64,000 bases of DNA, from contig CAVSTP010000004.1 of assembly GCA_963730935.1 (NCBI GenBank), forward strand, positions 1,184,001 through 1,248,000, read 5' to 3'. The position numbers and the translations under genes are program-made. Below are positions 1 to 64,000 of this stretch, piece by piece; positions within the stretch are counted from its first letter, which is position 1, and every line of letters begins with the position of its first letter. The notes below the pieces were generated by a model. That model did not search any database and was not told the DNA's origin. It worked only from the letters and a program-made list of their open reading frames with translations. Source of the stretch: an uncultured Nitrospiraceae bacterium (lineage in GTDB: Bacteria > Nitrospirota > Nitrospiria > Nitrospirales > Nitrospiraceae).

Positions 1-188
1 TTTTGCCGAACAGTCCTCAGCAAATCATCTAGACCACGCTCGTGGATTGGTGGTCGACCTGCATTGATTTCATGGACCACTTCCGGCCGGACGTCTACAC
101 AGGTAACGCTGTAACCTCGTTCGGCGAGGCACGCTCCAGAGACAAGACCGACATATCCTGTTCCGATGACCGAAATTTTCACTTTCAC
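1..188 (-). CDS. UDP-glucose/GDP-mannose dehydrogenase family protein (N-terminal part; runs off window start)
   Basis: Not in ORF track; manual translation from GTG at 188 gives MKVKISVIGTGYVGLVSGACLAERGYSVTCVDV...INAGRPPIHERGLDDLL, with Rossmann GxGxxG and the typical PIxExGL motif. Confidence 0.9.
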   Translation of the reverse strand, partial: MKVKISVIGTGYVGLVSGACLAERGYSVTCVDVRPEVVHEINAGRPPIHERGLDDLLRTVRQ

Positions 189-189
189 C

Positions 190-1338
190 TCATGAGGACT
201 GTTCAACGACTTCTTCCGTTAACAATTCTTCCAACTCCACGAATCTTTTATACCACTCGAGCAAGCGCTTGAGCCCAGACTCTAACTCTACCTGCGGGGC
301 GTATCCCAGTAAAGTCCGGGCCTTTTCGAGATTCGGACAACGTCGGTTCGGATTGTCCGTTAGATAATCCACTTCATCGCTTGGTTTGTGAATGACCTGT
401 CCGCGACTGCCTGCAGTCCTGAGCAACATCCCGGCAAGCTCTCGCATGGAGACCTCAGGCGATTCCGATCCAATATTGAACGGCTCTGCATGATATGGAG
501 ACAACAACACGAGCAGATAGCCTGTCAGGGCGTCGGAGATGTAGCAGAAAGTGCGGGTGGGGCTCCCGTCCGAACGCAGAATAATGTCGCGATCAGCGAG
601 TATGTCTCGGCAAAAATCCGGAAGCACTCGACCATCGGCGAGCCGAAGGCCAGGGCCGTAATTGTTAAAAGGTCTGACAATTTTGGCAGGCACTTCATGC
701 TGTTTGGCATACAGGTAACAAAGCGTCTCACCCAAGCGCTTGGATTCGTCATAGCAGGCCCGAGGACCGATACAAGCCACGTTTCCTCTAAACTGTTCAC
801 GAGTGGGAATTTCCTCTGCGGGCGGATCACCGTAGATCTCGCTAGAACTGAAATAGAGTATGCTCTCGCTTCTGTGGGATCTGGCAAGATCCAGCATGTG
901 GCGCAACCCTGAGACATTCGTATCAAGTGTCTCGAGGGGATACCGCCGATATACTTTCGGGCTGGCTATCGAGGCAGCATGGATGATGAAATCAAAAGAG
1001 CCTTCGCTGTTATGTTGCCATGGCTTGGTGATGTCTTGCCTTACCAACTTCACATGCGGATTAGCATTCGTCAGTTCCGTCAGCCATCGAGGACACCCTC
1101 GAATATAGTTGTCAGCGGCCACAATGGATACGCAGCCTCGGCTGGAGAATCTACGATCGAGATAGGAGAAAAAATGAAGGAAACCAAAACCTAAGAAACC
1201 AGCCGCACCAGTAATCAGTATTCGCTTCCCGCGGAACGCCTCTACACGCTCACCAAGCGTCTCCGTTATCCGCCCCCAATCTTCATCCAACCAATCTTGC
1301 GCCACCGAATATAAGGATGTACCGGTATTCATATGCAC
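190..1338 (-). CDS. NAD-dependent epimerase/dehydratase, UDP-glucuronate decarboxylase (UXS)-like
   Basis: ITGAAGFLG, AASIASP, SSSEIYG, YDESKRLGE, PFNNYGP motifs. Confidence 0.88.
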   Translation of the reverse strand: MHMNTGTSLYSVAQDWLDEDWGRITETLGERVEAFRGKRILITGAAGFLGFGFLHFFSYLDRRFSSRGCVSIVAADNYIRGCPRWLTELTNANPHVKLVRQDITKPWQHNSEGSFDFIIHAASIASPKVYRRYPLETLDTNVSGLRHMLDLARSHRSESILYFSSSEIYGDPPAEEIPTREQFRGNVACIGPRACYDESKRLGETLCYLYAKQHEVPAKIVRPFNNYGPGLRLADGRVLPDFCRDILADRDIILRSDGSPTRTFCYISDALTGYLLVLLSPYHAEPFNIGSESPEVSMRELAGMLLRTAGSRGQVIHKPSDEVDYLTDNPNRRCPNLEKARTLLGYAPQVELESGLKRLLEWYKRFVELEELLTEEVVEQSS

Positions 1339-1365
1339 AACTTCCTCCGACGATAATCGATCCGC

Positions 1366-2163
1366 CTAAACTTCGTGCCGTCCGAATAATCGCACTGCTC
1401 GAGCAAGATCCTCAACCGTTCCGATGTCAATATAAGGATGATCGGATACTCGTACTGAATCGACGTGAAGTCCTTTGTTTATAGCACTCTGGATAACATC
1501 TCCTATAAATATTTCCTTTTGCCCTGCCGAGGAAGATCCAGAGAGTGCAGCGGTGGCATGCAAAAAATCACTGAACGTTGAATTCCAGACCGCAACTCCC
1601 CATGTGTACTGCAAGTGTGTATGGCGTGGCTTGATAGTTAATGACTTCACTCGTCCCATCTTATCCACTTCCACCATGTCTACTTTTTCTGGCTTGTCGG
1701 CAGGGAACAGTCCGAGAACCACATCCGCAGATGTGGCGACCTGTCGATTCAGAACATGCACAAAAGCATCTCGAGCATCAAAGAGGATGTCTCCGAAACC
1801 CAGGGCAATTCGCGCGCCCCTGACAAAGGGATAGGCTTGATCAAGGGTATAGGGCACATTTGGAGTTCTTTCCACGACGAGATAACCAAGATGCATATCG
1901 AGAAGGGAACCATTTCCAAAATAGGATGGAATATCCCATTTGTCTCTGCGGATCACGATGTACGCATTTTCAATTCCTGCCCACCGCATTCTCTCGAGCA
2001 CATAATGGCACGCCGTTTTCGGCCTTAACTGACCGTCAAGACTCTGCTGGAAAAATCCGACCGGCAGGAGTTCTTTGCTACATGGAATCGGCATGATCCT
2101 GGTTGCCTGCCCTCCGGCAGGAATCAGTCCGACCAAAGGAGGGGCCTCTACCAAACCTTCCAT
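1366..2163 (-). CDS. Sugar-phosphate nucleotidyltransferase (RmlA-like, divergent)
   Basis: GLIPAGGQATR...SKELLPVG, FGD, YIDIGT motifs. Confidence 0.8.
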   Translation of the reverse strand: MEGLVEAPPLVGLIPAGGQATRIMPIPCSKELLPVGFFQQSLDGQLRPKTACHYVLERMRWAGIENAYIVIRRDKWDIPSYFGNGSLLDMHLGYLVVERTPNVPYTLDQAYPFVRGARIALGFGDILFDARDAFVHVLNRQVATSADVVLGLFPADKPEKVDMVEVDKMGRVKSLTIKPRHTHLQYTWGVAVWNSTFSDFLHATAALSGSSSAGQKEIFIGDVIQSAINKGLHVDSVRVSDHPYIDIGTVEDLARAVRLFGRHEV

Positions 2164-2921
2164 GGTGCCTTACCAGACTGCCATAGGTCCTCCAAGTATG
2201 CTTTCTCTTTCAAGGTATCCATACAAGACCAAAAACGCTCATGTCGGTACCCGATCAACTGACGCTCGAGTGTCAGACGCTCTATTGGTCCCTTTTCCCA
2301 CGCTATGTCGTCATCTTCAACGTAATCAATCGTTTCATTCTGCAGGACATAAAAGCCACCATTGATCCACCCTTCTTCGCCATGCGGCTTTTCCTTGAAA
2401 TCCACGATGTGCTCGGCATCGAACACCAACCGTCCGAATCTTGCCGGTGGCAAAACCGACGTTACCGTGGCTAACTTCCCGTGCGCCTTATGAAACTTAA
2501 TAGTGGCTTCGATATCAACGTCGGCTACGCCGTCACCATACGTGAACAAGAACGTTTCATCATGCTCCAGCCATTTTTTCAGCCGCCTCAAGCGACCGCC
2601 AGTCTGTGTGTGCAGACCGGTATCCACAAGGTGCACCGTCCAATCCTCATGCTTCTTTCCGTTGTGAATCGTCGTTTTGCCGGTGCCGAGATCGACGGAT
2701 ATATCCTTGTTGAAGGCATAGAAATTCAGAAAGTACTCTTTGATCATTTCTCCCTTGTAACCAAGTGCGATGATGAACTCCTTAATGCCATGGGCGGCAT
2801 AAATTTTCATAATGTGCCACAAGATCGGCTTTCCGCCGATCTCGACCATCGGTTTTGGGCGAAGATGAGTCTCCTCTGAAAGACGCGTCCCCATGCCTCC
2901 CGCAAGAATCACAGCCTTCAT
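2148..2921 (-). CDS. rfbF: Glucose-1-phosphate cytidylyltransferase
   Basis: MKAVILAGGMGTRLSEET..PKPMVEIGGKPILWHIMK, TYGDG, WINGGF, FWSCMDT; start reassigned to ATG at 2921 behind an AAGGA SD. Confidence 0.93.
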   Translation of the reverse strand: MKAVILAGGMGTRLSEETHLRPKPMVEIGGKPILWHIMKIYAAHGIKEFIIALGYKGEMIKEYFLNFYAFNKDISVDLGTGKTTIHNGKKHEDWTVHLVDTGLHTQTGGRLRRLKKWLEHDETFLFTYGDGVADVDIEATIKFHKAHGKLATVTSVLPPARFGRLVFDAEHIVDFKEKPHGEEGWINGGFYVLQNETIDYVEDDDIAWEKGPIERLTLERQLIGYRHERFWSCMDTLKEKAYLEDLWQSGKAPWKVW

Positions 2922-2991
2922 GGTTGGTTCCTTTGATGTCAATATGGGGTTTGGTACAAAACACCGACCAGCCAACTCTGCTTCCTAGATG

Positions 2992-3366
2992 TCAAAATAG
3001 GAATTTCAATCCGACGAAATACGCACCATCATTCCTCGAACTTCCGAACGGAAGCTTGCGTGTCCACCGGACCTCCGCAAGCGTCGGAGTGCCGGCCGAG
3101 TTTGTCGGCGTTGGCACGAGAACTTTGAGCACCTGCTCAACTTCTGGAGCATGGTCCATGAGCACTAACATCCCCCCACTGCTGATGTTGAGAGACAACG
3201 CCTTCCCGCTGTTCGCCGCATTCGAGGGATCGTCTACTTGGGTCGTCATCTCGAACGGTACCGGTCTCAATAAAGGCACGCGTTCTCGGTGGTTTTGAAG
3301 ATGGGTCGAGATCGGCCATTCCCACTCGGTCTGTGTCACAACTTCCCCCCTGTTAGTCCTGTTCAA
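2992..3366 (-). CDS. PilZ-domain protein
   Basis: RERVP (RxxxR-like), NISSGG (D/NxSxxG), AEVRW and VGLKF strands; start uncertain. Confidence 0.78.
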   Translation of the reverse strand: MNRTNRGEVVTQTEWEWPISTHLQNHRERVPLLRPVPFEMTTQVDDPSNAANSGKALSLNISSGGMLVLMDHAPEVEQVLKVLVPTPTNSAGTPTLAEVRWTRKLPFGSSRNDGAYFVGLKFLF

Positions 3367-3458
3367 TGCGCTGTCACCCGGTGACCAAGCCCCTCTTCCT
3401 GATCAGCTCTTCACAACCAAGGTCGTTTGGACTTGAAGGGTGATGTCCTACACGGGCC

Positions 3459-3488
3459 AGTATAGGGATGCCTTGAAAGACCCGACAA
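3459..3488 (-). promoter_or_regulatory. Putative sigma70 promoter for PilZ gene and downstream sugar genes
   Basis: TTGTCG-18nt-TATACT on minus strand. Confidence 0.5.
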
Positions 3489-3525
3489 TACCGATGACGT
3501 AGGTCTGCATCACAAAAGGAGGGTG

Positions 3526-3554
3526 TTGACTCCCTCTAAAGTGTTAGATAGAAT
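3526..3554 (+). promoter_or_regulatory. Putative sigma70 promoter for LuxR-family regulator
   Basis: TTGACT-17nt-TAGAAT; spacer holds inverted repeat TCTAA-agtg-TTAGA. Confidence 0.65.
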
Positions 3555-3631
3555 CCTCCAGTCTGTCTAAACATTGAAGCCAGTTTAGTGTTCTCTCCGT
3601 AACGCGTTACATTTAAGACTTCCCACCGAGC

Positions 3632-4240
3632 ATGAGCGATCCATTACCTGTTCCTGACCCAGCCGAAACGCTTGCCGACCAACGGGCGGGACCAGGAATC
3701 GTCGTTCTTTCGGCTTCCATGCAATTGCTTCACATGAATCGTCAGGCCTCGGAGCTGTCTAAACAAATCAATGTGGCCGAGCATGGGGGCGGCAGCTCCC
3801 GAGCGGCCCACGGCGTGCTTCCAACGGCCCTGACCGAGCTTTGCGGGGAGATCGTCAAAGCACTGCATATCCGTACCGAAGCGAAGGATTGGGAACAATT
3901 TGAGATCAAGCGTGTTGCCGGTAATCCCGAACAACCCGTCCTCCTTAGGGGATTTGGCTTGCCGGACCGGGGGGGCGTGCAATTTGCCAGGTTGGTGGTG
4001 ACCCTCGAAGAACTAGGTCGCCGGCAGCAGCTGAATACCGACCAAGCCAAGGAAAAGTTTTCGCTCACCAACCGTGAACAATCGGTAGTCGAGCACCTGG
4101 CTAAGGGCTGGACAAACAAGGAAATTGCTAATGCGCTTCAAATCACCGAGCAGACGGTCAAAGAACACATTAAACACATCATGCGGAAGACCAACGCAAC
4201 TACCAGGACAGGTATCCTGGTTCAAATTTTTAATTCCTAG
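3632..4240 (+). CDS. LuxR-family HTH transcriptional regulator with PAS-like N-terminus (no receiver domain)
   Basis: C-terminal LTNREQSVVEHLAKGWTNKEIANALQITEQTVKEHIKHIMRK; N-terminal GIVVLS...LLHMN. Confidence 0.9.
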   Translation: MSDPLPVPDPAETLADQRAGPGIVVLSASMQLLHMNRQASELSKQINVAEHGGGSSRAAHGVLPTALTELCGEIVKALHIRTEAKDWEQFEIKRVAGNPEQPVLLRGFGLPDRGGVQFARLVVTLEELGRRQQLNTDQAKEKFSLTNREQSVVEHLAKGWTNKEIANALQITEQTVKEHIKHIMRKTNATTRTGILVQIFNS

Positions 4241-4356
4241 TCCATTTCACACACCATTTCCCACACCATAGTCTGAAAAATGCAATAGTGCGGTATTTGC
4301 CACACAATGGTCTGTCATTGTTATCTTTATTTTTCAACAACTTATGCTTAAATCTG

Positions 4357-4373
4357 ATGGCCCACTGATTGCA
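4357..4373 (+). promoter_or_regulatory. Putative sigma54 (-24/-12) promoter
   Basis: ATGGCCCACTGATTGCA = GG-N10-GC; upstream IHF-like TTTCAACAACTTA (~4332-4344). Confidence 0.6.
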
Positions 4374-4388
4374 GTTCTGAAAGGCAGA

Positions 4389-4880
4389 ATGAGAACGAAC
4401 CAACTATTACTCGTAAGCCTGGCGTTGCTATCGATCGGTTGCCAGTCCGGACAGCCGGTCAAACAGGCCGCCGCCGACAATGGCAGCTTTATGGGGCTTT
4501 GGTCGGTTTATTCGCACTGCCAAAACGCCAAGGATTTTGAGGAATTAAAGCATGATGCCGGCGTGCTCAGCACATCGGCGAAGCGGACGGTCTCAGGTAA
4601 TGGTTTCGTGCTTCCACTGCCTGGAAAACTCGAGCGACTAGTCACGACACCATCTGCCCGACTTGCCGTTGATGTGAAGGCCATGTCGGCAGCATGTTCC
4701 TTACGTGCCGGACAAGCTGCGGTGGAAGCTCGTCGGTTTGAGGTAGCAAGAGAACTTCTGCACGGAATACTTGAGTACTACCCCCAGGCAGATTACGCCT
4801 TTTACACCACTCAAGCCAAGGCCCTCTTGTCAGAGATAGAGTCTGAGAAGCTTCAGGTTTCGTCCCTGAACCTTCGCTGA
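4389..4880 (+). CDS. Hypothetical lipoprotein
   Basis: MRTNQLLLVSLALLSIGC lipobox; helical TPR-like C-terminus. Confidence 0.75.
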   Translation: MRTNQLLLVSLALLSIGCQSGQPVKQAAADNGSFMGLWSVYSHCQNAKDFEELKHDAGVLSTSAKRTVSGNGFVLPLPGKLERLVTTPSARLAVDVKAMSAACSLRAGQAAVEARRFEVARELLHGILEYYPQADYAFYTTQAKALLSEIESEKLQVSSLNLR

Positions 4881-4911
4881 TCAGTTCCTCCCCTGCTCCA
4901 GGTCATCCCAA

Positions 4912-5064
4912 TTAGAACAACGTGTATACGAATGGCGCAACGGCGGATCCTTGCGTCAATACGATAAGCGTCCCCAGCATGAGCAGCACGAGTATAATAG
5001 GCAACAGCCAAAATTTTTTCCGTTCCTTCATGAAGGCCCACAATTCCATGACAAACTCGCCCAT
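4912..5064 (-). CDS. DUF5989 (SxtK-like) small membrane protein
   Basis: MGEFVMELWAFMKERKKFWLLPII...GSAVAPFVYTLF, 50 aa, GGAGG SD. Confidence 0.9.
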   Translation of the reverse strand: MGEFVMELWAFMKERKKFWLLPIILVLLMLGTLIVLTQGSAVAPFVYTLF

Positions 5065-5090
5065 AGTCACCTCCGATGTGAAAAACCGAT

Positions 5091-5486
5091 CTAAAACTGA
5101 AATTTCATGTGGGAGCGCGGTCGAGGCTGTCGATCTACACGATATGTTGAACTGGTATCCGAAAACGTTTGCCGCATCGTGTCTTTGCCCAACATCCGGA
5201 AGACGATGCCAATGGGGGTGATGAGTCCGTAAAAGATCACGCCAAGAATGATTCTGGTATTGATCCAACCGAGCACGTGTCCGACCCACATCCAGCCTCG
5301 GTGAATCGGAGCCAGCCAGGTTGGGACGAAACTTCCCAATAGGATGAGCAGACCTCCAGTAATCAGGGCCCAAAAACGAAGTGGTTCTCCTCGCAGCAAC
5401 ATTGGCCAAAGACCGATGACGCTGAACACTCCCCCCACCAGTAGACCGAAATGACGCAACTCCTTGGTTTGAGATCTCTGATCCAC
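5091..5486 (-). CDS. SxtJ-family membrane protein
   Basis: ELRHFG, WMWVGHVLGWINTRIILG, ITPIG..GKD, terminal QF. Confidence 0.88.
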   Translation of the reverse strand: MDQRSQTKELRHFGLLVGGVFSVIGLWPMLLRGEPLRFWALITGGLLILLGSFVPTWLAPIHRGWMWVGHVLGWINTRIILGVIFYGLITPIGIVFRMLGKDTMRQTFSDTSSTYRVDRQPRPRSHMKFQF

Positions 5487-5500
5487 TTTTCCTCCCCCTA

Positions 5501-7345
5501 TTAATCAAGAGCGAATTCGCTCTTCCAGTCAGAATCGTTCTCCAGAGGCTTTTGCTCTTCCTTGAATAGAACAAAGTTCTCGAGGACTAACACATCCATC
5601 TCCGTCCGCATGAAACAACGATAGGCATCCTCCGGCGTACACACGATCGGCTCACCGCGGACGTTAAACGACGTGTTCACAAGAACCGCGCAGCCCGTCT
5701 TCCTCTCAAACGCCGAGAGCAGATTATGATATCGAGGATTGGTGTCTTCATGGACCGTTTGTACTCTTGCAGAGTAATCAATATGCGTGATTGCCGGAAC
5801 ATCGGATCGAGGAATGTTGAGTAGGTCAATCCCCCATAACGCTTCATGTTTGGGGTCGAATGGCAGCCGCCGCTTCTCAACCACAGGAGCAACCAGCAAC
5901 ATATAGGGGCTGTTGCAGTTCATTTGAAAGTATTCTGAAACCTTCTCACGGAGCACGGACGGTGCAAATGGTCGAAACGACTCCCGATACTTTATTTTGA
6001 GATTCATGACCGACTGCATTTTCGTATTCCGTGCGTCTCCCAAAATGCTGCGGCCTCCAAGCGAGCGGGGACCAAACTCCATTCTGCCTTGGAGCCATCC
6101 AATCACTTTTCCTTCCGCCAAGTACTCGGCGGTGGAATCAATGAGCTTTTCATCATCTAACTGGTGATACACCGCACCGAGTTTTCTCAGTCTGGATTCG
6201 ACATCGTCATTCGAATGTCGGGGACCGAGATAGCTGCCATTCATCTTATCGTGGACATTGTCCGCCGTCCGTGGCTGGTTTTCATATTGATACCAGGCGC
6301 TGAGGGCCGCGCCCACGGCTCCTCCAGCATCTCCGGCCGCCGGCTGGATCCAGATGCCTTTGAATGGTCCCTCGCGAAGGATTCGTCCGTTCCCCACACA
6401 ATTGAGTGCCACGCCGCCGGCCAAACATAAATATTCCGCTCCGGTCTCACGATGCATGGTTCGAGACAACCGCAGCATGACCTCTTCGGTCACTTCCTGA
6501 ATCGACCGAGCCAAATCCATTTCTCGCTGCCCTAATTTCGATTCCGGCTTGCGGGGAGGGCCCCCGAAAAGGTCATCGAATCTCGAGCTCGTCATCGTCA
6601 ACCCGGTACAGTAGTTGAAAAACTCCATGTTCATCCTGAACGTCCCGTCGGGCTTCAAATCCAAGAGATGATCATAGATGCCCTTCACATATTTCGGCTG
6701 TCCATAGGGAGCAAGACCCATGACCTTGTATTCACCTGAATTGACCTTGAATCCCGTGTAGTACGTGAAGGCAGAGTACAAGAGTCCGATCGAATGAGGA
6801 AATGGAATGTCCCAAAGAGGGGTCAGATTGTTGCCTTCGCCGAGCCAAGCGGACGTCGTCGCCCATTCTCCAACGCCATCCATACACAAGACTGCGGCCT
6901 TCTGGTAGGGGGAGGGGAAAAAAGCAGATGCCGCGTGAGATTCATGGTGTTCGCCGAACAGGAACTGCGGCACGTCCGTTTTGTTCAGAGCATGATCGCA
7001 AGCCAAAATCTCTTTGCGAAGAAGGTTTCGCAGTAACAGTTTCTCTTTTAACCACACGGGCATGGCTGCAAGAAAGGACTGGAGGCCTCGCGGCGCAAAT
7101 CCGACGTAGGTTTCAAGAAGCCGCTCGAATTTGACCAGCGGCTTGTCATAAAACACAATGTATTGAAGATCTTTGATCCCGATCCGTCCTTCGTTCATAC
7201 AATACTCAACCGCACGATGAGGAAATCCTGGATCATGCTTCTTTCGTGTGAATCGTTCTTCCTGTGCCGCCGCGATGATCTCGCCGTCGCGCACGAGGCA
7301 GGCGGCGCTGTCATGGTAGAAGGCAGAGATGCCGAGAATATGCAC
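5501..7345 (-). CDS. O-carbamoyltransferase (NodU/CmcH family)
   Basis: ILGISAFYHDSAA, QEERFTRKKH, EHHESHAAS, EYKVMGLAPYG, EFGPRSLGGRS, NTSFNVRGEP. Confidence 0.95.
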   Translation of the reverse strand: MHILGISAFYHDSAACLVRDGEIIAAAQEERFTRKKHDPGFPHRAVEYCMNEGRIGIKDLQYIVFYDKPLVKFERLLETYVGFAPRGLQSFLAAMPVWLKEKLLLRNLLRKEILACDHALNKTDVPQFLFGEHHESHAASAFFPSPYQKAAVLCMDGVGEWATTSAWLGEGNNLTPLWDIPFPHSIGLLYSAFTYYTGFKVNSGEYKVMGLAPYGQPKYVKGIYDHLLDLKPDGTFRMNMEFFNYCTGLTMTSSRFDDLFGGPPRKPESKLGQREMDLARSIQEVTEEVMLRLSRTMHRETGAEYLCLAGGVALNCVGNGRILREGPFKGIWIQPAAGDAGGAVGAALSAWYQYENQPRTADNVHDKMNGSYLGPRHSNDDVESRLRKLGAVYHQLDDEKLIDSTAEYLAEGKVIGWLQGRMEFGPRSLGGRSILGDARNTKMQSVMNLKIKYRESFRPFAPSVLREKVSEYFQMNCNSPYMLLVAPVVEKRRLPFDPKHEALWGIDLLNIPRSDVPAITHIDYSARVQTVHEDTNPRYHNLLSAFERKTGCAVLVNTSFNVRGEPIVCTPEDAYRCFMRTEMDVLVLENFVLFKEEQKPLENDSDWKSEFALD

Positions 7346-7360
7346 GCTGTATCCTCCCCG

Positions 7361-8866
7361 CTAGATGCTTTGAGACATTAAGGATTGAAACACTCGATCA
7401 TAGGCGTTCGCCGACTGCGCCCAGGATACATCGGTGTGCATGGCATTTTCCATGAGCCTCTTCCACGTGTCCATACCCTGAAAGACGGGAAGGGCCTCCT
7501 CAACCGTAGAAATCAAGGACTTGGCCGTATGCTGCTTGATGTGAAATCCAGTAGCGCGGGCGGTATTAAGGTTCCGGGGTGAAAACGGCACGACCGTGTC
7601 CGCCAATCCTCCCGTCTTGCGGACGATCGGGATCGTACCATATCGCAGGCTATAGAGCTGACTCAGTCCGCATGGCTCGTATTGCGAAGGCAGAATAAAC
7701 ATGTCGGCCCCCCCTTCAATTCGATGGGCAAGGCCTTCATCAAAGCCAATACGAAGTCCAATCTTGGCCGGGTAACGGTCATGGAGTGCTTTGAAGCGCT
7801 CCTCTAGGGCCGGCTCGCCGGTCCCCAGAATGACAAGCTGCAAACCAAGCATCATCAATTTCGGGATCGCTTCTTCCATCAGATCGAACCCCTTTTGCGA
7901 GGTCATGCGACCTATGAGCGCTATGACCGGCTCATCCGTGTCCGGAAGGTGGAATTCTCGTCGCAAGGCGTCCTTACAGACACGCTTGTTCTGCCAGTTT
8001 GTGGCGGTATACGGCGCCGGCAAGTGCGGATCGGTTTCCGGGTTCCAGAGATCGACGTCGATTCCGTTTAAGATCCCTTCGAACTCGCCTTGTCGATTGC
8101 GCAGGACCCCATCCAGACCAAAACCGCCCTCGGGAGTCACGATTTCCTTGGCGTACGTCGGACTCACTGTGGTCAGGTAATCGCTGAAAATGATTCCTCC
8201 TTTGAGCAAGTTCACAGAACCGTAGAATTCCAAGCCGCTGGGTGTAAACCATGAGGGCGCCAATCCGGTTTTGGCGAATTGTGTTCCAGGGAACATTCCC
8301 TGATACCCGGCATTGTGGATGGTGAGGACTGTCTTGACACCGCTCACCTCCCCTCGTGCCGCATCGTTTGTCTTCAAATAGACGGAGCACAGTGCAGTCT
8401 GCCAGTCGTGCAAATGCAGAAGATCCGTTCGCCATTCCCGTTCACGGCGCAAATAGGCCATGGCTTCGATGATCGCCCGTGAAAAAAAGACAAATCTGTC
8501 CAAATTGTCTGGATAATCGAGCCCTGATTCCTGGTACAGACCAGGGCGATCAAAATAGGGATCGTGCGCAATGGCCCATACGCGCAGGCCCTCCGGACGG
8601 TCATCGACCGGAACGATGTCTTCTTCAATGACCGCAGGAACCACGCCTTGCGGGGTGTGAATCGGCAGCGTGACGAGAGGGCGGAACCTGCGCCCTGATT
8701 GCTCCAATTCACGATATCGTGGGAGAAGAAGAATGACCTCGTGTCCGAGCTTCACGAATTCGCGCGGCAACGCCCCGGCCACATCTGCAAGGCCGCCCGT
8801 CTTTGCGTAAGGTATCGCTTCAGAAGCGGCGACCAGGAGCTTGAGTGGATGGGGCTTCCTCACCAC
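7361..8866 (-). CDS. glgA: Glycogen synthase
   Basis: KTGGLADV, HLHDWQT, TIHN, NGID, QKG, EPCGLSQL, KTGGLADTV; start placed at GTG after upstream stop (approximate). Confidence 0.93.
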   Translation of the reverse strand: MVRKPHPLKLLVAASEAIPYAKTGGLADVAGALPREFVKLGHEVILLLPRYRELEQSGRRFRPLVTLPIHTPQGVVPAVIEEDIVPVDDRPEGLRVWAIAHDPYFDRPGLYQESGLDYPDNLDRFVFFSRAIIEAMAYLRREREWRTDLLHLHDWQTALCSVYLKTNDAARGEVSGVKTVLTIHNAGYQGMFPGTQFAKTGLAPSWFTPSGLEFYGSVNLLKGGIIFSDYLTTVSPTYAKEIVTPEGGFGLDGVLRNRQGEFEGILNGIDVDLWNPETDPHLPAPYTATNWQNKRVCKDALRREFHLPDTDEPVIALIGRMTSQKGFDLMEEAIPKLMMLGLQLVILGTGEPALEERFKALHDRYPAKIGLRIGFDEGLAHRIEGGADMFILPSQYEPCGLSQLYSLRYGTIPIVRKTGGLADTVVPFSPRNLNTARATGFHIKQHTAKSLISTVEEALPVFQGMDTWKRLMENAMHTDVSWAQSANAYDRVFQSLMSQSI

Positions 8867-8882
8867 AGGTCTAAGCGGCGGG

Positions 8883-9347
8883 TCAGGGACGTGGTTCGAG
8901 CTCGATTTTCGTACGAAACTTATCTTCATGTGCCCACGCATGGCCCATTTCGTGCAACTTGTCGGCTGAAAGTTCCTCCCGATAGACGAAGACCTCATCC
9001 AAAAATACCACGAGCCAGCCATGGTCGGGATACGCGAGGAACAAGGCGTCTCCCGCATCAACGGATGCTTCCCACCCTGGAGGCGAGGTGCCGACGGCAA
9101 GCCGCGAGCGAGGCACCATCGACCCATCCTTCATTCCAAAAAACGGCATGAACTCCATGTGTTGATACGTCGGCATCCCCCACGCGCGGACGAACGCGCG
9201 TGGTTCAAGTTTTCGAAGCGTGAGCTCATTGTTTCTGATCTTGCGCTCCTGCTCGGCGAGCGGCGGCATTCCGATGCATGCAGCCAACATCGCGAGCCCG
9301 GCCACCGCGATCAGCACGGCCGCCAAGTGGCCATACCGACACCTCAC
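8883..9347 (-). CDS. Hypothetical lipoprotein
   Basis: Hydrophobic N-terminus ending LAAC; start overlaps stop of DUF971 gene. Confidence 0.7.
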   Translation of the reverse strand: MRCRYGHLAAVLIAVAGLAMLAACIGMPPLAEQERKIRNNELTLRKLEPRAFVRAWGMPTYQHMEFMPFFGMKDGSMVPRSRLAVGTSPPGWEASVDAGDALFLAYPDHGWLVVFLDEVFVYREELSADKLHEMGHAWAHEDKFRTKIELEPRP

Positions 9348-9700
9348 AAAAGCCTCCGGCTTTTAGGTTCAGCCGGTTTCACAGGCTGACACAGGTCACA
9401 CTGGCATAGGCCGCGCAGCAACGTATACGAATAGATACCGGTATCGTGACCGTCGCTCCATTTAAACTGCAGCGCATATCGGCCGACCGGCTCGATGTCC
9501 TGCAGCATGATCAGCAGCGGTACGTCGTCGCTGTTCAGCCTCCTCACGCCTGTCCATTCGTCGACGCAGGCCGCGCAGGGACAGTGAAGTCGAAGGTGGC
9601 GAACCGGATAGACACCGCGGTGCCCGTCGCTCCACTCGATACCGAGCACACCCTTGTCCAACCAGGATAAATCTTTAGGTTCAAGTTGAGTGTCTGCCAT
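9344..9700 (-). CDS. DUF971 / GBBH-like N-terminal domain protein
   Basis: WSDGH, LRLHCPCAAC, VGRYALQFKWSDGHDTGIYS. Confidence 0.88.
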   Translation of the reverse strand: MADTQLEPKDLSWLDKGVLGIEWSDGHRGVYPVRHLRLHCPCAACVDEWTGVRRLNSDDVPLLIMLQDIEPVGRYALQFKWSDGHDTGIYSYTLLRGLCQCDLCQPVKPAEPKSRRLL

Positions 9701-9726
9701 GTGCACTGATTTCACTCGAGCAGAGA

Positions 9727-10479
9727 TCACACCGACGCCGCCAAAAAATCCACAGGGGGGAGGCGCCTTCCGGCCACCACCGTAACATAGCTCTCAATGG
9801 CCTCCTCCACTTCGCCTCGGACCTGGCCGGCAGCCTTCAACCGCGTGACCATCGCCGGCGCCAGCCGCAAGGCTTGTTGAAGAAACGCCAGGCTGCCGCG
9901 TGATAAGGGCAGGCATGGAACCCGTTGTCGGGCCGCGCAGGTCACACACACGAGGCCGCCGGATGCAGGAGAAAACTGCGGCTCCTGAATCTCTTTGGTC
10001 CTACCGCAGGCCGCGCAATGGTCGGTCTGAGGGCGAAAACCGGTCAAGCCCAAGAGTCGAATCTGAAAGAGTAACGCGGTGAGCGCCGGATCGTCGCTCG
10101 TGACCAATGAGCGAAGCCCGTGCTCCAATGTATCGAAGAGATTTGGGTCGGGATCGCCATCCGGTGTGACAGCGCCCACGACATTGGCCATTCGAGCGGC
10201 CGCCGCCATCATCGTCAAATCCTCTCGGAATCTCACAAACGGCTCGATCAGATCGACCTGGGAGACCCGATACAGCGTATCCCCGGATTTCTCGAAAAGG
10301 TTCAAGTCACACAGGGTCAACGGTTCGAGCGCAGCACCCATACGACTTTTGGGTCGCCTGGCCCCCCTTGCGACCGCGCGAATTTTTCCCAAATGTTTTG
10401 CGTAGAAGGTGACGATGCGGTCGGCCTCGCCCCACTTGAGGCTTTTCAAGGTAATAGCCTGAGTCTTCACCAGCGGCAT
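9727..10479 (-). CDS. recO: DNA repair protein RecO
   Basis: GEADRIVT, GKIRAVARGARRPKSR, CAAC/CVTC zinc finger. Confidence 0.92.
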   Translation of the reverse strand: MPLVKTQAITLKSLKWGEADRIVTFYAKHLGKIRAVARGARRPKSRMGAALEPLTLCDLNLFEKSGDTLYRVSQVDLIEPFVRFREDLTMMAAAARMANVVGAVTPDGDPDPNLFDTLEHGLRSLVTSDDPALTALLFQIRLLGLTGFRPQTDHCAACGRTKEIQEPQFSPASGGLVCVTCAARQRVPCLPLSRGSLAFLQQALRLAPAMVTRLKAAGQVRGEVEEAIESYVTVVAGRRLPPVDFLAASV

Positions 10480-10533
10480 ACAGTCACCCAGCGAACGAGA
10501 GCGATACAAGAAGACGCAATCCGAAGCTCGCCA

Positions 10534-11997
10534 CTATCGGAGATATTCCATAAAGATGGTGGCAAGCGTGAGGTAGATGGTGATGCCCGTGATGTCGTTC
10601 GCCGTCGTCACGAACGGCCCGGCCGCAATGGCAGGATCGACGCCCACCCGTTTCAAGAGAATCGGCATGAATGTGGCCATGCTGGTAGAAACGAGGAACG
10701 CAGTGATGAGCGAGACTCCCACGACCACGCCGAGGAAGCCTTGATGCCAGATCCAACCGACCAGCGACAATATTACCCCGCAGGCCACGCCCATCAATAG
10801 TCCGATCTTCACCTCGCGGAAAAAGACGTTCCAGACGTCGGTCACTTCGACCAACCCGGTCGCGAGTCCACGGATGATGAGCGTGGACGACTGAAGTCCG
10901 ACGTTGCCGCCCATGGCGGCGATCACGGGAATGAAGCTTACGATGGCGACGACTTCTTGGATCGTATAGCGAAACTCCCAGAGAATGGCACCGGAAAGCA
11001 AGCTGCCGACGAGGTTGGTGAACAGCCAAGGTAGTCGTACTTTGGCCGCCGCAACGCTGGAGGCCTTCGAGACCGCCTCCTCTTCCACGGCGCCCGCCAT
11101 CTTCAGCATGTCTTCGGTGGCTTCTTCCCGGATCACGTCCACGACGTCGTCGACTGTAATGATGCCGACCAGCACGCCGTCTTTGTCCACAACGGGAATG
11201 GCGAGGAGATTGTAACTGGCGACCTGACGCGCCACTTCCTCTTGGTCCATGTCCACCGTGACGCTGATGACCTCGCGGGTGGCAATATTCTTGAGCGGGG
11301 TCGCGGGCGGCACCGTCAAGAGCTGGCGCAGCGACAGGACTCCCACCAGATGATCGTCCTTGTCGGTGACATAGATGTAGAACACCATTTCAGCGTCCGT
11401 CGCCTGCTGTAGGCGCCGGATCGCATCCTGCGCCGTCGCGTCTTCGGACAGCGCAAAAAATTCCGTGGTCATGATGCCGCCGGCCGTATCTTTTGGATAC
11501 TTCAAAATGTCGGCGACTTCTGTCGAGTCCTCGGTGCGCATCAACGACAGAATTTCCTTCGCGCGCTCTTCCGGCAACACACCGAGGATGTAAGCGACGT
11601 CGTCGGGAGCCAGGTCTTTGATCAGCCAGGCGATATCGGACTGGAGGAGATCTGACAGGACTTGGGTGATGCTGTCCGTATCGAGTTCGGACAGAACCTG
11701 GCCGCGCTTGGATTCGCCGCGGACCAATTCAAAGACTTCGCGCTTCTCTTTCGGAGAGGAGAGATGGACGATGACCTTGGCAATATCGGCAGGATGCATC
11801 CGGCCCAGCATTTTTGCCAGGTTGGTGATCGCACCTCGTCGCAACAGGCGTTGCACGGACAAGAGCACGATGTCGGACTTGGTCTGCCCTCGCTCGCCTT
11901 GATCCTTCAATGCGTCGCGCAAAACATCTTTATCCCCGGCGCGGGGTTTCGGCTCGAGGGATCGGACTTCAGGCAGTTTTTCCATCGGCTGCATCAC
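10534..11997 (-). CDS. mgtE: Magnesium transporter MgtE
   Basis: TAGGIMTTE, CBS pair, GIITVDDVVD, RLPWL, GGNVGLQS, DPAIAAGPFVTTANDI. Confidence 0.95.
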   Translation of the reverse strand: MMQPMEKLPEVRSLEPKPRAGDKDVLRDALKDQGERGQTKSDIVLLSVQRLLRRGAITNLAKMLGRMHPADIAKVIVHLSSPKEKREVFELVRGESKRGQVLSELDTDSITQVLSDLLQSDIAWLIKDLAPDDVAYILGVLPEERAKEILSLMRTEDSTEVADILKYPKDTAGGIMTTEFFALSEDATAQDAIRRLQQATDAEMVFYIYVTDKDDHLVGVLSLRQLLTVPPATPLKNIATREVISVTVDMDQEEVARQVASYNLLAIPVVDKDGVLVGIITVDDVVDVIREEATEDMLKMAGAVEEEAVSKASSVAAAKVRLPWLFTNLVGSLLSGAILWEFRYTIQEVVAIVSFIPVIAAMGGNVGLQSSTLIIRGLATGLVEVTDVWNVFFREVKIGLLMGVACGVILSLVGWIWHQGFLGVVVGVSLITAFLVSTSMATFMPILLKRVGVDPAIAAGPFVTTANDITGITIYLTLATIFMEYLR

Positions 11998-12004
11998 TGA
12001 CCTG

Positions 12005-12889
12005 CTAATACCCCAGTTCGATGAGCACGTGCTCGTCTTCGCGCCACGCTTCCCGCACTTTCACCCATAACTGCAAAAATACCTTCATGCCAAACAGTCG
12101 TTCCATCTCGAGTCGGGCCTCGGTGCCGACTGTTTTCAGTCGCTCCCCATGTTTCCCAATGACGATGGCTTTGTGCGCCTCTCGTTCGACCAGCACGGAC
12201 GCACTGATGCGGGCCAGTTTGCCTTCTTCGACAAACTCGTCGATCTCAACGGCCAACGAATAGGGTATCTCTTCATGGGTCTGGCGCAACAGTTTTTCTC
12301 GAATCATTTCGGCAGCCAACGTTCGCATCGTTTGGTCGGTCACTGTCTCATCATCGTAGGCTCCATCGCCTTCGGGAAGATGCGAGACCGTGACGGCCAC
12401 AAGACGTTGCACGTTATCTCCCGTCTGGGCCGACACCGGCACGACCTCGGTCCAGGCAAACATCCTGGCGTACGTCTCGATCACGGGAAGCAGCTTCATC
12501 TTGTTCACAAGATCGACCTTGTTCAGGACGAGGATGACCGGGCGCGGCTGTTTCTTCAGGGCCGCCTTCACATGGTCCAAGACAAGAAGATCGCCTGGTC
12601 CCGGCAAACTAGTGGCGTCCATGAGCACGAACAGAAGATCGGCCTCTTCCAGCGTTTCTACAGCCGTGCGGACCATCCGACGATTCAGGAGATGCTGCGG
12701 CTTGTGCAGGCCCGGCGTATCCAGCAGGGCGATCTGCGCGTCCGGGGCGTGCACCACCCCGAGAATCCTGGTTCGGGTCGTCTGCGGCTTTTCCGAGACG
12801 ATGGCAATTTTCTCGTTCAGCAGGCGATTCAGCAATGTGGACTTCCCCACATTCGACCGTCCGATGATCGCTACTGTGCCAAACTTCAT
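12005..12889 (-). CDS. era: GTPase Era
   Basis: GRSNVGKST, KPQTTR, DTPG, NKVD, EEIPY, KH-domain VIGKHG. Confidence 0.97.
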   Translation of the reverse strand: MKFGTVAIIGRSNVGKSTLLNRLLNEKIAIVSEKPQTTRTRILGVVHAPDAQIALLDTPGLHKPQHLLNRRMVRTAVETLEEADLLFVLMDATSLPGPGDLLVLDHVKAALKKQPRPVILVLNKVDLVNKMKLLPVIETYARMFAWTEVVPVSAQTGDNVQRLVAVTVSHLPEGDGAYDDETVTDQTMRTLAAEMIREKLLRQTHEEIPYSLAVEIDEFVEEGKLARISASVLVEREAHKAIVIGKHGERLKTVGTEARLEMERLFGMKVFLQLWVKVREAWREDEHVLIELGY

Positions 12890-13236
12890 GGCCGGACTCG
12901 CTCCTCGGAGCGGTCGGGCACCACCTGGTACACCGTTTCACCCTTCCGTACATAGCCGAGCCGTTCCCGCGCCAACTGTTCGATCCGTGCAGGATCATGC
13001 TCCAGTCGATCGATTTCTCCACGCAAGACGGTCGTGGCCCGTAGCAGGTCCTGAATGTCCCGTCCAAGCTGTTGGGCATGGTCGCGCATGAAAAAATAGC
13101 GTGGAAGTCCCATTTCGCCAAAGAAGAGGGCCAACAGCAGCAGCAGGCACATGCCGGCGCCGATATACTGTGCACCGGTCACCCAGCGCCGCTGCCAATC
13201 CAGCCACTCCCGCCCGCGATTACGTTTAACGATCAT
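12886..13236 (-). CDS. ftsB: Septum formation initiator FtsB/DivIC family
   Basis: One TM, coiled coil, IEQLARERLGYVRKGE; follows eno. Confidence 0.8.
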   Translation of the reverse strand: MIVKRNRGREWLDWQRRWVTGAQYIGAGMCLLLLLALFFGEMGLPRYFFMRDHAQQLGRDIQDLLRATTVLRGEIDRLEHDPARIEQLARERLGYVRKGETVYQVVPDRSEERVRP

Positions 13237-13259
13237 TCAAATCAGTACCTGATACGACT

Positions 13260-13320
13260 GGATGCTGTTCAAAAAGGCGTTAGTCTCACCCGCCCACCCC
13301 ACCGCTTACTTCGCAATCGA
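13260..13320. repeat. Degenerate left-end fragment of intergenic MITE-like repeat
   Basis: GGATGCTGTTCAAAAAGGC resembles end GAATGTTCAAAATGGTC of the element at 19007-19120. Confidence 0.45.
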
Positions 13321-13351
13321 TTCCCCGGAACACCCCACTCCGCGATCCTCA

Positions 13352-16082
<2,731 letters not shown>

Positions 16083-16100
16083 CGCCTGTCAGTGATCGCT

Positions 16101-16400
16101 CTACGTTCGCTCCCGTTCCTTCTTCATCGCCTCGCGACCGGCATCGAACGCCTCGCGCAGGACCGATTTCCTCGCCTCAACGTATTCTTTACCTTCACTC
16201 ACCGCCTCTTCGAACCGTTGCCCGGCTTCGCTCGCAGCCTCACGCAACGTATCCTCCGCTTTACGCGCATAGCCTTTCAGCTGCTCGCGTGTTTTGCGTC
16301 CCGACTGCGGCGCAAGCAAGAGCGCAGCAATCGCACCCAACGCCGCTCCACCAAGGAACGCCACTACGCCGGTTGCCCCAAATCCCCGTTCATGCTCCAT
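16101..16400 (-). CDS. YtxH-domain protein
   Basis: FLGGAALGAIAALLLAPQSGRKTR. Confidence 0.85.
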   Translation of the reverse strand: MEHERGFGATGVVAFLGGAALGAIAALLLAPQSGRKTREQLKGYARKAEDTLREAASEAGQRFEEAVSEGKEYVEARKSVLREAFDAGREAMKKERERT

Positions 16401-16803
16401 TGTGTGGTTCTCCTTCCTCCCGATACCGTTCACGCATGACGCGTGTAGCAGCCCTCACGCCGGCCACGAGACTGGCCACATTGGTCAGTAATGTGCCGCT
16501 GGATCCCCGCACGACATCATGGACCTGCTGAACAGACTCTCCCACTTCTCCGACGGCATGAAGCAACACCGAAGCATGCTCCACCCCGTCACGCGCCTGG
16601 TCGGCCAGGGCATTGAGATTGTGACTCATCGAACGGAGATCCGACACCAGTGCCGGCAAATCGGCATTCATCTTGGCCAACAACTGCCCAGACTCAGCTG
16701 CCGTGTGACGGAGCCGGATCAGCACTGGAACGAGAAAGCCAACGAGGACCGCAAAGGCCACGGCACCAAGACAGGCGGCGAGTTCCATAAGGGTCATAGA
16801 CAC
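16390..16803 (-). CDS. DUF948 (YoxC-like) protein
   Basis: N-terminal TM AVAFAVLVGFLVPVL followed by coiled coil; paired with YtxH. Confidence 0.75.
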   Translation of the reverse strand: MSMTLMELAACLGAVAFAVLVGFLVPVLIRLRHTAAESGQLLAKMNADLPALVSDLRSMSHNLNALADQARDGVEHASVLLHAVGEVGESVQQVHDVVRGSSGTLLTNVASLVAGVRAATRVMRERYREEGEPHNGA

Positions 16804-16836
16804 CTCCGGGCTAAAAGCGGTGGCCGGTTGAGCATG

Positions 16837-18303
16837 TCATCGCACGATCGGCTTCTTGACGTGCCACTGAGTCGATTGCTCGTAGGCATGGGCGGCCCGA
16901 AGCAACGTCTCTTCCTCGAAGGCCCGTCCGATCAATTGCATGCCGATGGGCAGACCGGCCTTACTGAACCCACATGGAACGGAAATGGCCGGCAGGCCGG
17001 CCAGGTTGATCGAGATGGTGTAGATATCGGAGAGATACATTTGCAGCGGATCTTCACTTTTCTCTCCTAGCCGGAATGCGGGCGTCGGAGTCACCGGCGT
17101 CACGATGAGATCCACCTCGTTGAATGCCGCGCGGAAATCCTGACAGATCAGCGTTCTGACCGCCTGCGCCTTCCCGTAGTAGGCGTCGTAATAGCCAGAA
17201 CTGAGCGCATAGGTGCCGAGCATGATACGGCGCTTGACCTCCGGTCCGAATCCTTCTTGTCGCGTTTTCATATAGAGGTCGAGCAGATCCTTGGTTTCCT
17301 TGGCGCGCAGCCCGAACTTCACGCCGTCATATCGCGCCAAATTGGAACTGGCCTCGGCCGTGGCGATCACGTAATACACGGCGACCGCCGCGTCGGTTCT
17401 GGGCAGATGGATCTCTTTGATCGTGCCGCCGAGATTCTTCAGTTCATCGATCGCGGCGCGGACCGCCTGCTCGACTTCTGGATCCAGCCCCTCGGTGAAG
17501 AACTCCGCGGGCACGCCGACGGTCAATTTCTTGAGATCCTTCTTCCTCAGCGCTTTCGTGTAATCCGGTACGGGCAAGTCCGCCGAGGTGGAATCCATCG
17601 GATCATGCCCGGCAATGGCGCCGAGCAACATCGCCGCGTCGGGTACGTCTTTAGTGATGGGCCCGACTTGATCCAATGACGAGGCAAACGCGACCAGCCC
17701 ATACCGCGACACCCTGCCATAGGTCGGCTTGAGGCCTACAACGCCGCAGAAGGCCGCCGGCTGACGAATGGAGCCTCCGGTATCAGACCCGAGTGCCGCC
17801 ACGCATTCATCTGCAGCCACGGCAGCGGCCGATCCTCCGCTTGAACCGCCCGGCACACAATGGAGGTTCCAGGGATTGCGGCTGGGACCGAAGGCCGAGT
17901 GTTCGGTTGACGATCCCATGGCGAATTCATCGAGATTCGTCTTGCCCAGAAGAATGTAGTCCTGTTCCCTCAACTTGGCGATGACCGTCGCATCGTACGG
18001 CGGGATGAAATGTTGCAGCATGCGTGAGGCGCAGGTGGTCGCCACCGCTTCGGTGCAAAGGTTGTCCTTGATGGCCAGCGGCATACCCGTCAATGGTCTG
18101 GTTTTGCGCCATCCCTTCAGCCGCGTGTCGAGTTCAGCGGCGTGTTGAAGGGCTGCGTCCTTGATCTGCGTCACATAGGCCTTGACCTTGGACTCGACCT
18201 GGCCGATTCGGAGCGCATAGGCGCGCACGATTTCCACGGCCGTCACTTCTCCGGCCGTGAATTTTTTCTGCAATTCGCACAACGACAGCTTGTGCAGCGC
18301 CAT
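16837..18303 (-). CDS. gatA: Asp-tRNA(Asn)/Glu-tRNA(Gln) amidotransferase subunit A
   Basis: [47 protein letters not shown]. Confidence 0.97.
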
Positions 18304-18309
18304 GATGAT

Positions 18310-18666
18310 CTATTTCGACTCGACGATCCGATTCTTGTCGTTGACCCGCACGATCCTCGGCGCATGTCTTTTGATTTCTTCCTCGCCGTAATACTCGTAG
18401 CAGAAAATGATGATCTGATCACCGACAGCGGCCTTGCGCGCCGTAGGGCCGTTCAACACGATCTCCCCGCTTCCTCGGCGCCCGCCAATCGCATACGTCA
18501 TAAACCGCTCGCCGTTGTTCAGATTCGAGCAAATGATGGCCTCGTACGGCAGAATGGCCGCCGCCTCCATCAAGTCCTCGTCGATCGTCAAACTGCCTTC
18601 GTATTCCAGATGGGCACCGGTGACGGTCGCCCGATGAATTTTCGATCGCAGCATTTGTCGAAACAT
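18310..18666 (-). CDS. panD: Aspartate 1-decarboxylase
   Basis: SKIHRATVT, YEG|SLTID autocleavage site, NGERFMTY. Confidence 0.93.
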   Translation of the reverse strand: MFRQMLRSKIHRATVTGAHLEYEGSLTIDEDLMEAAAILPYEAIICSNLNNGERFMTYAIGGRRGSGEIVLNGPTARKAAVGDQIIIFCYEYYGEEEIKRHAPRIVRVNDKNRIVESK

Positions 18667-18696
18667 TGTGACTCCACTCTCGACGATACCGTGGTC

Positions 18697-18990
18697 CTAC
18701 CGCTCCTCAATGATTTTCGGCACTGCAAATCCGTCCGCTTCACGTTCAGGCGCATTCGCCAGCGCCTTCTCGACAGGCAACGACGGCTGGACGATGTCCT
18801 CCCGAAATACGTTGACCTGCCCGAGCACCGTCGCGGTCGGCTCCACGCCCGCGGCATCGTACTGTTTGAGCGTTTCCACGTGCGTCAGAATCTGGCTGAG
18901 CTGCTTGGCAAACGCTTCCTTTTCAGCCGGCGAGACTTCCAGTCGGGCCAACTTCGCCGCCTGTTCAACGTCCTGCAACGTAATTTTCAT
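18697..18990 (-). CDS. gatC: Amidotransferase subunit C
   Basis: AKLARL, VEPT, REDIV, LANAP, FAVPKII. Confidence 0.93.
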   Translation of the reverse strand: MKITLQDVEQAAKLARLEVSPAEKEAFAKQLSQILTHVETLKQYDAAGVEPTATVLGQVNVFREDIVQPSLPVEKALANAPEREADGFAVPKIIEER

Positions 18991-19006
18991 GGCTGTCGCT
19001 TCTCTC

Positions 19007-19120
19007 GGCGAATGTTCAAAATGGTCTTCCAGCAAGGCCACAGGGAGTCCGGCGATCGAGGTACGTCGCAGAAAGACGGACGACTGAGAACGAAGCTGGA
19101 AGCCATTTTCAACATTCGCC
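19007..19120. repeat. MITE-like intergenic element with ~27-bp imperfect terminal inverted repeats
   Basis: GGCGAATGTTCAAAATGGTCTTCCAGC ... GCTGGAAGCCATTTTCAACATTCGCC. Confidence 0.8.
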
Positions 19121-20949
19121 TATTCCACCGTCACGCTCTTCGCTAGATTCCTCGGCTGATCGACGTCCGCACCACGAAGCACTGCGATGTAGTAGGCAAG
19201 CAGCTGGAGCGGAATCGTGAACAGGATCGGCGACATCAGCGGATGGGTATCCGGGACGGTAAACACGGCATCCGCGGTTCTCCCCAATTCTCGCTCCCCT
19301 TCGGCGACGAGCGCAATCACAGGGGCCCGCCGCGCCTTCACCTCCATCAGGTTGCTCACCGTCTTTTCATAGAGGCGGTCCCGCGGCGCCAGCACGACAA
19401 CGGGCATATCACGGTCGATCAGTGCAATCGGCCCATGTTTCATTTCACCTGCGGCATAGCCCTCCGCATGGATATAGGAAACCTCCTTGAGCTTTAACGC
19501 GCCCTCGAGCGCGATGGGATAGTTGATGCCGCGACCGAGAAACAGGAAGTTACGTTTCTTGTAATAGCGCTTCGCGATGGCCACGATTTCCGCTTCACGA
19601 CCCAACACTCCCTTCACCAGCGTCGGCAGTCTCACGAGACGGTCCAACCAGGCTTTGCCGTCGGCCGCGTTCATCACATTGCGGACGCGGGCCAGATGCA
19701 GCGCCAACAAATACAGAGCGGTCAGCTGGGCCGTAAACGCCTTGGTTGACGCGACGCCGATCTCCGGACCGCAATGCGTGTAGAGCACGCCATCAGATTC
19801 CCGGGCCAGCGAGCTGCCCACGACATTCACGATCGACAGGACGCGCGCCCCTTTTTCTTTGGCTTCGCGCGCGGCGGCGAGGGTATCGGCTGTTTCGCCG
19901 GACTGTGAAATCGTGATGAAGAGATCGTTCTTTCCGACCAAAGGATCGCGATAGCGGAACTCGCTGCCAATATCCACCTGAACTGGCGTGCGGACCATTT
20001 CCTCCAGCAGATATTTTCCGACCAGGCCCGCATGCCAGGAGGTGCCGCAGGCCACGATCCAGATCCGGTCGACAGCCAGCAGGTCGGTCGGCGTGAGGCC
20101 GATGTCGGCTAGATCGGCTTCTCCGGTGTCGTAGGAGTAGCGGCCCCGCATCGTATCGAGAATGGTCTGGGGCTGCTCGTTGATCTCCTTCAGCATGAAA
20201 TGGGGATAGCCGCTTTTTTCCGCAGCCGAGGCGTCCCAAGTGACTCGCGTCGTCTTTCGCGATACTTCCCGTCCGTCCGCGTCGGTGACCTGGACGTCGT
20301 GTTGTGTCACGACCGCCACATCGCCCTCTTCGAGATACATGACGTCCCTGGTATGCGCGAGCATGGCCATGACGTCCGACGCGACGTAGGATGCCTGCTT
20401 CGTTCGCCCGACAACCAGCGGACACCCCGATCGCGCCGCGATCAGACGCTCCGGCTCTTTTTCACAGATCACCGCGAGGGCATAGCTGCCGCGGACTTCC
20501 CTCGCGGCGGCACGCACAGCGTCGGCGAGGTCCAGCCCGCGTTGCAGATGCTTGTCGATGAGATGAGCGACAACCTCGGTATCCGTCTCGGATTGAAACG
20601 CGTAACCCTCTTTTTGCAGTTGCTGTTTGAGCGGCTGGTAGTTCTCGATAATTCCGTTATGAACGAGCACGCATCCGTTGGACCGATGAGGATGCGCATT
20701 CTGCTCCGACGGTTTGCCGTGAGTCGCCCAACGGGTATGGCCAATGCCGATCAAGCCGTTAATGGCCTTTTCCGCCAACGACTTTTGCAGATTCGCGAGC
20801 TTCCCGACGCTCCGGCGGACCTCGATTTTTTCACCCTGCATCACCGCCACGCCGGCCGAGTCGTAGCCGCGGTATTCGAGTTTGGCCAGCCCGGCGAGCA
20901 GAATGGGGACCGCTTCCTGGTTGCCGATATATCCGACGATACCGCACAT
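19120..20949 (-). CDS. glmS: Glutamine-fructose-6-phosphate transaminase
   Basis: MCGIVG, LEYRGYDSAG, GHTRWATHG, SQSGETAD, PRNLAKSVTVE. Confidence 0.98.
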   Translation of the reverse strand: MCGIVGYIGNQEAVPILLAGLAKLEYRGYDSAGVAVMQGEKIEVRRSVGKLANLQKSLAEKAINGLIGIGHTRWATHGKPSEQNAHPHRSNGCVLVHNGIIENYQPLKQQLQKEGYAFQSETDTEVVAHLIDKHLQRGLDLADAVRAAAREVRGSYALAVICEKEPERLIAARSGCPLVVGRTKQASYVASDVMAMLAHTRDVMYLEEGDVAVVTQHDVQVTDADGREVSRKTTRVTWDASAAEKSGYPHFMLKEINEQPQTILDTMRGRYSYDTGEADLADIGLTPTDLLAVDRIWIVACGTSWHAGLVGKYLLEEMVRTPVQVDIGSEFRYRDPLVGKNDLFITISQSGETADTLAAAREAKEKGARVLSIVNVVGSSLARESDGVLYTHCGPEIGVASTKAFTAQLTALYLLALHLARVRNVMNAADGKAWLDRLVRLPTLVKGVLGREAEIVAIAKRYYKKRNFLFLGRGINYPIALEGALKLKEVSYIHAEGYAAGEMKHGPIALIDRDMPVVVLAPRDRLYEKTVSNLMEVKARRAPVIALVAEGERELGRTADAVFTVPDTHPLMSPILFTIPLQLLAYYIAVLRGADVDQPRNLAKSVTVE

Positions 20950-20976
20950 CGCTTCAACTCCCGGCTGTCAGTTCTG

Positions 20977-22566
20977 TCATCGTGATCGTTTGTTTGACGG
21001 CTTCGCGCTCCGTCGCCGTGAGGCCGTCTTGCGTGTCTTTCCGCTGGAAGGACTGGGTTTCGACGTAGGGGTGCCGCCCTGCTCAACAAGGGCGCGCCGC
21101 TTTGCCGCCCATCCGGGCCGTGTGACCTGCATGACGCGGGAAATGACAAGTGAATCCGGCGGAACGTTCTGGGTTACCGTCGTTCCTGCCGCGATCACAG
21201 AGCCGGCGCCGACTGTCACAGGAGCCACCAACTGCGTGTCGCTGCCGATAAACACCCCGTCCTCGATGATGGTCTCTGATTTCCGCACGCCGTCATAATT
21301 GCACGTGATGGTGCCTGCGCCGATGTTCACGCCTTTCCCGATCTTTGCGTCCCCCAGATAGCTCAGATGATTGGCTTTCGAACCTTCACCAAGTTCGGTT
21401 TTTTTGGCTTCGACAAAATTGCCGATCTTGGCGCCCTTCCGCACGAGCACGTGGGGGCGAAGATGGGCGAAGGGGCCCAGCGTGGCATCGTCTTCGACGT
21501 GCGAATCGCGAAACACGCAATGATCGAGAATCTCAACTCGGTTGCCGATCATGCAGTCGGTAATCCTGGTCCCGGAACGCACGATGGTGTCTTCTCCGAT
21601 CACCGTCGTCCCTTCCAGCATCACGTTCGGATACAGCACCGAATCTCTTCCGATGGTGACCCCGGCATCGATCCATGTGGAGGCAGGATCGATCATCCGT
21701 ACCCCAGCATCGAGCCAGCGATGACGTATCTGCCGCCGCACGATCTGTTCGGCCTCGGCCAATTGGCGCCGTGTGTTGACGCCGATGCCTTCGTGCGGAT
21801 CCTCGAGCCGAACCGCCGCCACTCGGCGTCCCTGCTCGACCGCCATCTGCACGATGTCCGTCAGGTAAAATTCTCCCTGCGCATTGCTCGGCTGCAACCG
21901 CTCGAGGGCGGAAAACAAAAAATCGCCTTCAACGACGTAGGTACCGACATTGATCTCATGGATCACTTTGACCACGGCATCGGCGTCACGATCTTCCACA
22001 ATACGTGACACACATTCATCCGATGACGATCTCACGACCCGGCCGTAGCCGCTCGCATCGTCCAGCACCGCAGTCAGGATCGTGACGGCGGCTTCCTGCC
22101 GTCGGTGCACCTCCAGAAGTTCACGGAGCGTCGCTTCCCGAAGCAGCGGAGTATCGCCATTGAGAATCATGAACTGCCCCGGCATGGAGCGACCCGACTC
22201 CACGAACACCGGCCGCGTCTGCAGCACCGCATGCCCGGTCCCCAACAACTCCTGCTGTTCGACGATGGAAATGGGCACATGCCCGTTCCTGTGCCCTGTA
22301 GCGTCCTTGATGACCTGGCTGACGCGGTCGGCCTGGTGGCCGACGATGACGGCAATCTGATGACCGGCGACGCGCAACGCCAGATCCACCGAGTACAGAA
22401 CCATCGCCCGTCCGGCGACCGGATGCAGCACCTTTGCATGCTTGGACTGCATCCGTTTTCCCAACCCGGCCGCCATGACGACAACTGCGACTCCTGGCAC
22501 GGGACGGGCGGCGCTCTCCCGTGCAGCCTGCTTCATCTCTGTCTCCTTCACAGATGCCCGATTCAT
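20977..22566 (-). CDS. glmU: Bifunctional UDP-GlcNAc pyrophosphorylase/acetyltransferase
   Basis: MAAGLGKRM, LGTGHAV, GYGRV, EFYLTD, hexapeptide repeats, HLSYLGDA, TCNYDG; ATGA overlap with upstream stop. Confidence 0.96.
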   Translation of the reverse strand: MNRASVKETEMKQAARESAARPVPGVAVVVMAAGLGKRMQSKHAKVLHPVAGRAMVLYSVDLALRVAGHQIAVIVGHQADRVSQVIKDATGHRNGHVPISIVEQQELLGTGHAVLQTRPVFVESGRSMPGQFMILNGDTPLLREATLRELLEVHRRQEAAVTILTAVLDDASGYGRVVRSSSDECVSRIVEDRDADAVVKVIHEINVGTYVVEGDFLFSALERLQPSNAQGEFYLTDIVQMAVEQGRRVAAVRLEDPHEGIGVNTRRQLAEAEQIVRRQIRHRWLDAGVRMIDPASTWIDAGVTIGRDSVLYPNVMLEGTTVIGEDTIVRSGTRITDCMIGNRVEILDHCVFRDSHVEDDATLGPFAHLRPHVLVRKGAKIGNFVEAKKTELGEGSKANHLSYLGDAKIGKGVNIGAGTITCNYDGVRKSETIIEDGVFIGSDTQLVAPVTVGAGSVIAAGTTVTQNVPPDSLVISRVMQVTRPGWAAKRRALVEQGGTPTSKPSPSSGKTRKTASRRRSAKPSNKRSR

Positions 22567-23231
22567 CCGATCGGCACTCCTGCTTCCGGTTGCTTGACGG
22601 TCCCTCCCCACCTGGCCTCCGGGTCAGTCGCTCCGAGGGACGGTGAAGGCGAGTAGAGTCCGCCCGACACGATCAGTTTCATGGCTTCTTCCACGCTGAT
22701 ATTGATCGCTGTCACCTCGCGCTCGGGAACGAGAAGAAAATAGCCGGAAGTCGGATTCGGCGACGTCGGCACGTACACATGCACAAGCGGTTCCTGAGCT
22801 AAATCCTGCATATCTCCCTTCGTGACGCCCGTCACGAAGGCAAAGCAGTAGTGCCCGTTTTTCGGAAACTGGATCAGGACGACGCGGTGGTACGAGCCGC
22901 GCTCGGAGAAGGACAGGATGTCCATCATGGATTTCAATGTTGAGTAGATCCCTCTGACCAATGGCACTCGGTTGAGCCATGCTTCCCATAACTTCACGAT
23001 CTGCTTGCCGATGAAATTGGCCGCAAGCAGGCCGGTGATAAAGACCAGGAGAATCAATGTGACAATTCCCAGGCCGGGCACATAATGATCGGGGACCAGC
23101 TGCGCCAGGAGATCTCCGAGGATCCCGTCGACGGTGAGGAAAAGCGTCTTCAAAATGAGGATCGTGCCCCAAATGGGGGTAATGACGAGCAAGCCTGTCA
23201 GAAAGTAGCGTTTTAGCGAGGCTTTCAACAT
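22563..23231 (-). CDS. DUF502 membrane protein
   Basis: YFLTGLLV, RVPLVRGIYS, VYVPTSPNPTSG, VEEAMKLIVSGG. Confidence 0.9.
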   Translation of the reverse strand: MLKASLKRYFLTGLLVITPIWGTILILKTLFLTVDGILGDLLAQLVPDHYVPGLGIVTLILLVFITGLLAANFIGKQIVKLWEAWLNRVPLVRGIYSTLKSMMDILSFSERGSYHRVVLIQFPKNGHYCFAFVTGVTKGDMQDLAQEPLVHVYVPTSPNPTSGYFLLVPEREVTAINISVEEAMKLIVSGGLYSPSPSLGATDPEARWGGTVKQPEAGVPIG

Positions 23232-23258
23232 AAATCGCACCCGAGCGGACCGCTGTTC

Positions 23259-23325
23259 ATCATACAGAGGTTGATAGGACGCTCGCAAGGGTTTTATTGC
23301 TATTTTCAATAACTTGGACTACTAT
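23259..23325. promoter_or_regulatory. Divergent sigma70 promoters (DUF502-glmU run / tmk operon)
   Basis: Minus: TTGCGA-18-TATGAT (23288-23259); plus: TTGCTA-17-TACTAT (23297-23325). Confidence 0.6.
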
Positions 23326-23357
23326 CCCGCGCGTTTTGCGGGTGCGCGGGAGAACGT

Positions 23358-24038
23358 ATGAGACAGCCACGGAAGATGAGGGATCGGCGGGGACTATTCC
23401 TCACCCTGGAAGGTCCCGAAGGTAGTGGAAAAAGTACACAGATGCTTCTCCTCGGTGCCGCGCTTCGGAAAGCGGGACACTCCGTAATCTTCACCCGGGA
23501 GCCAGGCGGGACCAAGGTGGCTGAAGCCATCAGGGAAACTCTGCTCTCAGCCACGTCCAACGAGCCGGTCACACCTCATACCGAGGCCCTGCTCGTGCTT
23601 GCAGCACGCAGCCAGCATGTCGCTCATTTAATTCGGCCGGCGCTCGGACGAGGAGCGATCGTGCTCTGTGACCGCTTCGCTGACTCCACTTTCGCGTATC
23701 AAGGGTTCGGTCGTGGTCTTTCACTGTCATGGCTGGAAAACGCCAATCGAGCAGCCACCGGAGGCCTCATGCCGCACCGTACATTGCTGCTCGATGTCCC
23801 TGCATCCGTTGGATTGGCCAGGCGTCGGCGCGCGCGCGGCAATCAGAACCGGTTGGATCGGGAATCCGCAGCCTTCCACCAACGGGTCCGCCAAGGATTT
23901 CTGACACTCGCGTCACGAGCCCCGCGGCGCATCCAGGTGGTCGATGCCAATCGGCCGGTCGAGGTCGTTCGAGCGGAGATCGAGGCTCTTGTGTTAGGTT
24001 GGTTGCGTACGAGAGGGCGCCGGACCCACGCACGATAA
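23358..24038 (+). CDS. tmk: Thymidylate kinase
   Basis: EGPEGSGKSTQ, TREPGGT, CDRFADSTFAYQG. Confidence 0.95.
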   Translation: MRQPRKMRDRRGLFLTLEGPEGSGKSTQMLLLGAALRKAGHSVIFTREPGGTKVAEAIRETLLSATSNEPVTPHTEALLVLAARSQHVAHLIRPALGRGAIVLCDRFADSTFAYQGFGRGLSLSWLENANRAATGGLMPHRTLLLDVPASVGLARRRRARGNQNRLDRESAAFHQRVRQGFLTLASRAPRRIQVVDANRPVEVVRAEIEALVLGWLRTRGRRTHAR

Positions 24039-24039
24039 T

Positions 24040-25065
24040 ATGCCGTTCCACACGATCATTGGCCACCGCTCGACCATCGCCTCGCTCCAGACTGCGGCAG
24101 CCCGGCAACGTCTGGCACACGCCTATCTCTTTCACGGCGAAGATGCCATCGGGAAGCGAACGACCGCTCTCTGCTTCGCACAGGCGCTTCTCTGCGAGCG
24201 CGGTCCATCCGAGGACGGCCTCGACGCTTGCGGAACCTGCCGCTCCTGCCATCAGATCGACACGCGCACGCATCCCGATTACTTCGTGATTGAACCGGAT
24301 CGTGAACTCGCGACACCCCAGATCAAGATCGAACAGATTCGGCAGATCGAACAGCAGATCATCTATCGGCCATTGGTTGGAGACCGCAAAATCTGCATAA
24401 TCGACGACGCCGAGAGAATGACCATCGGCGCCGCCAACGCGCTCCTCAAAACGCTGGAAGAACCGCCCGATCACAGCCTGTTTCTCCTGATCTCAAGCCG
24501 GCCTGCCTCGCTCCCCGCGACCATCAGATCACGATGCCAGTCGCTTCGCTTCGCGACACCCGCACGCACCGATGTCGAAGCAGCGTTGATCCTCAAACGA
24601 GAGATGCGCCCGACCGATGCCCGGTTTCTTGCGATGCTCAGCGAAGGCCGTCTCGGAGAAGCCTTGTCAACCGACCTCAAGGCAGTTCGAGCACAGCAAC
24701 AGGAATTGAACGAACTGGTCAGTCCCAACTTTTTGCGGTCGGTCACGAATGTGCTGACCGCTGCAGAATCACTCGCGAAGGCTGACCGTGCCGCCGAAAC
24801 GCTTTCGTGGATCGCTCGTTGGGTCAGAGACCTTGTGATCATTCAGGTCGGCGGTGATCGCGATCAATTGCTGAACGTGGATCAGGTGCCGGTCTTGGAA
24901 CGCGATGCACGACAGGCACAGAGCGACGCCCTGCTGGACCTCCTGCGCGACATCGAGGGCACCCAGCAACAGGCGACGAGGCATCTCAACCTTCATATGG
25001 CGCTTGAAAACATTCTGTTGCGGCTTCGCGACGCACTCCTCACCTCCGCGCCTCAGCCGGCCTAG
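24040..25065 (+). CDS. holB: DNA polymerase III delta' subunit
   Basis: HAYLF, CGTCRSC, HPD, AANALLKTLEEPP, TIRSRCQ. Confidence 0.95.
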   Translation: MPFHTIIGHRSTIASLQTAAARQRLAHAYLFHGEDAIGKRTTALCFAQALLCERGPSEDGLDACGTCRSCHQIDTRTHPDYFVIEPDRELATPQIKIEQIRQIEQQIIYRPLVGDRKICIIDDAERMTIGAANALLKTLEEPPDHSLFLLISSRPASLPATIRSRCQSLRFATPARTDVEAALILKREMRPTDARFLAMLSEGRLGEALSTDLKAVRAQQQELNELVSPNFLRSVTNVLTAAESLAKADRAAETLSWIARWVRDLVIIQVGGDRDQLLNVDQVPVLERDARQAQSDALLDLLRDIEGTQQQATRHLNLHMALENILLRLRDALLTSAPQPA

Positions 25066-25071
25066 GGTCTT

Positions 25072-27114
25072 ATGCGAGATCAGCAAGCCTTCTATATCAC
25101 CACCCCGATTTACTACGTGAACGACGTGCCGCACATCGGACATGCGTACACCACGATTGCCGCAGACGTGCTCGCGCGCTATTGGCGGCTCCGTGGACGT
25201 GATGTCTTTTTTTTGACGGGACTCGACGAGCACGGGCAGAAGGTCCAACAGGCCGCGGCTAAGGCGGGAGTCGAGCCACAAGCCTACTGCGACAAACTGG
25301 CTCCTCAATTCGAAACGCTCTGGAAACGTCTGAATATCAGCAATGATGCCTTTATCAGAACGACCGAACCTAAGCACAAAAAGATCGTTCAACGGTATCT
25401 TCAAGAGCTCTCTGACAAAGGGTTGATTTACAAGGACTCATACACAGGATGGTACTGCACGTTCGATGAGCGATTTTGGACTGAAAAGGACGTCGCCGAT
25501 GGCCTGTGTCCTGACTGCAAACGCCCTGTCGAACGGCTGAGCGAGCACAATTACTTCTTTAAGATGGGCCAGTATCAGGACCGCCTGATCGACCACATCA
25601 AGACCCACGAAAATTTTATCCGCCCGGAATCCCGTCGCAACGAAGTGTTGGGATTTCTGCAGACAAAGAAGCTAGGCGATCTCTCAATTTCGCGTCCAAA
25701 GTCCAGACTCTCCTGGGGTATCGAGCTTCCGTTCGACAAGGATTATGTGACCTATGTCTGGTTCGATGCATTGGTGAATTATCTGTCGGCCTTGGAGTAC
25801 AAGCTCAATCAACCATCGCTCGACCGATACTGGCCAGCCTCAGTTCACCTTGTCGGGAAAGATATTCTCACGACGCACGCCGTTTATTGGTCAACCATGC
25901 TTATGGCCTTGAACCTTCCATTGCCCGACACAATTTTTGCGCACGGATGGTGGACAGTCGACGGTGAAAAGATGTCCAAGAGCCGCGGCAACGTTGTCGA
26001 TCCCTACTCGCAGATAGATTATTATGCAGATAATTATAAGGTGTATGCCTTTCGATATTTTCTTCTGCGCGAAGTGCCCTTCGGACAAGACGGTGATTTT
26101 TCGGAAGCAGCACTAGTGGCACGCATCAATAGCGACCTCGCGAATGGGCTTGGGAACCTCTTGAGCAGAACATTAACTCTTATAGAACGATCGACTGGCG
26201 GAATGATTCCAAATGTTCCCGCGCCACTCAGTTCGGATATAGAAGAAAGACTGACCACTGCTGGTGTGGAGGCCTTCTCTCGCGGAAGTTCAGACATTGA
26301 GGAATTGGCATTCAGTCGAGCTCTTGAACAGATCTGGCAATTGGTGCGAGCTGCCGATCAATACCTAGAATTTCATGCTCCATGGACGTTGGCGAAAGAT
26401 CCAAGCAAGAAGGTACTCTTGGAACGGGTGTTGTATAGAGCAGCGGATTCTCTTCGTCTGTTAGCAATTGCGATATACCCATTCATGCCAAGTACGGCAG
26501 AAGCAATAAGCCAACAGCTGGGAATCAACTTAGACTTCAAAGTTCCCATTACAATCCAAGAGAGACAGTGGAACAATCTTCGCTCTGGCACGAGAATTCA
26601 AAAAGCTGCTGCATTGTTCCCACGGATAGAGAGCAAACCCGGCACATATTCAATGACTGGAAATGAAGCAACACTTTCAATTTCACCAGGAGCCAAACCC
26701 GTGAGCGACACGCCAACTCCCTCACCATCCGCGACGTCCACTGCGCCGACCGCAGCTCAAACCACCCTAACGCCTGCGACGGCAGCACCTCAGCAAATCA
26801 CAATCGATGAGTTCCAAAAAATTCAGCTCAAGACGGCCACAGTGCTGAGCGCGGAACGAGTGCCGAAGTCCGAAAAGCTCTTGAAGCTTCAGGTCTCGCT
26901 CGGCGAAGAGCAACGCCAAATCGTAGCGGGAATCGGCAAACGGTACGAGCCTGAATCGCTGATCGGCAAGACCATCGTCATCGTCGCTAACCTGAAGCCC
27001 GCCAAACTGATGGGCATCGAGTCACAGGGCATGGTACTGGCCGCCGGCGACAGCGAGGTGCGAGGGTTGGCGACCTTTCTCGAAGACGTGGAGCCCGGCA
27101 CGAAAGTCAAATGA
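25072..27114 (+). CDS. metG: Methionine-tRNA ligase with C-terminal tRNA-binding domain
   Basis: YITTPIYY, HIGH, KMSKS, C-terminal SEKLL..QIVAGI..NLKPAKLMGIESQGM. Confidence 0.97.
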   Translation: MRDQQAFYITTPIYYVNDVPHIGHAYTTIAADVLARYWRLRGRDVFFLTGLDEHGQKVQQAAAKAGVEPQAYCDKLAPQFETLWKRLNISNDAFIRTTEPKHKKIVQRYLQELSDKGLIYKDSYTGWYCTFDERFWTEKDVADGLCPDCKRPVERLSEHNYFFKMGQYQDRLIDHIKTHENFIRPESRRNEVLGFLQTKKLGDLSISRPKSRLSWGIELPFDKDYVTYVWFDALVNYLSALEYKLNQPSLDRYWPASVHLVGKDILTTHAVYWSTMLMALNLPLPDTIFAHGWWTVDGEKMSKSRGNVVDPYSQIDYYADNYKVYAFRYFLLREVPFGQDGDFSEAALVARINSDLANGLGNLLSRTLTLIERSTGGMIPNVPAPLSSDIEERLTTAGVEAFSRGSSDIEELAFSRALEQIWQLVRAADQYLEFHAPWTLAKDPSKKVLLERVLYRAADSLRLLAIAIYPFMPSTAEAISQQLGINLDFKVPITIQERQWNNLRSGTRIQKAAALFPRIESKPGTYSMTGNEATLSISPGAKPVSDTPTPSPSATSTAPTAAQTTLTPATAAPQQITIDEFQKIQLKTATVLSAERVPKSEKLLKLQVSLGEEQRQIVAGIGKRYEPESLIGKTIVIVANLKPAKLMGIESQGMVLAAGDSEVRGLATFLEDVEPGTKVK

Positions 27115-27968
27115 GGTGGGTTGCCTCCATAGCCCTTTCATCGCTTCTCGCCCTCGTTCTTCCTCTGCTCTGCTCGGCCATCCCGGCTGAGGGCGAACCG
27201 CCGCCCGATCCACACCTCAACGACCCGAAGCCAACCAGGATCCTTGTCCGTGTGGTAGCTCATGGCGCGATGGTGCTCGGGCGCGAAGTCGGCGGCGCCC
27301 GCGTCACGATCACGGACCTCGAGACCAAACAGGTTCTCGCTACCGGCATTCAGCGAGGCGAGGCCGGCGACCAGAACCAGATCATGCGGACGCCGCACCT
27401 GATGGAAGAGCCCGTCTACAGCGCCCGGCCGGCGGCCGCATTCACGACGACCTTGGAACTCCGCAAACCGACGCTCGTGGAGATCACGGCGCAAGGGCCC
27501 CTCGCGCATCCGGCCTCCATGCAACAGACATCTCAGACCGTGCTGCTTATTCCCGGACATGATCTGACCAACGACGGCATCGTGCTCCATCTCTACGGAT
27601 ACATCGTGCAGATCGAGCATCCCAAACCCGGCCAATCGCTCATCGCCAAAGACGACGTCACGCTGCGAGCGTCCGTGAGAACCTTGTCCGGCACTTTGGT
27701 CCGGCCACACGGCGATTGGGATTCAAGAAAGATTCGCATCTATGGAGAGGTACTCATCGGCGACCGCATTATCGATCGTCTGCAAATGTTCTATTCCAAC
27801 GAAACAGGTACGTTCGATGCGCCATTCTTCGTGCCGAAGCCTGATGAAGCTCCGGACGGCATCACGCTCCGCATGGTTGCCACGGATCTCTCCATGGGAA
27901 ATTCCGGCGTGGGAACCGCTACGTATCCGGTCCTCACCGAACGATTAAAACCCACATCACGGCACTAA
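27111..27968 (+). CDS. Exported hypothetical protein (beta-rich)
   Basis: Signal peptide, ATGA overlap with metG, genome-like codon usage. Confidence 0.75.
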   Translation: MRWVASIALSSLLALVLPLLCSAIPAEGEPPPDPHLNDPKPTRILVRVVAHGAMVLGREVGGARVTITDLETKQVLATGIQRGEAGDQNQIMRTPHLMEEPVYSARPAAAFTTTLELRKPTLVEITAQGPLAHPASMQQTSQTVLLIPGHDLTNDGIVLHLYGYIVQIEHPKPGQSLIAKDDVTLRASVRTLSGTLVRPHGDWDSRKIRIYGEVLIGDRIIDRLQMFYSNETGTFDAPFFVPKPDEAPDGITLRMVATDLSMGNSGVGTATYPVLTERLKPTSRH

Positions 27969-28045
27969 GTATCCGCACTTCAATTCCTACCGTTCCTCTC
28001 TCAGCATCTCCAATCCGACGCATCTCTGGCAAATAGCTGATTTGT

Positions 28046-28074
28046 TTGACATTGCCCACACGTCACGAGATGCT
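28046..28074 (+). promoter_or_regulatory. Putative sigma70 promoter for GT2-radical SAM pair
   Basis: TTGACA-17-GATGCT. Confidence 0.5.
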
Positions 28075-28103
28075 GACACGAACCGCCACCCGCGTGCGCC
28101 GCC

Positions 28104-28847
28104 ATGAAGCTATCGATCATCATTCCGGCATTCAATGAAGCGGACACCATTGAAGCAGTGATCCGACGCATTATGGCCGTCGACCTTGGAGAAATTTGTA
28201 AAGAAATCATCGTCGTCGATGACGCGTCGTGCGACGACACTCCCCAGATTCTCCGGCGTCTGTCCGGCGTTCAGGTCATCCGCCATCTGGTCAATTCCGG
28301 CAAGGGATCGGCTCTTTCCTCGGGAATCAAGGCCGCTACGGGTGACATTGTGATCTTTCAAGACGCTGATCTTGAGTATGCACCGGAGGATTACCCGGCC
28401 ATCATTCAGCCTATCCTTGATGGCTCATACGACGCCGTCATGGGATCACGGTTTCTCCGTGAGCGGCCAGTCTTTCTGGGGTCGCGAAAATCGCCTTATC
28501 TCAACCACTACATCGGTAATCTTCTCATCATCTGGGTCACAAATGTTCTGTATGGGAAGCGATTTACCGACTATGAAGGCTGCTACAAGGCATTTCGCCG
28601 TTCCGTCCTGCTCGACACGCCGGTTGAGGCGACTGGGTTTGAGTTCGACAACGAGTTGATCTGCAAGGTGATGCGAAGAGGCGTCCGGATCTCCGAAGTG
28701 CCCATCCAATACCATCCGCGTACCTACGCGCAGGGGAAAAAAATCACCTGGCGTCACGGCCTCGTAATGCTGTGGACCATCGTGAAGTGGCGCCTCCTTC
28801 CTCTTCCCGCGTCGCAAACCGTGATCGACCGTACCATGGTCGCCTGA
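28104..28847 (+). CDS. GT2 glycosyltransferase, polyprenol-phosphate sugar synthase (DPM1-like)
   Basis: SIIIPAFNE, VDDASCD, NSGKGSA, QDADLEY, GSRF, FEFDNE, GKKITWRHG. Confidence 0.92.
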   Translation: MKLSIIIPAFNEADTIEAVIRRIMAVDLGEICKEIIVVDDASCDDTPQILRRLSGVQVIRHLVNSGKGSALSSGIKAATGDIVIFQDADLEYAPEDYPAIIQPILDGSYDAVMGSRFLRERPVFLGSRKSPYLNHYIGNLLIIWVTNVLYGKRFTDYEGCYKAFRRSVLLDTPVEATGFEFDNELICKVMRRGVRISEVPIQYHPRTYAQGKKITWRHGLVMLWTIVKWRLLPLPASQTVIDRTMVA

Positions 28848-28862
28848 TCGGTCGGAGCACCG

Positions 28863-30392
28863 ATGATTCAGAAAATTTGCCTCATCATCCCACCGTCACT
28901 TTTCCTGCTGGACGAACGGGTGTTCATGTCGCTGGGGATTTTGAAAGTGGCGGCGGTGCTAGAGCAGGAAGGAGTTACGGTCGAACTGTTGGATCTGTCC
29001 GGTGTCACGAATTACGAAGAGGCACTCGCAGCCCACATCCAACAGAGTCGAGTTGAATGCTTCGGCATTACGGCCACCACCCCGCAAATGCCGGCCGCAA
29101 CGAACATTCACGCAACAATCCGGCGCCTCCGACCATCGGCACGAATTGTCTTAGGCGGCCCGCATGTCACACTCGTCTACGCCGCTGCGAAACATGAACG
29201 AAAACGGAGTGTGCTGGGTCGCGCCTCGAGGGCGGTCAAACAACTCACCGCCATGTTCGATGTCCTCGTGACGGGCGACGGCGAAATCGCCATCTTCGAA
29301 GCCTTGCAGCCATCCCCTCCGCGCATTGTGGATGGCGACGACTCCCGGTCGCAATACTTCTTGAGCAATGCTTCACTCGAGCAATTGCCGTTTCCCGCGC
29401 GCCATCTGGTTGACGTCTCCACCTATCACTACAGCATTGACGGAACCAGATCGCTTTCCATGATCGCTCAGCTGGGGTGCCCCTTCGGTTGCGGGTTTTG
29501 CGGAGGGAGAATGAGTCCGTTTCTTCGTCGTGTCCGCACGCGTTCTTCCGAAAATATCGTCCGGGAAATGGTGCACCTTTATCATACGTACGGAGTAAAG
29601 GGCTTCATGCTTTACGACGATGAACTCAATGTGAACCCCAAGATCACATCGTTGATGAGCCTGATTGCGAACACTCAGCAGCAACTCGGTGTCGAATTTC
29701 GACTTCGCGGCTTTATCAAGGCGGAGCTCTTTACTGATGAACAGGCAGAGGCCATGTACGAGGCCGGCTTTCGATGGATCCTCGTGGGATTCGAATCTGG
29801 AGAGCCGCAGATCTTGGAAAATATCCAAAAGAAGGCGAGCCGAGACGATAACTCGCGCTGCATAGAGATCGCCCGGAAGCACAATTTGAAAGTGAAGGCC
29901 CTGATGTCATTGGGACATCCCGGCGAATCCGAGGACACGATACGAGCGACGCGTGACTGGCTTCTCGATGTACGGCCGGACGATTTCGATGCGACGGTTA
30001 TTACGACCTATCCGGGCACGCCCTATTTCGACGAAGCGGTTGAAACCTCTCCTGGCATCTGGACCTATACATGTCGGAACTCAGAGGACACGCTGCACAG
30101 TGTCGAAGTTGACTACCGCCATGTCGCCGAATACTACAAAGGCGCTCCTGGAAACTATACGGCATTCGTCTATACCGATCACCTGACGAGCGAGCAACTT
30201 GTCGACCTGCGCGACCGTCTGGAGGCCGACGTCCGGGCGGCACTTTCCCTTTCATTTAACCCTGCCGATCCCGGCCTTCGCTACGAGCATTCCATGGGTC
30301 AGGGAGCGCTCCCACCGTATATTCTAAAGACCTCGAACCCGTCGACGGCACGGACAGGGACCGACCTACTCCGAATCCTACCTTCACGATAG
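28863..30392 (+). CDS. Cobalamin-binding radical SAM protein
   Basis: N-terminal B12-binding domain (SLGILKVAA, LGGPHVT, GDGE), CPFGCGFC, YDDEL, GFESG, YPGTP. Confidence 0.9.
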   Translation: MIQKICLIIPPSLFLLDERVFMSLGILKVAAVLEQEGVTVELLDLSGVTNYEEALAAHIQQSRVECFGITATTPQMPAATNIHATIRRLRPSARIVLGGPHVTLVYAAAKHERKRSVLGRASRAVKQLTAMFDVLVTGDGEIAIFEALQPSPPRIVDGDDSRSQYFLSNASLEQLPFPARHLVDVSTYHYSIDGTRSLSMIAQLGCPFGCGFCGGRMSPFLRRVRTRSSENIVREMVHLYHTYGVKGFMLYDDELNVNPKITSLMSLIANTQQQLGVEFRLRGFIKAELFTDEQAEAMYEAGFRWILVGFESGEPQILENIQKKASRDDNSRCIEIARKHNLKVKALMSLGHPGESEDTIRATRDWLLDVRPDDFDATVITTYPGTPYFDEAVETSPGIWTYTCRNSEDTLHSVEVDYRHVAEYYKGAPGNYTAFVYTDHLTSEQLVDLRDRLEADVRAALSLSFNPADPGLRYEHSMGQGALPPYILKTSNPSTARTGTDLLRILPSR

Positions 30393-30401
30393 AAGCCGAT
30401 T

Positions 30402-31832
30402 TTACAAGATTCGCTGTGCGGCGAGTCCGACGTCTGGCCGGTCTCGGAGTGCGATCTCCCCGCCACTTTCATGCTCGCTAAACTTGCTTTCCACGCGACA
30501 CAGATAACCGCCTGCGGCCAGGACGCAGAAGATCGGCATGACCGGCATCCGAAAACGGCTGTACGCTTCCGGTCCGCTGCTGACCAGAATCACATAGGCA
30601 GCCGTCAGGATCAGGACCGCGATGGCCCCGCTCCCAAGTCCATTGTGCTTGAGCAGGATACAAACACCGGTATACAGGACGCCGAGAAACACCAGACCAG
30701 ACGTCCATGAAGATAGTGCTGTCATCCAATCTCGCAATGGGAATCGTGCGAAGTCCAGTCGGAGGAAGGCTTCGCGGAGCGCCACGTTATCCGACCCGAA
30801 CAAGTGCGCCAAATTCGATGGTCCCAAGAGATTCGCCGCCGTACCCTGTAACGTCGTCCGGACGAGAAGGACCGGATGCTCGGCGACGACCACTTGCGCG
30901 AATCTGCCCTGGCTCTCCAGTAGCTGGGTCTGTGAGAGTCGAGGCAACTCCGGCGGGAGCAAAGCCGCGTGGTCCTGCGCCAGCCGCCGCTGAGCCTCCT
31001 GGAGAGAGATGCCATCTCGCATGGCAATGATGGCTGCGGCTTTTGCAATGAAGAGATACTGGTTCTTGGCCTGGCTGAATTGCGCCGAACCGGTGGAGAC
31101 GTAATTGCGGACCTGCCACCCCCCAACGGTCGCCGCGAACAGGAGCCACATGATCGCAGCCGACGCGAAGGCCGGCCGCCACCCCTTCGACCGTCGAATC
31201 ACCAGGAACAGCATCACCGGGAGCAGCATCCCGAGATAGTAGGCGGTCGGACGCGTATAGGTCGCCAGCGCCAGGCAAATTCCCGCCCAACACGGGTACC
31301 GAAGGGAGGGATGTTGTAACGCGTACGCCATGCCCAGGAGGCACAGCGTAAGGGCGGTGCCGAATAAAGTTTCGGTCAGCATGACCTGAGAGTAATAGAG
31401 CGAGACGGGATCGAGCGCCAGGAACATTGCCGCAAGAAGGCCGGCCCTGGAACCGAAGAGCAACGAGGCGATACGACACCCAGCGAGCATGGTCACCAGA
31501 CTTAATGCGATCTGGATCGCAACCACGGCGTGGGGACGGATGCCTGCGACGTGGTACAACCCGGAGAGAAGGAAAGGATAGGCTGGAGTCCTGATCGTCT
31601 CCGGTTCGAGCGGAGGAGTCACTGATTGCGAAAAGCTCCCGTGCTCAAGAATATTCAGTGCGAGCTGGTGGTATTCATGTGAATCGGAGCTCTCAAAGAT
31701 TCCCTGAGGATTGGAGCTGAAAAGCAGCATCCCGAGCGCCAGTTTGCTGAGCACACTCAGCAAAGCGACTATCACGAGTGACCGTCGTAGATGATCGCCG
31801 TCGGTCGGCAGGAGCGCAACAAGCCAAGTCAT
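30402..31832 (-). CDS. GT-C fold membrane glycosyltransferase (ArnT/PMT-like)
   Basis: DSHEY loop, RTPAYP, MLTETLF, TRP, RNY, SRFRMPVMP, many TM helices; start at ATG 31832 downstream of TGtTAGAAT. Confidence 0.8.
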   Translation of the reverse strand: MTWLVALLPTDGDHLRRSLVIVALLSVLSKLALGMLLFSSNPQGIFESSDSHEYHQLALNILEHGSFSQSVTPPLEPETIRTPAYPFLLSGLYHVAGIRPHAVVAIQIALSLVTMLAGCRIASLLFGSRAGLLAAMFLALDPVSLYYSQVMLTETLFGTALTLCLLGMAYALQHPSLRYPCWAGICLALATYTRPTAYYLGMLLPVMLFLVIRRSKGWRPAFASAAIMWLLFAATVGGWQVRNYVSTGSAQFSQAKNQYLFIAKAAAIIAMRDGISLQEAQRRLAQDHAALLPPELPRLSQTQLLESQGRFAQVVVAEHPVLLVRTTLQGTAANLLGPSNLAHLFGSDNVALREAFLRLDFARFPLRDWMTALSSWTSGLVFLGVLYTGVCILLKHNGLGSGAIAVLILTAAYVILVSSGPEAYSRFRMPVMPIFCVLAAGGYLCRVESKFSEHESGGEIALRDRPDVGLAAQRIL

Positions 31833-32076
31833 GTCGCGTGAGGAGATGACGTTGATGTGAACGATCTTGTGAGATCGCGTACCTGGCATTCTAACAAGAG
31901 CGTTCCGATGGTCCAGGGAAATACGAATCATGACGATCAGCCGACAATCGGCAGCGCATAGTGAGCCGCTGTCAGGGGACGAGCCCAGTCTGCGCTTCAC
32001 TGGAATGAACGGGGTAACCTTCGAGTCCGGCGACTGTAAGTTCCGTCGCTCTCTAATGTCCCCCGTTCCGCAAAAC

Positions 32077-32105
32077 TTGCCGCAGCAACCCGCTCATGCG
32101 ACACT
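32077..32105 (+). promoter_or_regulatory. Putative promoter for leaderless CDF-COG0523 transcript
   Basis: TTGCCG-17-GACACT with TGn extension, 6 nt before ATG 32112; no SD. Confidence 0.45.
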
Positions 32106-32111
32106 AGACGT

Positions 32112-33053
32112 ATGACAGGGGACGCTACATATACCCATCTCCGATCACGCTTACACCTTGCCCTCGGATTGAACGCAATCGTCATCGCCGCCGAATTCAT
32201 CGGAGGCCTCGTACTCAATAGCGTCGGATTGATCGGGGACGCCGGCCACAACCTCATCGATCAAGGCGCCTTGTTCGCCGCCCTCTACGCCCACATCTTG
32301 ACGGCGCGCCCTGCCACTGAAGCGCGGACGTTCGGCTATCATCGAGCCGGCATCATCACCGCGTTGCTCAGCTCGTTCGTGTTGCTGTTCACCGCTCTGG
32401 GCATCACAATGATCGGCGTGAAACGCCTGATGTATCCGGTCCCGGTCGATGGTGCTTGGGTCATGGCGATCGCCGCTCTCAGCTTTGCGGCCAATCTCGG
32501 CATCGCGCTGTTGTTGCAGCACGGGGCGAAGGATGACCTCAATATCAGGAGCGCCTTCTGGCACATGCTGGCGGACGCCTGGGTCTCGCTGGGCGTGATC
32601 TTGAGCGGAGGCGCGATCTTATTGACCGGCTGGACCATTCTCGATCCCCTCGTCAGTTTTCTGCTTGTCGCGGCTATTCTACGCGGCGCCTGGCCGATCT
32701 TCCGCGAATCTCTGGAAATCCTGCTTGAATCCACACCGCCGGGCGTCAGTGCCTCGAACATCGCAGGCGCCATTGAAGCGATTCCTGGCGTGGACAACGT
32801 TCATGATCTGCATGTGTGGGCCATCGAGCCGCGGTTGGTGATGCTGACCTGTCACGTTCTGGTCGACGAGAATCATGGCGCCGTTACGAGCGAACTGCTC
32901 AAGAACATCCGCGGGCGAATCGCCGAGGATTTCGGGATTACCCACATCACGATCCAGCTCGAGACGCATTGCGCCCATAAAGATGCGGTGCATTGCGACC
33001 TGACGACCTTGGCGGGCCAACACCGATCCGATCATCTTCACGCCCATCACTAG
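32112..33053 (+). CDS. Cation diffusion facilitator (CzcD/ZitB-like)
   Basis: DAGHNLID (TM2 HxxxD), TFGYHR, HMLAD (TM5), VHDLHVW, HITIQLE, His-rich tail. Confidence 0.93.
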   Translation: MTGDATYTHLRSRLHLALGLNAIVIAAEFIGGLVLNSVGLIGDAGHNLIDQGALFAALYAHILTARPATEARTFGYHRAGIITALLSSFVLLFTALGITMIGVKRLMYPVPVDGAWVMAIAALSFAANLGIALLLQHGAKDDLNIRSAFWHMLADAWVSLGVILSGGAILLTGWTILDPLVSFLLVAAILRGAWPIFRESLEILLESTPPGVSASNIAGAIEAIPGVDNVHDLHVWAIEPRLVMLTCHVLVDENHGAVTSELLKNIRGRIAEDFGITHITIQLETHCAHKDAVHCDLTTLAGQHRSDHLHAHH

Positions 33054-33060
33054 CACGCCC

Positions 33061-34026
33061 ATGGCTCACGCTCCCGTTCCCTTCTACATGCTCTGCGGAT
33101 CGCTCGGGGCGGGAAAAACGACGCTCCTCATGCGGTTGCTGGAACACTGGAAACAACGCGGACTACGCGCGGGCGTCCTCATGAACGAGGCCGGCGAAAT
33201 CAGTATTGACGGGCCTCGGGTCGGCACCATTGCCGAGCAAGTGATGAATCTCGCCGGTGGATGCGTCTGCTGCGACACCAAAGAAGATCTGTCCTGGGGA
33301 ATCGCAGAGCTTGTCCGCGATTATGGGTCTGACCTGATCGTCCTCGAGTGCTCAGGGTTGGCGGACCCGGCCGAGGTCATCGACGGCGTGACAGATCTCT
33401 ACACGGCCAGACTCGCTCAACTGGAACGGGTCATCGCGCTCCTTCACCCTATCGCCGGGACAGAAAGCCCTTCGAGCGTCTTTGTCACGGAACAGGCCAT
33501 CCGCTGCGCCGACGAGTTGATCCTGAACAAGCGGGACCTCTATGTGTCCGGCCACTGGGAACAATTCAAAGCCTCAATCCTCGCACGCAACCCGCACGCG
33601 CGCCTCTGGGAGACCACCCACGTACGCGTTGACCCCGCCGCACTTCTACAGTCCGAGGCCGGAGAGCGGCATGCGGCGACGACCAACGTCGAGTTTGGTG
33701 CGCCACGTTCCACTGCCCGTGCCCTCTATCATCCAATTGCCACGACCGTCCGCTTGGCAGGACCGTTGAACCGCAAGCGCTTCCTTTTGTGGATCCAGAC
33801 CTTACCCAAGGAAGTGGAACGCGCAAAAGGCTTCGTTCGTTTTGTAAAGGAGCCGGAGCTGCACGAATTTCAGTATGCGCCGCCCGCAGAGGCTACGGTC
33901 ACACCTGTGATGTTACTGGACGAACCCGAGAAAGCCATTGTCCTGATCGGCAGAGGGTACGACGTGGATCATTACGGGGCAGAGCTGTCGGCTTGCGTCG
34001 ATGCCATCGGCGATAGCCCGCGCTGA
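33061..34026 (+). CDS. COG0523 (CobW-like) G3E metallochaperone GTPase
   Basis: GSLGAGKTT, NEAGE, GGCVCC, ECSGLADP, NKRD, RAKGF. Confidence 0.92.
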   Translation: MAHAPVPFYMLCGSLGAGKTTLLMRLLEHWKQRGLRAGVLMNEAGEISIDGPRVGTIAEQVMNLAGGCVCCDTKEDLSWGIAELVRDYGSDLIVLECSGLADPAEVIDGVTDLYTARLAQLERVIALLHPIAGTESPSSVFVTEQAIRCADELILNKRDLYVSGHWEQFKASILARNPHARLWETTHVRVDPAALLQSEAGERHAATTNVEFGAPRSTARALYHPIATTVRLAGPLNRKRFLLWIQTLPKEVERAKGFVRFVKEPELHEFQYAPPAEATVTPVMLLDEPEKAIVLIGRGYDVDHYGAELSACVDAIGDSPR

Positions 34027-34550
34027 CGGAACTGAGGCCATTGCAGCAGGAGCCAGGCGATGCCGGCGCCGCAAAGTCCCCCGATCATCCATCCGCCCAG
34101 CACGTCCGTCACGTAATGCGCTCCAATATAGACGCGGGCCCAGCCGACGAGCCCGACGATGGGCCAACTGATCCATCCCGATCGGGGATACAACACCTGT
34201 AAAAAAGCCGCGGCTGTGGCCGTATTGATGGCATGGTTAGAGGGGAAGCTAAACGTCTTGCCGCAGGCCTGCAGCTGATGCAGGTCCGACATGCTCACAC
34301 AAGGCCGCGGACGGGCCACCAGATGTTTGATTTGCGCCCCCAGAAAATCAAAGAGTCCGATGGAGGCCCCCAAGCTGAGCCCGCCGATAACGGCCTCCCG
34401 CGGAGAGAGCCACAGCCAATAGATGCCCAGCAGAATACCCGGAAGCCACAATACGTCGGGATCCGACAAATGGAGAAACCACCAATCCATCCAGGACGAT
34501 TGCCCGGCCAATTCGTTGATCGACCGCGTCAGAAACGCATCCACGCCCAT
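33972..34550 (-). CDS. PAP2-family phosphatase (undecaprenyl-PP phosphatase-like)
   Basis: KHLVARPRP, SFPSNH, ARVYIGAHYVTDV. Confidence 0.9.
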   Translation of the reverse strand: MGVDAFLTRSINELAGQSSWMDWWFLHLSDPDVLWLPGILLGIYWLWLSPREAVIGGLSLGASIGLFDFLGAQIKHLVARPRPCVSMSDLHQLQACGKTFSFPSNHAINTATAAAFLQVLYPRSGWISWPIVGLVGWARVYIGAHYVTDVLGGWMIGGLCGAGIAWLLLQWPQFRQRGLSPMASTQADSSAP

Positions 34551-34623
34551 GGCGCTGACCATATAGGGTCGTCCACGGTTCGTCAACCGGCGCTCGGAAT
34601 TCCGATCCGGTCGATCCCTGAGT

Positions 34624-35052
34624 TCACTTCGTATGGAAATGGATGCGGACGGTCAGCTCACCATCGACAGGCACGTCGCCTTGCATTTGCGGATCGAAGG
34701 TCCATTTTTTGAGCGCCGCGATACCTGAGGCGGTGAGTTCACGATGCCGACAAGGCTCGAGGATCACGACGGTGACCTTGGCATCTTTCGAGACCAGCAT
34801 GCGCGCCTTCATCCAGTCATCGATCACGGTGCCGTCGAGCGCTGGCGGGATGCCTGGCCAAGGAGTGGATTTTGGAACCGGTCCACCTTGCTGGTCCTTG
34901 TTAAGCGGTAGACCGTGAACATGGACTTCCGGGAGCTCAATGATATCTTCCTGGTGGTCGCTTTCATGGGTCGCTTCGTCCCCGACGATCGCAAACGCGT
35001 TCCAAGACTGAACAAGAAGAAGGACAGAAAGTACTCTCATGACAAAGGGCAT
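34624..35052 (-). CDS. Secreted protein with TonB C-terminal-like domain
   Basis: Signal peptide ..WNAFA; C-terminal AALKKWTFDP..GDVPV..VRIHF pattern typical of TonB_C; directly downstream of the TBDR. Confidence 0.7.
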   Translation of the reverse strand: MPFVMRVLSVLLLVQSWNAFAIVGDEATHESDHQEDIIELPEVHVHGLPLNKDQQGGPVPKSTPWPGIPPALDGTVIDDWMKARMLVSKDAKVTVVILEPCRHRELTASGIAALKKWTFDPQMQGDVPVDGELTVRIHFHTK

Positions 35053-35100
35053 ATCCTAGTCACTCTCACGGATAGAATGGTCAAAGGGAACAATCCATAA

Positions 35101-35164
35101 GGCCTCAAGGAAAAGAGGCCCCGAGCCGTACAGCGGTCGTACGTCGAGGCCTATTTCAGCATCA
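35101..35164. repeat. Degenerate remnant of intergenic repeat / hairpin
   Basis: GGCCTC-N8-GAGGCC hairpin; CGTACGTCG and TTTCAGCATC resemble core and right end of the 19007-19120 element. Confidence 0.35.
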
Positions 35165-35166
35165 TA

Positions 35167-37584
35167 CTAGAAAAACCATTGAGCCCGAAAGAAGAACGAC
35201 CGTGGCATCCCCGCATGCGCGACCCCGAGGCCGATGCTACCTTCCCCCGTATTGTAGAAGTACTGATGATCGAGCAAGTTGATGACGTCGAATCCTACTA
35301 ACAGCTTTTGCTGATCCCACGGCAGATTGAACACGTGCGTAATTGAGGCGTTGTAAATGGTCCATGACTCGAAGTGCGAGGAGTTTGTGAACGCATCCTC
35401 GCTGTCCGAAGTCCGTAAGCCCGACCCATAGAGCATTTGGCCGGACACCGTTGTGTTGAATGGAAACCGGTACGCCACAACGGCCGAACTCGTCATCGTT
35501 TGCGAGTGGTCGCAGAACACGCCTCCCGCGGTATTGATATCCGTAATCTCCTTCGTATCCAGCAGGTAATTCCCCGACTGCAATCCGCTCCCCTTGCACC
35601 GGCCCCACGCCACGTTGCCGCGCGCGCTGAGCTCGTCAGTAATCTGTACTTTGAGGGCCCCGTCGATGCCCATTTGATAGCCCCACTGGAACGCGAAAAA
35701 ATTCAACATTGGCGTCGAGCCGAATTGGCCCGCATCGGACTGGAAATGGGTTCGCTTGTAATAGGCCGCCAATTCCAGGGTGGCCCATTTGCTGAGCGCG
35801 TGGTAACTGCCCACCTCAAAATAGTGAGAGCGCTCCGCCCGGGGATTAAATCCGGTTGGATCCTCCGGTTGCGCCGTCGTTCCCTCGAGATTCACTTTGG
35901 TAAACGCGATCTGCTCAACATTCGGCGGCGTGAACAGTCGGCCATAGTAGGCATGAAACACGTTCGCCCGATTCAACTTATAGGTAACGCCGAGGCGTGG
36001 GCTCACCTGCCCTTCATTGTAGAAGCCTTGAATGATGTCCCCCCGCAGGCCGAGGTTCACAGTCAATGCATCAGTCGGGCTCCACTGGTCCTGGATCCAG
36101 AATTCCTCGCGCGTCTGTACGTTGGTATTGGCACCGGTTTGCGAGAGCACCGGTCCCACGGGGAGGCCGGTCCCTGAGTCGACAGCGAAGTCAAACAACT
36201 GGAATTGATTCTGCGCGTGCGTGTACTCGAACTGAAACCCGGTCTTTACGAGATGTTGTCTGTTGGGAACCCACGTATGATCGAGCCTTGTGCCGAGTGC
36301 GTATGCCTTCCGCTCCTGACTTGCTGTCTGCGTGTCATAAGCCAGCGCGTTGAACGGATCGGTAGTGAAGTTCGCATAGGAATTCCGAAGATAGCCGGAC
36401 AGCTGAAAGAAGTTCTCAGCATTCACGTCATGGCGCCAGACGAGGTGGGTGTATTGAGAATTCTCCTTCTGGTTCTGGTTAACGGCCTGAGAAGCCACTG
36501 GTGAGAACGTGGGGTCCTGCGCTTGAAGGAGCGGCAGCGTGTCTCCGTTCACTTCTAACCCCGGGCTAGTCGGAATCTGATACTTCGCCACTGCATTCAA
36601 AAACACCCAACTGAAGCTGTTGCGGTTGTCATGCTGGTAGTCACCCCGCAGATAGGTCTGATTACGCTCGTGCTGATCGTGAAATACCGAATGGCCGAGC
36701 GTGGGCGGTTCGATGCCTCGATTCGTCGTGGTATAGCTGTTCAGGACATAAAATCGAACCTTCTCTCCGATCGTGCCTCCGTACTCGAACGAGGGGTTCA
36801 CTGTCTCGTTGGAGCCGCCAAAAATTTGGGCCGAGCCGAACCCAGGACGGGTTCCGCTCTTGCTGGTAATATCGACCAGAAGTGCGGTCTTGTTGCCGTA
36901 CTGTGCCTCCATGCCGCCGAGGATGATATCAGCCCGCTCCCACATGCGGGGCGACATGACATCGGTGAAGGTTGAGCTGACCCCTTGGGGAATCGGCACC
37001 CCGTCGATCCGGAACTGCTGGTTCGCATGGTCCTGTCGGATGTGGGTCTGTCCCAAGGCACCATAGGCCACACTGGGAACCGTCAGGAGCACGTCGGCCA
37101 CCGTGTTATTGTTGCCCCGTGGAAGAACCTCAACATCCTTTCGGCTTAATTGATAGGTTTCGCTCGAGGCCTTGTATTGGATCGCCGGAAGCGGCGACAC
37201 GATCTCTAAAGCGATCTCCCGCGTCACCGCAAGGGTGAGCGAGACGGGCGAAAGCGGCATTATCCCGATCTTCACCACGACGTATTCGCTCCGGAAGGTG
37301 TCCCGAACGGCACTGATCGAATAGGTGCCAGACTCCGGGACCCTAACGCGGAACTCGCCGGCCTGATTCGTGACCCCCTGAGCTACCATGGTGCCTTCTT
37401 GATCGCGCACCTGCACGATGGCCTGATCCACACGCCGAAGATCCTGATCCTGGACCGTCCCGATAATCGTCTGGGTGAGGTCACTGTCCGCCGCGTAGGT
37501 GAACGAGGCCGGCCCCTGAGGGACGTAGATGCTTCCCACTAACAAGAAGATACCGAATGAACGCGATAACGCTGCCCGCCGCAT
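35167..37584 (-). CDS. TonB-dependent outer-membrane receptor with N-terminal carboxypeptidase-regulatory-like domain
   Basis: Signal peptide, TNQAGEF Ig-like domain, plug (PSV..HIR..IDGVP, GGMEAQYG), SPRLG, AERSHYFE, NLLD, terminal aromatic WFF; start at ATG 37584 behind GGAGG. Confidence 0.92.
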   Translation of the reverse strand: MRRAALSRSFGIFLLVGSIYVPQGPASFTYAADSDLTQTIIGTVQDQDLRRVDQAIVQVRDQEGTMVAQGVTNQAGEFRVRVPESGTYSISAVRDTFRSEYVVVKIGIMPLSPVSLTLAVTREIALEIVSPLPAIQYKASSETYQLSRKDVEVLPRGNNNTVADVLLTVPSVAYGALGQTHIRQDHANQQFRIDGVPIPQGVSSTFTDVMSPRMWERADIILGGMEAQYGNKTALLVDITSKSGTRPGFGSAQIFGGSNETVNPSFEYGGTIGEKVRFYVLNSYTTTNRGIEPPTLGHSVFHDQHERNQTYLRGDYQHDNRNSFSWVFLNAVAKYQIPTSPGLEVNGDTLPLLQAQDPTFSPVASQAVNQNQKENSQYTHLVWRHDVNAENFFQLSGYLRNSYANFTTDPFNALAYDTQTASQERKAYALGTRLDHTWVPNRQHLVKTGFQFEYTHAQNQFQLFDFAVDSGTGLPVGPVLSQTGANTNVQTREEFWIQDQWSPTDALTVNLGLRGDIIQGFYNEGQVSPRLGVTYKLNRANVFHAYYGRLFTPPNVEQIAFTKVNLEGTTAQPEDPTGFNPRAERSHYFEVGSYHALSKWATLELAAYYKRTHFQSDAGQFGSTPMLNFFAFQWGYQMGIDGALKVQITDELSARGNVAWGRCKGSGLQSGNYLLDTKEITDINTAGGVFCDHSQTMTSSAVVAYRFPFNTTVSGQMLYGSGLRTSDSEDAFTNSSHFESWTIYNASITHVFNLPWDQQKLLVGFDVINLLDHQYFYNTGEGSIGLGVAHAGMPRSFFFRAQWFF

Positions 37585-37586
37585 TC

Positions 37587-37665
37587 TCCGCCTCCGAAAA
37601 CTCACCGGCGGACGTCAGCCGGATGAACAAAGTCATCGTCGGACCAACACGGGTCCGATCAATGA
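37587..37665 (-). promoter_or_regulatory. Structured intergenic RNA: long hairpin plus SD-sequestering hairpin
   Basis: mRNA UCAUUGAUCGGACC-cguguu-GGUCCGACGAUGA (37665-37633) and UCCGCC...GGCGGA (37612-37587) overlapping GGAGGCGGAG SD. Confidence 0.6.
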
Positions 37666-37686
37666 GTAAGGCGAAACCTGACGCTG

Positions 37687-37995
37687 TCAGGCATGAGGAG
37701 GTGCGCGAGAAGGACCGATTGAGGGGAATTCGATCGAAAAGAGTTGCGCGGGTGCAGGAGCTTCATGGGAACCGACGAGCTCGAACGTGGAACAGGGGGG
37801 GCCACCAACATCAAGCGAGCCGGACGTATGGTGTTGCACCCATTGGCAGAGGTCGGTATCGGAGTGTTCGTGTCCATCCGTATCAGCCGCAGCCAGCTCA
37901 TGATGGACATCCTGGGCTACTGCAAAAGGAGCCAGTGCCAGCAGAAGCAGGATGAGGCCTACAGAAAGCCCGCGCGTGACGAAAGAATGACTCAT
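37687..37995 (-). CDS. Secreted His-rich leader peptide with C-terminal RAPP arrest motif (DUF2946/CruR-like)
   Basis: MSHSFVTRGLSVGLILLLLALAPFAVA|QDVHHELAAADTDGHEHSDTDLCQWVQHH...SIGPSRAPPHA*. Confidence 0.8.
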   Translation of the reverse strand: MSHSFVTRGLSVGLILLLLALAPFAVAQDVHHELAAADTDGHEHSDTDLCQWVQHHTSGSLDVGGPPCSTFELVGSHEAPAPAQLFSIEFPSIGPSRAPPHA

Positions 37996-38008
37996 GGTGC
38001 GGCCATTG

Positions 38009-38036
38009 ACTATCACAAGGCTCCAAAGCCTGTCAA
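38009..38036 (-). promoter_or_regulatory. Putative sigma70 promoter for leader-TBDR operon
   Basis: TTGACA-16-GATAGT, -10 ending 13 nt before ATG 37995. Confidence 0.55.
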
Positions 38037-38150
38037 AATCAGCGAATAAACGTGCATCTTCCCTGATATTCCCATATGTTATGCACGCCCATGTAGATTT
38101 TTATTGAGGATTTCGTTATGCTACGTGGTTCAAAGCTTAAAAGGCAGGAC

Positions 38151-39209
38151 ATGAATCGACCGATCGACAATCAACACGTCATAGAAATCAAGGCATTGCC
38201 GTCCCCGCGTGCAATCAAGACCAAGCTTCCCATTCCCGATGAAGCCGCAGCGCTTGTCGTGGAAACACGAGAAGCGATCCGCCGAATCCTCCACGGGCAG
38301 GACCGGGAACGGCTACTGGTCATTGTCGGTCCCTGTTCGATCCATGATCCCGAGGCCGCGTACGAGTATGCGTCAAGACTCAAGCCATTGGCCGTTGCGG
38401 TCCGTGACCGGTTGCTGATCGTCATGCGCACCTATTTCGAGAAGCCCAGGACCACGGTGGGATGGAAAGGGCTCATCAACGATCCCCATCTCGACGGCAC
38501 TTGCGACATTGCCACCGGCATGGAATTGGCCAGGACCATTCTCTTAAAGATCAATCAATCCGGCATGCCCTGCGCCACCGAACTGTTGGATCCGATCAGC
38601 CCGCAGTACATTGCCGATCTCATCAGCTGGACCGCTATTGGAGCCAGAACAACGGAAAGTCAGACCCACAGGGAGATGGCAAGCGGTGTGTCGATGCCGG
38701 TCGGCTTCAAAAACGGCACGGAAGGGAGTTTGCACGTGGCCGTGAACGCCATGACATCCGCCCGAACTCCCCATCATTTCGTCGGCATCAATGCCGATGG
38801 GCAAACCTCGATCATCAAAACCATGGGGAATCCGGACCGGCACATCGTGTTGCGAGGAGGCGGGGGCAAGACCAACTACGAGGCGGAGCACGTCGCCAAA
38901 GCCGAAGCGGCCGTCTCAGGAGAAGGGATCGCACGACCGATCATGATCGATTGCTCTCACGACAACTCCAACAAGGATCATACGCGCCAAGGCACGGTCG
39001 CGCGCGAGGTGCTCCGGCAATTCCGCGAAGGCCGTCAATCGATCATGGGCCTGATGCTTGAGAGCAATCTCAACTCCGGCAAACAGACCTGGAAACAGGG
39101 CGTGGCACTTGTCCATGGTGTCTCGATCACCGACGGCTGCCTCGGCTGGAATGATACCGCAGCCCTCTTGAACGAATTGGCTGAGAGCATCGTCACCCGA
39201 CCTGCCTGA
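38151..39209 (+). CDS. Class I DAHP synthase (AroG/F/H type)
   Basis: VGPCSIHD, YFEKPRTTVGWKGLINDP, IGARTTESQTHRE, GFKNGT, DCSHDNS, SITDGC. Confidence 0.95.
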   Translation: MNRPIDNQHVIEIKALPSPRAIKTKLPIPDEAAALVVETREAIRRILHGQDRERLLVIVGPCSIHDPEAAYEYASRLKPLAVAVRDRLLIVMRTYFEKPRTTVGWKGLINDPHLDGTCDIATGMELARTILLKINQSGMPCATELLDPISPQYIADLISWTAIGARTTESQTHREMASGVSMPVGFKNGTEGSLHVAVNAMTSARTPHHFVGINADGQTSIIKTMGNPDRHIVLRGGGGKTNYEAEHVAKAEAAVSGEGIARPIMIDCSHDNSNKDHTRQGTVAREVLRQFREGRQSIMGLMLESNLNSGKQTWKQGVALVHGVSITDGCLGWNDTAALLNELAESIVTRPA

Positions 39210-39252
39210 CCGGTTTCACGGTCTCGTCCGAGGCCGGCCTCAAGCGATCTGC

Positions 39253-40038
39253 ATGCTCATCGATACCCATACCCATCTGGACGACACTCGCTACGATGCG
39301 GACCGCGAAGCGACGATCGAGCGGGCACGCCAGGCAGGGGTGGGTGCATTCGTGACGATCGGGTGCGATCTCGCCACCAGCCGGTCCGCCGTCACGCTCG
39401 CCGATCGCCATCCTGACATCTACGCCTCGATCGGCGTTCACCCGCATGAGGTGAAACACATCAGCGATGGGTGGTACGACGAACTACGCCGCCTCGCCCA
39501 ACATGAGAAGGTGGTGGCATACGGCGAGATCGGACTCGATTATCACTATAATCACTCGGCGCCCAAGGAGCAGCGCGAGCGGTTTCGCGAACAAGTTCAG
39601 CTGGCACGCGAACTCCGCCTTCCCGTCATCATTCACACGAGAGAGGCGCAGGAAGATACGATCAACATCCTCAAGGAAGAAAAGGCGTCAGAAGTCGGCG
39701 GAGTCTTCCACTGCTTTTCGGGAGACACCTGGCTGGCGAAGGATGCATTGGATTTGGGATTCTACCTTTCCTTTTCCGGAATTCTGACGTTCAACAACGC
39801 GACGATGCTGCGGGAGATCGCCAAACAGACGCCGCTGGATCGCGTGCTTATTGAGACCGACTGCCCTTACCTCACACCGGTTCCCCACCGTGGCAAACGC
39901 AACGAGCCGGCCTTCGTCTCGCACGTCGCCAAACAGCTCGCCGACATCCATTCTGACCTTTCGTTGGCACAGATCGAACAAGCCACGACAGACAATGCCC
40001 ACCGCCTATTCAGCAAGATGCGTGAGCGTACTGCCTAG
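39253..40038 (+). CDS. tatD: TatD-family DNase
   Basis: IDTHTHL, GVHP, GEIGLDY, IIHTRE, HCFSG, ETDCPYL. Confidence 0.93.
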   Translation: MLIDTHTHLDDTRYDADREATIERARQAGVGAFVTIGCDLATSRSAVTLADRHPDIYASIGVHPHEVKHISDGWYDELRRLAQHEKVVAYGEIGLDYHYNHSAPKEQRERFREQVQLARELRLPVIIHTREAQEDTINILKEEKASEVGGVFHCFSGDTWLAKDALDLGFYLSFSGILTFNNATMLREIAKQTPLDRVLIETDCPYLTPVPHRGKRNEPAFVSHVAKQLADIHSDLSLAQIEQATTDNAHRLFSKMRERTA

Positions 40039-40059
40039 TCGGCACGGGCTCGCGCGTGC

Positions 40060-40581
40060 CTAGAATCGCTTAAGCTGTCGGCCGCGGCGGCGAAGCGCCT
40101 TGGGAAGTTTTCGAGGATTGCCTTTCTTCTCCGGCCCGCGCCGGGGTGCCAAATCTTCATCCACGGCCAATTCCTTGTGGGGCATCGGACCTTGCGAGAA
40201 GGACTTCACTTGGAGTTTCTGGGCAAACTCCGGCGCCCTCATGATCAACGCTCCTTGTGCCTGCGCCGCGCGGATCACTTCGTGATCGGACGTCACGACC
40301 GCGCACGCCGCTCCATATTCCTGCGCCAGCCGCTCGATCACCTGGTCGGCCTTCTCGCCCCGCTTTGAATAGATCACCTGGACACCGGCGCGGTGCTCAC
40401 GTCCTTCGAGCGACTGTCCCCGTTGCCATCCGTCAAAGACAACGGTCAGCGCATGACCCTTCCGATGTCGATAGCCCGCCAGCAGTCGCAGCACGGATTC
40501 CCGCGCCATTTCGGAGAACGGATTTGCACCGGACCAGCTCATTAGGGCCAACAGGTTGTAGCCGTCAATAATCACGTGCAT
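40060..40581 (-). CDS. NYN-domain ribonuclease (YacP/Rae1-like)
   Basis: IIDGYNL, VVFDG, ADQVIE, VVTSD. Confidence 0.88.
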   Translation of the reverse strand: MHVIIDGYNLLALMSWSGANPFSEMARESVLRLLAGYRHRKGHALTVVFDGWQRGQSLEGREHRAGVQVIYSKRGEKADQVIERLAQEYGAACAVVTSDHEVIRAAQAQGALIMRAPEFAQKLQVKSFSQGPMPHKELAVDEDLAPRRGPEKKGNPRKLPKALRRRGRQLKRF

Positions 40582-40716
40582 GACGATGAGAAACCCTACG
40601 CGAGGCGATAGGTGCTGTCAACCGACCCACAGGCACCGTTCAAAACTCCGCTCCCCTTGACAACCCTCGGGACATCTGAGAGATAGATATATCTTCTGCC
40701 GTCCCCGTGGAAACCC

Positions 40717-41976
40717 ATGCCCCCTGCTCGCTGGCGTGTAATCTCTCTAGTCGTGCTGCTGGGACTGTTCAGTCTCGATGGACTGTTGTGGCTTCAGCCT
40801 GTTAAGGCCGCGTCGCAAGACCAGCGGGATGAGTCGCCGTCATCCAAACGATCCCGCCGCTCGAAGGTCAGCCTCCTTACACTTCCACCTGCGATGATCC
40901 AGAATCTGAGGACTGCCTTCTCGCCAGAGTCATTTCGGTTGGTCCTTGATCTCGACCGCAAGACACGGGTCAAGAAGCACCTCCCATCTCGGGAAGACGG
41001 CTTGGTCGTCGAAATCCCTCACGCGGCGTTAAGCAAGTCTGCGCAAACGAAAATCGCGCAGGGATCGCTCGACGGCCGGTTCATCGTCAGGCAAACGCCC
41101 GACGACTCCGTGACGGTCACCCTGCCGAACGGATCGTTCCAGAGGTATGCCTTGTTTTCACTGACGAATCCTCCGCGACTCGTCGTTGACGTGGTCCCTT
41201 CAGGCGTCCAGCCTTCCGCACCGACGCTGGATATGATTGAGCCTGCGGCAGCACCAACTCCTCCGCCGCAACCGCTACCGCCGCGGGCCAAGGCCTTCAC
41301 AACCATCGTGATCGACCCCGGACACGGCGGGAGAGATCCTGGCGCCCATGGGTACCGCGGCACCGAGGAGAAGGACATTACCCTGAAGGTGGGATTGAAG
41401 CTGCGGGAGCTCCTGAAAAAGGATCCGGGCGTGCGCGTCCTGATGACGCGGGAACGGGACGTGTTCGTCGAACTCGAAGACCGTGCACGGTTCGCCAACG
41501 GCAATGAAGCCGACCTCTTTGTCTCGATCCACGTCAACTCGCACCCTCAACGGTCCGTGCGAGGGATTGAAATCTACCATTTCGGGGAGGCCAAGGATCA
41601 GCGGGCCCTGGAGCTGGCGGCCCGAGAAAACGGCACTCCGCTGAGCAGCACCGGCATGGGATGGGAATATTTGGTTGCCGATCTCTTGACGACCAAGAAG
41701 ATCGAAGCGTCATTGGAGCTGGCCTGGACCACCAAGGAGGCCATGATTACCCACCTGAACGGGCAGTATGCGCTCGTCGATCATGGCGTCAAGACCGCGC
41801 CGTTCTACGTTCTCCGCTTTACCAGCATGCCGAGCATCCTGGCAGAAATCGCCTACATTTCGAATGCCGCCGAGGAGGAGCTTTTGAGGACCGGTACCTT
41901 TGTCACACGCGTCGCTGAATCCCTTCATGAGGGAGTAGCCGCCTTTTTGGCCGCTTCAAAACAGCCGGCGCGATAA
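40717..41976 (+). CDS. N-acetylmuramoyl-L-alanine amidase (AMIN + Amidase_3)
   Basis: RLVLDL/NPPRLVVD AMIN repeats; IDPGHGG, EKD, SIHVNS, APFYVL. Confidence 0.93.
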   Translation: MPPARWRVISLVVLLGLFSLDGLLWLQPVKAASQDQRDESPSSKRSRRSKVSLLTLPPAMIQNLRTAFSPESFRLVLDLDRKTRVKKHLPSREDGLVVEIPHAALSKSAQTKIAQGSLDGRFIVRQTPDDSVTVTLPNGSFQRYALFSLTNPPRLVVDVVPSGVQPSAPTLDMIEPAAAPTPPPQPLPPRAKAFTTIVIDPGHGGRDPGAHGYRGTEEKDITLKVGLKLRELLKKDPGVRVLMTRERDVFVELEDRARFANGNEADLFVSIHVNSHPQRSVRGIEIYHFGEAKDQRALELAARENGTPLSSTGMGWEYLVADLLTTKKIEASLELAWTTKEAMITHLNGQYALVDHGVKTAPFYVLRFTSMPSILAEIAYISNAAEEELLRTGTFVTRVAESLHEGVAAFLAASKQPAR

Positions 41977-42004
41977 TGCGCCACGCCCTGCTCACCGCGC
42001 CGCT

Positions 42005-42781
42005 ATGCCGACCGTGAGACTGGTCCTCGAATACGATGGTTCCCGTTATGCCGGCTGGCAGCGCCAACCCGATCAGCCCACCATCCAAGAGGCCATCGAA
42101 ACCGCCCTGTTTCAGCTGACCCAAGAAACCGTGTCGGTGATCGGCGCGGGACGTACCGACGCGGGCGTGCACGCACTCGGTCAGGTGGCAAGCTTCCGCA
42201 TTGAGCGGAAATGGACGTCCCACGAGTGGCTGCGAGGGTTGAACGCCAGGCTTCCCGAAGATATTGCCGTGCGATCGGCGGCGATAGCGTCCGACGACTT
42301 TCACGCTCGATATGCCGCCCGTGGGAAGCTGTACGAGTACCGCATTATGAATCGCGGGGAACGGCCCGCCATCGATCGCACCTATCTCTGGCACATCCAT
42401 AAGCCCTTGGACGAAACCGCCATGAAGCGAGCCGCCACTCATCTCGTCGGCACACACGACTTCTCCTCGTTCGAAGGCACCCTCACCGACAACGAAGACC
42501 CGATCTGCGACCTGCGGCAACTGTCTCTCGATCGACACGGGGACATGATGACGATTCACGCCTACGCAGATCGTTTCTTGAAACATATGGTCCGTGCGAT
42601 CGTCGGGACGCTCGTTGAGGTGGGCCATGGTAAACGGGCGCCGGAGGCCCTCGCGACGATCCTGTCCGCGAGGGATCGTACGGCTGCCGGCAGAACCGCG
42701 CCACCGCACGGTCTGTTCCTCCTCCACGTCGACTACGACGGCGAGGAGGCACAGAGGAGCAACACTTCACTTGTTCAATAG
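42005..42781 (+). CDS. truA: tRNA pseudouridine(38-40) synthase
   Basis: YDGSRYAGWQ, AGRTDAGVHA, FHARY, FLKHMVR, TAPPHGLFL. Confidence 0.96.
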   Translation: MPTVRLVLEYDGSRYAGWQRQPDQPTIQEAIETALFQLTQETVSVIGAGRTDAGVHALGQVASFRIERKWTSHEWLRGLNARLPEDIAVRSAAIASDDFHARYAARGKLYEYRIMNRGERPAIDRTYLWHIHKPLDETAMKRAATHLVGTHDFSSFEGTLTDNEDPICDLRQLSLDRHGDMMTIHAYADRFLKHMVRAIVGTLVEVGHGKRAPEALATILSARDRTAAGRTAPPHGLFLLHVDYDGEEAQRSNTSLVQ

Positions 42782-42826
42782 TGTGAGCGGGGCGAGGGTG
42801 AGAAAAGAAAGACGAGGAACGGAAGG

Positions 42827-43477
42827 TCAGGGGGAGGAAGGCTCGTCGCGGTTCTCGAGCTTCTTGCGAAGTTCGATGAGTTCTTGCTCGAGGGCCAGGA
42901 AACGGTCGCTGATCGGGTCCGGAAGATTGCTATGGTCCATGGTCGCATCGGGGAGCCGCTCGCCCTGCGTCTTAATGACCCTGGCGGGCACGCCGATGAC
43001 GGTCGAGTTCGCGGCGACGTTCTTGAGGACGACGGAATTCGCTCCGATCTTCACGTTGTCACCGATCGTGATCCCTCCGAGGATCTTGGCCCCCGCGCCG
43101 ACCACCACATGATTGCCCAGCGTCGGATGGCGCTTCCCGCGCTCCTTTCCCGTTCCACCGAGCGTCACCCCTTGGAAGAGCGTCACGTAATCCCCGATTT
43201 CAGCGGTTTCCCCAACGACAACCCCCATGCCGTGATCGATGAAGAACCCGGTGCCGATGCGGGCTGAGGGATGGATCTCGATCCCGGTCAGCCAGCGAGC
43301 AACCTGGGAAATGGCGCGGGGTACGAAGGGAATGCCGTAGAACTTCAGCCAATGGGCGACGCGATAGGCCATCAATGCATGAAAGCCGGCATAGGTCAGA
43401 ATGACTTCCAGCTTGCTGGTGGCTGCAGGATCCCGGTCAAACACGGCTTTGAAGTCTTGTCGAATCGCGTTCAGCAT
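42827..43477 (-). CDS. cysE: Serine O-acetyltransferase
   Basis: [36 protein letters not shown]. Confidence 0.95.
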
Positions 43478-43496
43478 GTCGGTGATTGTACGATGC

Positions 43497-43970
43497 TCAG
43501 ACCGGTTCAATCAAACAAACGGCGTGGGCGATCATCCCTTCTTCCCTGCCCACCGCATCCAGTCCCTCTCCGCTCTTCACCTTCACGTTGACCCTGTCGG
43601 GGTCGATGCCCGCAGCCTCGGCCATTTTTTTCTGCATCGCGGCAAGATGCGGCGCGAGTCGCGGGGCCTGCGCAACAATGACGGTATCGATATTGCCGAC
43701 GCGGTAGCCCTTCGCCTTGAGCTTGCTCATCACGTCTTCCAGCAGCTTGAGGCTTGAGATCCCTTTATATCGCGAATCCGAGCTCGGATAGTGCCGTCCG
43801 AGATCGCCCTCTCCCATTGCTCCAAGCAAGGCATCGCAGACCGCGTGGACGAGCACATCGGAGTCTGAGTGTCCGAGCAGGCCCTTGCTGTGCGGAATGT
43901 CGACGCCGCCCAGAATGAGCTTGCGCCCCGGCGCCAGCGGATGCACGTCATAGCCATAGCCAATGCGCAT
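43497..43970 (-). CDS. ispF: MECDP synthase
   Basis: [28 protein letters not shown]. Confidence 0.95.
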
Positions 43971-43999
43971 GAGATGCCCCTTGTATTCTGCTGGCCGCG

Positions 44000-44716
44000 T
44001 TACGGCTTGCGGCCCGCCCGCGAAGCCAAGATGGCTTCGCCGATGACGAGATCTTCCGGCCTTGTCACTTTGATGTTCTCTCCGCTGCCTTCGACCACCC
44101 TGACCGGATGGCCCATCCATTCCATAAGAAACGCATCGTCCGTCGCGGCCAGCCCTTCGGCCTGCGCTTTCCGATGCGCCTCCTCGAGCCAGTCTCGACG
44201 GAAGGCTTGCGGCGTCTGGGCGAGCCATAACGGGTTGCGGTCGATCGTGCGTTCGATGACGCGATCCGCGCCAACTTGCTTGACGGTATCCCGCATGGGC
44301 AAGGCAATAATGGCCGCGCCGTCGACCGCTGCGGCTTCGACGACCTGTCTCACCATCGTTTCTGTCACACAGGGCCGAACGGCATCATGGATCACGACGA
44401 GGTGGACTCCCTCCCCTACAACGGCCAACGCCCGGCGAACTGAATCCTGCCGTTCTTTTCCGCCCGCCACCACCTGTGTGACCTTGGTAAAACCGTGTGC
44501 TTCGACGATTTCCGTTCGACAATAGTGCAGATCCGCTTCGGGAACCGCAAGAATCACCGCCTCGATGATCGGAGAAGATTGAAAGACACGAAGGGAATAG
44601 ACGAGGAGTGGCAGCCCTCCGAGCGGGCGAAACTGCTTGCGGACGGCCCCTCCCAGCCGGAGGCCCAAGCCCGCGGCCGGGATGAGTGCAACGGTACGAC
44701 GAGGCTCCGGTGCCAT
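44000..44716 (-). CDS. ispD: MEP cytidylyltransferase
   Basis: PAAGLGLR, KQF, GGKERQDSV, HDAVRP, QTPQAF, TDD, NIKVT. Confidence 0.95.
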   Translation of the reverse strand: MAPEPRRTVALIPAAGLGLRLGGAVRKQFRPLGGLPLLVYSLRVFQSSPIIEAVILAVPEADLHYCRTEIVEAHGFTKVTQVVAGGKERQDSVRRALAVVGEGVHLVVIHDAVRPCVTETMVRQVVEAAAVDGAAIIALPMRDTVKQVGADRVIERTIDRNPLWLAQTPQAFRRDWLEEAHRKAQAEGLAATDDAFLMEWMGHPVRVVEGSGENIKVTRPEDLVIGEAILASRAGRKP

Positions 44717-44773
44717 GGGGGGCCTCCGCGCCATGGCTATGGGCACGGCCGCATGACGAACCCGAAGCGGCAG

Positions 44774-45799
44774 CTATCCACGCGCGACCTGCATCTCCTC
44801 TCGCTCGGTCTCTTCCTTCAGCCGGGTGAAGATCATGCGTCCGGCAGTCGTCTGCAGCACGCTGGTGACGACGACGTCCACATTCTTTCCGATGTAGCGG
44901 CGGGCATTGTCGACCACGATCATGGTGCCGTCGTCGAGATAGGCGACACCCTGCCCCGCTTCCTTGCCTTCTTTAAGCACGAACACCCGAATGGCCTCCC
45001 CCGGCAGAACGACCGGCCGCAATGCGTTGCACAGTTCGTTGATGTTGAGCACGCGAATGCCCTGCAACTCGGCGACCTTGTTAAGGTTCAAATCGTTCGT
45101 GACAATCTTCGCGTTCATCTTCTTGGCCAGCACAATCAGTTTGGCATCCACTTCTTTGACGTGTGGAAAATCTTCGTCGATGATCCGGACGTCCACATCA
45201 CCCATTTTCTGGATCTTGTTCAGGATATCAAGGCCGCGTCGTCCCCGCGCGCGCTTTAACGAGTCCGAGGAGTCGGCAATGTGTTGCAGCTCGTCCAGGA
45301 TGAAATGGGGCACGAGGAAGGTCCCTTCGAGAAATCTCGTTTCACAGAGATCGGCAACCCGTCCGTCAATGATGACGCTCGTGTCGAGGACCTTGGGACA
45401 GACGGTGTTGCCATCCAGCTCAAAGAGTTTCTGCTCGGGGCTTGGCAGCTTCTCCTTGCCGAACCTGGCGCCCAGCACGAGGCCGAGATAAGGGAATCCG
45501 AGAAGAAAGACGAGGCCGCCGATATGGAAGAGGAAGGTCTGGACGTCAAAAATCTCGCCGCCCACCCATTCGACGAGCCCCGTCAACACCAGGCCCGCCG
45601 CCAATCCTGCCGCGCCTCCGACAATGATGCCGAATGAGAGGTTGTGTAGGGCATATTCTCCGGCGACGATCAATCCGCCGGTCACCGCTCCGATCCCGAA
45701 CCCGTACATCCAATACGAGGCGCTGGCTCCATCCGCTTTGATAAAGAGCGCCATTCCCGCCAATGCACTGAGAAGGACAAATATGGCTCGCGATACCAT
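44774..45799 (-). CDS. PIN/TRAM-domain membrane protein (YacL-like)
   Basis: [46 protein letters not shown]; upstream of ispD. Confidence 0.92.
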
Positions 45800-45816
45800 A
45801 CCTTCACCTCCTCTCG

Positions 45817-47337
45817 CTAAGGACGTAACGTTAAATAAATCGTCTGGCCTTTCCGTTTCAACAGTAGCAGGACCGCCTGATCTTTGGCCAGACCGGACAC
45901 CGCCCGCTCATAGGACTTGATCGAATTGACAGGTTTGCGGTTCACCTCGAGCACAATATCGCCTTCTCTGACGCTCATTTCCTCTGCCGTACTCCCGGGC
46001 TTGACCCGCACGATGACCACGCCCCGTTCGCTGGGCTTGATGCCGTACCGAGCAGCCAGTTCCTCGTTCAACTCACGGACATCGATATCGGACAGCACAC
46101 CGGTCGGGGCGGTGGACTCGCCGTTGTCCTCGGGGCCCGCCTGACCGAGGGACTTCGGCTGCTCCACGATCGTCACCTCGATGGTCTTGATCTTCTTTTC
46201 CCTGATCACCTTGATCGGCACCTTGCGTCCGATCGGCGTCTGCGCCACCGCGTTCCGAAGATGCGTCGGTGAATCCATGGGTTTGCCGTCGTATTCCGTG
46301 ATCACGTCGGCGCGCTCAAACCCCGCCTTTTTGGCGGGACTGTCGTCCATCACGTCGCTCACCAACACTCCCTTTGTGTCCGTCAGTCCGAACTGGGAAG
46401 CAAGTTCTGGGGTTAGTTCTTGAATCGCGACGCCGAGCCAGCCGCGCACAACTTTTCCGGTCTTGACCAGCTGGTCCATGATCGAGCGGGCCAGATTACT
46501 GGGCACGGCAAAACCGATTCCCATGTTGCCGCCGCTCTGGCTGAAGATCGCCGTATTGATGCCGACCAGTTCGCCGCGCACGTTCACCAACGCGCCCCCG
46601 GAATTGCCGGGATTGATTGCGGCATCGGTTTGAATGAAGTCTTCGTACTCCGCGATGCCCATGCTGGCCCGCCCCACGGCGCTGACGATGCCCATCGTCA
46701 CGCTCTGCGTCAGCCCGAAGGGGCTGCCGACTGCGAGGACGAATTCACCCACCTCAAGCTGATCCGAATCGGCAAACGGAATGGTCGACAATCCCGTCGC
46801 CTCGATTCTCACAATCGCCACGTCGGTCTTGGTGTCGGTGCCGATCAATTTGCCCTTGAACTCACGCTTGTCCGAGAGAATCACCCGGATATCGTCGGCC
46901 TTGTTGACGACATGGTTGTTGGTGATGATCAGGCCGCTCGAGTCGACGATCACGCCTGAGCCCTGCCCCCGCTCTTTTCGCTCACGATGCGGCTGCTCGC
47001 GCTTGAAGAATTCATCACCGAAGAATTTGCGAAAAAAGGGGTCATCGAAGGGGGAGCTTTGCGGCCCGTCACCCGACTTTCCGGACCGGCTCGCGGCGAT
47101 GTTGACCACGGCGGGCTTGACGGTTTTGGCGATCTCGACAAAGCTCTTGGCAGTGCCGCCAGTCACGGGTTGCTGAGGAACCGTGGCCACAGGGCGGACC
47201 ACTCCTTCCGTCGGCGAATCGTGTCCCGCCGTCCCACGCGGCAGCCAGCCGAGATCAGACGCTGCAACGACGCCGATGACGGCGCCCAATGCGAGGAGCA
47301 GATACGGAAGCGCCCGTGAACGGCCGAGTGTCATCAT
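45817..47337 (-). CDS. DegP/DegQ (HtrA) serine protease with two PDZ domains
   Basis: [30 protein letters not shown]. Confidence 0.95.
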
Positions 47338-47343
47338 GAATCC

Positions 47344-48267
47344 TTATTGAATTTCACCCGCATAAATCCCCATGACCGTCTGTAAAAACTTCACCGCTTC
47401 CGCCTTCGGACGCTGAAACGAGTTCCGCCCGATGATGCTGCCGAATCCGCCGCCCTCTCGGATGGCCCGAGCCTCCTCGAAGACATTCTTGTCCTCGCTC
47501 TTCGCCCCGCCAGAGAAAATGACGATGCGTCGGCCGTCGAACGAGCTCTGAACCACATGCTTGACGCGCTCAGCGAGCGTCTTAATGGGAACCTGGGTGG
47601 ATTCATATACTTTCTTGGCTGCAGCCTGCTCGAGATGGGCCGACGGAAGCTTGACCTTGATGATATGCGCACCCAATTGGGCCGCAATTTGGGCCGCATA
47701 AGCCACCACATCCATCGCGGTCTCCCCTTCTTTGCTGATGGCCGACCCACGGGGATAGGACCACACCACAACGGCAAGCCCGCCTTCCTTCGCTTCTTCC
47801 GCGATCGCGCGCAACTGCTCGTACATCACGTTGCAATGAGCCGATCCGGGGTAGATCGTGAAGCCGACGGCCACGCAACCGAGACGGAGTGCGTCCTTGA
47901 CGCTGCCGGTAACCGAGGGCAGCGGATCCTTGTCGTCATGCAGGACGTCGTGGTTGTTCAGCTTCAAAATCAGGGGAATCTGCCCGGCGAACTGGCTTGC
48001 ACCGGCCTCCAAAAATCCCAGCGGCGCCGCATAGGCATTGCAACCGGCGTCAATGGCCAATTGAAAATGATACAGCGGGTTGTAGCCGGGCGGGTTGGGT
48101 GCAAAGCTCCTCGCTGGGCCGTGCTCGAAACCTTGATCGACCGGCAGGATGACCAACTTTCCGGTACCGGCCAATTTTCCGCTTCGCAGCAACCGCGCAA
48201 TGTTCGTTTTTGTTCCTGCGTTGTCGCTCGTATAGTAACTCAAAATTTCTTGTACTTGATCACCCAT
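47344..48267 (-). CDS. fbaB: Class I fructose-bisphosphate aldolase (DhnA type)
   Basis: ILPVDQGFEHGP, WSYPRG, GAHIIKVK, FSGG, SIIGRN. Confidence 0.9.
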   Translation of the reverse strand: MGDQVQEILSYYTSDNAGTKTNIARLLRSGKLAGTGKLVILPVDQGFEHGPARSFAPNPPGYNPLYHFQLAIDAGCNAYAAPLGFLEAGASQFAGQIPLILKLNNHDVLHDDKDPLPSVTGSVKDALRLGCVAVGFTIYPGSAHCNVMYEQLRAIAEEAKEGGLAVVVWSYPRGSAISKEGETAMDVVAYAAQIAAQLGAHIIKVKLPSAHLEQAAAKKVYESTQVPIKTLAERVKHVVQSSFDGRRIVIFSGGAKSEDKNVFEEARAIREGGGFGSIIGRNSFQRPKAEAVKFLQTVMGIYAGEIQ

Positions 48268-48297
48268 CTCGACTCTCCGGTTCGTCGATCACACCCG

Positions 48298-49311
48298 TTA
48301 TGAGAGTACCGTTGTCCCCTGTATGTACGATTCGGCGTCCCTCACATCGTCGGCGCTGCCGATGATGAGCGGGACCCGTTGATGCAGCTTTTTCGGCTCG
48401 ATGTCGAGGATGCGGGTCACGCCGGTGCTCGCTCTGCCGCCTGCCTGCTCGACGACCATCGCCATGGGATTGGCCTCGTACAGCAATCGCAATTTTCCTT
48501 CCGGTTTGTTGATCTCGCCTGGATACAAATAGATCCCCCCGCCGAGAAGGAGCCGGTGCACGTCGGCCACGAGACAACCCGAATAGCGGCTGGTGTAGGG
48601 ACGGCCTGCCGCCTTGTCGGGCTTCTTGAGCGAATCAACGTATCGCTTGGTTCCGTCCGGCCATTTTTCGTAATTGCCTTCATTCACGGCGTATACTTTT
48701 CCACGCGAAGGCATCTTGATGCCGGGATGAGACAATTGATACTCCCCGACGTTGGGATCGAGCGTAAACCCGTAAACGCCCTTGCCGGTCGTAAAGACGA
48801 GCATCGTGCTCGGCCCGAACAGAAAATAGCCGGCCGCCAGCTGATGGGTGCCTTTCCTGAGCAAATCGTTGTCTCCCGGCGGCTGATCCTGATGCTGGTG
48901 CTCGATGATCGAAAAGATCGATCCCAGCGGCATGTTGACGTCGGTGTTCGACGAGCCGTCCAATGGATCAAAGAGCACCATGTAGGGTGCGGGTCTGCCC
49001 GGCGAGTCGACAAAGACCGGCTTTTCCATTTCTTCCGAGGCCAAGGCGCCGGCCACGCCGTCCCGCTGCAAGACCTCAATAAACGTATCATTAGCAATCT
49101 GATCCAGCTTTTTGACGGATTCACCCTGGACGTTCGTCTCGCCGGTGATCCCCAGCATATTGAGCAGTCCGGCAATCCGCAGGTCGCGGGCGAGGGTCTT
49201 TCCGACCAGCCCAATGGCGGAGAGCAGCGCGGTCAAGGATCCGGCCCCGCCGAGCGAAGCGGGAGGATTGGCCATGAGAAATTGTTCGACGGTGAGCGGC
49301 CGCTGCGACAT
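48298..49311 (-). CDS. fbp: Class 1 fructose-1,6-bisphosphatase
   Basis: NVQGE..KKLD, SEE, FDPLDGSSN, RYSGCLVADVHR, GKLRLLYEANP. Confidence 0.95.
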   Translation of the reverse strand: MSQRPLTVEQFLMANPPASLGGAGSLTALLSAIGLVGKTLARDLRIAGLLNMLGITGETNVQGESVKKLDQIANDTFIEVLQRDGVAGALASEEMEKPVFVDSPGRPAPYMVLFDPLDGSSNTDVNMPLGSIFSIIEHQHQDQPPGDNDLLRKGTHQLAAGYFLFGPSTMLVFTTGKGVYGFTLDPNVGEYQLSHPGIKMPSRGKVYAVNEGNYEKWPDGTKRYVDSLKKPDKAAGRPYTSRYSGCLVADVHRLLLGGGIYLYPGEINKPEGKLRLLYEANPMAMVVEQAGGRASTGVTRILDIEPKKLHQRVPLIIGSADDVRDAESYIQGTTVLS

Positions 49312-49344
49312 GGAGGGGCAAGACCTGTATAAAGCCAAAGAGCC

Positions 49345-49372
49345 TCGCCGTCGCGGCTACGCGAGGGGCGAG
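49345..49372. repeat. GC-rich imperfect hairpin in fbp 5' region
   Basis: CTCGCC-g-TCGCG-gcta-CGCGA-gg-GGCGAG. Confidence 0.45.
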
Positions 49373-49399
49373 TCCCGAACATGAGTATGATTGTGAGCG

Positions 49400-49428
49400 A
49401 TTATAGCCCGTCTCGAGTGGGCGGGCAA
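49400..49428 (-). promoter_or_regulatory. Putative sigma70 promoter for fbp-fbaB
   Basis: TTGCCC-17-TATAAT on minus strand. Confidence 0.7.
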
Positions 49429-49444
49429 CGAATCTCCAGTCTCG

Positions 49445-50218
49445 TTAAGAGGGCCCTTTGGCGGGCGGGAAGCCATCGACTAAATCGGCAACGATGGCGC
49501 CAATGATGACCTTGGCCTTCATTCGAACAGGGATACGCCGTTCGTCGGTCGTGAACCAGACTCGTATGTTGCCCTTGTTGATAAACAGGCCTTTAAACGG
49601 CATGATCACAACCACTTGCGCGGTTTCCGCCCTTCCCCACGCCCCCTCCAACATCTCAATATTTTCGACCCGCACCTCCACTTGTCGGTTCTTTTTATCG
49701 TGATAGACGTTGAGCATGAGCGAGGCCCCGGGGGTCATCGGTAGCTGGTTACGGACATAATAGAGGCAGGAAATCAAATCCTGAGTTCCCGCAGGAATGG
49801 GAACGGTTTCTGTCGTGCCCTGCCGCACCGCGGTGACCGTTCCCTCGGCATGGTGAAAGGTGTACTCGATGTCTTCCTTGTTCTTCCCTTCTCGACGATG
49901 GAAGACCATATGCTGCGGCAGCTGGGTGCGGAGATCGAACTCCGACTCCACCCGATTGTCCACCGGGAAAAACTTACTGATCGCAGGTCGGGATTGCGCT
50001 GTCGTCACCAGCTTAGCCCGTGACCTGTCCGCAGTGCCGTCGGGCTGGACTTCCATGACGGCCGTTCCCGCGAGGATGTTCAACCAGGATATGTCGTAGG
50101 TCAGCCGCTCTCCGGTTTGGACCGCTTGGGCTGACGCGTCAGTCGCGTCTGCTAGGGAGCCAGAGGTCCCTCCCAAGAGAAGACAGATCAACGCGTACCA
50201 ATACCACAGGCGAATCAT
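49445..50218 (-). CDS. DUF3108 exported protein
   Basis: Signal peptide, GERLTYDISW..AG, QDLISCLYYVR, VWFTTDERRIPV. Confidence 0.82.
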   Translation of the reverse strand: MIRLWYWYALICLLLGGTSGSLADATDASAQAVQTGERLTYDISWLNILAGTAVMEVQPDGTADRSRAKLVTTAQSRPAISKFFPVDNRVESEFDLRTQLPQHMVFHRREGKNKEDIEYTFHHAEGTVTAVRQGTTETVPIPAGTQDLISCLYYVRNQLPMTPGASLMLNVYHDKKNRQVEVRVENIEMLEGAWGRAETAQVVVIMPFKGLFINKGNIRVWFTTDERRIPVRMKAKVIIGAIVADLVDGFPPAKGPS

Positions 50219-50248
50219 GATGACAGGTGTATGTGTTCGCAGAGAAGG

Positions 50249-51651
50249 CTAAGAGGGCATCGTGCCGTTTGACCGCGGCCAATTCTCCCTCCACAGCGGC
50301 CCTGATGGCCGTGAGGCGGTCAGCCGATGCGGCTTCGAAGCGCAGGACCAATGCCGGTTGGGTGTTGGAAGCCCTGATTAAACCCCAGCCGTCCTGAAAG
50401 ATGGCTCGCACCCCGTCGATCGTCACGACTTCACGGACAATGTCCTTGCCTGGCCCGATGGGCTGGCGGGAGCGGGCATAGCCGGCCAAGCGCTCCTGGA
50501 CCTGCTTGACCAATTCGAATTTGATCGTATCCGGAGTATCCACGCGAATCTCAGGGGTCACCGCCGTGGCAGGCAGATCGGCGACCAGCGAAGAGAGCGG
50601 CTTTCCGGTTTTGGCGAGAATTTCAACCAGACGGCAAGAGGCATAAATTGCATCGTCATAGCCGAAATACCTGTCGGCAAAAAACATGTGCCCGGACATT
50701 TCTCCGGCCAGCACCGCGTGCTCGCTCTTCATCTTGGCTTTGATCAGGGAGTGACCGGTCTTCCACATGATCGGCCGACCACCCTGTTTCGCAATATCGT
50801 CATAGAGACACTGAGAAGCCTTCACCTCGGAGATGATAGTACTGCCCGGGTTCGTTAAGAGAATATCGCGGGAATACACGACCATCAGACGGTCGCCCCA
50901 CAAGACCTGGCCCTGCTCATCGATGGCGCCGATACGGTCACCATCGCCGTCGTAGCCGATGCCAACGTCCGCCTTGTGATGTGTGACGGCTTTGACGAGG
51001 TCGTCGAGATTCTCGAGCACCGTTGGATCGGGATGATGGTTCGGAAACCGGCCATCCAGCTCGCAGTACAAGCCGGTCACGCGGCAGCCCAGGAGTTCTA
51101 ACGCATCCTTCGCCACCAGGGACGCGGCGCCGTTGCCGCAATCAATGACGACATGCAGGTGCTTCGCATCCACACTACTGAAGCTCTTTTTAATGTAGGC
51201 CAGATAGTCGGGAATGATGGGATGTTCCGATTGTGTCCCGTGACCGGACGTGAAGACACCGGACTCTAGGACGCGGCGCAAGCTCCTGAATGGCCTCTCC
51301 GTGGATGGCCTCTTTGCCGATGCAGATCTTGAATCCGTTGTATTCCGACGCGTTGTGACTGCCCGTGATCATGATGCCGCCGTCGACCGGCAATTGAAAA
51401 AGGGAGAAATAGACCAGAGGGGACGGACAGATCCCGACATCGATCACGTTCATCCCGCCCGCCAACAGTCCCTTGACCAGGGCATCGAACAAGCCCGGCG
51501 AGCTGAGTCTGCCATCTCGCCCGACGGAAATGGTCTGTACACCTCGATCTTTGACATAGGTGCAGTAGGCCCGCCCGACCTGTTCTGCAATCGATTCCGT
51601 CAATTCCTTGCCGACGATGCCGCGGAGGTCATATTCGCGAAAGAGTCCCAT
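50249..51651 (-). pseudogene. Phosphomannomutase/phosphoglucomutase (AlgC-like) with two +1 frameshifts (pseudogene or assembly error)
   Basis: FREYDLRG..ITGSHN in one frame; DGDGDR, GEMSGH, RASNTQP in another; junction GAG CTT GCG CCG near 51281; second apparent extra base near 50265. Confidence 0.85.
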
Positions 51652-51664
51652 GCAGTGCCTCAGT

Positions 51665-53113
51665 TTATGTTCCTGCTGTGCGCCCGTAATCATCTTTGAA
51701 ACGGACGATGTCGTCTTCTCCGAGATACGGGCCATCCTGAACTTCGATGATGTGCAGGGTGTCCTGACCAGGATTTTCCAACCGGTGCTTTGTCTCGACC
51801 GGGATGGCTGTGCTTTCGCCGATCTGCAAGTTAAAGACTTCCTCACCTCGGGTCACCCGAGCGGTGCCGGCGATCACGACCCAATGTTCGCTGCGCTTGT
51901 GGTGGAGCTGTAAGGAGAGCCGGCCGCCGGCGTGGACCGTGACCCGCTTCACCTTGTAGCCCGGTCCTTCTTCGAGAACCGTGTAGGAGCCCCAGGGCCG
52001 ATGCACGGTCAGATGCTCCAAATGCTCCGGAGCCCGCTGCTGCTTAAGAATGTCGACGATCCGTTTTACGTCCTGCGCACGGGACTTCGGACAGACCAGC
52101 GTGGCATCCGGAGTATCTACCACGACCATGTCGGTCAAACCGATCGTCGCTACGACCCGCCGGTCTCCATACACCACAGACCGCTGACTCCCAATATCGA
52201 CGACCCGGCCGACGACGACGTTGCCGGCCTTGTCCTTCGCAGCCACTTCGTCCAAGCTGCCCCAACTCCCGACGTCGGACCACTTGAACCCCACAGGCAC
52301 CATGGCCGCCTTGTCGGACTTTTCCATGACGCCGTTGTCTATCGAGATGGACGGCAACCGGCGATACTCGTCATCGATGGCGCTTTTTGAGGCCTTCTGC
52401 TCCATCAAGCGGCCGATGTGATCAATCCCACGCCCAAGCGCGGGCTGATGACGGCGGATCTCCTCAAGAATCGTCGCAGCGCGCCAGACGAACATCCCGC
52501 TGTTCCAGTAATAATCGCCCGCCTTGAGATATTGCGCCGCCTTGACAGCATCGGGCTTTTCGACGAAGCGGCCTACGCGATAGCCCTTGAGCGTTCCTCG
52601 TTTACCCAGGACCTTCTTGCGGTCCGGCTTGATGTAGCCATAGCCGGTTTCTGGCCTGATCGGCTTGATCCCGAACGTGACCAACAGGCCCTGTTCAGCC
52701 AGTTCGGCTGCCAAGGCCACTGCGGCGTCGAACTCCTTCTGCCCTTTGACAATATGGTCGGCCGGCACCACCAACATGACCGCGTCGGGGTCCCGCCGCA
52801 CCAGTTCCAGAGCCACCAGCGCAATGGCCGGCGCCGTATTCCGCCCTTCCGGCTCGAGCACAAAATTATCTTTCAACGCATCCTTCCATCCACTCAGCTG
52901 CACCCGGATGGATTCGGCCTGAGGCGGATTCGTGGAAATAATGACTCGCTCCGGCGGGGCCCCGGTCACGACCCGTCGCATAGTCTGTTGGATCAGCGTT
53001 TCGTCGCCGATGATCCTCAGCAATTGTTTCGGAAACAGCTGCCGGCTCAGCGGCCAAAACCTCGTGCCGCTGCCCCCGGCCATAATCACCGGATACACGG
53101 TTGGCATGTTCAT
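51665..53113 (-). CDS. manC: Mannose-1-phosphate guanylyltransferase/mannose-6-phosphate isomerase
   Basis: MAGGSGTRFWPLSR..PKQ, GRNTAPA, FVEKP, WNSGMF, cupin RPWG..SLQLHHKRSEHW. Confidence 0.95.
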   Translation of the reverse strand: MNMPTVYPVIMAGGSGTRFWPLSRQLFPKQLLRIIGDETLIQQTMRRVVTGAPPERVIISTNPPQAESIRVQLSGWKDALKDNFVLEPEGRNTAPAIALVALELVRRDPDAVMLVVPADHIVKGQKEFDAAVALAAELAEQGLLVTFGIKPIRPETGYGYIKPDRKKVLGKRGTLKGYRVGRFVEKPDAVKAAQYLKAGDYYWNSGMFVWRAATILEEIRRHQPALGRGIDHIGRLMEQKASKSAIDDEYRRLPSISIDNGVMEKSDKAAMVPVGFKWSDVGSWGSLDEVAAKDKAGNVVVGRVVDIGSQRSVVYGDRRVVATIGLTDMVVVDTPDATLVCPKSRAQDVKRIVDILKQQRAPEHLEHLTVHRPWGSYTVLEEGPGYKVKRVTVHAGGRLSLQLHHKRSEHWVVIAGTARVTRGEEVFNLQIGESTAIPVETKHRLENPGQDTLHIIEVQDGPYLGEDDIVRFKDDYGRTAGT

Positions 53114-53655
53114 CGGATTTTGCCCCCGATGGCATTGACCGATTTGTGCTGAGCCCCAAGAATCATTTCGATGATTTCACGCACGGCCCCCTCGCCGCCT
53201 TTCTTTGCACAGACATAGTCCACTACCGCTACCGCTTGAGGCATACCATCCGCAGGCGTGGCGGAGAACCCGACCGCCTTCAAGGTGGCGACATCGTTCA
53301 CGTCGTCTCCAATGTAGGCCACTTCTTCCATGGCAAGCCCGAGTCGTTCCACCATCTCACGAACCAAGGTCAGCTTGTCCATGATGCCCTGGTGCACCTC
53401 CGGAATCATGAGCTTTTCCCCTCTCCGCGCCACCAGCTTCGTGCGCTCCTGTGTCACGATGGCGGTGATAATGCCCGCCCGCTGCAGGAGCTTGATGCCC
53501 ATACCGTCCCGGGTATTGAATTTCTTCAGTTCCTCCCCGGACTCCGAATAGTACATGCCGGCATCCGTCAACACACCGTCCACATCGGTGGCGAAAAGAC
53601 GGATTCGTTTCAGAGTCGATGCCAAGGCCTTTCCCGGGCGCTTTCTCGTAGTCAT
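53110..53655 (-). CDS. KdsC-like HAD phosphatase
   Basis: DVDGVLTD, KKFNTRDG, YIGDDVND, GGEGAVRE. Confidence 0.85.
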   Translation of the reverse strand: MTTRKRPGKALASTLKRIRLFATDVDGVLTDAGMYYSESGEELKKFNTRDGMGIKLLQRAGIITAIVTQERTKLVARRGEKLMIPEVHQGIMDKLTLVREMVERLGLAMEEVAYIGDDVNDVATLKAVGFSATPADGMPQAVAVVDYVCAKKGGEGAVREIIEMILGAQHKSVNAIGGKIR

Positions 53656-53751
53656 AGGTCCTTGATCCCTCTGTTGGGTCTGCTCTAGGGCCATCTTACT
53701 GGCTCAGGAGCACAGTTCAAAACAAAAAATTAAGGGGGGGGTAGGCGTGGA

Positions 53752-54600
53752 TCAGGCGGGCGAGAGGGGATGGGAGATGCTCTTCATGAATCTGAACAGG
53801 GCATCCTGCCAATCGGGCAGTGCGGAGTACTGCGTCGCAAACCGGTCGTGAGAGAGCACCGAATAGGCGGGCCGTTTCGCCGGCCTTCCGGCTTGAGCCG
53901 TCGTGATCGGCCGAACCGCGGTCTTTATCGCTGTCTGACTGACAATCGCTTGGGCGAATTCATACCAAGAGCAGTCGCCGCTGTTGGTCACGTGACAGAT
54001 CCCCCGAAGATCACTCGTGGCGAGCCGCTTGAGCGCATGAGCCAAATCTTCGGCATAGGTCGGACAGCCTCGCTGGTCGGCCACAATCTCGAGCTCCGGC
54101 CGCTCCTCTGTCAGACGCATGATCGTCTTGACAAAATTGTTGCCGTCATGACCAAACAGCCAGGCGGTCCGCACCACGAGACCATCCGGACAGAGCGTCA
54201 ACACCGCATGCTCACCTTCGTATTTTGAGAGGCCATACTGGTTGAGCGGGTGAGGCTGGTCCTGCTCATGGTACGGGCTTGTCTTCATCCCATCAAAGAC
54301 ATAGTCGGTGGACAGGTAGATGAGACGAGCGTTGAGCGCTTTTGCCGCCTGCGCCACCCGCCTCGTCCCTTGCGCATTGACGGCGTGAGCCTGCTCCGGA
54401 TCACGCTCAGCCTGATCCACGCTGGTATAGGCTCCGACATGCAGGATGATGTCGGGGTTTGCCCGTCTAATCTCGTCTTCGCACGCGGGGTTTGTGAGAT
54501 CGAACTCAGGCAGGTCTTTCAGGACGAGGTCCTGCCCTGCCAGAATCCGCTTTAACGCGCTCCCCAACTGTCCCTGTGATCCGGTGATTAGGATCCGCAT
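53752..54600 (-). CDS. rfbD: dTDP-4-dehydrorhamnose reductase
   Basis: ITGSQGQLG, AYTSVD, STDYVFDG, YGLSK, DQRGCPT, RPAYS. Confidence 0.94.
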   Translation of the reverse strand: MRILITGSQGQLGSALKRILAGQDLVLKDLPEFDLTNPACEDEIRRANPDIILHVGAYTSVDQAERDPEQAHAVNAQGTRRVAQAAKALNARLIYLSTDYVFDGMKTSPYHEQDQPHPLNQYGLSKYEGEHAVLTLCPDGLVVRTAWLFGHDGNNFVKTIMRLTEERPELEIVADQRGCPTYAEDLAHALKRLATSDLRGICHVTNSGDCSWYEFAQAIVSQTAIKTAVRPITTAQAGRPAKRPAYSVLSHDRFATQYSALPDWQDALFRFMKSISHPLSPA

Positions 54601-54605
54601 GACGG

Positions 54606-55628
54606 CTATGCCGAAGAACCTTCCCTCAGACGTTTCCCATACATCGCTTCGTAATAAGCACGGAACTCTCCCGATTTGATCGACCGCCACCAGGACTCGT
54701 TCTTTCGATACCACTCCACGGTGGCCTTGAGCCCATCGTTGAGCGGAACCGTGGGCTGCCACCCTATCTTCGTCAACTTCCGTGAATCTACGGCGTAGCG
54801 CCGGTCATGGCCGGGCCGGTCTTCGACAAATCGGATCAGAGACTTGGGTTTTCCCAATAGCGACAAGAGCTGTTCAGCCACGTCGAGGTTTTCCCGTTCA
54901 TTGCCTCCGCCGATGTTATAGATCTGTCCAGGCTCACCGTCGCTTAGGACTCGCTCAATGGCGGCACAGTGATCCTCAACCGCCAACCAGTCGCGCCGTT
55001 GGCGACCATCGCCGTATAGGGGCAAGGGCTGATCGTCTATTGCGTTCGTTACGAACAGCGGGATGAATTTTTCCGGATACTGGTTGGGCCCATAGGTGTT
55101 GCTTCCTCGCGTCACCATGACGGGAAACCGATAGGTGGTCCAGAAGCTCAAGGTCAGCAGATCACCTCCCGCTTTGCTGGCCGAGTACGGGCTCCTCGGG
55201 ACGAGTCGGTCCTCTTCGGTGGACGTCCCCGTTTCAACCGATCCGTACACCTCATCGGTGCTCACCTGGACAAATCGTTTTACGCCGGCCGTGCGCGCTT
55301 CTTCGAGCAAGACCCCGGTTCCTACGACATCAGTGTTCGCAAAACTGCCCGGGTCCAGAATGGACCGGTCGACGTGCGTCTCAGCGGCAGCATTGATTAC
55401 GCCTTCGATCTGATGCTCTTCCAACAATCGTTTGACGAGCGCTTGATCGGCGATGTCGCCATGGACAAATCGGTATCGAGCATGCCCGTTGAGATCCTGC
55501 GTATTTGCGGGATTGCCGGAATACTTGAGCGCGTCGAGATTTACGACCTGGTGGCCGTCTTGGATCACCAACCGCCGAACGAGATGCGAGCCGATGAATC
55601 CCGCTCCTCCCGTTACCAGAATGTTCAT
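54606..55628 (-). CDS. rfbB: dTDP-glucose 4,6-dehydratase
   Basis: TGGAGFIGS, AETHVDRSI, STDEVYG, YSASKA, PEKFIP, DRPGHDRRY. Confidence 0.96.
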   Translation of the reverse strand: MNILVTGGAGFIGSHLVRRLVIQDGHQVVNLDALKYSGNPANTQDLNGHARYRFVHGDIADQALVKRLLEEHQIEGVINAAAETHVDRSILDPGSFANTDVVGTGVLLEEARTAGVKRFVQVSTDEVYGSVETGTSTEEDRLVPRSPYSASKAGGDLLTLSFWTTYRFPVMVTRGSNTYGPNQYPEKFIPLFVTNAIDDQPLPLYGDGRQRRDWLAVEDHCAAIERVLSDGEPGQIYNIGGGNERENLDVAEQLLSLLGKPKSLIRFVEDRPGHDRRYAVDSRKLTKIGWQPTVPLNDGLKATVEWYRKNESWWRSIKSGEFRAYYEAMYGKRLREGSSA

Positions 55629-55913
55629 GAGTGCGTCTCAGTGCAACTTATTGACCGCTTTGTCATTGGGGTGGATCGTCCTGGGCTTAGCCGCACCATA
55701 ATAGTCGCTTCTGAGCAACACCTACTAGGATCGAAGCAACTCATTCGAGCCTAGTCGTTCTGAGTGCCCTGTCACTGATTGTTAATCGAGAATCGCACCG
55801 ACCGTCAACGCGAGGCTTTCCTTCGAGTCCCATGTTTCCGCTTTACACAGCACAAGGAAAGGAAAAGTCGCCTTACGAGGTAGGGGTTTCTATCATCAAG
55901 GAGCTCGTAACCG

Positions 55914-57092
55914 TCACATCCCTTTTTCGTCGGTTCGAGCATTCACGACTTGTCTTCTTCTATTTCGGGCTGCTAAACGTGGCCACACTTGGTTGGTCTC
56001 GGACAACGTTTCTGAGGTCTTAGGCTTCATCCGCAAAAGAACGCCAGCATCCAGCGGATCCTGATACTGCGTGGGTTTCGCGTTAGGCTCATTTCGCATA
56101 AGGAGCAGCCTCAAAAACAATAAGAGCTTCCTCAAGAGGCCTTGCCGGCGAAGAGGCAATCGATGAATCGTCCATAAGCGGCGCACGGTACCCTGTCCTG
56201 AACAAGAAACAAAACCGTCAAGCAGTTCCAAACTCTCACTTGAGCAATTTACTTTTTTCCCTCTAATACGTTCACTGAGAACCTTTGCTTGGCCAATTGG
56301 TCCCAACATGTAATCCTGGATTTTTGATAGACGCTTTCGAACGGCGGAGAGATTCACTAGCCTGTCCACCGTCAGAGCTCCAATCTGATTTGTTGAATGT
56401 TGGCGGTATTGAACAAGTGGTTCATCTATGTAACCAATTCGACCACACGCAGCGGCGCAGATTGCCAACCACCAATCGTGCAGAACGACCTCATCAGGAA
56501 TAGGAGTGACGAATTCCAAAAGATCGCGATTGATGACGACAGCACAACCGGTGACGAGGTTCTGAGTCAAGAGAACGTGTATGGGATTCTGAGACTCATG
56601 CCTTAGTTTTTCATAACGCATGAAGGACGGATGTATTTGATGGAGCTCTTCATCGACTACTTCCAAATCTGAGTAACATAACAAAGGCGTACCAGGTGCA
56701 TATTGTCTCTCCATTTCCTGTAGAGACCGAAGCTGGCGTGCAATCTTATGAGGTCGCCAAATATCATCCTGATCGGAGAAGAAAATTGCATCAGCGCCTT
56801 CCGCTAATGCCACCTGCATTAACGCGGCGAAGTTCTTAGTCGTTCCCCTGCCCTCGCGTTCATCATGGAGAAGCCGTATACGGGTGTCCCTCGCAGCAAA
56901 GTCTTCGATAATATCTTTTGAATGATCATCCGATCCATCATCTCTGACCAGCAAAGTCCAATTCGAAATTGTTTGTCCTTGAATGCTCTGGATTTGTTCA
57001 GATAAATACTTTTCCCCATTGTAAGCAGCTAACAGGATAAGGATCTTCTTCCTTTCCCCGCGTAACTCCAAGGCTTCGATCGGATTTTGCAT
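55914..57092 (-). CDS. GT2 glycosyltransferase (rhamnosyltransferase-like)
   Basis: AAYNGEKYL, RDDGSDD, SDQDDIW, VTGC, HDWW, YRQH. Confidence 0.9.
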   Translation of the reverse strand: MQNPIEALELRGERKKILILLAAYNGEKYLSEQIQSIQGQTISNWTLLVRDDGSDDHSKDIIEDFAARDTRIRLLHDEREGRGTTKNFAALMQVALAEGADAIFFSDQDDIWRPHKIARQLRSLQEMERQYAPGTPLLCYSDLEVVDEELHQIHPSFMRYEKLRHESQNPIHVLLTQNLVTGCAVVINRDLLEFVTPIPDEVVLHDWWLAICAAACGRIGYIDEPLVQYRQHSTNQIGALTVDRLVNLSAVRKRLSKIQDYMLGPIGQAKVLSERIRGKKVNCSSESLELLDGFVSCSGQGTVRRLWTIHRLPLRRQGLLRKLLLFLRLLLMRNEPNAKPTQYQDPLDAGVLLRMKPKTSETLSETNQVWPRLAARNRRRQVVNARTDEKGM

Positions 57093-57173
57093 GTGAACAA
57101 GATTGGCGTTTGAGAACACAACTTATATTGTTGCTTATTAGTTTCTAGATATTCAACCTTAAAAAGCCGCACG

Positions 57174-57298
57174 TTATCCAGGCGAAAACATGTGCTCCCA
57201 GAGCATTTCAAAAACTAAAGAGCCCGGCGCTTCCCGTCTACCAACCTCCAGCAACTATCGACGATATATGGATTGGCTGGGCGGTTCGTTCTTATACA
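57174..57298 (-). pseudogene. Possible degraded gene fragment (DUF3431-like C-terminus)
   Basis: Manual translation ...SIYRR*LLEVGRREAPGSLVFEMLWEHMFSPG* with internal stop. Confidence 0.25.
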
Positions 57299-57391
57299 TG
57301 GATTTAGATGTTCCAGGTGATTAGCGCTATCGCGGTAGATAGGGCACCCTTTTTATCATTAACTCCACGGACAAATACCCGAATCAGCTCA

Positions 57392-58372
57392 CTAAGTACT
57401 ATCCACCGGAAACAGCCTCTTTGACGTTTGACACGATTGAGTTTTTTGCAAGGTCACAAAAAACTCACAACCAACTGTTTCGAATTCAGCTTTTATATCA
57501 AAGCGAATCAATCCGAGCGCTCGAAGGTCGTAAACTATTGCTCGGAAACTTGCTGGGGTGAATCGCCAATTATGAATATCAAAGTATCCATCCGTAGTTC
57601 GTGCTTGTTGCCAGTTTTTTATCGCGTCGGAAAAATCATGAACAAACTCGATTGTCCCTCGAGTATCGGCATCCCAAGCGATTTGTCCATTTCGCTTCGT
57701 TGCTCCTGCAAAATGGTCAAAGACCTTACCCGGTGATGGACGCCTTCTCTTTTGATCGTAGGCATCCAAGAGTTCACCGGTAGAGGTAGGCCCATGGAGA
57801 TAGTCGAAACAATATTGTTTATCAGGAACAATTAATGATAGTACTCCGTCATCTTTAAGCAATTCTTCGCACTCTCCAAGGAAGGAAATCAAATCTGGCC
57901 TATGCTCAATGACATGACTGGCAATAATCCAGTCATAACAGCCTTTACGGCCTATTAATTGAGCCACTGGCTCACCGCGCCAGACAAAATCCACCTCCTC
58001 AATGTTTGCAAGGTTGACACCATGCCCCATATATTTTACGCGGAGTTCCTCGGCGCTGGCATGATCCAAAATATGGACATTAAATCCCTCTTTCTTTGAC
58101 GCGATGGGACTGTAGCTTGGACCGACCTCCAGTCCTAAGCCGTTTCGATTGATCATGACCAAGGCCTTTTCACGTCTTTCGTGCAAAGGTTCTTGTTCCC
58201 CCTTAAATATCTTTCTCAGTCTCTTAAGTCCCTTCCATCTCTCCCGCTTTAAGATAGCCACCACTTTCCAGAGAGCCGGTTTCACTCCTCCACTACGGCG
58301 TACCGAGATGTTGAGAACCTCCTTTAGCCGGCGCAATTTATTTGAATTGGACGATTCAACTGAGAGGGACAT
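57392..58372 (-). CDS. SAM-dependent methyltransferase
   Basis: GLEVGP, YDWIIASHVIEH, LLKDDGVL, VPD. Confidence 0.85.
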   Translation of the reverse strand: MSLSVESSNSNKLRRLKEVLNISVRRSGGVKPALWKVVAILKRERWKGLKRLRKIFKGEQEPLHERREKALVMINRNGLGLEVGPSYSPIASKKEGFNVHILDHASAEELRVKYMGHGVNLANIEEVDFVWRGEPVAQLIGRKGCYDWIIASHVIEHRPDLISFLGECEELLKDDGVLSLIVPDKQYCFDYLHGPTSTGELLDAYDQKRRRPSPGKVFDHFAGATKRNGQIAWDADTRGTIEFVHDFSDAIKNWQQARTTDGYFDIHNWRFTPASFRAIVYDLRALGLIRFDIKAEFETVGCEFFVTLQKTQSCQTSKRLFPVDST

Positions 58373-58395
58373 TTTTAGAGGCAGATCGCGTTTAA

Positions 58396-61300
58396 CTAGT
58401 AGCGGAGGTCCACACGTGGCGGCCATGCCAAGCTGAAATCCTCTAACTTGAGGGTTAAGTTTGGGCTGTAGGCCGGGTCTCGAAGGAGCACATCACCCCA
58501 ACGTTCGTTCAAATATTGCGCTTCCTTCTGAAATCGTAACTCCTTTTCCGGAGTGTTCTCATATCCTCTCGTTGCTGATTCGTGGTGATACAGCTCCGCA
58601 TAAGGAGTCCACACATTGCGATAACCGGCTTCGCGGACTCGTAGACAGAAATCAATGTCGTTCAAAGCCACTTGAAGGGATTCGTTGAATCCGCCTACCT
58701 TGTCGTACACTTCCTTTCTAATTACGAGACATGCAGCAGTCACAGCCGAAACCGATTGAGTCAGTTTCGCACGATGAAAATACCCGCTCAGGTTGCGCGG
58801 GAGCCGTTTGTGCGCATGCCCCGATACCCCATTAATACCAAGTATCACACCTCCGTGTTGAAGCGTCCCATCGGGATATAGCAGTCTGGCCCCGACGGCT
58901 CCGACATCCGGCTGAAGTGCATGGCTCACCATTTCGGAGAGCCAGTCCGGCGAAATGACTTCAATGTCGTTATTCAGAAGCGCCAAGAGGGTGCCGTGTG
59001 CCAGTCTGGATGCGGCATTATTGAGCGCCGAAAAGTTAAAGGGACGATCGTCTCGAAGGACCCGTATGTTTGACTGGCACTCCAGCGATGTGAGGTAGTT
59101 GAGTGTCTCGCTTTGGTCTGATCCATTATCCACGATGATGATCTCGTAATTGTAATAGGTCGTTTTCTTAAGCACGCTCGTGATGCATCGTCGTAGTAAG
59201 TCGAAGCCGTTTCTCGTAGGAATAATCACACTGACTAATGGAAGGTGTTCAGGCAATTTATAACGAATCCGATGCATCATGAAATCATTCAATGGCTCTA
59301 CCCAACCAGCGATGCCTCTCCGCTCTAAATGTTCGTTAATCGCTTTCTTCCCGGCCTTAAAGGCGTAAGGTTTTGCAGCCAATCCTGCCGCCGTACTTCC
59401 CCGATGCATACGCCAGTGATACAGCACGCGCGGAATGTGGATGATCTGTTTGGGCGTAATCCGCTCGATACTTCGGAGAGCCAGATCGTAGTCTTGAGCT
59501 CCTTCGAATCCCCGCCGAAAACCGCCCAGCTCTCTGACCATGGCTGTCCGATAGACGCCGAGATGACAGATCATGTTGTGGGAAAAAAAGAGCTCGGGAT
59601 TCCAGTCGCATTTGAAATATGGAGTGGACCGTTTCCCTTCCAAGTCAATTTTATCTTCATCCGAATAAATCAATTCCGCGTCCGGATTGTTCGCGATCGC
59701 ATCGGCGACCCAAAACAGTGCATGTTCAGCAAGGACGTCGTCATGGTCCAGTAGGGCGAAATATTCACCGGTTACCGCCTCCAACGCTGTGTTCGACGCG
59801 GCAGAAATATGCCCATTGGTTGGTCGGAAGATCACTTTAATCCTTGAATCTTCGGATGCATATCGCTCTAGCGTGGAACGTACGCGAGGATCGGTCGACG
59901 CATCGTCTGCAATACAAAGTTCCCAATAGGGATATAATTGCCCTCGGACGGATTCGATGGCTTCAACGAGCCATTGGGTATTCGTGTTATAGACAGGCAT
60001 AAGCACCGAGAGGAGCGGCCTGCGTGCTAATCCTTCAACACGCCTGCGTATGCCGGATCGAACGTCGTCGGTGATCGCATCGTAGCAGCGCATCCAGTCG
60101 TTATACTGCTTGTGTTCAATCCGAATGGAAGCCCATTTTTGTATGAGCCCCTTCAATCCCTCACGCTTGAGAAGCCGCACCGTCTTAGCAAGAACCAGTT
60201 TGACCCCGCCGCTACGGCGAAACACCGCCGTGATGGTTTGATTAGCGGTCCTGCCCGCCCTCACCACTCTCTTCAGGGATGATACAGTTCGACTTGCGCG
60301 AGTCGACGCCAGGAACGCGCGAGCCGTTCTCAGGGGTTGAGTAAGGCGCCAAGACGTTGAAGCAAGCAGGGATTGGATCTCTTTGTCGCGTTCAGCGATG
60401 GCCCGTCTCAGGGTGACCGTCGCACCATCGATTCCTTGCTCCAATCCTTTGACACGCTGATGCATAAACTCGATGTAGCGTGCATGCTCGATGAATAGAT
60501 CTCCGGTCGAACATTCGGATCGGCGCTTTCCCAAATCAGCCAACAATCGCAACTTGCGCGCAAGCCGTAAGGGCACAGGCTCATTGAGATTTTCTCTCTG
60601 CCAAATGGCAGACGATAACCCAGGATCGAAGCTGGCACACGCAACCTTGTAAAGCTGTTCCAATCCCCTCGCTTGCGATTTGACGTCAAAATACTGCTCG
60701 GCCAAGAGGCGGCCCGCCCGTCCGATCGCGTCAGCTTTCTCAGGGTCGGAGAACAACTCTATACACTTGTCTGCAATTTCTTCCGCACTTCCAGTGCGCA
60801 ACAGGACCGCGTTGATTCCATCAGCGAACAAGTGGGCAATGTTGACGTCCGGAATGACGACAGGGCGAGCCATTCCTAAAAATTCAGGAATCTTTCCCGG
60901 CAGACGAAGATCCTCAAACGGATCAATTTCGCCAGGCTGCACGAACACATCGGCGAGAGACAAAATGCCGGGCAGTTCAGCTTTCGGCACCAAACCAAGA
61001 TCGCTGATCTTGGATCGGCTTTCCGCGGTGAGTGTGTCAAGAAAGTCCAGCGGGCGAATGCCGGTGCGCAACAATCTGCACGGATATCCACGATGATTGA
61101 TGATGGCGATTGCTTTGCAAAGCTTCTCGATAGCAGACTTTTTGAATTGATCGACGCCGCCATGATACACGATGACCCGCTCCGTCTCGCCAACGCCGTA
61201 TTTCTTTCTCAAACGTGCATCCGGCTGCTGCGGAGAGAACAATTGAAGGTCTACGCCGATCATGACGGTCTGACAGTGGACCCATGGCGGCACCTCATTT

Positions 61301-61791
61301 TTTAACTTCTCTTGAATCACCGCCACCGCATCGGCAAGGCCTATGAAGCTGGGATAGCGGAAAGGATGAGACAAGCCGTCTGGCAGTACCTGGGCAATGG
61401 TGAGATCGGTCTCCCCTCCCAGCGTCTTCTCCTGCAGCCCCAACTCATGGAGAGCGATCCAGCGTTCATTGTCTTCCAGATATACGACTAAGGGTGTGGG
61501 AAATTTGGCCAGGTAGGACGTCACGAATCGTCGCACGACTTCTCGAGGGGTGCAGGCATGAATGACATCGGCGACGCGGCCATCCGGAAAGACGGCCGTC
61601 GGCTCGGCCAGTACGTCCTCGTACAGAGCTGGTCGGAACGTGGGGTTCGCGTAGAGACTAGCCGTGTCGAGACCGCTTGGTACCGCAATCGCGCAATGGT
61701 GTCCTGCTGAACGAAGCTCACGCGCGTAAAGCGTCAAAGGATTGGCACTATTGCTGGTGAAATTCCCGTATAGGACGAACAGAATATTCAT
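58396..61791 (-). CDS. Multidomain glycosyltransferase (GT4 - coiled coil - GT2 - GT2)
   Basis: N-terminal GT-B (ADVFVQP..PGKIPEF); linker LLASTSWRLTQPLR; SVLMPVYN..LDHDD..QDYD; SVIIPTRN..LLNND..NDIDFC. Confidence 0.9.
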   Translation of the reverse strand: MNILFVLYGNFTSNSANPLTLYARELRSAGHHCAIAVPSGLDTASLYANPTFRPALYEDVLAEPTAVFPDGRVADVIHACTPREVVRRFVTSYLAKFPTPLVVYLEDNERWIALHELGLQEKTLGGETDLTIAQVLPDGLSHPFRYPSFIGLADAVAVIQEKLKNEVPPWVHCQTVMIGVDLQLFSPQQPDARLRKKYGVGETERVIVYHGGVDQFKKSAIEKLCKAIAIINHRGYPCRLLRTGIRPLDFLDTLTAESRSKISDLGLVPKAELPGILSLADVFVQPGEIDPFEDLRLPGKIPEFLGMARPVVIPDVNIAHLFADGINAVLLRTGSAEEIADKCIELFSDPEKADAIGRAGRLLAEQYFDVKSQARGLEQLYKVACASFDPGLSSAIWQRENLNEPVPLRLARKLRLLADLGKRRSECSTGDLFIEHARYIEFMHQRVKGLEQGIDGATVTLRRAIAERDKEIQSLLASTSWRLTQPLRTARAFLASTRASRTVSSLKRVVRAGRTANQTITAVFRRSGGVKLVLAKTVRLLKREGLKGLIQKWASIRIEHKQYNDWMRCYDAITDDVRSGIRRRVEGLARRPLLSVLMPVYNTNTQWLVEAIESVRGQLYPYWELCIADDASTDPRVRSTLERYASEDSRIKVIFRPTNGHISAASNTALEAVTGEYFALLDHDDVLAEHALFWVADAIANNPDAELIYSDEDKIDLEGKRSTPYFKCDWNPELFFSHNMICHLGVYRTAMVRELGGFRRGFEGAQDYDLALRSIERITPKQIIHIPRVLYHWRMHRGSTAAGLAAKPYAFKAGKKAINEHLERRGIAGWVEPLNDFMMHRIRYKLPEHLPLVSVIIPTRNGFDLLRRCITSVLKKTTYYNYEIIIVDNGSDQSETLNYLTSLECQSNIRVLRDDRPFNFSALNNAASRLAHGTLLALLNNDIEVISPDWLSEMVSHALQPDVGAVGARLLYPDGTLQHGGVILGINGVSGHAHKRLPRNLSGYFHRAKLTQSVSAVTAACLVIRKEVYDKVGGFNESLQVALNDIDFCLRVREAGYRNVWTPYAELYHHESATRGYENTPEKELRFQKEAQYLNERWGDVLLRDPAYSPNLTLKLEDFSLAWPPRVDLRY

Positions 61792-61806
61792 GCGCGTTCA
61801 GATCGA

Positions 61807-63183
61807 TCAGACCTCGTCATTTCGCCATAACCCTTCCAGTTTCCGAATGGCCATCGCGTCGTCGAGGCATCGTCCCATGGGGACATATTGAATTTGAGGA
61901 TGCGTCCGTACGGCTTCAGGCAAGCAGCGCCAAAAATCGATGACGGTGACCAACTGTTTTCCGCCAAGAAAGTCGGCAGGCTTGAGTGCCTTAAATGCTT
62001 CGTCCGGAGTAGTCACAAGGACGCATTCGGCGTCCTGGAGGCAGGCCGCAAGCGAATCCGCTACCAACGCATGCATGCGCAACGCGGCCTGTGCTTCAGC
62101 CGCCGCGAGCGGATCGTACCCGATAACCCGGAAACCGCTGCTGGCCAGTGAGAGGCACAGATACATACCAGCCGATTCCTCGATGACATGGGACAACGGC
62201 TTGTAGGCAAGGCCGAGCACAGCGACAGTGGAGCCTTTGTGAAGATACGCTTTGAGTTTATCCACGAACCGTGGCGAAATTGTTCTATTGAACGTGTCAT
62301 TGACCTCCAATAGTTGCGTGGATGCGCCGAGATGCTGGCCAATGAAGTTGAGGGCCACATTGTCACGTGGAAAGCAGGGGCCGCCATACCCGAACCCGCC
62401 GGTCAAGTACTTCCGCCCGATACGCTTGTCCATCCCAATGGCGTCGCTTACCACGTCGACGTCTCCTCCAGGGATTCGTTCGCAGAGATCGGCCAACATG
62501 TTCGCATAGCTGATCTTTAAGGTGACAAAGCTATTGACCGAGATCTTCGCCAGTTCGGCGTTTTCAAGGCTCATTCTCTTTGACGGAGCCTTGTTCAGCG
62601 CGACACGGTCATTCACTGATTCTAAGGCCGCGCCGGAACGCTCATCAAACTCGCCGACCAAATAGAAATCCGGATTCAAATAGTCCCGGATGACGGTTCC
62701 GAGAGCGATAAACTCGGGACTGTAACACAGCCCGAAATCTTTTCCGCATCGCTTCCCCGAGTGCTTTTCCAAAATCGGCAGTAGTCCGTATCGGGTCGAT
62801 CCAGGCAGCACCGTGCTCGTCAAGACGATGGTATGATAGCGTTCACGTTTGGCAAGGGCATTACCAATCCCCTCAAATGCATAGGCCGCATATTGAAGCG
62901 AAAACGCACCTCGCTCATCGCTCGGCGTCGGAACAATGACGAAACTGAGATCACTATTGAGAATCGCATCCTCATGGTTCAAGGTGGCCCGAATACGATC
63001 CTTGTGTTTCGCAATGAGTTCATCCAACCCGGTTTCTTGGACCGGCGCTCGCCCTGCGTTCATCGCACTCACAGCTTTCTGTGATACATCCACACCGATC
63101 ACATTAAAACCTCGGCTGGCCAAACAAGCGGTCATCGTGGCGCCGAGCTTCCCCAAACCAATCACCGCGATATCAGTAATCAT
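61807..63183 (-). CDS. UDP-glucose/GDP-mannose dehydrogenase family protein
   Basis: VIGLGKLG, VPTP, YSPEF, AELAK, GYGGPCFPRD, LGLAYKP. Confidence 0.93.
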   Translation of the reverse strand: MITDIAVIGLGKLGATMTACLASRGFNVIGVDVSQKAVSAMNAGRAPVQETGLDELIAKHKDRIRATLNHEDAILNSDLSFVIVPTPSDERGAFSLQYAAYAFEGIGNALAKRERYHTIVLTSTVLPGSTRYGLLPILEKHSGKRCGKDFGLCYSPEFIALGTVIRDYLNPDFYLVGEFDERSGAALESVNDRVALNKAPSKRMSLENAELAKISVNSFVTLKISYANMLADLCERIPGGDVDVVSDAIGMDKRIGRKYLTGGFGYGGPCFPRDNVALNFIGQHLGASTQLLEVNDTFNRTISPRFVDKLKAYLHKGSTVAVLGLAYKPLSHVIEESAGMYLCLSLASSGFRVIGYDPLAAAEAQAALRMHALVADSLAACLQDAECVLVTTPDEAFKALKPADFLGGKQLVTVIDFWRCLPEAVRTHPQIQYVPMGRCLDDAMAIRKLEGLWRNDEV

Positions 63184-63315
63184 GGTCACCATCCTCTTCG
63201 CTTTGAACTAATCGTTTATTACTACAAATCCCCTTCAGCCAAGATCGACAATCAGAAATAGTTCACGACAGAGCACGAAGATAACGAATGCTTAAGAATT
63301 ATATTGGTGGGACCA

Positions 63316-64000
63316 TTATCTCGACGGGGAACACTTCATTTCTATGGAGAGACTGATCGGGTATTCAATATTTTGAGGCAGTCGAGGAAGAATCAATTGA
63401 GGATCTGATCCCGTGCTAATGATGCGAAACGGCTTATGGCTTGTCTCTAGTGCCTCACGAAGTCTTTGCTTCCAATGTCCTCCCCTCACAGCGAAGGCTG
63501 TGCCACGAACGACGACCTTGCCAGCGTTGCGTCTGGTAAGTTCCCAGACCACCTTTTTATTCTTGTCCATGATAGTCATGGTATGAATCGTTACCAGACC
63601 TGGGCTTTCCCCTGGATCAAAGCGCAAGGGGAACTGATGAGGGAATTTATCCAGCTTGAATTCGATCGCCTTGTCCTGGAGCCCGAGTTCATCTGAAAGA
63701 CGAGATTTTTCTGAATAGCTTCCATCTGCTTGCGGAATATAGAGGACTGCCCGGTTCGCATTCGTCCCGAACATGACCGACCCACAGCGACGCTCAAACA
63801 TCAGCGTCAGTCGATCCAGGTCATACGCTGGCTGGATCGACGAGACCGAGCACGTATCGATCTGTCTCCCCGGGGATTCCAAAATAGAACTCGGAACAGG
63901 CTCGTTATCGCCGAGCGTTCGTTCAGGGAGTTCTATATTAGCCAGTCCCCAGTTGCCATTATTGAACTCCAAGGCTTTTGCCTTTTTCCTCATCTCGTCA
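63316..64000 (-). CDS. C-terminal part of a glycan-locus protein (partial; frame open to window end)
   Basis: Frame open beyond ATG 63993; beta-rich tail with LRFDP and STGSDPQLILP. Confidence 0.6.
   Translation of the reverse strand, partial: DEMRKKAKALEFNNGNWGLANIELPERTLGDNEPVPSSILESPGRQIDTCSVSSIQPAYDLDRLTLMFERRCGSVMFGTNANRAVLYIPQADGSYSEKSRLSDELGLQDKAIEFKLDKFPHQFPLRFDPGESPGLVTIHTMTIMDKNKKVVWELTRRNAGKVVVRGTAFAVRGGHWKQRLREALETSHKPFRIISTGSDPQLILPRLPQNIEYPISLSIEMKCSPSR

Follow-up and report, generated by a model that had tools for sequence, protein, structure and literature searches.

A predicted zinc-sensing ribosome-arrest leader upstream of a TonB-dependent receptor in Nitrospiraceae

Which signal might be read by the small secreted peptide encoded directly before a TonB-dependent receptor gene in an uncultured Nitrospiraceae bacterium, and how could it act on that receptor? 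A sequence-only reading of the window (the whole stretch of 64,000 nucleotides analysed here) had described a 102-aa ORF with a signal ending in AVA before Q, an HHE cluster and a GPSRAPPHA terminus, stopping about 100 nt before the receptor start, and had suggested a non-copper arrest-peptide sensor for Zn, Co or Ni. The ORF is as described, and the receptor ATG at 37584 lies 102 nt past its stop. The parts of the ORF are the following.

37687..37995, minus strand: leader ORF of 102 aa, a candidate metal-sensing arrest peptide, from the sequence (ATG at 37995, stop at 37689-37687)
37915..37995, minus strand: predicted Sec signal peptide, residues 1-27, from the sequence, with putative cleavage between AVA and Q
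37828..37905, minus strand: predicted metal site, residues 31-56, from conservation (core H32, H44, D48, C50 and W52, plus H31, H42 and H55/56)
37696..37707, minus strand: RAPP codons, the predicted stall site, kept in 79/79 complete orthologues, with Pro99 in the P-site as in the toeprinting of CruR (PMC12992588)

The hydrophobic region of the leader spans L10-L21 and the AVA-Q junction residues 25-28; cleavage was read from the A-x-A pattern alone, and small residues occupy positions -3 and -1 in 56 of 73 diverse members. Residues 31-56 read HHE..DGHEHSDTDLCQWVQHH. An AlphaFold2 model gave a helix at 3-38, a loop and a helix at 46-59, with low confidence (pLDDT 76, pTM 0.39); it had no Foldseek match, and the ligand geometry is unreadable from it. 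Pfam and NCBIfam scans of the leader returned no family over the cut-off.

A profile of the leader matched in 59 of 251 genomes of the phylum, including 46/46 of the window's own family (f1) and 10/22 of its sister family (f2), with no match in the remote families sampled among the 251; a protein search gave matches in 31 of 41 related genomes. As orthologues we took the best 80 of 322 GTDB relatives. The closest named records are from Nitrospira/Nitrospiraceae, and f1 is taken to be that family. RAPP is kept in 79 of these 80 loci, the 80th being interrupted by a contig end, and in all 79 complete orthologues the distance from Cys50 to Arg97 is 47, with a tail of 2-3 residues after RAPP, while the spacer varies freely in sequence and is fixed in length. 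The search pattern itself asked for H44, D48, C50 and W52, which are therefore conserved by construction in this set; H31, H32, H42, H55 and H56, which together with RAPP lay outside the pattern, were found in 80/80 loci, and residues 22-60 as a whole are almost invariant among close orthologues. The conservation of RAPP, of the His cluster and of the Cys-to-RAPP distance was borne out, as the comparative checks named by the sequence-only reading would have it.

At 50% clustering, CxW and R[AGP]PP stood 46-48 residues apart in 77 of 110 representatives; a further 23 had CxW without RAPP in range (many look truncated, as judged without the DNA), and 10 were without CxW. Among the 73 complete representatives selected for both motifs, H32 and H44 are invariant, D48 and W52 occur in 72, and His stands at 55 or 56 in 65. 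The fixed core across diverse members is consequently H32, H44, D48, C50 and W52 rather than the CxWxxHH that had been read as part of the site replacing CxxC; the absence of CxxC itself stands. The second Cys of the leader (68) is unconserved, the single conserved one being Cys50 in DxCxW, and RAPP and RGPP interchange within the family.

When stop-to-stop frames with RAPP or RGPP at most 15 residues from the stop were collected from the whole genome, a hydrophobic segment was present in 5 of 60, and four of these five look like real leaders; six control tetrapeptides put through the same test gave 1 in 279 frames. Codon choice at the motif is biased as well: Pro99 is CCT in 53/79 orthologues (14% genome-wide) and Arg97 is CGC in 72/79 (32% genome-wide). 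The anatomy of the leader is more than chance, and the leader is a real, core gene of the window's family.

A search with the DUF2946 HMM, which the sequence-only reading had suggested, gave no family link: PF11162 had no match for the leader at E up to 1, nor at the locus in a genome scan. Weak matches occurred in 9 of 73 relatives (best E 0.0026), the nearest named ESM cluster of the leader is 16% DUF2946 (0.94), and a profile comparison with a Bradyrhizobium DUF2946 leader, one that stands before a homologous receptor, aligned the C-terminal 23 columns alone, at 6.5% probability. Judged by its sequence, with no Pfam match and no CxxC, the leader falls outside DUF2946.

The comparison with CruR (Bp2923) of Bordetella pertussis is more instructive. 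In CruR 45 residues separate the two motifs, and five added residues impair regulation (PMC9426467); its arrest is reported from toeprinting (PMC12992588), and RAPP and RGPP are both described as robust arrest cores. The leader resembles CruR in being the first gene before a TonB-dependent receptor, in its export signal and in RAPP just before the C-terminus, in the spacing (46 residues here, 45 in CruR), in the long intergenic gap and C-rich 3' end, and in the polarity to be expected, with metal turning uptake off; a spacer of fixed length and variable sequence between ligand cluster and RAPP is a CruR signature. It differs in having a His/Asp/single-Cys site and neither CxxC nor a DUF2946 match, in its context of zinc starvation instead of copper, and in a gap of 102 nt against 162 nt. 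CruR is moreover reported to act via Rho, with a dispensable signal peptide: regulation did not need it (PMC9426467), which makes the periplasmic step uncertain for the window leader.

The leader also has the features of the CutF-like rule of Ozturk 2023, being under 150 aa, with a signal (by pattern alone), PP in the last 15 residues and a same-strand neighbour within 1000 nt. With CutF of Rhodobacter capsulatus (PMC9973294, bioRxiv 10.1101/2025.02.05.636593) it may share an RNA masking of the downstream ribosome-binding site, as folding predicts. CutF's CxxxC is absent from the window leader; the spacing recurs in its paralogues, in 53 leaders of a CxWxC type described below. CutF is reported to sense copper, the metal prolonging the stall and inducing a detoxifying oxidase. 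His-only CutF-like clusters 14 and 17 precede HupE/UreJ and were proposed in silico as Ni/Co leaders (PMC9973294); HupE/UreJ are Ni/Co transporters and not zinc genes, and three supplement files of that paper contain no match to 'Nitrospir'.

A wider class of RAPP/RGPP leaders before TonB-dependent receptors, reported as universal in Gram-negative bacteria (PMC12992588), agrees with the leader in the small secreted protein, the C-terminal RAPP and the TonB receptor next to it, but the main text of that paper assigns no ligand to the class and does not use the word zinc. SecM, ApdA and ApdP (PMC10987492) share with the leader the RAPP-type arrest core, the localisation signal and, by prediction here, a ribosome-binding site hidden by a stem; they have sec or yidC genes downstream, whereas metal-uptake and zinc-sparing genes, and a ligand cluster, characterise the present family. 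The window leader stands upstream of a TonB-dependent receptor and not of secA, secDF or yidC, by which Sec/YidC monitors are recognised. RAPP leaders before TonB receptors (PMC12992588) and non-copper, Ni/Co CutF-like sensors (PMC9973294) are thus already in print. Our literature search, for which most subscription papers and some survey data tables were out of reach, found neither a zinc-sensing arrest leader nor this leader family. By analogy, we propose that the leader would work like CruR in anatomy, spacing and receptor target, with CutF-like masking by RNA.

What such a switch could control was next read from the genes around it.

35167..37584, minus strand: TonB-dependent receptor of 805 aa, the likely regulated gene (Pfam PF00593, PF07715, PF13620)
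34624..35052, minus strand: small TonB C-terminal-domain protein, probably of the same operon (PF03544, E 5e-5)
33972..34586, minus strand: PAP2-family phosphatase, a conserved downstream same-strand neighbour (Pfam scan)
32112..34026, plus strand: CDF transporter and COG0523 GTPase, convergent and outside the leader transcript (ORF list, Pfam/NCBIfam)

The receptor ATG is preceded by GGAGG at 37595-37591. In accordance with the expected synteny, the receptor is the next gene after the leader in 76/76 informative loci, those with at least 300 nt downstream, and the gap measures 87-116 nt in 73 sequences. Where the downstream sequence reached 3.5 kb or more, the small TonB_C protein and the PAP2 phosphatase were each found in 53 of 54 loci; where at least 7.5 kb was available, COG0523 was present in 40 of 41 loci and CDF in 35 of 41. 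The CDF gene (32112-33053, plus strand; best equivalog match ZitB, below the NCBIfam cut-off) and the COG0523 gene (33061-34026, plus strand) had been cited as neighbours of the leader. They are indeed there, but membership of its operon is ruled out by strand, both being convergent with it, and COG0523 is on the strand opposite the leader in 50/50 loci that hold it.

By the gene contexts described below, the receptor is probably a zinc importer. It has no PDB relative by sequence, and its 120 listed homologues bear generic names alone, among them automatic 'Fe transport' labels, which were not taken as evidence. The small TonB_C protein (34624-35052, minus strand) has a signal-like start and, in orthologues, a conserved acidic/His stretch, DEATHESDH, and may bind metal. 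Farther along, at 28104-32000, lie a glycosyltransferase, a B12-binding radical-SAM-like gene and a membrane glycosyltransferase-like gene (named by eye), syntenic in the related genome G001. Four RNA runs in contig form contained at most 0.31 of the words, and levels, strand and co-transcription are unreadable from these contigs.

The paralogues of the leader are more informative about the metal. The surroundings of a hand-picked subset of the leader matches were retrieved, 72 stretches in all, in which related genomes are kin and counts overstate independence. Leaders were counted if they scored above 8 on the profile and had R[AGP]PP near the terminus, which gave 103: 53 of a CxWxC type, 42 with DxCxW, the window's type, and 8 with DxHxW. 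All 103 carry Cys or His 46-48 residues before the Arg, and HH-align finds the CxWxC type homologous to the His types (96%, E 1.7e-9); no first-downstream gene cluster, however, is common to the 50 His-type and the 53 CxWxC leaders. Of the 42 DxCxW leaders, 19 head the window-type receptor, 10 a porin-like gene with a ZnuA/AztC-type ABC system after it, and 1 more such a unit behind an inserted gene; 8 head COG0523 plus a WD40 gene, 1 heads S18-S14 copies and 1 another gene, and 2 have nothing readable behind them. The DxHxW leaders head another receptor (3), ZigA (1), S18 or S14 copies (2) and a MerC-ZnuA fusion (1), the eighth standing before an unclear stretch and a ZigA-like gene. Pooled, the 50 His-type leaders thus precede COG0523 genes nine times, with one of the nine, a ZigA, above the NCBIfam cut-off, and S18/S14 copies poor in Cys three times; most of the cysteines that the only S14 and S18 of the window's genome have are missing from these copies. 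Among the reported members of the Zur regulon are zinc-free ribosomal paralogues and COG0523 genes, a WD40-linked subfamily of the latter included (PMC2770081). No Ni, Co or Cu family was met among the His-type first-downstream genes scanned, and the ABC proteins behind His-type leaders also match manganese models. First behind the CxWxC leaders stand a MetA-type barrel (27), AhpC/TSA proteins, another receptor and TonB (6 each), an HTH protein (4) and an unnamed protein (3), with nothing in one case; from the CxxxC of CutF we infer that these may be copper genes.

Several single loci deserve mention. In the window's own genome there are two CxWxC/RGPP leaders, C2:193014-193340 and C2:189726-190025 (both minus strand), of which one is followed by a TonB/BNR/thioredoxin-like block and the other by a further TonB-dependent receptor; they likely belong to the copper-type branch of the leader family. 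A fourth hydrophobic-start RAPP ORF of that genome, C3:128364-128810 (minus strand), is of a different kind (HTHLPD..AHTVFSPDLPGEF) and has no clear same-strand gene behind it. The Cys-free DxHxW subtype, found for instance at L033:5465-5788, L123:6175-6486, L134:982-1329, L135:984-1292 and L136:994-1299, has His in place of Cys50 at the same 46-47 distance to RGPP. Islands of zinc-starvation genes with serial leaders occur at L031:8494-15300 (genome G001) and in L133 (G148); the order in L031 is Zur-like gene, leader, leader, receptor, leader, S18, S14, zigA, and with serial leaders beside a Zur-like gene some genes of such islands would be under both controls. A dihydroorotase gene near one paralogue, a candidate zinc-free copy, was given no weight.

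That Zur-like gene may link the leaders to zinc from a second side. It is a second Fur-family gene, seen immediately upstream of 11 His-type leaders, with a leader-receptor orthologue (L174) among them; no CxWxC leader has it there. In the promoter of this gene stands ATGCAA-N5-TTGCA[AT], which is similar to the site ATGCAACnnnGTTGCAT predicted for Desulfovibrio Zur (PMC545781). The two copies tested scored best on Fur/PerR models, all below the cut-off; as the profiles do not name Zur, we call the gene Zur-like, a label that draws on context and box. A matrix built from 7 promoter sites of Zur-like genes scored 16.6-29.6 upstream of 10 of the 42 DxCxW and 1 of the 8 DxHxW leaders, and found none upstream of the 53 CxWxC leaders (maximum 7.2). 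In 8 of the 11 cases only a few bases at most separate the site from a TTGAC-type -35. All ten DxCxW cases are from sister-family genomes with the Zur-like gene, and five of them head the window-type receptor. Written as a pattern after the sites had been seen, the box has 25 matches in the 660 kb of fetched DNA and 7 in the own genome of 4.05 Mb.

None of 80 f1-type leader promoters scored above 13.1, and that of the window leader, at -2.8, has no box. The Zur-like gene was found in 25/92 f1, 74/91 f2, 0/14 f3 and 0/3 f4 genomes, which rules out that Zur is absent altogether from these bacteria. In the own genome (99.9% complete) no Zur-like gene was found; its one Fur-family gene is best matched by iron Fur models, and its znuA-C-B-like operon (C2:427954-430566, plus strand) has no RAPP leader. 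Four distant receptor homologues (about 30% identity) were inspected, and two have zinc-uptake genes next to them together with a Fur-family or repressor gene: around one are a Fur-family gene, zigA and a zinc ABC protein, and behind the other come a metal ABC protein and a repressor, with a palindrome that by eye resembles Caulobacter Zur sites. The third follows a DUF2946 leader and the fourth gave no clue. The DUF2946-annotated leader at L216:4080-4445 on a Bradyrhizobium plasmid has both His residues as well as CPIC, ends in RGPP and precedes a 31%-identical receptor homologue, so that elsewhere another kind of leader stands before this family of receptors.

Taken together, the sequence evidence makes it somewhat probable, in our judgement, that the leader is a zinc-sensing ribosome-arrest leader of the CruR/CutF kind that would keep the receptor on when zinc is scarce. 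The exported nascent chain would enter Sec and stall at RAPP while zinc is scarce, and the receptor would then be expressed. With Pro99 in the P-site, some 30 residues would fill the tunnel and some 17 would cross SecY (figures from PMC9973294), a geometry that could put H32-C50 at the periplasmic mouth. There zinc might bind the His/Asp/Cys site, fold the helix-loop-helix of the low-confidence model, pull the chain and cancel the arrest; after release the mRNA would refold over the receptor ribosome-binding site, Rho would load on the C-rich 3' end, or both. The polarity, with zinc turning the receptor off, is read from the uptake targets and from the repressor position of the box in relatives. 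As no Zur-like repressor was found in the own genome, the leader would be the receptor's only zinc switch there.

Of the earlier proposal, the non-copper arrest sensor came through in its comparative predictions, namely RAPP, His cluster, distance and synteny, while its choice of Zn, Co or Ni is narrowed to most likely zinc by the paralogue contexts and Zur-type boxes. Zinc is here deduced for the regulon and not for the peptide's own ligand, and the same switch could then sense Co, Ni, Mn or Cu, with the zinc context describing the regulon. The His-only clusters before Ni/Co transporters (PMC9973294), the manganese matches of the ABC proteins and the homology of the His-type leaders to CxWxC leaders, whose spacing matches the copper motif of CutF, all speak for such a ligand; yet the Cys-poor S14/S18 copies, ZigA and the Zur-type boxes point to zinc, and the His-type first-downstream genes scanned yielded no Ni, Co or Cu family. 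We regard another metal as rather unlikely.

The predicted promoter and RNA elements around the leader are the following.

38009..38036, minus strand: predicted sigma-70-type promoter of the leader operon (TTGACA, 16 nt, TG-n-GATAGT; 10/12 matches)
37684..37761, minus strand: C-rich, G-poor stretch (33 C, 13 G), by composition a possible Rho loading site
37578..37698, minus strand: long-range RNA stem predicted by folding

The second hexamer of the promoter ends 14 nt before the leader ATG with no Shine-Dalgarno between, and the mRNA on which the leader is made may be almost leaderless, with few bases before the ATG (37995-38036, minus strand). The promoter search found 4 sites against 2.6 in shuffles, which is weak alone; by eye, a TTGACA..TGnTAcT shape lies just 5' of the ATG in many orthologues. 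Rfam gave no match in 33000-39000 at E up to 1, and hence no known riboswitch there.

In the predicted stem, the Shine-Dalgarno at 37594-37587 is taken up by pairing with 37675-37668, and the receptor AUG region by pairing with codons 100-102 (37698-37693); the fold has z = -1.95, and 11 of 200 shuffles fold as well. Over 73 sequences (79 loci plus the window, minus 7 with an uncertain start), opening the receptor start region costs 16.9 kcal/mol when the RNA is free and 9.3 with a modelled leader stall, a drop that any masking would be expected to give, so that the recoding control alone was counted. There, in 65 of 73 sequences, the receptor start is masked more strongly with the native codons than with synonymous ones (16.9 vs 13.4 kcal/mol). 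In the window the opening cost is 14.4 kcal/mol native against 12.2-15.7 recoded, i.e. no excess, and the modelled stall frees the AUG but raises Shine-Dalgarno accessibility only in part, from 0.18 to 0.29. In these models the window's RNA switch is weak, unlike the family-wide signal. C exceeds G in the last 78 nt of the leader in 79/79 sequences, with G at 15.5 against 21.0 expected from recoding, and a rho gene is present in the own genome; by its composition, the C-rich, G-poor leader end fits a Rho site or an anti-Shine-Dalgarno arm.

An RNA wired in this CutF-like manner might also work with the opposite polarity, zinc prolonging the stall and turning the downstream gene on, as is reported for CutF with its stem-loop over the ribosome-binding site. 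We consider this improbable: the targets are uptake and zinc-sparing genes, and a Zur-type box occupies the repressor position of orthologous units, where induction by zinc would oppose the promoter logic. An equally doubtful alternative is that the leader, like SecM, monitors export or envelope state and does no more than tie the synthesis of the receptor to the capacity for secretion; the His cluster would then be incidental, or serve as a scaffold. Sec/YidC monitors that have a signal peptide and RAPP are known (PMC10987492), and the receptor is itself a Sec substrate; several targets of the family, though, are cytoplasmic (COG0523, S14/S18), the His/Asp/Cys residues are the most conserved part of the leader, and the motif class of a leader tracks the class of its downstream gene. 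Least probable of all is a mainly mature periplasmic zinc-binding protein, a chaperone or receptor helper acting in trans with RAPP of little regulatory effect, for although the near-invariance of residues 22-60 exceeds what a transient sensor may need and the model predicts two helices, the spacer is fixed in length and variable in sequence, RAPP sits 2-3 residues before the stop with biased codons, the leader is always the first gene, and CruR and CutF are reported as short-lived or undetected as mature proteins.

If the leader is a zinc-sensing arrest leader, a bolder reading may be offered tentatively: that Nitrospirales run a post-transcriptional zinc regulon, that one arrest-peptide family has split into a CxWxC and a His/Asp/Cys zinc branch, and that the leader has replaced Zur in most f1 genomes, the window's own among them. 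The zinc-branch copies would then head classical Zur targets (importers, COG0523 chaperones, Cys-poor S14/S18), and it would be a nascent chain in the translocon, and no zinc transcription factor, that reads periplasmic zinc. The replacement is suggested by the counts in f1, 25/92 for the Zur-like gene against 46/46 for the leader.

The metal-sensing arrest leaders tested so far are reported to respond to copper, and no riboswitch is known for Cu or Zn according to PMC9426467. The leader described here, if the prediction is true, would be a post-transcriptional zinc sensor in bacteria, placed outside the cytoplasm. It could explain how zinc uptake is controlled in nitrite- and ammonia-oxidising Nitrospira that have no Zur-like gene, and CxWxC, DxCxW and DxHxW, on one scaffold with the same 46-48 spacing, would form a ready-made set for metal choice and stall release.
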